A DNA stretch of 64,000 bases from Trichoplax adhaerens (GCF_000150275.1 NW_002060948.1:2989183-3053182), one strand, 5' to 3'; counted from the first letter of the stretch, positions 1 through 64,000 are shown. Made by a program: numbers and translations. Notes: generated by a model not told the origin, from the letters alone.

Positions 1-2973
1 GAATGTTAAATTTTACGGTTACGACGGCCACAGTTCTACGTTTTTCGTAAACTATCTAATACAATTCTTACTTTCTGAAATGATAGAGCGTCACTCTAAG
101 CTTCGTAAACTGTGTGAACTTTTAATCTTATACTATTTATATTATTGTCTTATTTGTTGCTTGATCACTACTTTTCTCTCCACTTGATTTATTTACTAGC
201 TAATTTTCATATTAATATATTTACTTATAACAATTTAAAAGAGTCTTTACTACACGGTCTCTTTGTACCTTTGCTATTTTTCTTATGCTGTTTGTATACT
301 AGATTATGTCAACATAATAAAGTATAAATGGAAATATAAGTGTTATGGTAGTGGTAGTAGTAGCTGTGGTAGTAGTATCTAGAGATGATATATTTAACAA
401 TGTATGGTATTACATCCATGTGGCTATATCGATGTACTATGTTTGGGCGGCTATTCTTACAAAACCTTTATCATGCACTTATGATAGCCTCATTTCCATT
501 GAAATTGTCGTAGCTGCCTTCATCAAAAAATTATTCATTTCCAATTCTACTATTTACTATATCCGCATAATATTGTAAATCTAGTGCACGAAAGGTTTCT
601 ATCCAAAATCACATTTCAAAGCAGATCTATGTATGCGAGGTTTATTCTATTTTTGGAATCTACACAAATGAGATAGAATATCGAGAATTATAAAACAAAC
701 GGCAGAATCAGTAATACGAAGCACTGTAAAATATATAATGTGCCTTTAAAGCAGGGAGTAGCAATGAATAACTAAACAAGTTACGCGCTAACTTTTATAG
801 TTTCGCTAATTTATGTTTACATGTAAACTACAATAACTATTAATATAATTACGCGTAGGTTTAATAATCTTTGAATTCTACTCCAAAATAACTTTCGTGA
901 AGATATCGTAAATGATAATAAAGTATACTATACATCATATTCAAGTTCTTACACTATAACTTCACAACATCCTTAAAGATATAAAAATTAGTCTGGTAAT
1001 TTCTGAAGTTAAGATTTGTTTATGCTGAGGCAGAGTGCAAATTGCTACTAAGATAAAATGAAAGTATATTCATTTCTCTGTTATTGACATAATACAGTAT
1101 TTACTAAAATCTTAGATAGCTACAAAGAAACTTTAATTTTTTTGCTGAGTTTAATTTAGTAAAACTCTGAATGATATAAGCGTAAGCGAAATCATTAAAG
1201 TATTCATTATGGATCGAGCATAGTCATATCATCTACACGATATAATATTAATACACTTTACATTGGACGATCTGAAAAGAATATTAAATTTTAATTACCG
1301 TGTCTAAGATAGGTATTGGAATGGTCTTCCGTAAACAGCTATTATGGTGCATATACAAAAGTATTCCTCCCTCTATTCTTAAGATTTAAGCAATGTATAA
1401 TCCTAGAGACAATTTCCAATATGGCTTATCTATCTCCTCACTAATTTACCTTTAGAAAAAAAATGTGTAACTTGTATTTCATACTGCTATGATGTGATAT
1501 TTATTGCTGATGCAATGACTAACGTTAGTATTAATTATTAAGATTTAGACGTAGTTCTTTATACAGTGTACTTGTCTTAAATTATTAATTTTTACTTGAA
1601 TATAACTCCATCAAATCAACGGTATTTAAGACAGTACAAACTACGATTAGAGGGAGAGAGCTAGGAAGATCGTAAAGTTATTGATGAAATTCGATTTTAG
1701 ATTTGATCTTTTTGCTCGTTGGTAGTACATCAGTTTTGGTTTAATTTATGTTTAATTGCTCGACAGCAACTTTTAGTTTTTCCTAACTAAACAATTTGGA
1801 TTTATTGACGGATCTACAAGACTAATCATTATTAATTACTGTATCTCGATACTTATTGCTTAAAAGGGTGGCAAGAATAAAGCTTGCATACGCATAGATT
1901 ACAATTGTTTCGCAAAACATTGTGATAATAATATTTTATTTCATAACGAAATAGAAAGTAGCAAAAAGGAATGGGATGAATATTTTAGCAATAATTTGTG
2001 ATAAATAGTAAATTACCGTAAATATATCCATTTGAGGTAAATTAAAATAATAAGATGGAAAACTTTCAATCCAATGAAATCTAGCCCCTATTTTCCTTAT
2101 TTAAAATGCTGATTTGCGATAATCCTATGGCCAGTCCAATTCTCATTGGTACAGAACTGACATTATAAACAAACTGTTTCCGTCAAATTGTACTATCAAA
2201 TAGTGTAATAATGAGACTTTTCGAAAGTTTATCATGGTCTGGCAATAAAAAAGTGAAAGTTGATCACTAATTCAACACTTTAATCTTCATTATCCAATCC
2301 TGTCGTAGTGCTAACTTATAAAAAATTGTTAGAAAGTCCATTAAGGCCTTGCACCTGTCACATACTAAATTCAACGAATGCAACATTGCTTTGTCTTAAA
2401 TCGAAAGACAGTTAATAAGATCTTGCAATAATAGATAGGTTTCTAGATTTTAATAGTGCGTAATAATGCCCATAACTTACGTTACGACTTCTATGCAAGT
2501 GCAACACATTAGGTGAAAATGAATGTTAAGAAGAATTATTTGCGATTAGATGTTATCGTTCAATATTCTTGATTCGAATTTAAATCTACATCTTATCCAT
2601 TTTAAGGTTTAATATCTTGATAGTAAATCAGCTTAAGAATTTTAAACATAAGAGTGTGAACATTCATTTCGTATACGATTACAGAGTACACTCAGAAGAA
2701 TTAAAATATACGTAGCTTCCATAAAATAATTCATATTCTAATATTATTAAAAGAAATAGTTTTGCATCTTGTAGGGAAATATCTTCTATCTTTACCTATT
2801 CCAAGCAGCGCAGGTATTATGGTTAATTTCTTATAAATAATATATGATATCTATGATCTCAATAATCATACCTGCTTCATAGCAAATAAATTTTATAAGC
2901 CGTCAAATATTACCTTAGACCCAGAAAAAGTGATTCGCTACGTCAAAGCAATTAGACAGATTTTAAGAGAACC

Positions 2974-4050
2974 TCAAGTCCGAGTCCAGAACAACTTACG
3001 CTTATAGTTTGACAGATTTTGAGAGATATTAAAGATGTAAATAATGGGATTAATTGTGCAGTTAACTTGAAATAATAGCAAGACATTCGGTGCGGTATCC
3101 AGAAAACGAATATTGTCGATAGATAAACGATAATTAATAAATATTGCTGTACCACAAGCAAGCGAAGGAAACCAAGCCACAAGATTAGTAATACTAATAG
3201 TGGCGGCAATTTTTAACGTTTTCCTTTCAACGTTTTGGTTGAAGGTCTTGCTAGCTTTAATTTTGGCTGCTATATGCCGTAGTTTAAGATATGTCCCCAT
3301 ATATAAGGATAATGTAAAAATATAACAAATAAACCCGATTACGCTCAAAAGTAACAGTGAAAATCTAACGAAATTAACGGATACATCTGCAAATGTACAT
3401 AAATTGCTAAACCGATAACTAATTGACTTAGCGGGTGGAAAAGTTATATAGGAAAACGCCGTAAACATACTTGCAGTGGCAATTCCAATGCTCCAACCAC
3501 CAATGGAAATCATTTTTGCTTTCTTAGGAGTTATTTCTAAGTTGTTCGAAAATGGAAATGCTACGCTAACATAGCGATCAACGGCAATAATCGTAATGAT
3601 GAAGACAGATTGAAATGAAGATAAAACATTTAGATACCTAGCTGTAAAACAGAATGGATTGCCGATCCAATCGTGATAAATATTCGATGAATTGATTAGT
3701 GACTCTGCCATACTACCATTATTGTAAGGATTAATTTGCATAAACCGATAGCGAAGATCAGCTACTGCTAAAATAAGTAAATATAATGAGCCAGCTAAAT
3801 CGGAGGCAGCTAGATTGGCTATCAGGATAATAAATGTTCGATTGCCAACGTATCTGGCTGTAAATTGGTTACTCGTAATTTCTGATTGCCGGCTATGATC
3901 AGAGCTTACTTTAGAAAAGATAGTGCGATTGCTACGTTTCTTTAGAGCCAAAATAATCTTAAAGACGTAGTAATTAGCGATTATGCCACAAACGCCAAAA
4001 CACCATGTCAAAGTGATAGCTATCGGGTTATTATAAAGAATTGATGCCAT
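2974..4050 (-). CDS. Intronless rhodopsin-class (class A) GPCR with LGR/RXFP-like 7TM and a very short N-terminus, 358 aa
   Basis: Seven hydrophobic segments; TM1 GIIAN, TM2 NLAASDLAGSLYLLILAVAD, ECL1 WIGNPFC, TM3 IAVDRY, ECL2 Cys (NLC), TM6 TNLVAWFP, TM7 NCTINPIIY. Confidence 0.92.
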   Translation of the reverse strand: MASILYNNPIAITLTWCFGVCGIIANYYVFKIILALKKRSNRTIFSKVSSDHSRQSEITSNQFTARYVGNRTFIILIANLAASDLAGSLYLLILAVADLRYRFMQINPYNNGSMAESLINSSNIYHDWIGNPFCFTARYLNVLSSFQSVFIITIIAVDRYVSVAFPFSNNLEITPKKAKMISIGGWSIGIATASMFTAFSYITFPPAKSISYRFSNLCTFADVSVNFVRFSLLLLSVIGFICYIFTLSLYMGTYLKLRHIAAKIKASKTFNQNVERKTLKIAATISITNLVAWFPSLACGTAIFINYRLSIDNIRFLDTAPNVLLLFQVNCTINPIIYIFNISQNLSNYKRKLFWTRT

Positions 4051-6071
4051 AACCCTTCCATCAAGGTAAACTTATATATTTTATGAAGCCAACTGCCTTG
4101 AAGAGCAAAATAAAATAGGTTTAAATGCAATTATTCTATTCATAATATTCATATTCTAAAAACTGCTTACCTTAGCACCCCTAATTCAGTATTATTGCTC
4201 TGCATTATTTTATCTTATAGTATTGAATTTATTATATATGATTTGTATTTTTCAAGTGTTACTTCAATGCTACAACAATAATATAAGCAACTATTTTAAT
4301 TAATAACGCACAAATAATTATATGTAAAATAAAAATATTGCAATAAAATAATAAATTAATGAATATCGTATAAACTATAATAGGAAGCGATTCTTACATT
4401 GGATCATACATAATACATGCGTACTGTATAACAATTGCTCAAAGTTTAAAATATTATCATGTAAAATCTATTGCTAAATATCGGTATTCGTGCTTATAAT
4501 TCACTGATGGTTAAATGTATTGTATTTCACATTTGCTAGGATCAACACAAAAACCAAAAATTTTATTGGAATAATATCACACTCTTTTCTAATGGTTTTT
4601 GTCATGGCACTAAAGTCCAAAGTGATTCAGACAACATCAAAATTATTACATGCTCAAAATTTAAACATAAGTCGTAAGGAATATCACCATAAAATTCTAA
4701 ACCATGATTACACCAAAAGAAGTAGGTTTGAAGTCTACTATCGCCCTTGGCATGAATATTAATAGCGATATCGGCATGGAAATTAAGACAAAATAACAAA
4801 TACAGCTATGCTTTTATTTGCCAATTTGAAATAGCTATAATCAGATGTAAAGTTATAAAAGCGAAAATAAAATGTTAATGGGGTAAATAATCATATTTAT
4901 TTTCTTTAAAATTCTATTTTTATTTGCAGCTCTAAAATAGCAGAATTATTAAGGAACTAGCAAACGTTATTAGACTGTTTCCTCTTTAGTACAAATGTAG
5001 CGCAGAAACCCTCTATATTTTAATGTATGATGCTGCTGCATTTGAGCTTCATTAACTAAATGAATGTTGCATCTCCAACCAATCTGATTAATACACCCAT
5101 CACCAAAATATTTTGGATTACTATCAGCATATGTCCTTAACTCTCTTTTTAACCCTATAGTACTTGAATAAAAATCGGCTAGCCGGCTGAAAAATCATCA
5201 ATTTAGTGCGGACTAAGCTATTTGTTAAGATATTTCACAATCAGTATAATAACGGCTATAAATCATCGTACATAAATACCATATTATTATAACTATAATG
5301 GAGCGTGAGGTGGAAAAATTGCAATCCTGACATTATTATATACTAGCTTATACGAGCCTTCAATTTTAAATACTGTAACAAAGCAGATTTTCACCTTAAG
5401 TTTTCGTTGGTCTAACTTTATTGTGAATTAGTCAACTTAGATAGAATAAGATATAGTTTTCCGCTTTACAATAAATAACCTTCACTATGATTAGATTTCA
5501 TAAATTTATATTCCATTGATATAAGATAAAACTTTAAATAAAACTATTTAACAATTCTTGTTGAGATCACAACTAAAGATTTGATACGATACGTTATAAA
5601 AATATCTAGTCACATCAAGAGATATGCAAATATTGGCATCCAATATAATAGCGAACATATTTAATTGATCGCTGTACTGCTAAAATAGCTACTCAATATT
5701 AATTGTAACTATAATTAATTAAAAGAAATAATTCTAATATAGCCACCTATTAACAATTAATGCATAAAAAAAATGCTTTACTCTAATTTTCACTTTTATT
5801 AATACTGGATTATTCTAAATCATAAGTTATGGAGTGAAAAATACCTGATCATTCATTAAATTGACTACAAGTAAATAAACCAAACGCCAAATATCTAGTA
5901 ATTTTTGGATATAAAATAGTCCAACAAAGACTGCATTACATCATAAGTTAATGCTAGTAATTCACATGTCAATCCTTACATCAAATTTTCTGTTAAAATA
6001 CGTAGGATTTTCTCACTTTCTTTCATAAAGAGAAGAGTCACTGTGATAAGCAAACTGACAGCGCTAAGCTA

Positions 6072-7205
6072 CTATTTATACGAATGATTATTTTTACAAT
6101 TGCCAAGTAGCCTACAGGAATGGCAAAGGTTTAATTCCGTCGTAAATGTTATCAACGTAATAGGATTTAAAACACAATTGATTTGAAATAACAAGAGTGA
6201 ATTCGTAGCAGCATTTCGAAATAGATTATTCACAAGAAATATAGGATGATAGATATAAGCAACTATGCCACAGATAAAACCAGGAAACCAAAAGAAAAAA
6301 TTTGTTGAGACGATTATCATAGCAATTTTTAAAATTTTCCATTCAGCTCGTTTACTCCCAAATTTGTGATTAGGATGTATGCTTATCGACCTTTGTCGAA
6401 TTTTATAATATATTCCAGCATAAACCACCAATATGACTGTGTAGACAAGTATACCAATTATTAAAAATAGCAATACCAATAACCTCACTTCGTAATCTGC
6501 ATAGTCCTCGAAACTGCACAAGTTATGGTAATCATAACTAGGCGCAGGGGCTGGAGGAAATGTAATATAAGCAGCTACAGTAAATGTTGTACCAACACTC
6601 ATCGCTATTAACCATCCCAATAAACATAGGAACTTCGCTCGTCTTTGTGTTAATTTCAAGATTGCTGAGAATGGATAAGCAACGCTAATGTAACGATCGA
6701 TGGCAACAAGCATCATGATATAAGCGGATTGAAAAATAGATACACAATTTATAAATCTTGCTATATAGCAAAATGGATTACTAATCCAATTTAAATAACT
6801 GACTGAAGAATCTGTAAAATGAGTCTGATTGTGTTTATCATGAGCTAATCTGTGATGGAGATCGGCTGAAGCAATAATTATCAAATACATTGACCCGAGC
6901 AAATCAGAGCCAGCGAGATTAATAAGTAGAATCGTAAATGTTCGATTAATGGTTGTTTTAGTTGGCTTAACAGTTTGATTAAAACGCAATAACTGCCCGT
7001 GACGATATATTGAACGAGAAATAATAGCTCGAACACGCTGTAGAGTTGGAGAATGTAAAAACTTAAGTAAAACCATATTAGCAATGATACCCGCTAGGCC
7101 AAATATCCATGATATTAATATTACTGACAGGTCGTTTTCGATTCTGATAGTCACTGACATATTGAATGCGGCTATCGGCGACAGCTTTAGTTTTGATTCA
7201 GTCAT
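6072..7205 (-). CDS. Intronless rhodopsin-class GPCR, tandem paralog of 2974..4050, 377 aa (start may be the Met at 7160)
   Basis: GIIAN, NLAGSDLLGSMYLIIIASAD, WISNPFC, VAIDRY, TNFFFWFP, NCVLNP. Shares blocks such as YITFPPA and LLLFQ.NC with the neighbouring GPCR. A minus-strand polypyrimidine/AG acceptor near 7411 suggests a 5'UTR intron. Confidence 0.92.
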   Translation of the reverse strand: MTESKLKLSPIAAFNMSVTIRIENDLSVILISWIFGLAGIIANMVLLKFLHSPTLQRVRAIISRSIYRHGQLLRFNQTVKPTKTTINRTFTILLINLAGSDLLGSMYLIIIASADLHHRLAHDKHNQTHFTDSSVSYLNWISNPFCYIARFINCVSIFQSAYIMMLVAIDRYISVAYPFSAILKLTQRRAKFLCLLGWLIAMSVGTTFTVAAYITFPPAPAPSYDYHNLCSFEDYADYEVRLLVLLFLIIGILVYTVILVVYAGIYYKIRQRSISIHPNHKFGSKRAEWKILKIAMIIVSTNFFFWFPGFICGIVAYIYHPIFLVNNLFRNAATNSLLLFQINCVLNPITLITFTTELNLCHSCRLLGNCKNNHSYK

Positions 7206-10200
7206 TTTTAAACTGTTTTATTGAAATGGATATCAAATTTAGCCAAGTGAAGGACTTTTCGTGCTATAACAGATCTAACAAACAAAGTCAAATCTTACTG
7301 ACGTCATGCTGTATTAATGATCCTTTTTGCTTTCTTGAATCTTTTTAGATCAATATTGAAGCCAATTAATCAACTTTAATCTAATTAGGTGCAGCTATAA
7401 AAGTCAATACCTGAATAAAATAAAAGAACTCTGTAGAAACCTTATGATATTGATTTTTAGTTTATCTATCTTATTGAAAGGTTCCATACACATGAAAAAG
7501 AACCGAATGATCTGGCTAAACTTATTCAATTCATTACCGTATGCTCAGTTATTATCTAAAAATATCAATCTGATTGTATCACAGAATTAGATGCCGTGTC
7601 TTCTTCTTCTATTTCTCTTAGTTTATATCGACGAATATAAACTGAGACAGCAATATTCCTTATTTAGCCGCCTTAACTAATTATATTATCGGTCATTAAT
7701 TTTATGACGCTTAATTAGTAAATTAGGGAGGCAACTTGCTCGACTTGATCATTAGAAGGTTTTACGTTTCATCTTAAAATATTCTAATAATTATAATCTA
7801 TTTGCTAACATAAAATAAAACCATTTTATGCGTATGTGACGATGATGTTGTTGATTGCTACAATTTAAATCCTCACCAAGGTTACTATTATTTAAATCAC
7901 AGCCAGTATTTTCACAACATCGTATTTGTCAATTATGAGCCATGCCTTTACTGTCAACGTCTCTATTTTGATTAATTCAAAAGCAGTAATCGATTTAAGC
8001 ACTATTCATTTTCGCGAACATATAAATTATCAGTTACTTATTATGAATTAGTCAGATAAGAACTTCTTTGCTCTTGGTCACATTTTGTAATCATTTCCTA
8101 TGGCATAAGCTTTATATTCAATCTCTTACAATTGTTAATATCATTTCCGAATACAGTGAGTCCAATAGCCGTAACAGTCAATTATAAATTCATCGATTAA
8201 TGATAAAATCGTTTATTTTGCTATTGTTATTGATATATTTGCTATAATATATGTTGAAGAGCTAGATTCTGCTGGAATCGTAACTACGTAGATATTGCGG
8301 TATTTAGAGAGCAATTTACCTGAGTTAGATTGACGTTAATAGAAGTGGAAAGAAAATTATGTTCAAGAAATTCAGAAATCAAAATTTAAGTTAGAACATG
8401 GAATGAAGAATGCACAGTATTCAACTCTGTCATAGATTAGAAGGAGACCTAAGTAATGTCTAAGTGCTTTTCGTTCCTTATTTTCATTTAGAATTTTATT
8501 GTAGCACCAGGTATGCGAACAACTACAGTACTTCAAGACTCGTCGGATTTTATAATACCTTATGCATTAACAGTATAGAATAATATCATAACTTTAGAGG
8601 ATATGAATCGAGCAAGCATGTACCCTTGCTTAGATTTCACCTACTGTAGCTATATATTAGGCGAGAGACGCCAATATTGCTACTAATCGTTGTTATATAG
8701 TACTAGTGCAACCTATCGATCGGAAAATAGATAGATAACTTGTAACGTGGTCGAATGGATTACTGATGAAATCTGAGTAGGCGATCAATGAATTATAATG
8801 CGATTCTCATAAATTGATTCCTTCATATGTGAATAATATTTAATAGATACTGGCACTACAGACTATACAAATAATAAAACAGAAGCTTGCTTCACTGCCA
8901 GAAGTATTCCTTTATACTACAGTGTATTGGCTTTAAAGTTAAATAATAAAATGATTTATTTGTGGTAATATGTACAGTAATTTGAGCAAATAAGTTGTTA
9001 AGTTTTGCTATATCTACACCTGTAAATATTACAACATCGTCTTCATAACATTTTACAATAACTATTTTGAATTATCAAAGTAACGTCATGTCGAATAGTA
9101 TGCCAGCTTCTACGGATTCTTTTATGATAAATAGTATTTCAAAATTAATGTGCAATGTATAATTTTAAGAAATACAATGTATTAAATGCAAAATTTGTAG
9201 TGCAAACATATAATTTAGTCTAAGTTCACTTTAAGTGATGTCTAGATACGGTTAAATGAGCAAATAATTACTGGCTTTAATATTAGCTTGCAAAGTGAAA
9301 AGTTTTCTGAATTTATGCATATCATCCATTTTTTAATAAGTGATGATTATAATTATGTCTAGTAGTAATATCACAAAATAATATATGCTTGGAATGTTCA
9401 TATTTATCATATGCAGTACCTATATTTGTCATAATTGCTGTAAATGTAGCCCTTGATGGATATATGTATATGTGACTTGACGTCAAGTTACTCCGGTAAA
9501 GACTCAGATGAAGTAATACTTGTGTAATCTCCACAAGTTAAATTTATTAACTTCTATCCAAATAGAATTAGAATTACTCTTAGCAAGGTAAGAGTTTATA
9601 TACGACTAATGTTCTTTACAATTGATATCTCAAGAACTTCGCTACCTTAGCGAGTATCTCTTGACACTAAAATCCTTGAATAACCGATAGCACGATGTGC
9701 TCAGTTATAAGTATGTAGTCTTTCGGCTACGGGTTGATTACAGATAAGTTAGTTCAATTGACTGGATATAGTTCTTTTACGATAACACGTACCAATACAG
9801 TTATCCTATCTTATGTAGTACTGTACATATTCTGTAAATAATACCAAATTACGACAATAATGTGACTTTACGTATTAGCTAAAATTAAGATTTATTTTCG
9901 ATTTTTAATATAAATTTAGTCTATTTTATTTCTTAATACAGTTATTCTCACATGATCAATATCTTTGTAGCATTTTTGTTCATCATATCTATCATGGTAC
10001 ATGGAGCTTACGTGATTGTATGTTGATGTAACGAAGTGACTTCAAACTGTACTTTCTCTGGAGAGAGTGAGACATGCAGTAATTAACGGCGAAAGGAGTA
10101 TATACATAGGTCTCTTATTATAGAAAATTACCTGCTACATATTAAAGCCATGCATTTGCGGTCAATTTCGTACAATTGATGCAAAAACTGTAATAACGAA

Positions 10201-10308
10201 TGTATGGGATCACGTTATATGCGCTAGTCGTGGTCTACAGTACCGTCTACTATCAGGAACGTCCAGGGACTTCTAAAAGTCTTCTAGAAAGTCCCTGACA
10301 CCATCCGA

Positions 10309-11136
10309 CTAAGTGCCTACGTGCTCTGGCAACTTTAGTTACCTCGGATTAAAATTCGTTCATACGATCGAATGCAAACGGGTATTTCTCGTTGTATTTT
10401 GGTCCAGTCCCGGCCTAACGAGACATCCATCGATGTATCGATGAAAATATAAAAATTTATATTTTAGCAAATTTTTGTCGATGTGGTTGTGTCTCGTTAT
10501 AATATTCGTTGTAGTAAATTACTGAGATGCGAGTGTTGACGTACAGTACAACCAGAACGAGAATCTGACGTTCTCTTTCTGAACTCATTTTGATCGTATG
10601 AACGTAACTTTAAGATTAAGTATCTACTGTATGTGCTCTAGCGACATTAGTTCCCCCTGATTGAGCGGCTGTGATTTGCGCAGTTTTTCGATTAGCGATA
10701 ATATATAGAAATCACTAAGAAAAGGGTAAGTTCAGACAGTTCCTATGTCCGGGATATGATATTTGCCCTGCAACCCAATATTGCATTGCTCTGAGTGCAT
10801 GTATCCACTAAGACCTAGTGATTATGTGCTGTGGCAACTTCAGTCCCTTGGCTCTCCTCCAGCGTACAGCGTGACCATTTCACGAAATGCTGCTCCCCGC
10901 CGAACATTGCTTTTCAACTAGCGGCAATGCAATTACTAAGAAAGGGTAAGTCTGCACAAATTCCATGCCGGGAATATGATATTTGTCCCTATGACAACTC
11001 AGTATGTATTGTTTTTGAGTGCATGCATTCACTAAAGACTAACATAAGTGGCTATGTACTCTGGCAACTTCAGTCCTCTGACTCGCCTCTGAACATTGTT
11101 TTTCTAGTAACGGTAATATACTGTAATCACTAAGAA
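10309..11136. repeat. Degenerate tandem repeat, ~190-230 bp units
   Basis: Motif ATGTGCTCTGGCAACTTCAGTCC variants at ~10321, 10631, 10824 and 11054. The block ACTAAGAAAGGGTAAGT...ATATGATATTTG...GAGTGCATG occurs at ~10714 and ~10934. Confidence 0.8.
10351..10612. mobile_element. Imperfect palindromic (MITE/foldback-like) element
   Basis: Outer arms CGTTCATACGATC (~10357) and GATCGTATGAACG (~10592); inner arms AACGAGACA (~10417) and TGTCTCGTT (~10490); AAAATATAAA-AA-TTTATATTTT at the centre (~10444-10465). No TSD identified. Confidence 0.55.
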
Positions 11137-11716
11137 AATATGACAACAGTTACTGTAGTACGCTGTTTTAAATCTATATATAAACATGCTGTGACACGAG
11201 TTTTAAAGTTATTAATGAATTTCGTAAATAAAGCGCTTTCATTATGATTATTACATAGTTTGTCAACTTCTTGTCAATAAATAGCCGATTAAACGAACGA
11301 GGCTCAGCACGCTATTCGCACGTTACCGGAACTTCGCGGCGGGTGCTAAGGTGACGCCAATATTAGTATCTATAAAGATTATACTAATTAATTTCAGAAC
11401 AAGCTTACACCTTGATTGTCTAGCAAAACTATACGCGACTAATATTCATAGTTACTCTTTACCGTATTGCCATTAGCTACATAACGAAATCTACTTAATT
11501 AACATGTACGGTGCTTTACTCCGTAACAATTGTATGTAATGAAGTATTGAATTGTGAACGAAACTAAATGTTGGTGCCTACAAACACTAATCATTATTAT
11601 ATATTCAATATTATCTAATAAAAGGATAATTTCCCACAAAGTAGTCTGTAAATTTACAAGGTGTACAACTAAATACAGAACCGATACAATAGTTCAATAC
11701 GAGATGTATGATCTTG

Positions 11717-11802
11717 TTCTCTGCATGTGCGCTATTTCTAAAATTATAAATACCACCAATTTCTACCTCAGAATTTGTTGGGTACAATAGTCACAATGTT
11801 AG
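11717..11802 (+). repeat. Interspersed repeat copy shared with 50164-50299 (minus strand)
   Basis: TTCTCTGCATGTGCGCTATTT..AAA.TATAAATACC.CC..TT.C.AC.TC.GAA.T.GTT matches the reverse complement of ~50237-50299. Confidence 0.75.
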
Positions 11803-12642
11803 TATTTTCCACGTTACTTCACGACAGTTTACGTGCTGCTCTACCGTAACTACCATATTGTACGCAATTTTATAATACAACAAGTTATCTGTTCTTACTA
11901 AAAAAATTGTATATTTCTCTGTGTGGTAATAAATCCGCTGCAGCTGACTTATCGAACTCCCCATCACATACAGATATATGTATACGGCTAATGCCAACAC
12001 TGATTAAACGATATTGATCGAAGTTAGTAAACTCACTAGATGTAAAGCGCAGATACTCATTGGTAGATCAGATAAGATTATATTACAAGCACATATTGAG
12101 GGAGTTTAAATGATTTATAGAAATATTTTTATCTAAGCATCAGAGATTAACAAAAATAGAAGTACTTGTCAATTAATTTAGGTTTTATAGTGCAACGTAA
12201 TTGTAATTTTTCACTAATAATGACGGTATTTAATATTTTTATAACTAGAACTACAATAGTCTTTACATAGTATGTAACAGGCAATAAATAATCTAACCTT
12301 TTTAAATTTTTATTTTAGAATGCACATAATGTACATCAATAAACATATAGAGCGGCTCTACAATTTAAGATATCATACAACCGGTGAAACGATAAATTTT
12401 ACAAACAGTACCGGAATATAGTAAATTACGAAAAGGTTTTCCACAAAAGAAATAGCCTGATATATCGAATTAACGGCAATAAAATATAAAATATATGAAG
12501 ACATAAATAATTCCAGCACTGATATAAATAAGATGCAAACTTACAAATCATAAGATAGGTCAGATCGTGTAAGCATGTATATTACTGTGTATGATAAGCT
12601 ATAATACAGGCGTTCAGTAGCAATTCTGTTTAAATAACAAGG

Positions 12643-15600
12643 CTACAAATTCGAAACATCCATTTCATCAGAAGTCAACTTCATTTTTTTACCAATGGCT
12701 ATATTTCTTCTTATTGCAAGACAAATCATATTATTCCCCAAATAATAATTGGATGTAACGATATTCATCTGAACTTTGTTCAGCTCATTAGATAACCAAT
12801 CATCGATTTTAGGATTGATTTTATTACTTAGAGTTTGAATACTAAAAGGAATTTGGTTATTAGTTGCATCAAATGTTGTAAACTCTGAAATAGAAAGACT
12901 TTTGTTATCAGTACGATAATAATCTTTAAAATGGATAAATAGTTTCTTTTCTCTTTCAATTAGAATTATTGGTTTAACTGAGTGTATTGGACCCCAAACC
13001 AAGTCACTGTCTTGATACTTTGAACTACAATTTATTTTATTGTACGATGTAAGGATTCGTGTGTTATCTTTCCAAAGCGTTGCCAATACCTTGCCTGCGT
13101 AGGATTTTGGCATCGCATATCCTTTCAACTTGTCCAATATAACATCTAACAGATTATCGTGGATCGTATCTTCATCAAAATCATAAAAATCTACAAAATG
13201 TATGATTAATACCTCATTTATATTTCTTGCGGCAAATGTCTTAATCGTGTGTAGAAATGATGTTACTGAAATTTTCGAAAGCCATTTGTTATGACTAAGC
13301 CAAAATTTTGTCTTAAACGATGGCAAATATCTTACTCGTAAATCAAAATAACGTATTCCATCACGTAATTGATTCGCTATATTTTCTGTTTGAGTTTGCG
13401 ACCATGGTGTCAGCATCGGAGCCGACATATTATAACAGGCTGAACAATAAGTTCCAGGAATGACCAGATCTTGCAGTCGTAAATTTTGCAAAGAATGTTT
13501 ATATTTAGCCATCCAATTAGTAAAATTGTGAAATTTAGCTACTTCACTTATCATAAATCTTGCTTCTTTGGAGCTGTAGGTAATATATGCTACGTAATAG
13601 TGTCGATTACGTGCAAACTCTACTACAGTATTGCAAGAATTATTATAATTTGCTACCCAACACCACTGCCCTTGAATATAATTACTTACATTCCTTGGAT
13701 AATGGCGATAAATAGCTACATAGTCCCATGTCAATGCCTTATCACCACGAAACCATTTTAGATCAAATGTTAAGCTTTTATCAATTCCATACTTAAAAGT
13801 ATACTGGCCGGATGCAGTTAGGTAAGGATTATGCCGATATCGTGTAACGTTATGAATTCGCTTCGTATTTTCCATGTTTACCTCTATCGGAGGGATTAAC
13901 GGATGAGGTCTTTGGGCATAGCCGTAACCATCATCTTCTGGAGTTAATGAAGGTGAGACAGTTTTGAATGATTCAAATTCTTTGATTAAAAATCCACATA
14001 CCTTGGTTTTATTACACGAGTATGTATAATACACGATATAGTAAGTGTAATCCTTGTCGTAACCTAAATTCGTTACAATTCTATCGGAGAGACGCATATT
14101 TAGCCAATGCTGATAACACGATTGGTAAATTGCTTCGCTCTTTTTCTTGCATAATATGGCAATGTAATCATACGCGTTAGGCATAACACCAGCTACCCAC
14201 GAAATTATAATGTAAGTGTTATTATACGGCATCGCCCATCTTTGCAATCGCATTTTCAGTTTGACATAACTTTTTTTCATTGCTGTTCGATTTAATTCCG
14301 CAGGTTGAAACTTTTGTATTAGTACTTTCAGTGCTACTGGATTTATATTAGCTAATAGTCTTGTCTTCATCGCAGGAATTAGATTTATGTTCGCGATTTC
14401 AGGGTCTGTTATGCTTGCGTTGTAATAAAATGAATAAAAATTTATTATAGGGTTATTTCCGGCATAGATAAGTAACTCCAATTGCTTATATTTGTTGGTT
14501 GTCATTATTGTTATAGACGGCTTCGGTTGCAAAGTGAATTCTAGATTGTATAAAATGGTCATCTACTAAGTTATGTACACTGCAATCATACAAATGAAAA
14601 TTACTAATCGCTCGAGTATATTAATATATCATAACGTTATTATTAATAAAAGACAGCAATTACGGGTAAACTAAGTGATAACCCAAAATGTTTTATCTTA
14701 CTTGTAGTTTGGTGACCACGCAGCGCTACGATATAATAATCATTATTATCCTCTTTGACAATATATCCTGGGAAATGGAACTTATCGGTACCGATGGCAT
14801 CCTTCATAATATAAACAATGCGATATGAGTATTTCTTTTTAATGTAACTACTGGTTACTACTCAAACAGGTTCCATGCTTACTTGAGATAATTTCGGAGT
14901 AAACGTTTTCCAAGTCTTCCAGTTAAATATCTTTCCAGAGGGAGAATCACCCTCTAGCCCAAAGATATCTTTCGATCCTAGCTTAGATGACAATTGCACT
15001 AAGTCATTCTCAAAAATAAATCCACCTGTAGAGGTATCAAACCTAAGGACCAATAATATGCAATACATATTTTAATAACATATAAAAAGATGCAGCCTAT
15101 ATTTATAGTTCCTACATATATCTACATATCTTCCTCGCTGTAATGCATAATTAATCTGACGCACATTGCTTTACCGGTCGACCTTCGTATAACCTTTAAT
15201 GCAAACGGGTTATGATTACAATAGATGTAAAAGTCTCCCGCACCATAATTATTGCTAGGTTGTTTCGAGAAATTGGATGGATAATATCGAGGGTCATAAA
15301 ACTAAAATTCGTAATAAGGCCAATAAGATCAATCAGTGACTGATTGTACAATAAAGGATGCTTTATTGTATATGTAGAAAGGACACATTTTGAGCGCCGT
15401 TGTAATAAGAGCACGACGTATCTTATTTCACTACGTAACATCTTAAGTTACCTTAATCGATAGCATTGCTGGACGATAATGTTCGATAGTAACCATGATA
15501 TCAGTTAATGCCTTGCTGCTGTAATAAGGAGTATCACAACGGCGTAACTTTGCAATGAAATCTTTACTAGTTATTTCAGTGCGATTACGAATTTGATATC

Positions 15601-15973
15601 CGTAATTAACCGGAAAATAGCATGATGGAACAGCATTGCCGCTTGAAGCTCCCCAACAACATCCCCGTTCCTTGCATCCTTTCTCTGTTGCTAGCCCAAC
15701 CGGGTAGCAATCAATTCTATCTTCCACGTCATCACTGCAAACTACATCGTTTTTACCGCAAACAAATTTTGCAGTGGTAGAAGAAGGAGACGTTATGATC
15801 CCAGCAGTAGTTACAGTTTTAGGTAATAGCTTTGGTGTATCAATTTTTTCATGATGATTCGAGTGTGAAATAATTTGCAGATTGGACCGATTGATGTGAT
15901 ATATAATTACCAACGTTGCTATAATTACAATTACTAAAGGCACTATTCGTTTACGTCCATGGCCGGTAAACAT
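12643..15973 (-). CDS. Chimeric type II membrane protein (~938 aa): TM anchor, Thr/Ser stalk, trefoil (P-type) domain, GH31 N-terminal beta-sandwich, 2x SKICH-like domain, PI-PLC X (PLCXD-like) domain
   Basis: Exons 15973-15452, 15301-15165, 15042-14883, 14801-14702 and 14540-12643; all introns GT-AG with phases 0/2/0/1 giving one open frame. Trefoil RIDCYP...CKERGCCW...VPSCYFP. GH31-N motifs IK|FYDP, NPFALKVIRRSTG, FDTSTGGFIFENDLVQLS, IFGLEG, FTLQPKPSIT. PLC-X motifs NWM...LQDLVIPGT, QTQ..IANQLRDGIRYFDLRV, NEVLII, NIVTSNY. Confidence 0.82.
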
Positions 15974-17574
15974 GATCAATCCAAGCCAAATGAGCTACAT
16001 TTGTATATTATTAAAAAGGCAAGAAGTATTATGATTAGAGTTGCTAACCTAGTTATCATGATAAACAGGACGTAAACATAAAGTATCCTATTTAAAATTT
16101 AGCAGAATTGAAAAGTCGAAAGCACGAAAGATCTCGTTTAAAACGGCTTTACTGTATTGATTTCTATACATCCGCGATATTATATGATGTGTATGAAGTC
16201 AGGTCTAACTATAGTCTTATGTTTTTACTGATTAGGATACATATAAGCTAGATATTCCAGAACAGGCTAACAAGGTAAAGGATATTCGTTTTTGTATTAA
16301 TCTTTTAAGCGACCTTAAAACTAATTAACTATAATGGACTATAGTTCAACTGATATCCAACGAAGCCTAGCTCGTACATTATTATCAAATTATAGGAAAC
16401 GATTAAAACGATAAAATAATAACGTAATAGTTTATTAGCAAATAATCTTCAGGTACGGTTGAGTTTATTGGTTAGTAGATGCGAAATCTGTTATATCCTC
16501 ATCGAGAGGCACAATACCTTACCGTCAATTAAATTTCGAAATACCGATGATCTAAAGTAAATAAAATAGTCCAATCAAGCAGGACGTAATTTTTCTTAAG
16601 AATCAAATTTTACAGCTAAACCTGTATTTTGACCTAGGAAGCAAGAATTTAATTAATTAATTTAGTCTAATAAAAGTTCCATAGCATTCATTGATACATT
16701 TAAGAATTCGCTATTAATAATGTTATGTTATTAATTAATTACAGCAAATTGTTCTTCAAAATCCTAAAATGAATTTCCTTTAACAGTACGACAGCGTAAT
16801 GTATGCTCAAAAACAAGTATCAAATGTATGCGGCCTTGGCTGTAAATCATTTTAATAATAGTAGATAATTATAATGATTTCGTCTGATTGATGATAAACA
16901 TGTGTGTCCGCAAAAATGGCATAGCTAGTCTGGTACTATAATTCGTTAGTGAACTTTAGAAATCTTAACGATTATTAAAAATATTGCAAGTCTTGGGTAT
17001 TTACCTGGTACCCTTTGACTCTTCAAATTAAGGAAAATAAGATTGAATTAAATCAACTACTGTATGTGCAGTAAAGTACAGTGTCATCATTGTATTGCAC
17101 AATTCATACGTGGTAAAGTAGCAATGGAACAATGTCGCGCCATCTTATTACAGTATCGTGTAAAATAGATGCCCAAAAACAGATTGATGATTTCTGTCTG
17201 AATAATAATAAAAACTGTTTATGATTAACTGTTATTTCATCCTTTACGCAAAATTAATCAATCCACCATACGTACGTTACGTAAGTAGATCTTAGCTACG
17301 AATAAATCGAAAAACTGTACGCATATTTATTCTATGTTATTTGCTATAAAGCTTGTAGATTGCCTTTTCGAGTTTACTGTTCAAGTGTAAATTAATGTAA
17401 CAACTTTTTGAGTTGTTGCGAGATAGCCATCATCCGGTATCCACTGTTGGTAGTTTTAAAGTGATAAAGAAAAAATTAACATATTAATCTCCCTACCTAT
17501 TCGTCATTCTCGGTAGTTAGTTTAGGTATCTGCAATACCGTGCCAAAATTAGATTATGCTTGTACAGTAGGTTC

Positions 17575-20220
17575 GATTAGATTACACTGTACTGTATTGT
17601 ACAGTATACATGTACTGTATGTACTAAGTTCGGCAATTAGGCCTGAGTGGACTGTAAAACTGAACTGTATCCTTTTTACAATAGGCATTTCGAAGCTAGT
17701 ATTAATTAATTAATTTTAGATTGCGTACAAATAGCATCATTGTAGCGTTGGCCTATAGTGCTATACAATACAATATTGTACTTGTAAGATATTAACAATA
17801 ATTAAGTCATCATGATTGTAGGTTTTATGCAAATTGAAATCCAAATTAAGTGGCAGGCAATATAAAGAATGAGCCTTACCGTAATGACATCCCTTGCAAG
17901 TTAATCAGGATTGAAAAATATCAGCAAACTAACCGTAGACAACTAAACAATGAGCAATACAGTATTGTGGTGTAAAAGTATTCATGCTTGAATCTTTACG
18001 AACAACGTCGAGTTCGCTAGCCTATGCCTATACTATGAACCGATCATGCTGTACATTAATCTTTTAAGCAACTTTTCATTCTTCTTGATGATACGTTTTA
18101 ATCGCTAAATATTTTCAACTTACAAAATGACACAATAGGCGTACTCTGTATGAATTATCATAATAACTACATCTTGAAACATGATCGTAGCAAAGCATCC
18201 AGGAAAGACATACGTATACGAGTAGTACAGATATTACAACCAATTTCTACGTGTACTTCCTTACCGTTTGTCAACGTTTATCGACGTGTAAATCGGCCAG
18301 TCTTGACAGCTACTTTCTCATGGTAAAGGTGAGTAGTACAGTAAAATTTTAATTATAACGAACGTCGTCTATGGAAACGATAGATTAATTAGTTATAGCA
18401 TGTATTTGCTGCAATAGCGTATCAATCAATGCTAAATAGCGGTACTTACCAATTTTACGTGGCCGTTTGTTAATCAACAAGATGCTGCTTACTTCTGGCT
18501 GACGGTGATTTTAGCAGTATAGATTGGAAATATACATACATACAGTACAGTCTACAGTAGTCAGTAATCCCGTGATTATTTTCAGTTACCGTATCTTTAT
18601 TCCCTTAGAAAAGTAATACCATGTTCATATTCCTGCAATAGTATCGCTTTTGATTAACTTCTCAATAATAAATATGCAATGTACGCTGCAGTAAAGTAGT
18701 TCTACTCAGTATGATGTCTAGTAAACGTTGAATCCTAGCTTCAATGATGTCATCTTCTGGCTGAATGACACAACATTCCAAGCCATTTGTACTGTAGTTA
18801 GGCCTGTTCAATGTTCATAAGGATGACGGACAGAAGTACATACAGCGCATGTACTGTACTGTACTGTAGTCAACTGCTACAGTACAGGGGTCACCAGGTG
18901 GTTCGATAAATGAGACAAAAGCATTGAATGTACAGTACACTTGTACACTGTACAGACTGTACAGTGTACTGTACAGTACAGTGTACACTACAGCGTGATT
19001 CACTACATTTTGCGTATTTTAACATCGAAAATAAATGAGATCGTACTATATCAACAATCTGATATTGAATTCGGTCATTAATCGTATGTTATACATTCAC
19101 TGAATTAATAATTGGTTGTTTCCGTAGAAGAGGAGTGAATCACGTTGAAGAAAATCGATCGATTTTCTTGATCTCTAGTACACTCTACAAGACGGTACTC
19201 ATTTTAGAGACTCGAGAGATTGCGATGTGAAAAGGTTCTCTTCACTTCAAAAGCTGTTACTGGCTAACAACTTGGGCATTTTAAGCAACAGTGTTACTCT
19301 AAACGTTATTTATAGATATATATATATAGACTGATAGACATGACATATACACAATGCCTTCAAACTTGAAACATATCACATGTTGTTTAGCACTGCACCA
19401 TGAGATTGAACGTAATCCTGTACCGTACTGTAGATTCAAAATATAATACTGTACAATAATACTTGAAGAAATTATGATTCAATTTCAGAAATTTTGTAAA
19501 ACAATATTTTGACCATATGCTGGCCCACTGTGTACACTGTACATAGTGGATTATCGCCATGATAGACGGAATGATTATCCGTTGACGCTGTTTTACCCGC
19601 CTTGACATACTGTACGAGTACTGTAAACTGATTTCGTAAATGGAGCACACTGATTATTTGACCTCGAATGCGGATAACTACAGTACATAAACTCTTCTCA
19701 AACTTGACAGTCTCTACAACACTGTACTGTATTACTATTGCCAATCCTGTCTGTTACATTTAGGGCTACCGGTGTTGTACTGTCTACTGGACACAGTGGA
19801 AAGTGGACAGTAGTGTACAGACGGAAACTCATAACGAACACTAGTCTAGTCCGCCTTTATAAGTACGTCTACAGTACACTGTACAGTAGACTGACTATAC
19901 GAGTATAGCAAAGGTAGTTTAAATCATTGCTTAACCCCTCTCAACTGAGATGTTAACTATTACACACCGATCATATTTAAAAATTTTGTCAATTTAAGCA
20001 CTTTTAGTACTCGCGCAAGACGAATTTCCGCAACGTCCAACAGATATTCTAAATTCGGCCATTTCTTTTTGACAGTACTGTACACTGTACAGTATGGTAA
20101 CTACTGTACACTGTGCAATACTGTACTGTACAGTACTGTACAGTATGCGAAAACTTTGCCAACTACTGTACTGTACTGTACAGTACTGTGCACTGTACAG
20201 TATGTAAACATACTGACTGG
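17575..20220. repeat. Clusters of TACAG/CTGTA (ACTGTACAGT-type self-complementary) low-complexity repeats
   Basis: Dense runs at ~17575-17625, ~18835-18995, ~19780-19890 and ~20070-20215, e.g. TACTGTACTGTACAGTACTGTACAGTA. Confidence 0.85.
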
Positions 20221-20335
20221 GCTGGACCTCACCGGCCATCATTTCATTCATGTTGTTTGTTGTTCTTATTTTAGTTATTGATCACAGGAGAAGAATTCGA
20301 TCAAAGTATTACAACTGCTTTCATCAGTTGTTGAT

Positions 20336-21517
20336 ATGGAATCGCCAGTAAACTCTAATTTGATTTCATTGCCGGCAGAGGTTATATGCCGTATTATAAG
20401 TCATGTTCCGGTCGAATGTCATCCTTCAGTTTCATTAACCTGTCGCTACATGCGAGAATGCTCTCATGTTGATCGTTTATGGCTACAACGATGTCGTGAT
20501 GAATACAACGTTGACGATTACCGAAGTTGGAAAGGCGTTTCATCGTATTATCAATTATATTCCAAGATATTATATAGGTATGGGCCTCTTCTAGGAGTCT
20601 GGTTACGTCGAATGGGTTGCTATGGAGGGCTTATATCAATTAAAATTCGAGATGGTCAAATATTCGGTGAAGAATACGTCGTAAATCCCGACGAACGATC
20701 AGCTGACAAAATTAACGTTGTCTGTCGACCAGTCTTTGCTATCACTACGACCGAAAACGAGGACTGTATCGTAGAATGTCATACTCTACTTAGTGAAAGC
20801 CATCGCGCCAACATTGATATGAAAATATTTAAAAATGGTCTAGTTGATAAATTTAAGCTAAATTGTGATGCGAAGTATCGCCATATTCCTTTAGAAAACA
20901 ATGATTTACAATTTCTCTTCGACTCATTATATCGACTGTGGGCTCAAGGTGAACTTGGAGCTAATTATACAAATGACACATTCGTTAATGAGGTTATCGG
21001 TATAAAATTTTGGACTTATCTGTCATGGAGTCATGGATTTACATTTACTAGGCTTCCGCCAATCAATCATAGCAATGTTGATACAAACATATCAAAGAAT
21101 CACTTACGATCTGGATATTACGCCGGTACTTATGGAGTCCATGGACTAGAAATTATTCGGATCCTGTACAAGGAGCAAACACTTAATGGAACTAAAATAA
21201 CAGGCGATCCTAACGTGCCTGCTGGCAAGATCACTTTCAAAGCATTTTTAAGTAATCCTATCCTAATAGCCAATCCTGAAGATGGCCCATTCTTACTAAC
21301 TGACGACCTATTACCATCGATTAATGGCATACCTCGCCATGCATTAGCTATCTACCACGGTAGCGGACAAATCGCTTTTGAAGGGTACAGATTACCAAGA
21401 TTTATTAATGGAAAATTTATTGTATTCAATCAAGATACGTGTGGATTTATTTGGTTGGGAGCTGTCATTTCCTTTACTTTATTCAAGCGTTTTGATGAAG
21501 GATTTCTCAATGTATAG
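20336..21517 (+). CDS. FBXO31: F-box only protein 31 homolog, single coding exon, 393 aa
   Basis: N-terminal F-box LISLPAEVICRIISHV...VSLTCRYMRE; YxKILYRYGPLLGVW, YGGL; C-terminal substrate-binding motifs GTYGVHGLEII, GTKITGDPNVPAG and GSGQIA..GY, typical of FBXO31. Confidence 0.93.
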   Translation: MESPVNSNLISLPAEVICRIISHVPVECHPSVSLTCRYMRECSHVDRLWLQRCRDEYNVDDYRSWKGVSSYYQLYSKILYRYGPLLGVWLRRMGCYGGLISIKIRDGQIFGEEYVVNPDERSADKINVVCRPVFAITTTENEDCIVECHTLLSESHRANIDMKIFKNGLVDKFKLNCDAKYRHIPLENNDLQFLFDSLYRLWAQGELGANYTNDTFVNEVIGIKFWTYLSWSHGFTFTRLPPINHSNVDTNISKNHLRSGYYAGTYGVHGLEIIRILYKEQTLNGTKITGDPNVPAGKITFKAFLSNPILIANPEDGPFLLTDDLLPSINGIPRHALAIYHGSGQIAFEGYRLPRFINGKFIVFNQDTCGFIWLGAVISFTLFKRFDEGFLNV

Positions 21518-23158
21518 CACCAATTCACTACAAAATTATCAAATCATTTGAATCTCATTTACCTTCATAAGGTATCGAGTAACGCTGTATCTTATAAATC
21601 CAATGTAATAATTAATCCTTAAAGAATTCACCTGTAGTATCTATCTGTACTAGCAATGTTAGAAAAGTTTGCAACGCTTACTCTGAAGCAATTCCTTTTA
21701 CAATATATAGGTGTCCTACTGTACAGTATAAAAAATTAAAAGGGTGTTTTAACCTACAGTATATAAATATATAGGCGATTTCATTCAAATTTAGATGCCT
21801 ATTGCTCAGGTATAGCTAATCATAAACAAATTAATTGATTGATACGTTTAGCAGTTACAGATATGTGACAAATGTTATTTACTGCCGTTAATCATAAAAC
21901 ATACGCACAGTGTTGGAATATTTAAAGAGAAGGTCACAGTTTGTATTCATGATCGTACTTGATAACTAATTGATCTCCATTAAATGTGAATCGATCCTGA
22001 TCTGAGTACATAAAATAAATCGCTAATCTGTAAGTAGAGTATTGATCTGAATTTATTTAATGTGTTATGTTTAAAAATGCTACTACAGTAGCTCATATTA
22101 GCATATCTACAGTACGTGTATAATCAACACATATTTAATGATCCATATTAGTAATACTATATCGATTCCATAAAGTAAAAGTACCAAAAAAAGGCCTAAA
22201 TTGCGATATTATAATATATCATCATCCATTAGTGGTAAACATAGGAATAAATACCCTCTAGATCCAAAGAAACTGAAGCCAAACGAAAGTATTGACCAGT
22301 CACTCTTGGAATCAAGATTATTGTCACATTATCCACAACTGGTTTCTAGTATTATTGCAAATACGTTGGCACAGATCGAGTCAGAAGTAGTGTAATTACA
22401 ATTATAGGAGATTGCCCATAAACTGCATGATTCGTTAAGCCGTAAAACTAGCATTAACTCACGGAACCATCTCGCTATCAAGGCATTAAACTCTATCTAA
22501 CTTTCACATCCTGAGCTTCCTGCAAATTGTGGTAATACAAACACTTTGTCCACTCGTTTATACCTCATAGTTTATTTAGATTTTTAAATAATTCTGATAG
22601 TTTAGCTAGTTATTACATTACATAGTTATGATATCCGTTAACGGTAGTCTAGCTTTTAAACATATCTTCGGGTGAATCATATCTCAAATATTCATACGTG
22701 GTAAAAAGAGTGCTCTATTAGGTACTATCATGACTGCCAATAGTTTGCTACTAGTATACTCGGACATACTGTACAAGTCCATTATTACAACTTTTAGATC
22801 GCATAGATTACGGTAACTAATTGCTACTGACTTCCGTTGCCCTGAACAGTCAATTTACTACCGTGTACTGCATTGTTAGTATACAGTCATAAATGAAAGA
22901 AATAAAAGATAACCTATTAGAAATTAATAGAACACTAAATTCTTAATTACAGTAGCGAGTAAATCTGAGCGTGTTGAGTAGCGTAAAATATATTAGATGG
23001 ACAAACTAATAACATTGATATACACAGCAATTACTATTCTACCGTTATGTATGGTTATCGTACCGGGTATTTAATGCCAAAATTACGCTAACTTAGGTAA
23101 ATGATAATTATGAAAATTAAATCAATCGTGCTAATTTCTATTATTCTAAAGTTAAGTA

Positions 23159-26100
23159 TTATCGTGGAGCAAGTTCAAGTGCTTGATTTTGAGCAATAAT
23201 AGAAGCCAGGTTTACAGCCAATACCCAACGGTTAGCTATAATCATATCTTCAGCTCTTAGGATCATCGACTTTTCTTCTGTTTTAACGATAAACACTGGA
23301 TTATCTTCATTTGCATTGTCAGCGAGCCTAATAGCCAAGATATCTTTCAAATAAGTAGTTTTCACGTCGGTATCATCCTAAAATAGAAAAATTCAAACGT
23401 TTAGCAACTCTGCTTGTAATAACTAGTTCGTCAAGTTTATGCCTCTTCATAGCGAAGCCTGATGACTCGTTTAAATCTATAGAAATATAAATTATATATT
23501 TTCATTTAATTAACAACACTACTACTATTAGGCTTTTTCCCTTATAAAACTTACATTTTCCTTTCGATTAACTAAAGAATCTTGAGTTAACGTAAAGAAG
23601 CGCTCATGCCAGAAATGGGAAAAGTTATGTCCTTTCTTTCTTAATTTTCCAGCAAACCAAATAATGCCATCGCGTACGAGCTCTATCGGTAGTCCAATAT
23701 AAAAATATATTTGATACAAATTTAAAACGTGCAATATTTTTATAATAAGAAGCCGAAAGTAATAATTTTGATGATCCTCTAACGCTTAGATATTAAATTA
23801 AGCCACATACTGCTTATCTTTCTACCTCTACAGAGCTGTATATATACTAGTACTTAATGTTAATTACCAACTAGGAAAGTATATGTCAGAATAAGTTTAT
23901 ACTAGGAATAGTGATCATTGATATAGCCGTAGAATAATCTCAAACCATTCAGAAATCAAAATTTAGCTTTAATTTTAGTTTTAATTCCTAGCAATTAAAT
24001 CCCATATTCTTCTACCTTCCGCTTTATCAGGATTGGAACAGATGAAACAATACCAAGATTTGTTGGTCTTATTAAACTGAAATGCTTCATAGAATCGGTT
24101 ATCTACTAATTCTTCACGCATTTCACGTCGTTCCTATTAAACGTTAAATTTTGACGTAAACTATATTGACATCTCTCATTGTAAGGAAATATAATGATCT
24201 TTGCTATATATAATATTCAATAAATAATGATATTAATTAGGCTGACTTAACAACAATATCTAGTAGTATTACAAGTATACCTGAGCCGTAATGAAGGGAT
24301 CATTTACTGCAACCTCAAAATTCTTAATTACTTCATTAGAGCTTTTCCCATTTTGCTTCCAATTTGCTCTGCCCGCCTTTAAAATTACAACATTAATAAA
24401 TCATATAATAGTTAATCGATTAATAGATTTGAAACCTTATTTATTAACATGTTAGATTCAACTTAACATAACTTTATCCAGATGGATTCTAAATAAATTA
24501 ATCAGATTGGCTACCTTCATTGCACAAAATGAATACTTCATCCATTCTGTTACTTGGCTGGTTTTAACGCTAAAATGTTTGCCATTAAACATGCAGCCTG
24601 GGTTTCTTTTAGTGCATTTAAAATGTAAAATAATTTCCGGCTCTCCATAAGCTGTAAAGTAAAAAATTTAAACAAACTTAATAAACAGAAAATACAAAAT
24701 TTAAATAATTTATGATTTGTGATCCAAAATATATTCAAAAATATCCTTATCACTGTAAGTTTTACGAGATTCCTAAAACATCAACAATGTTTACACAGAT
24801 ATTTACATGATCTGCTGAAAGCTCTAAGAATTGGAAGAGATTGAACCGTTTCGGAAACGAAAATTTTTATTGAATTTAAATCTAGAGAATTGGCTTCTTC
24901 AGGAGCTGTATTGCTTGCAATCTTCGGCTCTTTTGCATGAATAACGCTATTTAAGCTTGCATTGGATAGACTTGACCGCATGCTATGAGAAGGCTCTCCA
25001 TGCTCGATTTCTCCATTTTCTTTAATTCCATTTGTCATATTCTCATTTTGTATCTCATCGCTCTTCGCGGCCTTCAATGCAGACGATTAAGGATATAGAA
25101 TATACAATAGTTATATAGTAATAATTAATTCGTTTAATAATTTAGCACACCAGATGATATTAATTTACTAACTAGTGCTATTTAGCACCGTTTCAGTAGG
25201 CAACTCGGTGCTGTTCTATATATTAAGATAGACATTTTACAGCTATTGGTAGCCACATATGTTACATTATATCAATCTAGGCTTCAAACCGTTACATTCT
25301 TTGTCTCTTCCTTTATTGGTGGAGTAGTACGACTTTGTTGAATCTAGTTAAGCAAAATAATTATTGCTACTTTAGGGAAAGTATTTTCATATAAAAAATT
25401 AGTAAAACTCCTTAAGTAACAATTTAGAAATGTATAAACTTTTTTGGAATTTAATTGCTGAACAAATGTCTATAAACAGTGACCATATTTGAATATTTAG
25501 GGTAATTTAGATTAACGTATCGAAATATCGCTGTATTGATTACCTGTTCATTGTTTTCCATAACATCATCACTAGTAGGTTCTTCAGCGGTACTTAAAGT
25601 AGGCAATAAGATCAAAATTTTCGGTTTATAAATGTTCTGGTATTCATCATGAGCATTGCAAATTACAATAATATTCGCTCATATTTTTGTATTTGGAATG
25701 AATATAATGGGAAAAGATAAGAAATCGAAGGCATTTAAAGTTTGAGCAATATACCTATTCTTTATATTCTGAGTATAATTTTCCAAATCTAGGTCGGATA
25801 TAAATGCTCTAACAGAACGGCTGCGAGCTTTATTCGACACATTTGTTATAGTTGACAATCGAGATCTTATTTGCTGGGGATACCTATCACCAATTTTTTT
25901 CATTTCCGCCAAAATTAAGGGGTATTTTGCTTCTTCTTCAGTCCTTAACATTTGTGACATATTATATAGCATCTTTTTGGCGTGTTTCTAAGCAAATACG
26001 TACAGAAATTAACACAATTAGAATATATAGATCATTAATCTTTGGGTTATTAAGGTCCATAATGAAAATTAAAAAAGTTTTTTAAACATTGTACCTCATC

Positions 26101-27532
26101 ATTCAAACCAATCGCCACCCTTATACCTAATTCATAGCCAAAAAGTGTTGGATCTTTCCGACACGCTGCCGTAATGTCCGAAAGATTATCGAAAAAGATT
26201 AATGGCTCATGCTGAGCAAGAGTTTCGCATATTGCCAAGACTAATATGCTGAGGTCATTGCGATCAAGGTACTGAAGCAAAACATCTTTATAAGATTTTA
26301 CTGCCTGTGCCCAAGGGTAAATATAAATGATATTTATATCAGTAGATTATATTTATAGGATCATTTCTCTACGAAATTTATTAATAAACAAATAAAAGGC
26401 CAAATGAATTCAAATCAAACATTTTATAACCTCCGGTTTATGCTTGGCAATCAATCCAATTGTCTGCAGAATAGCAACTTTCTCTACAACGTCTGCTTTC
26501 GAGAGCTGACGGATAATAATATTTACGTTAGATGAAATTAAATCAGGACAATTATTAAAGATATGTGGCAAAATTCGGCATAAAACCGGCATTTTTATCT
26601 TTTTTAGAATATTAATAATCTCCTGGCTATGAGGTGCGACTAAACGTGGCATATCCATCGTTACTCGGCATAATCGAACAGTTATTAAACGAATAAGAGA
26701 AGGATTATTCTCATGGAGAAATTGGAAAGCAACTGGAACAGCCTTCTCCATTATTTCAGACTTATGGTATTTCTAAAATTAAAATTAAAACAAAGTCTCG
26801 TATTATTTAATAGTAAATATCGGTAGAAGCATGCTATCCGATATGAGACATTATATACTCGATCTTAGTATTAATATCATATACATTTGTGTTATCTACG
26901 CATAAATGTTACTACTAGGCTTTGGCATCATTAAAGTTAAAATTCTTTCATGTTATACCTGGAAAAGGCAAGACGCTACATCAGTGGCAATGGTAACATG
27001 AGGATGCTCCACTTCGTATTTAGATGTTGAAGATAATGGCTGTTCTAAACAAATTTCCCAAATTCGGATCAATCTTTCGTAGTGTTGATCGATCAGGTCA
27101 TCATTTCTGATCAATACAAAATTATTCAATTCTGGAATAAGTTATCAGAGTGCCTTGATTTGGTAGGCTACATGACACAAATTTATTTCATACAAAATTT
27201 CGATATATCACGAAACAACATATGGTTGGCTGTATATAACATCACGCACATCTAAGAATTGCAAATTTAGCTAATATCGCTTAACAATTTTACCAAACAC
27301 ATACAATGATCGTATAAAGAGTCGCATTATGTATATTTTAGATATAGGCTTACTTGATTACGGTCAAAACGCGTTCCAAGCACACTGCTACAGCTTGTTT
27401 CTCATTATTATTAGAAATAAATTCTGGACTGGCGATAGCGGTATGTATCTTAATTAAAATATCATCAACATTGTCGCGGATATAGTTATTTGGCATATGA
27501 TTTAGAGTTACTTTTTTAGGTTTGATGAGCAT
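23159..27532 (-). CDS. VEPH1: Melted / ventricular zone expressed PH domain protein homolog, about 14 coding exons
   Basis: Exons include 27532-27354 (NNNEKQAVAVCLERV), 27106-26959 (IWEICLE...HPHVTIATDVASCLFQ), 26772-26431 (MEKAVPVAFQFLH), 26304-26095, 25987-25755, 25592-25544, 25343-25296, ~24133-24016 (WYCFICSNPDKAE), and a C-terminal PH domain in ~23682-23555 (GKLRKKG...WHERFFTL) and ~23377-23159 (ILRAED...NRWVLAVN). The start codon and some middle exon boundaries are uncertain. Confidence 0.88.
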
Positions 27533-28839
27533 TTTAACAATTAGGTAAGTGCTATTGGTATTAATGCAGATAGATTTAGCTTACTGATTGAGAGACGAAA
27601 TCGATCTACTTAAAAATATCTATCACAAACTATTCGATGGCAATTTTACATTTATTTAATAGCTGATATGAAACGTAACAGTCACAAAATGTTCTACGTA
27701 CTGCTGTAATGTAGCTGTTTATGACTAAAGACAATTCTACTCCTCGTCAGCGTCTATGCATTCTCTCAACTATTTGCGTTATTACTGAGTAATGATAAAA
27801 ACTATTACTAATCTTACCGTTTCACCCATATTAGTCATCTTCTAGCAACGGATGAGTCTATCCATGTATTATTCCACCGTCTGTTTCACCATATTGTTGA
27901 CTTTGTTCCACCCATTAATTCTAAGCAATTTATTAAGCTTTAGTCCACTCATGACAGGTGTGGCCTACTATAAACTTGGTATTGCATTTATATGCATACA
28001 TGTATGCTAATGTATCGAACCCTTTATTAGATTACTAATTTAGCGTAACTCTCTTGTCTACTGCTTATTATTATCTAGCTATGTAAAAATATTTATTGAA
28101 TCATTGCTTCTCTATCATCAGATATTAGTTAGAATTTTATACCTGAATCGATCACCATAGGAAATAAAATTGAGCTATAATACATTTAATAAAAAGTGAT
28201 CAAATACGATAAAATTTTACCTTTCATTAGTCTGCCAGTAATAGCATATATCAGTTTTCAAATTTTCTTAATTATGATATAGATAAAAAACTAGATTAAA
28301 ATCATTTCCTTCTAAAGTAATGTTACAAAATTTGTCAGCTTACTACCGTTATTGTAAATATTTATACTACCTAAATAATGCCATTTTTCTATAATTCTCA
28401 CATTAAAATATCGGTGAAATAGCTTAAATTTGTTTAATTACAACATTAAATTAATTAAAAGGATACTGTTTTATATAAAAATTTTGCTTGACATTTCTAA
28501 TGTAGTGTAAAGGCAATCAATGTTTGGACGTGAAAATTTATATAAATTAATTGGTAGCATTATTTCGATTCACAGGACATTCTGATTACAAGTGCAGTAT
28601 ACGTACCTAATATTAAAGTAAAATATCGTAAAATGGGATTAAAAAATTGAAATTTCGAGAACTTTTCAACGTTAAATTACTATAAAGGTATTACACTAGG
28701 TAATCTATAAAAAAAAATTGAAACTTGATTAATATACAGTGTACTAATATTAAAATTAATTAATTTAGGAATGTACATTTAACTGAATCCATTATACTAA
28801 GTAGACTAACTTAACGGAAATGAGTAAATTATATGCAAA

Positions 28840-29170
28840 GTCGCGGCAAGTAAATTATATAGCGCACAAGGTATAACGAGCGAGTACGCTACTAGCCATT
28901 CTGAGACCTCAAATGACGACGCCATCACGGTGACGTAATCACGATATTACGCAAGCGCAGATTTATCGAGACAGTTAATTTAACAGTGCAGTGCTGGAAA
29001 CGAATGAATGAATGGGCACAAGGACTTCTAGTAAGAGGAGAGTTTAGAAGTCGCTGACCGATATACCATAAAGGTAAGAGAAAATGCTCACTCAGTATTT
29101 TTCTCTTACTTCTATGGGATGTACGTTCAACTCCGTAACGCATGCGAACGCGGGTAAATTCGATATATCG
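28840..29170. promoter_or_regulatory. Locally GC/CpG-rich putative promoter upstream of VEPH1
   Basis: CpG-rich island in AT-rich DNA, with a CRE-like TGACGTAA (~28931) and an NRF1-like CGCATGCG (~29139). Minus-strand splice donors at ~27817, ~28142 and ~28220 suggest 5'UTR exons. Confidence 0.4.
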
Positions 29171-29319
29171 GGATATTAAACAGAAATCGAGGACATTGTA
29201 TCATAATGCTTATCGTAATTACTACCGTGTTTAGTCTACCACTGTCTGCTGGAGAGATTAAAAATTAATTTTCACAATCCTTGTCAGTGAAATGATCACT
29301 GAGATAGAACTTTATTTAG

Positions 29320-29560
29320 AGTCTAGTCCATTCATTAATCTTAGTAATAGTCTAAATTCATAGGCAAAGAATTACTAGATTAAAATATCTCCGTAATTCT
29401 TTTAAATGAGAAAACAGAGAAGTATACACGTATATACTGGAAATTTATTCATAGTCTAGTCCATTTATTAATCTTATTAATAGTCTAATACATTTATAGT
29501 CAAAGTATGACGAGATTAAAAAATCTTCATTACTCATTTAAATAGAAAACAGGGAACTGT
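29320..29560. repeat. Two-copy tandem duplication, ~132 bp period
   Basis: AGTCTAGTCCATT.ATTAATCTTA.TAATAGTCTAA...AGAAAACAG at ~29320-29423 and ~29453-29557. Confidence 0.85.
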
Positions 29561-30905
29561 ATTACTATATTGACCTTGAAGGTATTTCTTCGTCAATAAT
29601 AAACGTTGAGGTTTTATCAATTCATTTCAATTCAAACGCCCGTAAAAGGAGATATTATTAATTTTTTTCACGTCAGAATGATAATAATTAATGACGTAAA
29701 ATTAGACAAAATGAAAAAAGGATTGGAACCAAGAACACCGATTGCAACAATATCCGTTATATGTATACAAGCAATACATTGGACATACAATAGATGATGC
29801 AGCAATGTCATTGATATTTTCATGGTTTACGCAGTGCATCAAGATTAATTAACTGCAAATATTCAAATCGTTGTTACTAATAACTATAAATACTGTAATG
29901 TATATATAGATATCAAGAAAGAATAATTTCAATGAAATATTTAATAATTTATGCTTGAATCAAGTTAGTTCTTAATTTACTTTAATTTTTCCAGTTCCTG
30001 TTATTTATTTAGAAGTTCGCATGCTGTATATGTTATGGCCATTCCTAAAAACGTTTTCAATCTTAGGACTGATTATGATCAATGAATATAGCCTATACAA
30101 AGTCTTAAACACCTAGTACTGCATCATAATAATGATTAATTCTTTCGCTAAATTATCATACACTGTTTTATGGCTCAGATTATTCAACAAGTATATATAT
30201 GCGTACATTCACATTGATTTCTATCGATGTTAAACATAATACTGTAGCAACCAATACTAATTATATTTTATTATTGTATTAAATAACAAAGCCGCTATAG
30301 TATTGAGTCTTAACTCACCTTAGTGACTTTTATATCAAAATCATTACCATTATAATTAGCATTCACGTAGAAAGTTGTACTATATTTAACTGTTGAATAG
30401 GGACGGCAATAATGGATTCGATATTATTTATGCTCTGTCCAGCACCTATTATTTATTTTACTCTATACATTATGTATTTATCCTATAAGAAAAGGGCTGA
30501 TTATCATGCTAATCATTATTCGTTCAATTTCATTGGTTAAGGCACTTTTTCCCTTAGGCAAATAACTGAATAAGTTATTTCTTTCTCCCGTCGTAAGTTA
30601 CTTTAGTTTTTATTGAAAACATTTGATATTACTCGTCGTCAATTTGGGTAGCCTTCAAGAAGAAATTAATAACTTTACTTAGAAAAAATCGCGATAGCAT
30701 ATCATACAGGTTGAATTTTTAAGCAATATTTAGTAGATTGTATCTATTTCGATTAAGTAAAACTCTTGTCTTCCTTCTTTGATTTTATAACATCGATTTA
30801 AATGTAACTAACACTTTTAGATTAAATCTTTTTTCGTTTAAAACGTAACTAATTACCTCGCCTTTTTGACTAGATCGTCCTAGCTTAATTTAATTTTTAT
30901 TGAAG

Positions 30906-33595
30906 ATGAAGTTCATTATAGTATCATTACTGATTACTATTGCGGCGTTATCGTTAATCGTCGAAGCCGATAAAACTCAATCTAAGGTAAATCTTATAAT
31001 GTTTGTCAAATTAATAATGTATCCCACTTTTTTCTAGGCATTTTACGATTTTTAAAGAAAATGATGGTTGTTGCATAGCAATTTTATAGCATTTTACGTT
31101 ATAGTATACATCTACTGTATTGCCGCTCTTGTTTTTCGAGAAACCTGTTGATTCATCATTACAGTGCCAAGTATAAATGCTTACACCAACATAACTATTC
31201 AATCGCCGATGTAAAAATTTTGATTTAAAACCACGATAAACAGAAGTCCGGACATATTTTCTTAAACATTTACTTTGTTAAAGCGTTCATGAACTTTTAC
31301 TTGATTAAAAAATTCAGCTCGATGCTTTACAGTCTCACACTTTGATTTGGAGTTCTAATTCAGAAAAAATTATATCGCGGGCTTATATTTTATAACCAAA
31401 ATGTGCGCTTAATATCTTGTTAACTATCAAAACGACATCATTCTAATTAAGTACGGCCTAATAATGTTTAGTAGCCTGTTGATTCATCCTTTAGTAATCC
31501 AGAAGTATACATGGCTAACTACCCAAGACTCTTAAAATAACGATTTCTTCCTTCTATGTTCTATGAATAGAAATTATCGAAAACCTTGAAAAATAGCCAT
31601 TCTGAATCTCTTAATAAAAAATTCTTCGCTGGTACGCTAATTTTCATCTTTTCAACGAATCTTTACAGTAATTGAGTTAAACAGATAAAATAGGTAACTT
31701 ACTCTTAAGGTGTACTAATATATTCTATACAATGTGTAACAGCAATGATGAAAAGATTGGCAATGGCAAACATGGACGAGGACGAGGGCGATGAAGAGTC
31801 AGACAGAGAAAGAGAATCATGGGAAGATAGAGATGACGAAATTGTACCAGATAAAATACTAAATAAAGTACATCAAACTAAAGCAAAAAAGCCTTTGAAA
31901 AAGACAGTTAAAGTAGAAAAACCACTAAAGAAAGAAAGCCATGGTGAGTTAAGAGAACGTACATGCTATTTTACGTTACGCTGATTGATTTCTGATAAAA
32001 TATTCATTCAAATAATCATTACATTTAATATTACTGCCTACAGAGAACGTATACTATACTGTGGTAGCATAGAAGATAGGATAATATTACTGTTAGGCGT
32101 AATACTACTTTACTGTTTGAGCTTGGAATAAATGCACTCTAAGTAATAACTTTATTGTAATCAATTTATATACCCCTGGAGCACTACGTATTCTTACTTA
32201 TTCCTTCAGTATCTATCCATTTTTATCGACGGTCTAATTTCTTTATTTTTAACTCAATTTATTTACAGACATTAACAAATCATCCAAGAACCAAAAATCA
32301 GGTATATTTACTCTGTAATTATAAGAAACCGTTTTATCTTGTCTTAGCTACAGCACAATACGACGGACATATTTTTAACCAGATCCGTTTAGATATTATT
32401 GAACAGCTCTGCTGGTAATAAAAGCTGGAGGCCTTCCCATCATCTAATACTATTTCAACTAATAAATAGTATTTTTATCAATCATCAAGTCTTATGGATT
32501 TTTAAAATTATCTCTATTTTAGATAAAGACAGCCAAAAATCGTCCGATAAAAAATCAGGTATCTTTAATTTTGTAAAATATTATAAGCTTTAACGAAATA
32601 TCGTTTTGATAACTATCATAAATTGGTTTAAGATAAAATTAATTTATACAAGTATACAACCATGAAATATTCATTCCGATAATAACGTTCTAGTTCATTA
32701 ACAATAACATTCAGTTTTAGCCCACCATTGATAACTCTATTAACCGGTCTTAAATCATTTTAAATATGCCTTTTCAGCCGCTAAAGCTCAGCTTAACGAT
32801 AAAATATGTGGAAAATCGGCATTTTCTGAACATATGACTCGCATTGTTGGTGGACAAGAAGCAACGCCGCATTCATTACCTTGGCAAGTAACATTACTTA
32901 TTAGAAGAACTTACTTTAATGGCAAAGTAAGTGAACATGCTTACTGCGGTGGTTCATTAATTTCACGCGAATGGATCGCAACAGCAGCACATTGTGCTAA
33001 GGATAAGTATCCAGCTGAAGATATGCGTATCTGGTTAGGCAGTCATGATCTGACAAAGCAGGAATCATCGCGTGTTAAGCGTAGTGTAATCAAGAAAATA
33101 CAAAACCCTCATTATAACGCTCCAACTACTGATTACGATATCGCGCTATTACAATTAGATAAAGCTGTTGAATTTAATGAATATGTTAGGCCAATATGCC
33201 TTCCAGAAGCACAAAAACGAGCTATAGAAGGCTCTCAATCACTTATATCAGGTTGGGGAACGCTTTCCTTCCGTGGAAACACATCACCAACATTGCAAGT
33301 TGCTGTCGTGCCGATCGTTAGCCGTGAAACTTGCAACAGTTTGAGAAGCTATCATGGCCAAATTACAACCAGAATGTTATGTGCTGGCTATACAGAAGGT
33401 GGTGTAGATACTTGCCAAGGAGATAGTGGTGGACCGTTGGCTACTCAAGTTAAAAACAGTGACAAATTTGAGTTAACCGGAGTCGTCAGTTGGGGTGCAG
33501 GCTGCGCTAGACAGTACAAGTATGGTGTCTATACAGATGTATCATACTTCCGTGATTGGATTGATAAAATGGTCAATCAATATTCTCGTCTGTAA
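30906..33595 (+). CDS. Secreted trypsin-like S1A serine protease zymogen, 6 exons, ~409 aa
   Basis: Exons 30906-30986 (signal peptide MKFIIVSLLITIAALSLIVEA), 31571-31631, 31743-31943, 32269-32301, 32523-32558 and 32778-33595, all in frame with GT-AG introns. Linker Cys (ICG), activation site R|IVGG, triad AAHC / DYDIAL / GDSGGP, S1 Asp (GVDTCQ). Confidence 0.9.
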
Positions 33596-36500
33596 TGCCT
33601 CTTAGACTAAATAATGTGCACTTCAATAAGAATGTGCCATAAATCCATGTTGACAAAGCTTTAAATGCATCTGCCTTGAAAATTTCAATCACGAAAACAA
33701 GTCTACAAAAATATCACCCGTTATACATGAAAAAAATTGAAGCTATCAAAACTGAGTCCAATATTTAATTGCTGCCAATGTATAATTGCACGTCAGGGAT
33801 ATTAAAGTTTAACACAAGCTTGGCGTAAGAACATTTTAACAATTGGATTATTTATTCTTATCCTCTTTCGTATTTTGTATAGGTGTTATTTTTTGCGCGT
33901 ATCGCAATGTAATACCTTGCTCAAGTAGAATTAGGACCATTAGTTTTTGATGATGTTCGTGTTTAAGTTAACAGTAGTTTCATTATATTTAGTTTTCCTT
34001 AGTTAATCTACAAATCATAGGGTATTTTTATACTAATAGTACTTAATTTTTTAACTTAAAGGGACTTTAGATTAACAATTATACTGGAAATCTAAAGCAA
34101 TACTAACTTATTGTTAGCTCTTGGCATTTATTATTTTACGATGGTTATATGATATCTCGATTTAGGTTATAAGTTATCATTACTATCATTGATTAGCAAT
34201 GCAAAATGGCGTAATATTATTTGGAAATATTTTTATAATTTCATTGCCTGTAATTTTAATATTCAACCTTTAATAAATATACCTGTCTTAATAGAACTGT
34301 ATGAGCGTCACTACTAACTATATCAGCTTTAATGACATTGAAGCGTAGCAGAGGATGCTTAGACTCAATTACTTACTTGAAGCACACGTGTTAAGGACTG
34401 CAGGTGTCGCGAATATTTATTTATCTTTCAACATCAATAATGGCTTCATACTATTAATCATGTTCAATCAAAACTACTAGTACTGATTGGTTATATTTAT
34501 AGTAGCTAATTACGATCTAAGATCTTAAGTTTAAATTTCTGCAATTATAAAAATAAAAATTGGAAGGCATACCGCATGCAATGCTGAAGTATAAGTGTGC
34601 CATTAAATTACCTTCAAATGTTGCACTGATTACAGGTATCTAGGCATTAAGTGATTAATGAAATTATGTCAGTCGTATTACTATCTATGGCATCAACTTA
34701 CCCAAAAATTTGTCATGCTATATGGGCAAAGACATACCGAAATTTTATAATAAATTACCTTTGTTGCGGGTAAGAACATCATATCCTAATTTTTGAAGGA
34801 ACAGGTAATCTGAAGTAGCCTACAGAATCAAACCTACCTTTTAATATTAATTCCTCTCTTGCATCAATCATATCTCCCTTCCAATCGATCAATCGATATA
34901 CATCGTTATTTATACACTTTCTATAGAGGCTGGCCTATTCTGCCTACGTCTAATGGAATGTTCTAATGATTATCGGGCACGCCCAAATCTTAGTTACTGG
35001 AAAATAAACAAATGCTAAGTATTGTGAATAGATGAATCTGATTAATTGCACATACCTGCTAGAATAAATCTAATAACGTATTATGTGCCTTAAAAATTAA
35101 TCATTATCGTTTGTTTCGAAATTAAACAAAATAATTGTCAAAAAAATGAACATCGTAAACGTTAGGATCTGCCAATGAAGTATGGTTACTGAAGTGAATC
35201 CCCAAATATTGCGTAGTCAAGACGTTTCTAATAATGTACCGTAACTATTTTGAAATTCCCCAGTTATATCTTTTAATAATAAACTGCGATATATTAGCAA
35301 TAATTAACAATTACACCAATGTTTGTGATATTCAAAATAAAACAAGAACTATAACGTAGTTTACGCAGTTATCGCTTAATGCCGTATTAAAAATGAAACA
35401 GCAAGGATAATGGCAACTAGCTTGAATACCTTACATCGACAGTCTATAATAATCAAGGTATTACATAATGTTCTGTATTTCTACAATATTGATAAAGTCT
35501 TGAATTGATAATAATTTTTCACTCTCTATAAATAAATTTCCAATTCGAACACAGCTTGAAATCAAATGAGTACAACGCAAAGGTTATAATCATTATTGCA
35601 AGCGTAAACGCCATATTTGAGCAATTTTGAGAAAATGTATGAACGTTAATTTAAGCTGAACCCGTAATTCATTAAAATAATGTACCAGAAGTACAAAAGA
35701 TAAAAATTTAGATTATTCAAAATACCGTTCTAGAATTTCTTATGCTCTGAGATTTTCCAGTTTAAAGGGTTAAAGCATCAAAACCAAAGCAATGCAGCAT
35801 ATCAAGAAAGCTTTCATTGGGCGAATTGAAAGAGACCAGTTTATGGCATGGGAGCTTAAGCTACAGTAAATTTATCAGAAAGCCGATTAATATCCTAGTA
35901 GAAAACATAAGAAAGTTTAATGGTAAAGAAATATATATATTCATGGATTATTACTACCTTATCGCTAGCAATAGACCAAAAATTTATACCTAATTACTGT
36001 ACACGCCGCGTTTCCCCGTCATTATAAATTTTTAAGTATCGTAGGTTCCCCTAAATTGTGGCAAAGATTGCTCGATATCGGTATTCGACATCACTATTAC
36101 TTTACCTTAGATTATTAGGTTGGTGTTATTTTTTTTAGTCATAGATATATGAATGTTATTGTTGAAAATTTACAGTAAACTATGCTATCGTAATATAAAC
36201 GGACAGTTTACAATATATATATACAGTTCATAATAAGCAGGTAACGTCTTATTTTAATGTATCAAGCGAGAAGCTCAAGAACCATACCCTGTAGAATTTT
36301 ACTATTACCTGTGTAAAATTTAAACTAAAGACCCTTTAAAACGGAAGTGCGTCTAAGCCAGTAATATTAAGAATACCTATTGCCTCTATGGGTTTTATTC
36401 TACAGATCATAGCTGTATCACAGTGGTCTCTCCATGAAAATTACATCGGTTATAGAATTGTACCCAAAGGGTGCTAATGCTATGCTATTAATTACATCTC

Positions 36501-39500
36501 ATCAACAAATCATCTCAAATTTGAGTAGCAATTACAATTGCCATACTAATTCTTGAATCTGCATTGCAATCGTAAAATGTTACTCAGAATAGTAGCTGCA
36601 TCTACGGTAATGGATTAAGTAATGCACCATATTTAGTAGTCAATGATATATCTAAAGGTCCACGGTACTATATGCTCACGCAATCGTAGACTATCTATAT
36701 TATTTATTACCATGCTTAGCAAATCTTTAAAAATTCAAGTATCTTACTGTGATATATACCAATCACGAAATTCCAAATTTTAGAAAAATAAGGGCTTTAT
36801 TGAATCTTATACAAAGATTAACTACACACAACTCTACTCTAGCCGAATACTACTACTAAAGACTTCTACAACGAACTAACAGAATAATCTAAAGTTGCAT
36901 GCTTTTATACTTTTCGTAGCATTCGCAGCTACAATCCGCATGGCAACCTTTTACCTTATTTTACACATAGTTAAATTATTCTTTGTAAGACTATTCTACA
37001 GCGGAGCATCATTAGTCCAATATGAATACGACTACAGTACTTACGTAGACATTGTTCACACCAGCCAAAATACAATGAATTAACCATATCCTAATATATG
37101 ATTTACAGTTCTATTTTTACCTATAGCCTTATTAGTAACTCAACACCTTACTGTATATAGTCATCTGTACTCTAGCATAGAGTCTCTACCACTACAGTCT
37201 ATAGTTATAGCTACCAAATATCTCTTAGGATAAATATCTACCGTACATTATACTAAACGTGGCTAATAGTCTACAATCATAATACTAGTTACATTACACT
37301 TACCCTTTGAATTTTCGCTAGATATTGAGAATTTGCGATAAAAGTAGGAATGAATCGATGAATTACAGCAAATTTTCACTTTATCCACTACGATACACAT
37401 CTAAGGTGTAAAAATGTACGCAAATTTGGGTCTATAATGCTGCTACAGTACCACATTTGTAGTTATTACCTAGATAGCACTCGACATATAACAGTCCTAC
37501 GCTAAGTGGTGTAGAATATACCTAAATAGTCAATAGCAGTAGAGCACAATTTCAATTTATTACGCCATACTGTTAAGTGTAAGCATAAATTTAGCGTAGG
37601 ACTAATAAATAATGGTATATAATTGTGTCAATTTCATTATGCTCTATATGGCATCGATAGTAAACAATAAAACAGAGAAACATAATCGTTATGTTCAATA
37701 TTAGTATAGGTTCAAAGTCATATTCAAATTATGTGCGACCATGACCACACTGATCTAATAATATTTTATTACGTCATTCTCATTGAATTCTAATAATGTA
37801 GGATATTGTGGGTATGCCAGCATGAACCCAATCATCACCGTAAAAAGCGGGAGTTACAATTTAGTTTCCGAACTATTTATATAATTATTTAGGATTAACT
37901 CTGGGTCGCCAGTACATGCAAGAGGAATACGCCTTCATTCATCTCCAGAGAGGATACACAAAACGCTTAATCACTTATTTCATACCATTTAAAATATTTT
38001 AAATAAGACAGTTTCAGTTCTTAACACTAGCACTACATTATAAACTTTAAACAAAAGATAAGCGCATACATAAAATTTTGCTCACTATGTATGCATCCGA
38101 ATAATTTAGGATAAAGTTTAATTGGATTCGACTACATTGTACCCGTTCTATTTGGTTATGGACACATTTCCGTAAAATCTAACCTCTTTGTACAATCAGT
38201 TGCCATTACTTAGCTAATATGAAGAATATAGACTAGACATAACTAAATAAATCATCATACAAATTGAAAGATATAATACTCATTTATAGCGCAACTTTTG
38301 TTTCATAGGATATGGTGAATTCAACATGACGATATATATATAATTTAAGAAACGAACATAAAACGTGTGATTCTCAACAGTTTGTTTTTGCAGGACGAGA
38401 TTTTGTATTATCGACCTTGAGTGCTACCTCTAAAGCAAGAGAAAATGGAGAGACTTTGTGAAATAATAGATGTGACACAACGGTACCAAACTATTGAATA
38501 TACTGTACGCGTATATACTTCGTAAAAGATGTTAAATGAGCACATTATCGTAAACCGTCAGTAAAGCGACGGGAGTTTGCACTAGTAGTGAATGAAATAA
38601 GTAATAGCTAATCCAGTTCTAGATTTGTTCGTCTACCTATGTTTAGCACTTACCTCCCTTAAATAACTATTAACTGTCAAATTAATGAGAATTAGAATTG
38701 AATGCATGCCATAAGATTATCTAGAAGAATTATTTTAGAAATAGCGATACTGTAAAGGCTTACATCCAGAATGTAGTTCTATCGCCACTACAGCAAATCA
38801 GAAGAATTCTGCAGTATGCTGACTTTCAAGCTCAAAGTACAACTCTATTTATCCTCTTTTGCTAATGTTAACAGCACTATATTCGTCACAGCTATAACGT
38901 TGCCATAGTATTCAGGTTAAGAATAATAAACCAACAGGAATAGTCTTTCTCGCATCTTCGTAAACTGCACAGTCACTTCTTGGTTCAACCCCTACTGCGC
39001 AATCAAAAGGATTGATTAAGTCTTAATTAAGACATTCATATCTCTTATAACAAAGTCCTTCATTGATAGAATTTGTTTCAATCTTTACGTACTTATCAAA
39101 AAATATATTTGCAGAAATATTTCTTGTTAAATAAGCTAGTTTTCAATTATTATAATCATCAAATTGAAATAAGTTTAAAACTAATATTACTGTATTTAAT
39201 GTCTATGGAATAGCATTTGATAAATATGCAAATACGATCGAGTAACCTCGATAAGAATGTTTACTATTTCTTAAAATAAGTAAATAAGTGCAAAGTTCTC
39301 CTGGTACGAAATGGTAACTATTTACAAAGCAAACTAACGATGCTTTATCCTTATTTCTTATAATGAAGGATTAAAACCATAAAAAGCTTAAGTTATGACC
39401 CCAGGGGTTTAAAATTTTATTATAAATATTCCAGATCAGCAGTCTTCAATTTATTTAAGCGACGAATTCATACCGCAAAGCAAAAACCTCCCTCGCAATC

Positions 39501-42500
39501 ATGATCAAGACCTGTATTCTAATTCCTTTCGCGATTATTCTCCTACTTTTACTTCATTCAAGTAAAGTTGAGGCTCAAGTAAGGCACAGTTCTAATTCAC
39601 TTTCTACAATGTTTTAGCCGTAACATACTATGCACTAAATGAATTTGACAGTGGTGCATCTCAGATAGCATTGGTCAATAGATATAAAATGTTTGTTGGC
39701 ATGTATGGAACGAGTAAGCTCCCAGATATCAAGAACTATCTTCAAAATACAGCATTAAAAATCTAACCTTAAATTAAAAAGTGATCAATGTAAAAGACTA
39801 GCATCAAACTTTACACTTGCAAGAAACCAAAACGAAATTTCATTTGTTAATATCATAGAACTTATAAAGAATATTACGTAGTATTGATACTAATTAAATA
39901 ATATAAATCTTTTATCTCCTTATTCAAATCCTGTGGTTCAACATTATAACAATCTTGTTCACTCTTCTCTAATCCAAAAAAATGTAAGAATACTATCACT
40001 TATGCCCGCATATCATTTATATCGAAGTTTTAATTTCCTATTTTATAATTAGCACAAGAGTTAATACAAAAAAGTAGCATACAGAGCACATTCACAAAAG
40101 TGGATATCTAATGTTAGTAGCATAATCAAAAGTGAATTTTAATATCTGAATATATTTCGATTCATAGAGGAGGAAACAAGTACAGAATATCCTCTGTGTA
40201 ACAGTAATCCTTGCTTTGCTGGACTGTGTTTCAATTCGAGCAATGGACAGTCTTATACCTGTGATTGCTTTACTGGTTTTCAAGGTGTAAATTGCGAGCA
40301 AGGTACGTACTATAGTATGACATTTTTCCCTTAAATTTAACAGATTTACCTTATACCTCAATCTTTCAATAACTCAGTTGCCAACAAATACAGTACATTA
40401 TCAAATTGAATATTTCAATGATCTATACTATAATGCGTCACTTCATATTTTGCCATAATATTTCCGATCGTTACACATCGCAGCAGAAGTATTCGTATTA
40501 CCGCTAACGGCCACTTTTGCTTAATATATCACATACTATTTTCTTTATAGTGATGTTAAATCCTTGCGCAAGCAATCCTTGTTTCGCTGGTCAATGCACT
40601 TATTCTAATCGAACGTTAGCTTACCAATGTAATTGCAACTCCGGGTGGTCAGGCCAATACTGCGATATAGGTTAGTATCTTAAGTTGAATTCATAGCAAA
40701 AACTTCTTTCATATGCATGCGCTAATTTAATCTCTGAAACAAGTCTGTTCAATCAATAATCATATTGCAATAAAGCTGATTTATATTGCGTTATCCATCG
40801 ATTTATAATAAACATTATTACACTCGATTATAGAATTATAAATAAAATAATCAACTTATACTAGCAATACGCAAATATTGCCATTTGCATGTACCATAGT
40901 ATACTGTATATATTTTTAAGTAATCTATCACTATTTCGCTCTATATTTTCATACACAGTCTTTAATTTCGATCACTTTCTGCGAAATGTAGTAACAGATG
41001 CTTGCACCAACAATCCTTGCTGGGCAGGAGAATGTTTATCAATATCCAATGGAACTCAATATGTTTGTGTGTGTGATTCTGGCTATACTGGAAGCAGGTG
41101 TCAAGAGAGTAAGTGAGATCGTTGCAGCTTTTATTATCATTATTATTTAGTATACGTATTACAAATTTGAATATTTTGCTAAAGCTCTAAATTGTTATGA
41201 TTAAAATTTTAATTGTTTATGTTCATACAATTACACATTCGCAGGAATTACTGATGGTTGCCAAGATCAACCGTGTTGGGCAGGTACATGTCAGCCAACC
41301 GGAGATCAAAACTTTACATGTAACTGCGTTCCAGGATACACTGGCAAATTGTGCGATCAGAGTACGTAGAAACTAAAAATTCTGCAAACTTACTATTTAT
41401 CCTTTGATATATCACGATTAACTTCAGTAATTTAAGAAAATAAGATAAAATATCTTTCCAATATTTTAATCCTTATTTTACTGATTTGCAAAAAATTTTC
41501 AGCTGATTGAAATTATCATAAAATACTAACAGTATAATGAATCCCTAAAATATTGTTATTACTAATCCCTATTATATTTCATCACTTAAATACTGTTACG
41601 TTTCTTTAATCTGAGCTTTACTTAATTGTACTATTAGAGAATTCATCGGTATTCCCTTGTGCAAGTAATCCATGTTTCGCTGGAACTTGTGTAAGCAGAG
41701 AATTTAGTAGCGGAAAATTCTATGTTTGTCAGTGTCCGCCTTCCTATACTGGTGAACGTTGTGAATCAGGTAAATCTAGCATTAATATAAAAAGCTACAT
41801 TGATGCTATTTAGATATTATATAGCACCTAGAGTGAGCGAGTACTACATTTATCAATTGCTAGCTAATAATAAAGTCTGTAAAAGTCTAGTAATAAAAAA
41901 TATCACTTATTAAGCAATACTTTAGTGAAGTCATTATAGAATGGGTTATTCAACGTAAGTCTTATTTAAAATAGCATCAAAGTATTAAAATACTGGTGAT
42001 AGTCTACTGTAAACTTAAGCCTGCAAATTCAAACCTATTTTCTTCTTGTTATATGTTATAGTGCGAAATAATCATCCTTGTCAAAAGAATAATTGCTTGT
42101 TTGGAACTTGTCAAGCAACTTCTAGCGTTTTCTACAAATGTAACTGCTATCAAGGATTTACCGGTGCAAGATGTGATCAAGGTAAGACGATAGAGATAAT
42201 GATGAGAATATTAATATTTCAATAATACTGTATAGGGTTACAATTATATTCCATGAACGCCTAGATATAGTCGTAAAATACTAAAAATTTATCTACCGTA
42301 CTTCTAATCTCAGCGGATGAGACAGTACTACCGTGTTATGTTAACCCATGCCAACATGATGGAACTTGCACAAATACGAATGCAGGTACAAACTACACTT
42401 GCACTTGTCAAGGGAGATTCACTGGCCGAAATTGCGATACCAGTAAGTATAATAATAGAACAAATTTATCTAAAATAGCAATTATGGCTAATAACTAGTT

Positions 42501-44282
42501 ATCCCAATGGCTTATCGTATTCATGTAAAAACAAGAAATAAAAAACCTTCATTTTACTCCTCTAGTTTACCCTAAACTTGTGTAGTTACTAGCCTAGTAA
42601 CTCAATCTGCATTACTATTATATAGTTATTAACGACTTCTGCAGTGATAACCCATGCGGTAATCGAGGAATATGCCTTGATATTGGTGACCGTCATCAAT
42701 GCGTCTGTAATCCTGGCTATAAAGGCAGTAATTGTCAAGGTATGATTAATTATAAAATCTTTAAGATCATGTAATATCTACAGTAAATATTATAAATTTG
42801 ATAATCTGCGATTTCATTTCAGTTCCTGTTTTTACTAAATCAATGCCGTACTATTTTTAAAATTTATTAGACATAGTAACCCTGGCTCCAACAACAGCAC
42901 CCACTCCTGCAGGTAAAACTTGAACTTTAATACGTTACATTTTACTGATACTTAACTTACGAATAATCATGGACAATTTGCTACAGCAACTGAAGCAGGC
43001 TGCGGTGGAACATATACTCAAAATACTGGCATAATCCGTAGTCCAAGATATCCCAAGGATTATACAGGAAATTTAGACTGCACCTACCAAATTATTGCTG
43101 GAACAAATCAAACGATTCAGCTAGAATGGATTGATTTTGAATTAGAAGCGGAGACACTTTCTATATGCTACGATAGTTTAACAGTATATGATGGTCAAAA
43201 GAACACCAACAACGAAGTATCACAGTACTGTGGAACAAATTTGCCTAGCAATTATCATTCTCGTGGCCATGTTTTGACTTTAAATTTCCAAAGTGACTCA
43301 TTTATATCTAATAAAGGATTTGAAGCTCATTACACTCTTGGTAAGCGTACAGAAATACTATAATACTGTAGGGAATAAAACGAACGGAATATATTTCTAT
43401 TATGCTTTAAATAGAAGCACAGGAAGATCAATAGTAAATTGCGAGATCATTGACAGTTAGAGAACACCTACTAATACAATTTTACTGCAACATGTTTGAA
43501 TAGTGAATGAGTCACACTCGCCATGCTTTTCTAGTCCTTGCAAGAATGGTGGTTCTTGTCAAAATGAAGCTGATGGATATTCCTGCTCCTGCACTAATGG
43601 CTATATTGGAAGAAACTGTCAGAATTGTAAGTGACTCCTATTTCTTTTCTTCAAAATTTTCTGACTAATCATCTTTACTTCTCTAATCTTAATGCAAGCG
43701 TTCTAATTAAAATATTATTTCACGTATAAATTTATTTTAGTGAGCGAACCGACTAGTACCATGGCAACAACAGGTATAATATTCATAAATGATCTCCATT
43801 AGTTATGAGGAAACATGCACAGTGATTTCAACTTTGCAATCACTAATTTATCTACTATATACAATCTTTCTCTAGAGCTAATTCTATAAATTCTAATGAT
43901 TTTGATTGCATCTGTTCATACAGATTTTGCTTGTGGCGGAAGTTTCACCAGTAATAATGGAACGATCATGAGTAGTAACTATCCGAATAAATACGATAGC
44001 AGCTCTGAATGCTATTATAGGATTCAATTGGATACTGGTAATAAAATACAGCTCGATTGGCTTGATTTCGATGTTGAAGGCAGTCAGTATCGATGTTACG
44101 ATCGGGTAGAAGTTTTTGATGGAAGCATAGCTGGAATTCGATTATTAAATAGTACATGTGGTAATCAATTGCCTCCATCTCTGACATCAAGTGGTAGTAC
44201 GATGACTCTGGCATTTTATAGTGATCTTTCTATTAATTATAAAGGATTTAAAGCTCGTTATAAACCTATACAAGCACCGTAA
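39501..44282 (+). CDS. Secreted EGF/CUB protein: signal peptide, 8 EGF, Thr/Pro linker, CUB, EGF, linker, CUB (~673 aa, 15 exons)
   Basis: Signal exon 39501-39578 ([26 protein letters not shown]); probable 49-nt exon 39665-39713; phase-1 EGF exons 40168-40302, 40551-40670, 40992-41108, 41245-41361, 41638-41769, 42062-42181, 42314-42442, 42626-42739; linker 42871-42912; CUB 42987-43340 ([18 protein letters not shown]); EGF 43504-43626; linker 43741-43773; CUB 43924-44282. Confidence 0.88.
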
Positions 44283-45989
44283 AAACTAAATAATCACTAA
44301 AGTATGTAAATTCGATGAAAAATTTATGACTATTATTCTACTGTGGCTACAGTTCGAAACCACAAAGAAATCACTATAACCTATAATGCATCCTTATAAA
44401 ATGTAATTGTCGTAAAAAGACAAATAAATAACGTTTATTGAAATGCAATATATTTTACATACTTTAAAGCTTTGCTATGTTATTAAATCCATCATCGTAT
44501 GGAATAACTTTTGCTATGGGCAAAAACCTTTCAACGAACTAAGATAGAAAGAGGTGATATTATAATTATTACTGTCAATACTGGTAAGTGGCAGTACAAT
44601 TACTTTGCCTACGGTTCACTGAGACACAAGATTTTAGATAGAATGATTAACCATCTGTTGCTATTACTTAATTAGCTGACAAAAATAAATTTGAGCGACC
44701 AATATGCTATACTGATGTTTTGTTTGAAGTTATGATATTAGGGTACTGTAGAATGCAATAAGAGAGACAGTACACACATACGTAATGCTAGATAAAAGTA
44801 GATGTAAAGTACCAGTACTAAACCGAAAATAGAAACATGCGATAGTGACATATTCACGATTTTTTGTCACAATCTTAGATACAATATAAGAAAATAAAAC
44901 TCATATGTTATCCAACTTTTCGTACACTACTTAAGAGGCTACTAGCTTGCATATGTCCTCTGTAATCATTCGATTGTATTTTCTTCATCTAGCAATAGAA
45001 TCTTTGGTTCTTGCTTTTGCTTAGTAAAGCAAATTGCCTATCAATAGATAGCACATCTAAGAAATTAGAAATATTGATTATATCTCTCATTTGTATACTA
45101 TAGCAAACTGCTTATTTTTAAAATATTATCTAAATAATGATAAGTAAGGTTTACGTACCTTCACTACAAATTAGTTGGCTTTTCAATAAAAATTGGGTCC
45201 ATAACTTAGTTCGAGAGGTTTTTTGATATTATGGCCTCCTAGCAATAGAAGAGTACGGCAGCGGGCTCGGAGTTTTTAATATCACGTTGTAAACGTCGAT
45301 CTAGAAGAGCTTTGAACTTATCTTTCCAAAGATGCTAAAGATTTAACCTTAAAAATCTAGATGAAGGCATAATATCATATGTTTCGCTTCCATTCTATAA
45401 AATAGTAAGTGCGTTCACTAATAGTAGAGAAAATTTCATCGTTTCCAAGCCCATAATACATTCTACCCTATTCGCGTATCTATTATATTATTACTCTAAT
45501 ATTCCCATAGGATACTTCGCTCTTAATATCCATAAATTTAACTGTAACATGATATTTGATCAATAAATAATTGTATCACAAAGATACAATAACATTATTA
45601 TCACATAGTAGAAACCTGTGGCAGAATCATGTTTTCCTTAGCTATTTTCCTTTAGTAAAAATAAAATAGCTATTTATCTGTAGATAATTTAATCTGTACA
45701 TCATTTACCAAACGAGAACAGTATCAAATAAATAATAGTAACTCGCTCAAAATTTCAACTAAAATAGTGACTAATGGTAATTACGTAAAAGTTAGCCTTA
45801 ACTTCTTCCTATAAACTAAAACCAATCAGTAAAATGGTTACTTGATACAATCGACCGCAAACGTAATATAAAATTATCATTGCTAAAGATTGATAGCTAG
45901 CGGTAGAATCTAACGTAGTACATTAACAATAAGGCTTATCGTTAATACAACCACATTGTATTAATAAGTAAATTTTTGTGGAATAAAAT

Positions 45990-48900
45990 TTGAAAATTCA
46001 TTTGCTTACTATTGATATCAAACAAAATCAAAGAAAAGCGTCAATTGTACAGATCAAAGACTTCAAATAATGCTGATAAACATCCGGTGCCACTTTAGAT
46101 GATCGGAACCCAATTATGATGTAATGCCAATCAATGATAATTTATCGATGGCATGACGTCAAAAGCTGAAAATCTGTTCATTTTTTTATTAACAGATGCT
46201 AATTTTATTTTATATTCCAGACACAATACAGCATAGCTGATCCTAAAAGGTTTATTAATTCTTGTGATGACTAAACTTAGTGACGACGGAAAGATAAATT
46301 ATTGATCATTGGAGTAGCAGGTCAAAGTAATTTACTGTAACATGTCAACAGGAACAATATCTGCTCAGTAATAGGTCTTAAAATTTATACGGATTCATTT
46401 TGCATTTATTCTCACTACTATGGCATCTAACTAATCAACACAGGATCAGTTAGCATAATTTGCAAGCAAGTTGTAAGATTATTGCGTAATCAAATCAAAT
46501 TAATATTCATGAAGATGAATAGAGCATATCCTGTACGATTCCTGACTTAAGTTTCATTTTAGAATAACATGAATAAACGGTATCCATTATCATTTAATGC
46601 ACCTGAGTATGTATGTTGCATAGACTGATCCTTTTTCAACTCTTCGGTAAATAGCAGAGATTATTTCACGTGATATAATTGCTTTATTACTACAATACAC
46701 CGAAAGATTGCACTTTAAATTTACTTCTATTAATTAGTAGACAAACAGTTATTATCGATAATTTATATCGTTTATCAATTACTCTTGTCTATACAATACG
46801 TAATAGTATATCCGTTTTTAAGCAAATTTAATTTTCTGTAACTTTCACATCCCATCATTTGAAACAGTGCTTTTAAGTATCGTTTAAAATCAGACACAAT
46901 GTCAACAATGAAATAACAATCTTGTTTACATGAACTATTATTCTATTGATAACCGATTCCATTTTCAGACAACACCTGCTAAGGTAAAAGATAATCCTAA
47001 AATGAATACTTCGCTATTGTCTCAAAAATATTCAAATTTCCTGATATTCGATTACGAGCTTGAATCTTGTTAATCCTACTGTAAATTACTCTTAATTGCG
47101 GTCATTTACTAATTATTACTATATTTATATTATTGTATTCTCTAGTAGAATTTAATTTGTTCAACTTTGATTTATGCAATGCTATCCACTTTTACTGTTT
47201 TTATAAAGGTATTTATTCGTATTTTAGTAACAGGTTTCTCTCTATCCTATTGATAACTGAAGACATGAAAATAAATTTTGACTTCTTTTTTATCTATCTC
47301 TAGCTAGTATTAAGGCTAGCTGTGAACATTATACACCAATAATGATTGGATGCGTTTATGTATTCGTTATAATATCCTGTAGTAAAGTATTATGGTGATT
47401 TTATTCATTTACTTATTCTTGTGGTACTCTGTATTTGTTGCATTTTCTAATAATCATTAATTCCAATACTAGCACCTAATGCTATTTTGGAATCCACGCA
47501 AATAGGATACTTTACTTAATTAAACATAAGATCTTGGGGACATCGTTTATATTGACATTATATTAAACCTTGTATTAGAGTTTTAAATCTTCTTCGCTTA
47601 TATCTGCAATCTCAAATCGAATACGGAGGATTTACTACTAATAATAGATACGATCTTTTACTTAATTTTATCTGAAGCAAACACATAATGAAAAGAATCA
47701 AATCTATGCATATATTCTAAGAGCTAATAGCCATATCTCAAAAGCATACGAACATCACTGATTCATTTTTCAACAATTTAAATCTATGCAAGCCTTAGTT
47801 CAGGATTTACATAATTTAATAATCATTCATAGTTAAGTTAATTCTTTTTAGTCATGACAATAAATCTATTTGAAATAAGATACACGTTCTGTATATCAAA
47901 ATATATCTACTATTACTCAGTTGATTTACCGCCTATCTTTAGTCTAGTATTATTTTTTTCGGCTAATAAGCATTCAGATAATAAAATTTTTAGGAAAGCT
48001 ACTATTGGCGCTCTACAAATATCATCGACCATGAGAGCATCATAATATGTGTTATTAACGGACTATTTTGCTAGGATAATAACTATAATGCACATTGCTA
48101 GATATAGATATTTCAGCGATTAGTACAGATTTTTTCTATCACCAAGATGGCCATAAAGCATTTTCTCATTATCAATTCATATCAGGTATAGAATAAAACT
48201 AATTCTATTTCTACATATATTCTTCAGGTAGTCCAAAAAAAAAGCGGTAATCTTTACAGAACTAATAAATATACTCTATTTCTACTAGAAATTTCGTCAT
48301 AATGACTTATTAGTTAAAGTGAAACTGCTCCAAAACCAAATCAATCTAGACTTTAGTTGCTATCGGTAGTTTAGCGTATACAATTTGTTAACGTATACTA
48401 ATAGTGGTCTAAATGTTCTAGAATAGAACTTTCATCTGCTATGTAAATAATTTTACTGCAGATAACACTTCTTGCCACTATGACAGCAATATCGGATGTT
48501 GCTTCTTGTTATTGTACGTCTAGACATCCAAGCTCAAGTATTAGTCTTAAAAAATCATTATCCTGATAAGTAAATATGCTTGGTTATTCAGATCAAATTT
48601 AGGCTTGGTAATACATTTTCAAAATCAAGAACGACTGCATATGTAATGGTAAAAACATATTATTTATAAGTAAAAATTAATCAAATTGGCTGATCATAAT
48701 AATATGCCATTCTACTAATACGTGGAAAATTATTACTGAAGTCTTGATATTCTCATAGTAAAATATTTGTTAGTCAAGCAAACGTTTGCATGAAAATTTA
48801 AATTTTTATAAAGAAAACGATATCATATAAAATTAATAAGCAATGGCGACAATCATTAGTAATGAAGCATTAGTGATAGAGAATAGGTAATCCTCTTTAT

Positions 48901-51900
48901 TCATTAAGTAGTTTATATTGTAAACATTATGGTCTAATTATTCCTACTTTAAATTTTAATAATTAATTCTTAAGCTTTAAGTAATACTTCAATGTCGCAG
49001 TAAGAAAAAAACCACCTCATTCTTATGGAAATATTTGTAAATTAAATCGATATACAATATTACTCCTTAGTTCTGTTATGTCTTACTACATTTGTACTAC
49101 AGAGGAAATGAAGTATCCAAAATTAGTGGATAATCCAAATAGTCGCCAATAGTAAAGTAATATCCATTCAAATAATATATTGGAAAAACTAATGTGACAA
49201 GCATTAGATGTAACTAATAGAACAAATTGTTAGTAGAGGCAAATATTATAAAGATTTTCATCATTCTTTCTTTCAATTGATTAAATAAAAATGTGTTTGA
49301 AAACGCTTTCAGATCATTACGAAAATAAACCATTATTCCAGTCTTATGAAAGCTAACATGAAAGTAGATCGATGCAGACTTTATCAATCGGCTCCATTAG
49401 AGGTAATACTCGTATAGCGGGAAAGATCAGAGATTAGTAACCAAATACTATATTTAGCAGTAGCAAAGTGCTAGTAATTTATGATAATTTAGACATAACC
49501 TGAACATTGAAACTAAATGATAGAGGACCACCATCCTCACTTGTTAAAAATAGATTGTAATTACTAGCATTATTAATTCGCTTCAATACTTTAAACATGA
49601 TTCTCGGTCTTTAAAACGTATTAAGCCCATGACTACAATTTAATTACTTTTGTTATCTTTTAGTTTTATGAAATTTACTTGAAGGCTGATAAAGTCTCTT
49701 AGCAATTTAATGAATCAGCGACAAAAATTATGCTTAATTTAACTATTTAGCTGCCGCAAAGATTCCATGAAGTTTAATATGATCGAATATAAAAGCAAAT
49801 ACTCCATTGGGAATATCCCTAAGAATCAAAAGTCTAAAAGCTAGTTCTTTATATTTTGATAAAATAACTTATACTACTTAGTATCAAATAGATATATAAT
49901 TTAACACTAGAATTTTTTATGAGCATTATTGTAAGTGATATCATTATATTGAAAGACGTAAAATATCAGCATGGCCAATTAATTTATTGAACTGTCAATC
50001 TATCGTACAATTATGTCGTTGTTCTGATATTTAGATTTAATTTGACTACCAATATGTGTATATTTGTAGCTGTAAGGCTTATTCAAAAAGCGGAAATCAC
50101 TTAATTTGGCCTTCTATTAAACAATGGTCGTCATTTTCATTTTTTTAACAACATGTACATAAACTAGATCTTTGCGACGGAGCTCGCTCCGAAATGAATA
50201 ATATTTTGATCTAACATGTGTAATAATGTTATTATCTAACGATTTCGGAAGTGGAAAACGGCGGTATTTATAGTTTAAAAATAGCGCACATGCAGAGAAT
50301 AGGATTGTAGAATTAGATACAACATCTACCGTAACAGGTTACAACATATCTGATGATTGTAGCAAACAGCGAGTACTGTAATAACTAAATACAGTAGCCT
50401 ATATATGAATTTGAAGTAAGCGGACTGTAGATATGTCTTAATATAAGAGCAATACAACATGCCTATATTTAAGAGTAGAATATAGTTACAGTATATTCTA
50501 AATACACTACACTAATCATACATGCATTACAGATAATTCTTTAGTCTTGAAATTCCAAACGTATGTGCTATTATCTAGAACTTATAATTTGAAATGAAAA
50601 GAATAACCCGCCGGTAGATAAATCAATCTTAATTATGTCTATTTATTTTTATGCTGTCTTCGAGTATTCCTTGGTAATCTCATAATTTATTAGTAGAATG
50701 ATTATTAAAATCTATACTATTTTCGATATCATTATGCTTAGCATATATTCACGTTTGTTTTATTATTTATTGAATCTTGCAAACAACATCATTAACTTTT
50801 ACGATTAACGTAGGCAATAAATTAGATTTATTAGCTCTATCGATTGAAATCTCCTTAATTAAATCTACTGTTGATGACGTTATGCATTGAATGGAAAATG
50901 TCTAGCTAATCATTGGTATAGAATATTCGAATGAGTATTTATGTTCTATATTTAAATACGTCTCTTCAATATGCTGATATTTGCTGTTAATAATAGTGGG
51001 CGAAAATGCCAATTAATTCTATCACTAGCAACTTTCAAGATTAAAAATCTCTTCAATAACTCTACTAGCAATCTTACTGTATCCTAGGTATATTTCGATA
51101 TTATGTAAAGTTTTCCTGGTGACCGTCCTTCTAAATGATTTTTCTCTATCCTTTTTACTGCTAAAGATCACTACAACTACGTAAACGAAATGATTAGCTC
51201 AATTAAGACCAATTCTGTACGATCAAGCGTATTTGTTAAATTTATCCTAATGTAGTTGACAAAGTGGTTTATTATCATCTTTACGTCAATTTTATTCCAG
51301 CTAACTTCTAACTTCTCATTCTTATAATAATAAATGATAATATTTTAGAAATAAATATAGTACTGCTCAAGCATAAACAATATCCATTATTGTAGATTAA
51401 TATTTCTTTATGATCGCCTCGATAAACAAGCAAAATTGATAAATGGCAAAAATTAGTTTCCACATAATCATCATCGTAGTCCTCTCGAAAAGTTCGAACA
51501 ATGCTTAAAGTTTACCAGGAGACTATCGATTTTCCTCGTCCGATGGATATCATTTAGGCTAAATTCAGCATTTCCTTCCCTGCTGTATGCTTATATCGTG
51601 AGCAATGCAGGTGTAAGACAGTGTAATATCGCATTCTAAGTTGATGATATATTTAGCAATGTCTACCGTAGGTGTTGTGTTCAACATGTGATAGATATTC
51701 TCGTTATAGGCTTAAATATTAAATATAGCTAGCTTAGTAACTGTAATCCTTTTGAAGAGGAGCGCTACAGTGCTCACACTAGAGCTTCACACGAAAAGTG
51801 TGAACTATCCTGTATTTGAGATACTAATACTGAAGTGTGTAGTAAGTAAGGTGCTAAGACTGTAAACACGGAAAAGTATATAAGCGAGTAGTTTAGTATA

Positions 51901-52200
51901 GTAAGATAGTTCTTTCTCGTTAGAGGTCCTCAGCTAATCAATTACGTTGTATCTTCGTAAACGAGGTTTTGTTCAATAAATCTTAATTTTCTAAAGTTTT
52001 GAAGATTCTTGATCTATCAACCTCACAGCAGGATAGCAGTATTAATTATTGCAATGTGACATAAAATTATCAACATCTAAAAATTATACTCTATCTAAAT
52101 TATCAGTATATCATTATCACTCACTCATCCAGTGTTAGCATAATTCTCCTCAAATCGTGATATTAACATTCGATTAGGAAATGTTTCTCTCATTCATCGG
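45990..52200 (-). pseudogene. Probable heavily decayed LRR-GPCR (LGR-like) pseudogene
   Basis: LRR-like fragments (e.g. FIKLKDNK at ~49650-49675) upstream of hydrophobic TM-like fragments at ~46000-47000 (KIVISLLTLCLILN, LSIITVCLLIN). Many stops and frameshifts; boundaries approximate. Confidence 0.35.
50164..50299 (-). mobile_element. Non-autonomous Helitron-like element, 3' end
   Basis: The minus strand reads CGGAGC-GA-GCTCCG hairpin (50191-50178), 10 nt, CTAG (50167-50164), then T. The adjacent sequence is repeated at 11717-11802. Confidence 0.6.
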
Positions 52201-52399
52201 TAGCTATGTAAACATTCCAAGAACATCGAATAAGATCATTAAATAAGCATAAATTTTAGATCTCGTAGGCGTCATTTAATCTTGATTGATCAATAATTCC
52301 AACCAAATTGCTGAACTTTACACATTCCATAAAAATTTACTTAGATTATATAAGCGTAATAAATTGTTTCAACACAAATAAGCAATTGCTAAAATAACA

Positions 52400-55300
52400 A
52401 AAGAAAGAAAGATTCAATTTTCAATGATATATATTAGACCTTAAACTCATGTACAGTGCATCCTACAACAATTATTAATGACATAATAATCAATACAAAA
52501 TCTGCAGCAATAGAAAAGTAAGATTTATATATTTATTTAAAAATTATCGTCAAATGAAAAGTATCAATTCAAATTAATAAACATCTTGTGTCAAAGGCCA
52601 AGTTTACATACAATAAAAATACCAGGTGTGCAAATCCAACAATGCAAACATCCATTTCCGTCGTTATCACAAGAAGAGAAATGTTGTTTATTATTCCAGT
52701 AATTATTGTTAGCTTTAGTGTTTAGTGTTTTTATAGATATTTTTTTTCCTATTCTGAAATTAAAAAGTAATTATAACGAAGCACAATCACATTTACTATG
52801 AAAGAGAGTAAAAATTTCAATCTTTTGCTTCCTGTAGTTTTATCAATACCAATGTTTGAACATTCTAAATATACTGTATTATATTGATTAATTCTATAAT
52901 CGATAGCTAGGCATAGCCACAATGGCAGAGAAAAAATCATATAAAAAAGACTATCCCAAGCTAAAAATGTGTTCTTTTTCCGTGATAGCATGTCTTTCCT
53001 TATGAACACGGAAGGAAACCTTAAAATTATCACGAACACAATTCGGCTCAATCAGGTGCTTTAAAATATAAATATTATCAGAATCATTTATCAACAATTA
53101 ACACCATTCATCAGTTTCAATTAAACGATCCAAATCATTTGTGATCAAAAAAGACTAAGATAGAATTCTCAATTTATGCTACTTTGTTAGACCGTTAATA
53201 ACTAGTACGTGAGATTGCTCTATAATGTCTAGAGAGAAGACGAAAGCCAATCTGATTTCTTTTAGTAATCTTAAACTAGAGTTCTCTTCAATTTTGGACT
53301 CGCATTGTGTTTCTGCTTTTCCAGATAATGTAATACAGACATTCCATATTCAATATTAAAATTATAACTGGATCGGCCTTAAATTTACTGATTTAAACGT
53401 CATTGAAGGGCAATTTAAATATCAAAATAGACTGTGACGCCAATACGTGCATATCACTTAATTAGGATGGAATAAGTATTATCTTTTAATTTCTTTCCCA
53501 AAATAATATAATAGATACCTTTGTGTTAGAAAACATCCGGAAGGGATAATATATTTTATGTCTTATCTGCCGCTAAGGGTGACATAGCAAGACAAAATCT
53601 AAAAAGTTAAATTGATCGATCTGTTGTAAATTAAAATCCGTTGATAACGGTATACTTTTCAGTTGTGATTTTTATTCTAGTTGGCTACGTCTATAATAAA
53701 TTTAATTCTAAGTATATTAGAAGACCATGTTTCTTGAGAAGCTCTTCACCGACTGCATATGCCTTATCACAATTATATTCAATGTCCTCATTAATTATAT
53801 TATTGCGTAGAACCAGTAAGAGAAGTAAGCTAAATCGAAATGTGTTATTTTTAGCTTCTGCTACTTAGTACAGTTCATTTATTAACAGATAAGGCAAAGT
53901 AGATAGTAAGATACGTCAGAAATTTATGACATAAGCAGGTATAAATTTAATCAAGAAAGAAGAACAATAGGGTAGGTGTGAGTGATAGGTAGAAACTAAT
54001 TAAAATAGATTGATAAAATTCCAAGATGAGTTCCAAATTACCTGACTTCAATATCTACTCTATAGTAGTAATCCACCGATGCTGCTAGGCTTCCTACAAT
54101 AACTTTATTCCTTTCATTCTCGTATATCAATGGCAAATATTTGATTTAATTCATTTGATCTGTATAAAAATAGCTAAGACAGAGTATCGAATAAAAGATC
54201 TCAGTGAATATTTTCAGGTGCACCGTTACGACATATCAATTTCTAGATCAATACACTCACGACTCTAAGTCGCCTAGGCAATGATTACATAGGTCGATAT
54301 TGCAATCTCTTTAAATATACTGGTATTTCCTTAATAAGGTAGCTATTATAGCCTGCTAGAAAGGTTAAAGAATTCTTATATTTTTTTGAATGCCTGTCAA
54401 ATTTGAGAAAGAACTGTTATAAATTGTATCTGCGTCATTTAAAATCACATATTAATATCTAATTTCAAATCTTCCTAAATACTTTGTTAAATAAAACGTA
54501 TAAACAACTAAGCCCTAAGCGCCCGATTAAAGTTAGCTAAAATGTACCAGCATCAATTTGGCCAGATGCCTTAACTTAACATACTCGTATAAGGATTTGA
54601 TTCCAGCCCCATAATAAAATACTATAATTAATGCCACCTTCGTATACAGACCCAATAGGACTTAATATTTACATCATCAACCGAATGACATTAACGTAGC
54701 ATACTTTTATAATGGATTACACCACTTTTGTAACTATTTACAAATATAAATTTAGTAAAAATAATTATACCGATCAAAATCGATGTAAGGCTTATATTGA
54801 CTGTAACTCAAAATGTATAGGGCGCATAATAAAAGAAAATTTCAGAATTTTATACACCAATTTTCGAAATCAAGATATCACAGTTTGATATAATACCGGT
54901 ATATAGGGTTATACTACTACTGTATTCCAGTATAGAATATGGAGTTCAGAAAGTGCAGTTTGTATTTTATAGTTACCGTCAACCTTAAACACTCATGCTA
55001 CGATTATGAGATGAGTAGATTTCGAATCGCCGCGATCTTTCAATTATAACCAGAGCTATAATATTTTTAAATAACAGATTCATCATGTCAATAAAAAATT
55101 TGAGTTGTATTGCGATCGATGAGAATTATTAAAGGCCTAGTAGTATAAATGCTTAAGGATTTATTCCTTTCAAAGAGTGAGTATTTTATTTATCAAATAA
55201 TAATAGCCAATAAATGTAGTGCGATATAAAATAATACATAGTTTGCATTATTTATTTGCATCAATCCATTTTAAATTTCTATAATACTTATTACAATATA

Positions 55301-57050
55301 GTACACGTACAGTCTAAACCATTTTACTCTGAACAATACTTATTAGTATATTTTATTTAATTATCTCGCTTTTTATCATAACCTCTAGGGACTCTTAGAA
55401 TATTGTTAAACCTATATCTGCCCTTGGTAAGCAATGTAAATATCGTGCATCAAGCTGTTTTAGTTACGCTAATTATATTGTCAAGCTTTATTAGCAACAG
55501 CGAAATCTTATCACGATATCAAGTAGCTAATATCAAGCTAATCATTACGATGATCCTCATACCTCTACGCTATTATGAATGTCCTATAACTCGGTTCTAT
55601 TTCCTATTTATAATATCACTGTTAGGACTAAATTCCTAAAAGCGCAATTCCCTTTCAGTTAATCTACATCTGACTCTCATGCACTCTTAGTCGCCGGCTT
55701 ATTTGTAGCTATTTTGTATTTTTGTTATACGCATATAAGAATATATATTTGATCGAAAGAATTTGGATCGAATTAATATTTATTGTCTTAATACAGCATA
55801 AATTAAGAATAGAATAAACGAAACAGAAATGAAAATTAATATTTATACGTCTGCTAATTAGATTAATAGATCATCATCTGTTCGAACAGTATGGGATGGA
55901 ACTTTAAAGGGCGACATAGCATTAATTCAAGATCAAATTACGCTTTATTTATCCCAAATATGAAGGCTAACGTGAATAATTGTCAATAAATTTACAAGAA
56001 CTCATCAGCTTTAATCTATCATTTAGCGTGTGAATCAATGTAGTCTCCATATCATTGGTGATCAGTAACAATGGCGTTTACATGACTTTATGAGCGATGA
56101 TATTAAAAGAACTTCCATATACATTAATAATCATAACCCCATTTATATTAGACTAGTTCGTTGTTAGCACGCAAAAGTGTAACTTTAAATATTTTGTAAT
56201 GGTTGCACATTAAACCTTTGTTATCAACTTATATTTCAGAGTTCGGTAATGTAGCAATACAAGTCTATAACATTATTTTCTCTTAGGATGCTCACTTTTA
56301 TTCATTAAAATATGCATTCATTATTTATCTGGCGCCTTAATCCACTTTCAAGATATGTCAATCAATCAACAAATAAATGCCTATTAATTCAGACAGAATC
56401 TTATTTCTCTTTATCAAAATAGTTTCTTAAAAGTAAGGAAGTGAGAAATCGATCAAAATTGTAGTTGTACAATTTTAGATATCAGTGCAGGTGAACGATA
56501 ATTTCGTCTATTGAAAAGGATCCTTATTTAAAAATACTACTAGATAACTTCATTATCGGGTCTAGATTATAAGATTTTACTATTAATATTAAGAATAATG
56601 ATAATATAAAGCCTAATATACAAATTGAATCTATCTACATGTACATCATTGACCAAACAATGCCATAAAGCATCGATTATAATGACAAAAAATTTTATAT
56701 TTAAATTGAAAACAGAGTCCTTCATTATTCTTGCTATGGTATACCACGAATATAACATCAGCACCGCTGCGCAATTTAATAGTGATAATTTTCATATTCG
56801 TTAAGGAAATCAGATTACAGAAAGCAACCCATTTCATATCATTATATCTACCTATCAACGATTTCCGAAAATATCTTAGTTCTAACGATATTATTTCCTA
56901 ATGAAGTATTGATTTCATCATCATGCATAGATGGAATATTTCTATTATTAAATAGATATCGATCGCGATAGTATATGCATTTACCGAGTATTTTTAAGTC
57001 GTTGATGCAAACTTTAATAAAACAAGACAATCGATGAGTAATGATTAGTT
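52400..57050 (-). pseudogene. Decayed LRR-GPCR (LGR-like) pseudogene
   Basis: LRR fragments YLFNNRNI/SLGNNI (~56880-56960) and TIYNSSFSNLTGIQK (~54385-54430); ECL1 remnant DWLSSSL* (~53230-53252); ORF 52749..53051 reads as TM4-ECL2(Cys)-TM5 (LAWDSLFYMIFSLPLW...LEC); TM6-like CWICTPGIFIV near 52610-52640. Confidence 0.55.
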
Positions 57051-57599
57051 GAGAGTTGAATAGAAAAAACCGTCTAGTTAGTGATGTAGTGATGATTCAT
57101 TAAATCAATAAAAATTTTATCAGCTTTGAATATTGTTTCATAAAAGTAAAGTTAAATGAAGGATAATACAACTATCAGATTAGCTTATTCTAAAATGATC
57201 ACGTCATTATTAGTAATACACTATAAATTTTACTTATGCATTTGATGATCGCATTTGATATTTATCAAAGGAAGTGTGACAGGCAAAACTGTCGATTCGT
57301 CGTGAGTTTATGTTAAGAAACTGTAATTAGTATAGGACATGGAAATGTCCCATTGGCACTAATATTATTCACTTATTGAACAGCATCGTTGTTGACATAA
57401 GATAGAAAAAAACAGATGATAAAGCTTTTACATCGTTGATCTAACTAGAAAATATGTAGTATATCAATTAATTGAAATAAAGGTGATAAAGTATGATCGA
57501 AAGAAGGAATTGCAAATCATAATCATTATATGGCATCTATTATTGAAATAGAGTACGTGAGGAAGGTACGGGAATGAAGCGATATTCTTCTATATCGTT

Positions 57600-60500
57600 C
57601 ATAAAATATTGAACGCAAAACAATTGAATAAAATGCTGTTCACTAGATGATCTTCATAATTTATTCTACTTAAAATGTACCGAACAATGCAACTATCTTC
57701 TTTCGATATTATTATCGCTTAATTCTTCATTCAATATTTGATGTACTTGACATCAAATTAACGAGATAATTTATAATGTATATATATATAGTTCATATAT
57801 GAACTATACACTAAGTATGCGAAAAATAGTTAAAAGTCGATTATTAACCCTTCATTAGTAACTATAATAGTGGTTTGTCGATTCGAGGCACTATTCCAAA
57901 TCATTGCAGATAGAACTGCAATAAGGAATGTAAATTGATGTCGTATATTATCTTCTTTCCTAATTTCAGATCGATAATAGATAGCCCAGCTGCATTTATA
58001 CACCCATTTGACTAATGTAAATATAAAGTCAAGAATAAACAACACAATACTTCCAGTAAAATAGCTCAAAATTGAATGTTTAAGATAATTAATCAAATAA
58101 GCCCATTGTGTAACTTCTTCATGACATCATCGATCAATTCATTTTATTCTATCTTTTATAGTAAACGAGTTAGTTCTAATCAACTGAATAGATCTAAAGT
58201 TCCAATGATGATCTAACAAGCAATTAATTTTGAAAAGCAAAAATCTAGCCTCATTTTAATTCCATGAAATAAATATAGATCTAGATGACACTGATACTGA
58301 TCTTTATCATTTAATAGAATAAGATTGTATTACAAAATTGATCTAATGCATATCATGCTCTTTTTGATAAAATAATTTGGAAAATGGAAAATGAGAAACC
58401 AACTTTACTTTCGAAAGCATTTTCACAACATAGAGAGAGATATCGACTATAAATGTTATACCTATACATGAAATACGGGTGATATTTGTTTTTCTTCTTT
58501 CAATTTGGAATTTATTTCCGTCCGATTTACAATATTAATTGTATTCTATAAGACTGGTTCCATCTATTGTATAGGAGTGATTTTTTTTATTTTTGTAAAA
58601 TTTTTATTACGTATAGAAAGTTAAAAATGTCAATAGACAAATGGATTATCAATTAATAACTGAGCTATTGAATAAGAAATCTAAAGTTATATAAGATGAA
58701 ACAGACGATATACAATATGCAATTAATTTTTTTTCCTATCTAACTAAATTAATCAATAATAGCCATAGGGAATAGATTGTAAGATAGCTAATTCTATTCA
58801 TCAGCTTGATATTGAAAGGAATTGTACATTACATCTATTGCAATAGCAATCGTAAAATAATATCTATTAACTTAGCTTTCATTGGCACTTGCCTTTGCCT
58901 ACTCTGTTGATAACTTTCCCTATTGAATAGGACAAACATGATTAGTTATCAATTTTTAACGAGCTTAGATATTCCTGTTTTTACAATGTCTTACCACTTG
59001 TATAAACATATTAAACGAAAAGTATTCCACTCTGTCAAAAACTAGCAGACAGGATTGTCCATTTATATCTTAAAGACAATTTTAAATGTTAGCAACTTAA
59101 TCCAGGACGTCTTTAATCTATTAGAACAGTTGAATCTAATCAACATTTGAATGATTTTTTCCTTTTTTCATTTCAGAGATAATTTACTTGAAAAATATAT
59201 TACTGATTAATTGTAGATAGGGGACGATAACCTAGTTTCAATATGTCATGATGGAGATTATCATCGTTATCCTTTTTGAGTTTATATTTTTATTCATCAA
59301 TATTCTTTATATACTTTCACCTTTACAAACACTATCATCTATCATCTCGAATACTATACATATATAATATTCAATTAGATAAACTACAATCACAAAACTA
59401 GAAGTGATAGATAGCATTAAAAATTTTATCACGCTTGTTTATTTGAAGCTATACGCAATTCCTGTTTGCATAATGACTTTTTTTCTCATATTAATTAGAT
59501 AGATCTAGCTTAAAGTTGTAGCCTAATCATGGAAATATCAAATGATAAACATATATTATTACAGTAATGATGATACTCAATTTATTGATTAGAAGTGGAT
59601 ATTTTTTCTTTGCCTACTATCTCTGTTCCTCTCCCCCTCTTCATCTTAATTTACTTCCAACCTTGAAAAAAAAACAATAGCAATTGTTTAATCTTGGATA
59701 CTCTACTCTACTTAGAAGGGTGTCTATCTATTCTATTATCGTCGATCAACATTTTAATTATCTTAATAACTTGCTTTGCCATCGTTACCAGTTGAAAAAT
59801 AACCAAATTAGATTGCCCTAACAGTAGTATTGTCCTGTTTAACTATCACTGATGGCCATCCCATTCGTATTCAATAACTAAACAATAAACAACTAAAGCA
59901 TTATACTCAGATTTGATTTTCCCCACCCTTGACCACATTACTCCTATTCGAGCGGGCTATCAACTATTCCAACATTATATATCCTCATTTAAATAGCTTT
60001 CACTGCTTTGCCATCATCATTGACGACAGCATCAATTGTGATTGTATACAATCCATATAAGTTGTACTTTTATTGAGATCCTTTAATTTGAAACAGTCTT
60101 GTTAGCTCCATTTCTCAAGATATCTTTAGCTTAGCTGCAAGTAATTAAGCTGCTTAAAAAGTTAAAAAATCTTCATCAAACCGCTACATTTACTCGTATT
60201 GCCCATCACTTAACTCAACCTCGATCAAGTGCAACTTGATAAGGAAGAAAACGTCGAACTGGAAATTGGAAATTATTTTTCCTTCAACTCAAACAAGACT
60301 GCATAAACCAGATCTCACTCAGGTAATGGAAATCATTTTTTATTTATTATAACGTATAGATCAAAATGTAAAATACTTACGGTATATCTTACATTCAGAT
60401 TCTATGTAAGCGAAATTGAAATCCATAAATTTACAAACATTTCTTGTCTTTCTTTTGCACTGTCATGTTAATGAAATATTCTGAGTCTAAAGTCGATCAA

Positions 60501-61250
60501 CTGACCAAGACATTTTATCATTTCAATGTAATGCTATCATGATGAAATTGATCATAAATGTGCAGCATCAAACGATAAGCTTAGTCCACGTTTATAGCAT
60601 TGATGATGAATTCCTGTAAATCCTAACACATAACGATTAGGTAGAAATGATACTACAGACCTTTCAAAACGATCATGATTTAATTTGATATTGCGTAGAA
60701 ATAGATAAGCAAAGTAGGATAGTAACATCTACTTATACTCTCGTGATTGTATCTCTCGAGTAGATAAATGGAGCAATCAGCTCTTATAAAACATTAAACC
60801 TTGAAATGTTAGAAATAACTTTTGGTGATTTAAGGTGTTACAGACAAAATACAAAGTTAGATAGAGTTCATGATATGGGAAATTCATGAGTTACCTAAAT
60901 AGACAGTATAACATGAGCTTATTGCTAAAAATGGATATTCAATCATAAAAGGGGTTAAGGTAAATTAGTAGAATCTATCCAGTAGATTTTCGAGGATAAA
61001 ACTGACTGGTATGCCTCAGTTTTGTACTAGAAGAATTCAATTTAACTCCGTAAATATTCTCTGACCAAGTTCTGTTGGCCGTTTTACTAGAGTAGTGCTT
61101 TCCCAAGATAGAAATATTTAGGGTACGTTGAGCTAGAATAACACTGATCGATACAAATAAATTGATTACAATCTGGCTAAACAAGCTTGAGAGAAATATC
61201 AATCGACGCTAAAGGAAACCTTCAGGCAAAGTAAAGTATACTATCATAAA
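57600..61250 (-). pseudogene. Decayed LRR-GPCR (LGR-like) pseudogene
   Basis: LRR remnants (IKMLIDDNRID at ~59725-59757); TM1-like IYFTIAIAID (~58835-58865); ORF 57830..58096 reads as TM5-ICL3-TM6 (GSIVLFILDFIFTLV...RKEDNIRHQFTFLIAVLSAMIW). Confidence 0.55.
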
Positions 61251-61299
61251 GCTTTTCCTGATAATATTATAATAACTTACTTTAAATAGATGTTATGTA

Positions 61300-62620
61300 T
61301 ATCCTCATTTCCATCAAAAGAGCCTTAACAATCTCAATACCAAACTAAATGCTAACTTAAATTACTGCTAAAATAGATTTAGAATATTATTAAATCAAGA
61401 ACTAACGTTCTACATATTTTCTATTTTCGCTCCATTGCTAACCGACTCAGAGCCATTTTTCCAACTTAGCATCACTTAATAGCCTTCCTATTTAGGAAGT
61501 GGTACTAAAAATATGATATCGAAAATAGACCAAAAGATCAATCTCCTTTCGAGGGGATTTCTTACTCTACCCACAATTTAAGTTATGTTAAAAAGAAGTG
61601 ATCTATCTAGAATCACTCAGGATCGATCTAGCCAATAATAAATAGACTATCAATATAATTTCATCGTTTCCTTATATTAGATCTCTCTTGCTTTCACTTC
61701 ACAGCATATTAGAATTTATCTTGGCAGATGTTTCATATAAATTGAACTTGAATTCGATCATGCTCTACCATCATTGCAGAAAGATCAAAACTATAAGTAA
61801 CCACGTAATTAAAGTACTAGATGGAGTATAGGATTTAGCACCTACTGCATTTTTAATAAACGTTGACATCTTCAAGTATTCATCTTTTGCAACAAACCAA
61901 GGTGGTCTTGAATAGCAGACAATGGTGTATCAGGATAAATTAAAATAGTATTATCGCTTGACCTAGTCAATTTTTATGACATATATTTTAGTATTTATGT
62001 CTGTAGCAGACATAACTAATTATTTAAGTAAACTGTAGCCTAAAATTCCAATGGAAAAGTATTTTGTTAAGTTAGCACACAACGGAAAATCTGCTAGTCA
62101 TGATGTTCAAAGTACAATAATGACAAGAAATGAAATTAGATACCTCTGGCATTAACTCTTACTTTGGATGCCAAATGAATATTGTCCTATTCTAATCTTG
62201 ACGTCATTTGGAATAAAGGAACTATTGACTAATGTAGCAAATTGGGGGATAAATTTTTTCACATAATCTGTCAGTTGGACTACTACACTACTTCAAATTT
62301 ATAATACCTGTATATGGATAAAATTTTCCACACTTCTATTTGCTTATATCGTTACCGCTAACATTAGCCAACAATATTATCTTTCTCGATCCTATTTTTA
62401 TTTGACCTATTCATCATAGTTATCGGAAAGTCCTAAGAGTTTCGCCAATAGAAGAAATTATTATGGCTTTTTCAATAGGCGCAGATAATACTTCTTTCTA
62501 GTCAATTTCATTCTTATTTGATTAGAATATCTAGAAATCCAGAGGTTAAACTGAAATTAAGCTATCATAACTTCTAAATCCTTGTTGCTACTTTTCTGAC
62601 TACATTTCTAGCACGTAGAC
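61300..62620 (-). pseudogene. Decayed LGR-like hinge and 7TM remnant
   Basis: MPEVSNFISCH (hinge-like, ~62120-62152), FSIGILGYSLL (TM1-like, ~62028-62060), LSAMMVEHDRI (TM3/DRY-like, ~61750-61785); interrupted by stops. Confidence 0.45.
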
Positions 62621-62827
62621 ATGTTCTGAGTAGAGATTAACCTATTAAAGCCTAATTAATTATACTGTAAGTAGTACAATGACTACTACACCCTAGTTAT
62701 CATGTCTACGTGAGTTATATTATTTTATTCTCACATTTTTACTCTATAGACTTGGTAGAAATCTATGATTTATAATATAGATGATAATGTAATTCGACAG
62801 GTTAGGTTAAGTAGTCAAGAACATGCT

Positions 62828-63340
62828 ATGATCATTCTTCCTATCTCATTTCTAACTCTACATTACCAACTGTCTATCTACGAACGGGGGATAGAAAAGA
62901 ATTTATAAATTTCATGATCATTCTTCCTATCCCATTTCTACCTTTATATCCGGTTCTGAGTGACTATCTACCAATCATGGAAAGAAAATGAATGTATTCC
63001 TATTCCATTCGTTCATTTTATCTCATTTCTACCTGTATGTACTGACTGTCTACGATTATTGATAGAAGAGGAACGCATAAATCTCGTGATTGTTCTCCTA
63101 TCCCGTTTCCACTTTTATGCACTGACTGGCTATCCATCAATTTTCGATAGAAAGGGAACCCATGAAATCTCGTGATCATGCTTTCAATCCTATTTCTAGC
63201 GAGTATACTAATTGACTATCCACGAATGATGGATGGAAAACAAGTAGCTATGTGTACCAATTGTAATTATTTATTCAATCCCATTTCTCTCCTTGCCATA
63301 CGGCTAGCTATCAACGCCTTTAGATGAGAAATAGAAGAGC
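62828..63340. repeat. Tandem repeat of ~85-bp units (at least 6), several with internal inverted repeats
   Basis: Units begin (A/G)TGATCATTCTTCCTATCCCATTTCTA-like at ~62828, 62914, ~63007, 63086, 63172 and ~63263, with central (G)ACTATCTAC and terminal GATAGAA(A)AG motifs. Confidence 0.85.
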
Positions 63341-64000
63341 ATAGTTCTTTTGGCAATCAATGTCACTGTAATTTTTCCTTCTATCTTCATATGTTAAATG
63401 ACCATGTAAAAAATAAGGATGAAACTATTTAGTTATCACAGCTCAGCCACTTTTAGATTAATTTACGAGTATTACTGTTGTCGTTTCCAATCACCCTTTT
63501 CATTTTTAGATAGGGAAGAGGGCAATTGTCCAGATACCAATTTCTATTATGCTTCTACTTTCTAAGTTGATCAGAGATCTGTGATCCTTTCATGGGAAAC
63601 TAATCCAATTATGGCTAAAAATAACTTATGACGATAAGATGACTAATTGTAGACTAGAATTCTCCCTGCAATGGATTTATTCTTCCTGGCTCGTTCAAAG
63701 CATCTATTAATTATTAGATAGGGATAATCATAGTCCTCTCTCTGAGGCTAGAGAATGATACCTGCATGATATGGTTACTCTTCTTTCAAGTTTCTCTAAA
63801 ACCGACATATCAAGTATGAAAGTGTAAAATCATACAACTATTACTGCAGAGTCCACCACATATGTGAGCGTCAATTTTATCTTTCATGCTGATATAACCC
63901 TTTTGTACGTAAGTAGATACGCGTATATACAGCTCCAAGATGAAAAATAAGTTTAGCGAATTCTGAGATCAAGTTGAATTTTTCCTACTTCTCAACTTGA

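What the first reader, a model, noticed from the sequence alone, without database searches (positions are those of the whole stretch)
12643..15973. Chimeric gene: alpha-glucosidase (GH31) N-terminal half fused to a phospholipase-C X domain in place of the glycosidase barrel
Seen: three ORF-track fragments (15443..15979, 14862..15068, 12643..14562) plus two unlisted small exons join through four canonical GT-AG introns into one ~938-aa frame. The first ~360 aa follow the sucrase-isomaltase/MGAM/GAA layout: N-terminal TM anchor, Thr/Ser stalk, trefoil, then the N-terminal beta-sandwich through FTLQPKPSITIMTT...LELLIYAGNNP (compare GAA VVLQPSPALSWRST...LDVYIFLGPEP). Established: in GH31 enzymes the catalytic (beta/alpha)8 barrel (PPYW..GF...W.DMNE) starts right after this point. 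Here it is absent, and the same exon continues into two SKICH-like domains and a PI-PLC X barrel. Inference: a TIM-barrel swap has produced a membrane-anchored lumenal or cell-surface protein with a glucosidase targeting scaffold and a phosphoinositide/GPI-recognising barrel. I know of no described protein with this architecture.
Basis: partly seen in the sequence, partly recalled or inferred. Interest (0 to 1): 0.93.

Follow-up and report, generated by a model that had tools for sequence, protein, structure and literature searches.

The report
Glucosidase front end, dead phospholipase back
A Trichoplax gene really does join the membrane anchor, trefoil and N-terminal domain of an intestinal-type alpha-glucosidase to a bacterial-type PI-phospholipase-C module that has lost its catalytic residues; the gene model is already public but undescribed, and a sister gene carries the same module behind an aminopeptidase front end.

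Summary
On the minus strand, five exons joined by four GT-AG introns encode 938 aa. Exon by exon they equal a public protein, TRIADDRAFT_57436 / UniProt B3RZF6, which is RDD39580.1 in Trichoplax sp. H2 ("sucrase-isomaltase"). I found no paper that discusses it.

- **Front half:** residues 77-337 match sucrase-isomaltase and MGAM (E 1e-29 to 1e-56). The match stops at the border between the N-domain and the catalytic barrel, and there is no GH31 catalytic hit.
- **Back half:** the same exon continues into two Ig/FN3-like sandwiches and a bacterial-type PI-PLC barrel (Z 24.6). "SKICH-like" is not specifically supported.
- **Origin:** the front half keeps the intron positions of Trichoplax GH31 paralogues. 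The fusion lies where those paralogues splice to their first catalytic exon.
- **Cassette:** the back half is a single-exon module with two paralogues. One stands alone. The other sits behind an M1-aminopeptidase anchor and N-domain; this scan had already noted that chimera on other DNA of this genome (s1-800995).
- **Active site:** the GH31-fused lineage alone lost the His32, Asp33 and Asp274 equivalents (Y671, C672, N904), as s1-805237 noted for the histidine. The ORF, tail and linker are conserved at about 60% identity in a second lineage.

My best reading is a type II surface pseudo-PI-PLC. No RNA evidence could be obtained. It is a new variant of known kinds, of moderate interest.

The parts
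15452..15973 (-). Exon 1 (residues 1-174): start codon, cytoplasmic MFTGHGRKR, signal anchor, Ser/Thr stalk, trefoil, and the first strands of the GH31 N-domain
   Evidence: Sequence read. The translation equals P0001 residues 1-174. The exon end matches the exon ends of GH31 paralogues.
15890..15946 (-). Transmembrane signal anchor, residues 10-28
   Evidence: Kyte-Doolittle 19-residue mean of 2.49, the only such segment in the protein, preceded by GRKR.
15611..15739 (-). Trefoil (P-type) domain, residues 79-121, with six cysteines
   Evidence: Pfam PF00088, E 5.6e-11, profile positions 1-43 of 43. Cysteine positions.
15165..15301 (-). Exon 2 (residues 175-220, with the last codon split), GH31 N-domain
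   Evidence: The split codon ..GKAM|FDTS.. is at the same place as ..GAAM|FDTS.. in the GH31 paralogue on L021.
14883..15042 (-). Exon 3 (residues 220-273), GH31 N-domain
   Evidence: 49% identical to the matching exon of the paralogue at C1409:2.877 Mb.
14702..14801 (-). Exon 4 (residues 274-307, with the last codon split), GH31 N-domain
   Evidence: Aligned to MGAM, SI and GAA.
12643..14540 (-). Exon 5 (residues 307-938 plus the TAG stop): GH31 N-domain tail, linker, two sandwiches and the PI-PLC-type barrel in one ORF
   Evidence: The acceptor has the same position and phase as in the GH31 paralogue exon.
14449..14540 (-). Last strands of the GH31 N-domain (residues 308-337, FTLQPKPS...LELLIYAGNNP)
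   Evidence: Inside the alignments to MGAM, SI and GAA, which end at residue 337. 63% identical in P0002.
14371..14448 (-). Fusion junction and linker (residues 338-363). GH31 paralogues have a 5' splice site here. M364 aligns with the start Met of the free-standing paralogues.
   Evidence: The paralogue exon ends ..NPEAVVENYLS|GTAAGT. The DNA alignment puts GCAAGC opposite that GTAAGT. The linker is 58% identical in P0002. Family alignment.
13936..14265 (-). Ig/FN3-like beta-sandwich 1 (residues 399-508), with four Cys shared by P0001 and P0002, three of them specific to this lineage
   Evidence: AF2 models (pLDDT 90.8). Fold searches. Cysteine columns.
13534..13824 (-). Ig/FN3-like beta-sandwich 2 (residues 546-642). 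It is homologous to the single sandwich that precedes PLCX in the non-placozoan relatives; those that carry a name are arthropod.
12646..13521 (-). Bacterial-type PI-PLC (PLCXD-type) barrel, residues 647-938
   Evidence: Pfam PF00388 at 28.8 bits, over the cut-off. phmmer against S. aureus and B. cereus PI-PLC, E 1e-7 to 1e-9. Foldseek E 2e-11. VIA Z 24.6 and 23.4.
13444..13449 (-). Y671-C672 in place of the catalytic His-Asp (IPGTH-D/N becomes IPGTYC), creating C672-S-A-C675
   Evidence: Aligned to IPGSHDS of S. aureus PI-PLC. This column is His in 75 of 77 aligned homologues and Tyr only here and in P0002.
12748..12750 (-). N904 in place of the family-invariant Asp (SDFY becomes SNYY), at the position equivalent to Asp274 of B. 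cereus PI-PLC
   Evidence: This column is Asp in 100% of the non-placozoan rows and in the other four placozoan rows, and Asn only in P0001 and P0002. The equivalence to Asp274 is inferred from the end-anchored structural alignment ranges.
13291..13353 (-). Retained phosphate-site residues: R703, D706 and R708 (GIRYFDLR) and H723 (the His82 equivalent)

Best explanation
The locus is one real gene, TRIADDRAFT_57436. It encodes a 938-aa single-pass type II membrane protein.

**Domain order**
- Short cytoplasmic tail and signal anchor (residues 10-28).
- Ser/Thr stalk.
- Trefoil (79-121).
- Complete GH31 N-terminal beta-sandwich (to residue 337).
- A linker of about 60 residues.
- Two Ig/FN3-like sandwiches.
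- A bacterial-type PI-PLC (PLCXD-type) barrel.

**Origin: partly shown, partly inferred**
- Shown: the front half comes from a DNA-level copy of a GH31 gene, because it keeps the same intron positions and phases as the paralogues.
- Shown: where GH31 paralogues splice to the first catalytic exon, this exon runs on in frame into a single-exon, three-domain cassette.
- Shown: that cassette also exists free-standing (TRIADDRAFT_57375) and behind an M1-aminopeptidase anchor and N-domain (TRIADDRAFT_57039).
- Inferred: loss of the splice donor (GTAAGT to GCAAGC) extended the exon into the cassette.

**Function: inferred**
- The bulk of the protein faces the outside or the lumen, as in sucrase-isomaltase and as in the signal-peptide-bearing relatives of the cassette.
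- The barrel cannot carry out the canonical PI-PLC reaction. The general-base His and both partner Asp residues are replaced (Y671, C672, N904).
- The phosphate-site Arg and His (R703, H723) are kept.
- The most likely role is therefore a non-catalytic, ligand-binding ectodomain: a pseudo-PI-PLC that may bind inositol-phosphate or GPI-type groups, held out from the membrane on a glucosidase-type stalk and trefoil.
- It has been kept under constraint since before two placozoan lineages split.
For: **Gene model**
- Exon pieces, phases and splice sites were read directly.
- The identical 938-aa model carries T. adhaerens and Trichoplax sp. H2 accessions.

**Domains**
- Front-half homology ends at the domain border, and there is no GH31 catalytic hit.
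- The AF2 model of the exon-5 product has pLDDT 83 and pTM 0.83.
- The barrel scores Z 24.6 and 23.4 against Listeria and B. cereus PI-PLC.
- The sandwich pair models at pLDDT 90.8, with FN3/Ig-like matches.

**The fusion does not depend on splicing**
- The GH31 tail (308-337) and the cassette share one ORF.
- Tail and linker are 63% and 58% identical in P0002, about the same as the rest of the protein (57-71%).

**Shared gene structure with GH31 paralogues**
- Intron positions are shared with the paralogue at C1409:2.873-2.887 Mb and with the C1410 cluster.
- Many paralogues have a separate exon of about 38 aa that starts at PF01055 position 1.
- The paralogue's donor GTAAGT aligns with GCAAGC in the fused exon.

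**Cassette paralogues**
- Located.
- The M1 chimera was verified by transitive homology: P0160 residues 14-203 match the neighbouring gene's exon at E 1e-18, and that exon hits PF17900 at E 1.5e-9.

**Active-site losses**
- H671Y, D672C and D904N, plus D754H and W829K, occur only in P0001 and P0002.

**Evolutionary pattern**
- The tree has three clades, each holding T. adhaerens and a second lineage, all at 100% support.
- The GH31-fused clade has a long stem (1.24 against 0.25-0.32) but ordinary tips.

**Topology**
- Hydropathy and flanking charge.
- Relatives of the cassette begin with signal-like N-termini.
Against: - There is no transcript or protein evidence.
- Exons 1-4 could not be checked in the second lineage. 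P0002 is an ORF call that starts inside exon 5, and the exon-1 search found nothing.
- Loss of activity is inferred from residues, not measured.
- The free-standing paralogue has no signal sequence as annotated, so the native compartment of the cassette in placozoans is not settled.
- N-glycosylation sequons are only mildly above what the composition predicts (10 against 5.6).
- The splice-donor decay rests on a short DNA alignment between paralogues that are only 35-49% identical as protein.
Confidence: 0.6

Rival explanations
1. The same chimeric membrane protein, but the barrel is still an enzyme with altered chemistry or substrate. For example, it could be a phosphodiesterase that uses H723 and R703 with Tyr671 or the new C672-x-x-C675 pair, or one that acts on a different phosphoglycan or lipid.
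For: R703, D706, R708 and H723, and most of the family's near-invariant residues, are retained. The replacements Y671, C672, H754, K829 and N904 are themselves conserved between P0001 and P0002. That pattern fits a re-tooled site as well as a dead one. A long stem branch followed by ordinary tip branches fits a shift in function.
Against: The general-base His, its partner Asp and the Asp next to it are all replaced together. The first column is His in 75 of 77 homologues and the last is Asp in all others. From my own knowledge of B. cereus PI-PLC, single His32 or Asp274 mutants lose several orders of magnitude of activity; the structures of those mutants appear. No known PI-PLC-fold enzyme uses Tyr at this position, to my knowledge.
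Confidence: 0.17
2. The model is an annotation artefact. The glucosidase-like exons 1-4 would be a leftover of a truncated GH31 duplicate, and the expressed gene would be only the cassette, translated from M364 or a nearby start, like the free-standing paralogue.
For: M364 aligns with the start Met of the free-standing paralogues. No RNA evidence could be obtained. The P0002 gene call starts inside exon 5.
Against: The ORF runs 56 codons upstream of M364 to a splice acceptor with the same position and phase as in GH31 paralogues. That upstream stretch is 58-63% identical at protein level in a lineage that is 62% identical overall, so it is as constrained as the rest. All four introns have intact GT-AG sites, and all exons keep an open frame in an AT-rich genome. 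The six trefoil cysteines are intact. The same 938-aa model carries both T. adhaerens and Trichoplax sp. H2 accessions.
Confidence: 0.1
3. The gene is transcribed but functionally decaying. It would be a chimera without a role, drifting after the loss of catalysis.
For: Catalytic residues are lost. Divergence between the two lineages is the highest of the three cassette clades (62% identity against 68% and 78%).
Against: A 631-codon open exon is kept in both lineages in roughly 34% GC DNA. Tip branches are only 1.2-2.6 times those of the sister clades, while the stem is 4-5 times longer. That indicates an early burst of change followed by constraint. The lineage-specific cysteines and replacement residues are conserved between the two lineages.
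Confidence: 0.08

Closest known systems
Sucrase-isomaltase / maltase-glucoamylase / lysosomal alpha-glucosidase (GH31)
   Same: Type II signal anchor, Ser/Thr stalk, trefoil and the whole N-terminal beta-sandwich (E 1e-29 to 1e-56). Same intron positions as Trichoplax's own GH31 genes.
   Different: It lacks the catalytic (beta/alpha)8 barrel and both C-terminal domains, with no PF01055 hit. It cannot be a glycosidase, and the NCBI name 'sucrase-isomaltase' is misleading.
Bacterial PI-PLC and animal PLCXD proteins (PI-PLC X domain only)
   Same: Barrel fold (Z 24.6 and 23.4). PF00388 scores over the cut-off. The Arg69 and His82 equivalents are kept.
   Different: The His32, Asp33 and Asp274 equivalents are replaced (Y671, C672, N904). 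The barrel is preceded by two Ig-like sandwiches and a glucosidase front end, and the protein is membrane-anchored.
TRIADDRAFT_57039 / RDD44880.1 (same genome, C1409:111025-114896)
   Same: The same three-domain single-exon cassette (38% identity). It also sits behind a type II anchor plus the non-catalytic N-terminal domain of a digestive-type ectoenzyme, again without that enzyme's catalytic domain. It is also conserved in a second lineage.
   Different: The front end comes from an M1 aminopeptidase, and the gene lies inside an M1 tandem cluster. The catalytic His and Asp residues are intact (LPGTHDS, SDFY). The cassette exon is reached by splicing rather than by read-through.
Signal-peptide-bearing 'PI-PLC X domain-containing protein 1/3-like' proteins (~430-450 aa), arthropod where a name is given
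   Same: One Ig-like sandwich plus a PLCX barrel, homologous to sandwich 2 plus the barrel here. Their N-terminal signal-like segments imply an extracellular location.
   Different: They are soluble, have a single sandwich, keep the catalytic residues and have no glucosidase module. Their function is uncharacterised as far as I could find.
PLC-related catalytically inactive proteins (PRIP / PLCL1), recalled from memory and not tested here
   Same: A precedent for a PLC-fold protein that has lost catalysis and acts by binding.
   Different: They are cytosolic, with a full PH-EF-X-Y-C2 architecture, and are not specifically related.

Membership tests
Glycoside hydrolase family 31 (alpha-glucosidases) | Catalytic (beta/alpha)8 barrel with the nucleophile Asp in the WiDMNE-type motif (Pfam PF01055) | tested here: not met
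   No PF01055 hit at E <= 1 on the full protein. All PDB alignments stop at residue 337. The own-genome PF01055 search finds 49 matches, none in this gene.
Glycoside hydrolase family 31 (alpha-glucosidases) | N-terminal beta-sandwich domain of the SI/MGAM/GAA type, preceded by a trefoil | tested here: met
   phmmer: residues 77-337 against 3lpo at E 1.2e-29, 9kz6 at E 1.6e-56 and GAA at E 2e-12. The Pfam N-domain models themselves did not hit.
Glycoside hydrolase family 31 (alpha-glucosidases) | Gene structure shared with the genome's own GH31 genes | tested here: met
   Exon ends at residues 174/175, the GxAM|FDTS split codon, and the exon-5 acceptor phase are all shared with the paralogues on L021/L022 and L018.
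Trefoil (P-type) domain | Six-cysteine trefoil profile match | tested here: met
   PF00088 at E 5.6e-11 over profile positions 1-43 of 43. Cys at 79, 89, 100, 105, 106 and 118.
PI-PLC X domain / PLCXD / bacterial PI-PLC | Profile match over Pfam's gathering score | tested here: met
   PF00388 at 28.8 bits on the full protein and 29.6 bits on the exon-5 piece, against a cut-off of 23.1.
PI-PLC X domain / PLCXD / bacterial PI-PLC | Distorted TIM-barrel fold of bacterial PI-PLC | tested here: met
   VIA Z 24.6 (2plc_A, rmsd 3.0 A over 253 residues) and Z 23.4 (6s2a_A). Foldseek E 2e-11. These searches used an AF2 model with pLDDT over 90 across most of the barrel.
PI-PLC X domain / PLCXD / bacterial PI-PLC | General-base His (B. 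cereus His32) and the adjacent Asp33 | tested here: not met
   IPGTYCS aligns to IPGSHDS. The His column is H in 75 of 77 homologues, and Y only in this protein and P0002. The next column is D or N in 71 of 77, and C only in these two.
PI-PLC X domain / PLCXD / bacterial PI-PLC | C-terminal Asp paired with the general base (B. cereus Asp274) | tested here: not met
   The invariant Asp of the ..SDF(F/Y).. motif is Asn (N904) only in P0001 and P0002. The equivalence to Asp274 is inferred from the alignment ranges.
PI-PLC X domain / PLCXD / bacterial PI-PLC | Phosphate-binding Arg (Arg69) and general-acid His (His82) | tested here: met
   R703 is in an invariant column. H723 is in a column that is H in 76 of 77.
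PI-PLC X domain / PLCXD / bacterial PI-PLC | PI or GPI cleaving activity | not testable with these tools
   This needs a biochemical assay of the expressed ectodomain.
   No Pfam SKICH hit at E <= 1. NDP52 SKICH 7eaa_B scores Z 6.1 at rank 38, tied with many Ig/FN3-like folds, where the best overall is Z 7.2. Foldseek prefers tandem FN3 and cytokine-receptor pairs at E 4e-4.
Type II (signal-anchor) membrane proteins | A single N-terminal hydrophobic segment with positive charges on its N-terminal side and no other TM segment | tested here: met
   Kyte-Doolittle mean of 2.49 at residues 10-28, after GRKR. No dedicated topology predictor was available.

The most novel reading that the evidence does not exclude
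Placozoans may have built a small family of membrane-anchored ecto-PI-PLC-like proteins by repeatedly grafting one secreted sandwich-sandwich-barrel cassette onto the anchor and N-domain of brush-border-type digestive hydrolases: GH31 alpha-glucosidase in one case and M1 aminopeptidase in the other. The aminopeptidase-anchored copy would remain an active surface PI/GPI-phospholipase. The glucosidase-anchored copy would have become a conserved catalytically dead receptor or decoy. It would bind GPI or inositol-phosphoglycan ligands at the digestive surface, for example on prey or on the animal's own GPI-anchored enzymes, and might regulate its active sister.
Probability: 0.2. Interest if true: 0.65.

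Novelty: new variant of a known kind. Interest (0 to 1): 0.5.

Why it matters
**How new proteins are made in an early-branching animal.** This is a clean, datable example.
- An exon-boundary graft joins the non-catalytic front end of a digestive ectoenzyme to an unrelated three-domain module.
- A burst of change follows, including loss of the catalytic residues, and then long-term conservation.
- The same cassette behind a second, unrelated ectoenzyme front end suggests the graft was favoured, or is mechanistically easy, rather than a one-off accident.

**An experimental pair.** The two chimeras are natural active and inactive partners. They could be used to ask what extracellular PLCXD-type proteins do, a family with almost no functional data.

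**Annotation.** The public name "sucrase-isomaltase, intestinal" is wrong in the sense that matters. The protein has no glycosidase domain and should not be counted among placozoan digestive glucosidases.

Tried and rejected

The contig of the second-lineage orthologue P0002 could therefore not be fetched, its exons 1-4 could not be checked, and no dN/dS could be computed.
- The exon-1 protein search found nothing (length window 96-304 aa).
- The N-half region search found only the protein itself, because of the word-index limit.
- The metagenome contig scan found no relative.
- Literature: no paper contains Trichoplax with PLCXD, or with trefoil and glucosidase. None contains any accession of the protein. 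The ten papers that contain the number 57436 together with Trichoplax have unrelated titles. Nothing turned up in the placozoan secretory-cell paper or in the supplements held for the cell-atlas paper.

All full-length analyses used the database protein P0001, which I showed to be identical to each exon piece.

**Ideas rejected or left open**
- SKICH identity of the middle domains is not specifically supported.
- Barrel-for-barrel structural replacement is rejected, because of the two intervening sandwiches and the M1 chimera.
- Direct homology of the sister chimera's front end to solved M1 structures or to the Pfam model does not reach significance. It is established only through the neighbouring paralogue.
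- Remnants of GH31 catalytic exons downstream of the gene: none. There is no PF01055 match in this part of C1409, and the downstream ORFs are 7TM receptors.

**Not run**
- Complex prediction, because I make no claim that the N-domain binds the barrel.
- A full-length AF2 model, because both jobs went to the exon-5 product and the sandwich pair. The Atlas's own full-length model is poor (pLDDT 0.59).


Full report
**1. What is in the sequence**

The window is part of a 105.6-Mb, 1414-contig genome. It is G000:C1409:2989183-3053182. The proteins it encodes carry Trichoplax adhaerens accessions.

On the minus strand I read five exons: 15973-15452, 15301-15165, 15042-14883, 14801-14702 and 14540-12643. 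They are separated by GT..AG introns of 150, 122, 81 and 161 nt. The CDS is 2817 nt. If any intron were retained, a stop would follow within 2-19 codons.

Each piece was translated by reference and located in a database protein, P0001. The pieces are residues 1-174, 175-219, 221-273, 274-306 and 308-938. The split codons read ATG (M220) and AAA (K307).

P0001 is EDV24195.1 / XP_002113721.1 / TRIADDRAFT_57436 / UniProt B3RZF6 in T. adhaerens. It is also RDD39580.1 in Trichoplax sp. H2, where it is named "Sucrase-isomaltase, intestinal".

I found no paper that mentions it.

**2. Domains**

- **Signal anchor.** Residues 10-28 are the only strongly hydrophobic segment (Kyte-Doolittle mean 2.49) and follow GRKR, as a type II signal anchor would. 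A Ser/Thr/Pro-rich stalk follows.
- **Trefoil.** Pfam E 5.6e-11, with six cysteines.
- **GH31 N-domain.** Residues 77-337 align with sucrase-isomaltase (3lpo, E 1.2e-29), with both halves of full-length MGAM (9kz6, E 1.6e-56) and with GAA (E 2e-12). Every alignment ends at ..LELLIYAGNNP. That corresponds to about residue 270 of N-terminal MGAM, where the catalytic barrel begins.
- **No glycosidase domain.** There is no GH31 catalytic hit.
- **Exon-5 product.** An AF2 model (pLDDT 83, pTM 0.83) shows a poorly ordered stretch of about 90 residues (the cut-off GH31 tail, the linker and some helices), then two beta-sandwiches, then a barrel.
- **Barrel.** It is a bacterial-type PI-PLC: Foldseek E 2e-11, and VIA Z 24.6 to Listeria 2plc and Z 23.4 to B. 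cereus 6s2a. PF00388 scores above its gathering score.
- **Sandwich pair.** Modelled alone (pLDDT 90.8), it matches tandem FN3 and cytokine-receptor pairs weakly (E 4e-4). VIA gives generic Ig-like folds, with the best at Z 7.2. NDP52 SKICH appears at Z 6.1, tied with dozens of others. They are Ig/FN3-like sandwiches, and the label "SKICH-like" is not specifically supported.

**3. The fusion is real at the DNA level**

The last 30 residues of the GH31 N-domain and the whole back half lie in one exon and one ORF, so the chimera does not depend on any splice.

The same ORF is annotated in two separately named Trichoplax records. A 621-aa ORF from another lineage, P0002 (62% identical), also spans the junction. 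There, the GH31 tail is 63% identical and the linker 58%, which is within the range for the rest of the protein (57-71%). That argues against a misassembly. It also argues against the upstream part of exon 5 being untranslated.

The identities of the three orthologue pairs are 78%, 68% and 62%. These fit the Trichoplax-Hoilungia scale reported by Eitel et al. 2018, a mean protein distance of 28.3% (PMC6067683).

**4. How the gene arose**

The genome holds many GH31 genes. The front half of this gene shares several features with them:
- the exon end at residues 174/175;
- the split codon in ..G(K/A)AM|FDTS..;
- the position and phase of the exon-5 acceptor.

It therefore derives from a genomic copy of a GH31 gene and not from a retrocopy.

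In the paralogue 117 kb away (C1409:2.873-2.887 Mb), the matching exon ends nine codons after ..GDNP with a GTAAGT donor. The next exon begins the catalytic domain (..PPYWALGF..). Many paralogues have a separate exon of about 38 aa that starts at PF01055 position 1.

In the fused gene the exon simply reads on at that point. A DNA alignment places GCAAGC opposite the paralogue's GTAAGT. That is suggestive of donor loss and exon extension, but it is weak evidence.

About 26 codons later comes M364. This Met aligns with the start Met of the free-standing paralogues.

**5. The back half is a cassette, and this is not the only graft**

T. adhaerens has three copies of the module "two sandwiches plus PLCX barrel". 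All three are on C1409, and in each the module is a single exon:
- **This gene.**
- **TRIADDRAFT_57375.** It is 571 aa, has no hydrophobic N-terminus, and has no related upstream exon within 1.4 kb.
- **TRIADDRAFT_57039**, which is H2 protein RDD44880.1 (869 aa).

The third copy begins with KRRRRRE and a TM segment. Its residues 14-203 match exon 1 of the neighbouring gene at E 1e-18, and that exon hits Peptidase_M1_N at E 1.5e-9. The gene lies inside a tandem M1-aminopeptidase cluster. It keeps the catalytic residues (LPGTHDS, SDFY).

I found this before seeing that the scan had already noted it on other DNA of this genome (s1-800995).

Outside placozoans, only the last sandwich plus the barrel is recognisably conserved. 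It occurs in proteins of about 430-450 aa; those that carry a source name are arthropod "PLCXD1/3-like" proteins. Nearly all of them start with a signal-peptide-like segment.

An extracellular cassette anchored by a borrowed type II front end is therefore a coherent picture. "TIM-barrel swap" is not: the barrel lies about 300 residues beyond the GH31 N-domain, and in the sister chimera the same cassette replaces a non-barrel catalytic domain.

**6. State of the active site**

Against S. aureus PI-PLC, IPGSHDS aligns with IPGTYCS.
- Across 77 aligned homologues the His column is H in 75. It is Y only here and in P0002.
- The next column is D or N in 71, and C only in these two.
- The invariant Asp of ..SDF(F/Y).. 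is N904 only in these two. I infer that this is the position equivalent of B. cereus Asp274.
- D754H and W829K are also specific to this lineage.
- R703, D706, R708 and H723 (the Arg69 and His82 equivalents) are kept.

The lineage also gained cysteines at 437, 448 and 482, next to C488, and a C672-x-x-C675 pair.

In the family tree, each of the three placozoan clades holds T. adhaerens plus the second lineage, at 100% support. The GH31-fused clade has a stem of 1.24 substitutions per site, against 0.25-0.32 for the other two clades. Its tips (0.24 and 0.34) are close to those of the other clades (0.13-0.25). That is an early burst of change followed by constraint.

**7. Most likely function**

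Shown:
- the architecture;
- the origin at an exon boundary;
- conservation of the ORF, tail, linker and replacement residues in a second lineage;
- loss of three catalytic residues.

Inferred:
- type II orientation, with the bulk of the protein outside the cell or in the lumen;
- no canonical PI-PLC catalysis;
- a binding role (a pseudo-PI-PLC, possibly for inositol-phosphate or GPI-type ligands), displayed on a glucosidase-type stalk with a trefoil.

Rivals:
- a re-tooled enzyme (0.17);
- a gene-model artefact, with only the cassette expressed (0.10);
- a decaying gene (0.08).

**8. What could not be done**

No DNA of the second lineage could be fetched, so exons 1-4 there and dN/dS remain untested.

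**9. Verdict**

- The gene model is public but undescribed.
- The finding is a new variant of known kinds: a PLCXD-type cassette on a GH31 front end, catalytically disabled.
- Interest is moderate (0.5). It is raised somewhat by the parallel aminopeptidase graft and by the active/inactive pair that the two chimeras offer.

Noticed in passing
G000:C1409:111025-114896 (+), loci L023/L025/L027; about 2.87 Mb before the window: A sister chimera, TRIADDRAFT_57039 / RDD44880.1. It has a type II anchor and a diverged M1-aminopeptidase N-domain, followed by the same two-sandwich plus PLCX cassette with its catalytic His and Asp intact. It sits inside a tandem M1 aminopeptidase cluster. The T. adhaerens model (814 aa) lacks the anchor that the H2 model (869 aa) has.
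   Followed up: partly
window 14395-14440 (-) compared with L021:3610-3640 (-): Where the GH31 paralogue has its 5' splice site GTAAGT, the fused exon reads GCAAGC. This may be a decayed donor that turned intron into coding linker. GCAAGC could also serve as a rare GC-AG donor for an alternative isoform.
   Followed up: partly
window 13438-13449 (-): The substitution D672C creates a C-S-A-C (CxxC) motif at the former active site. It is conserved in the second lineage. It could be a disulfide, a metal site or a redox site, but this is unexplained.
   Followed up: no
G000:C1409:2521153-2522862 (+), locus L010: The free-standing cassette paralogue TRIADDRAFT_57375 has no signal sequence as annotated, although relatives of the cassette in other animals do. 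Either it is cytosolic or a 5' exon is missing from the model. The ORF is open for 23 codons upstream of the annotated Met.
   Followed up: partly
G000:C1370:34732-42308 (loci L001, L002, L013): A small contig carries GH31 sequence in very long open frames (1187, 1234 and 991 aa) with few or no introns. This is unlike the intron-rich GH31 genes on C1409 and C1410. It may be an MGAM-like tandem gene or foreign DNA.
   Followed up: no
G000:C1410:5.94-6.04 Mb: A tandem cluster of at least six or seven GH31 genes with trefoil-type first exons.
   Followed up: no
window 2974-4050 (-) and 6072-7205 (-): Two intronless rhodopsin-family 7TM receptor ORFs (358 and 377 aa; PF00001 at E 6e-23 and 7e-25) lie downstream of the gene.
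   Followed up: no
window 20336-21517 (+): An ORF of 393 aa with an F-box and a Cyclin_D1_bind domain (FBXO31-like), PF12014 at E 1e-24.
   Followed up: no
protein P0013 (573 aa, unnamed Logan contig): A compositionally very different (Asp/Glu/Arg-rich) protein from an unknown organism. It aligns over both sandwiches and the barrel (query 97-612, E 6e-24). The two-sandwich form of the cassette is therefore not strictly limited to placozoans.
   Followed up: no
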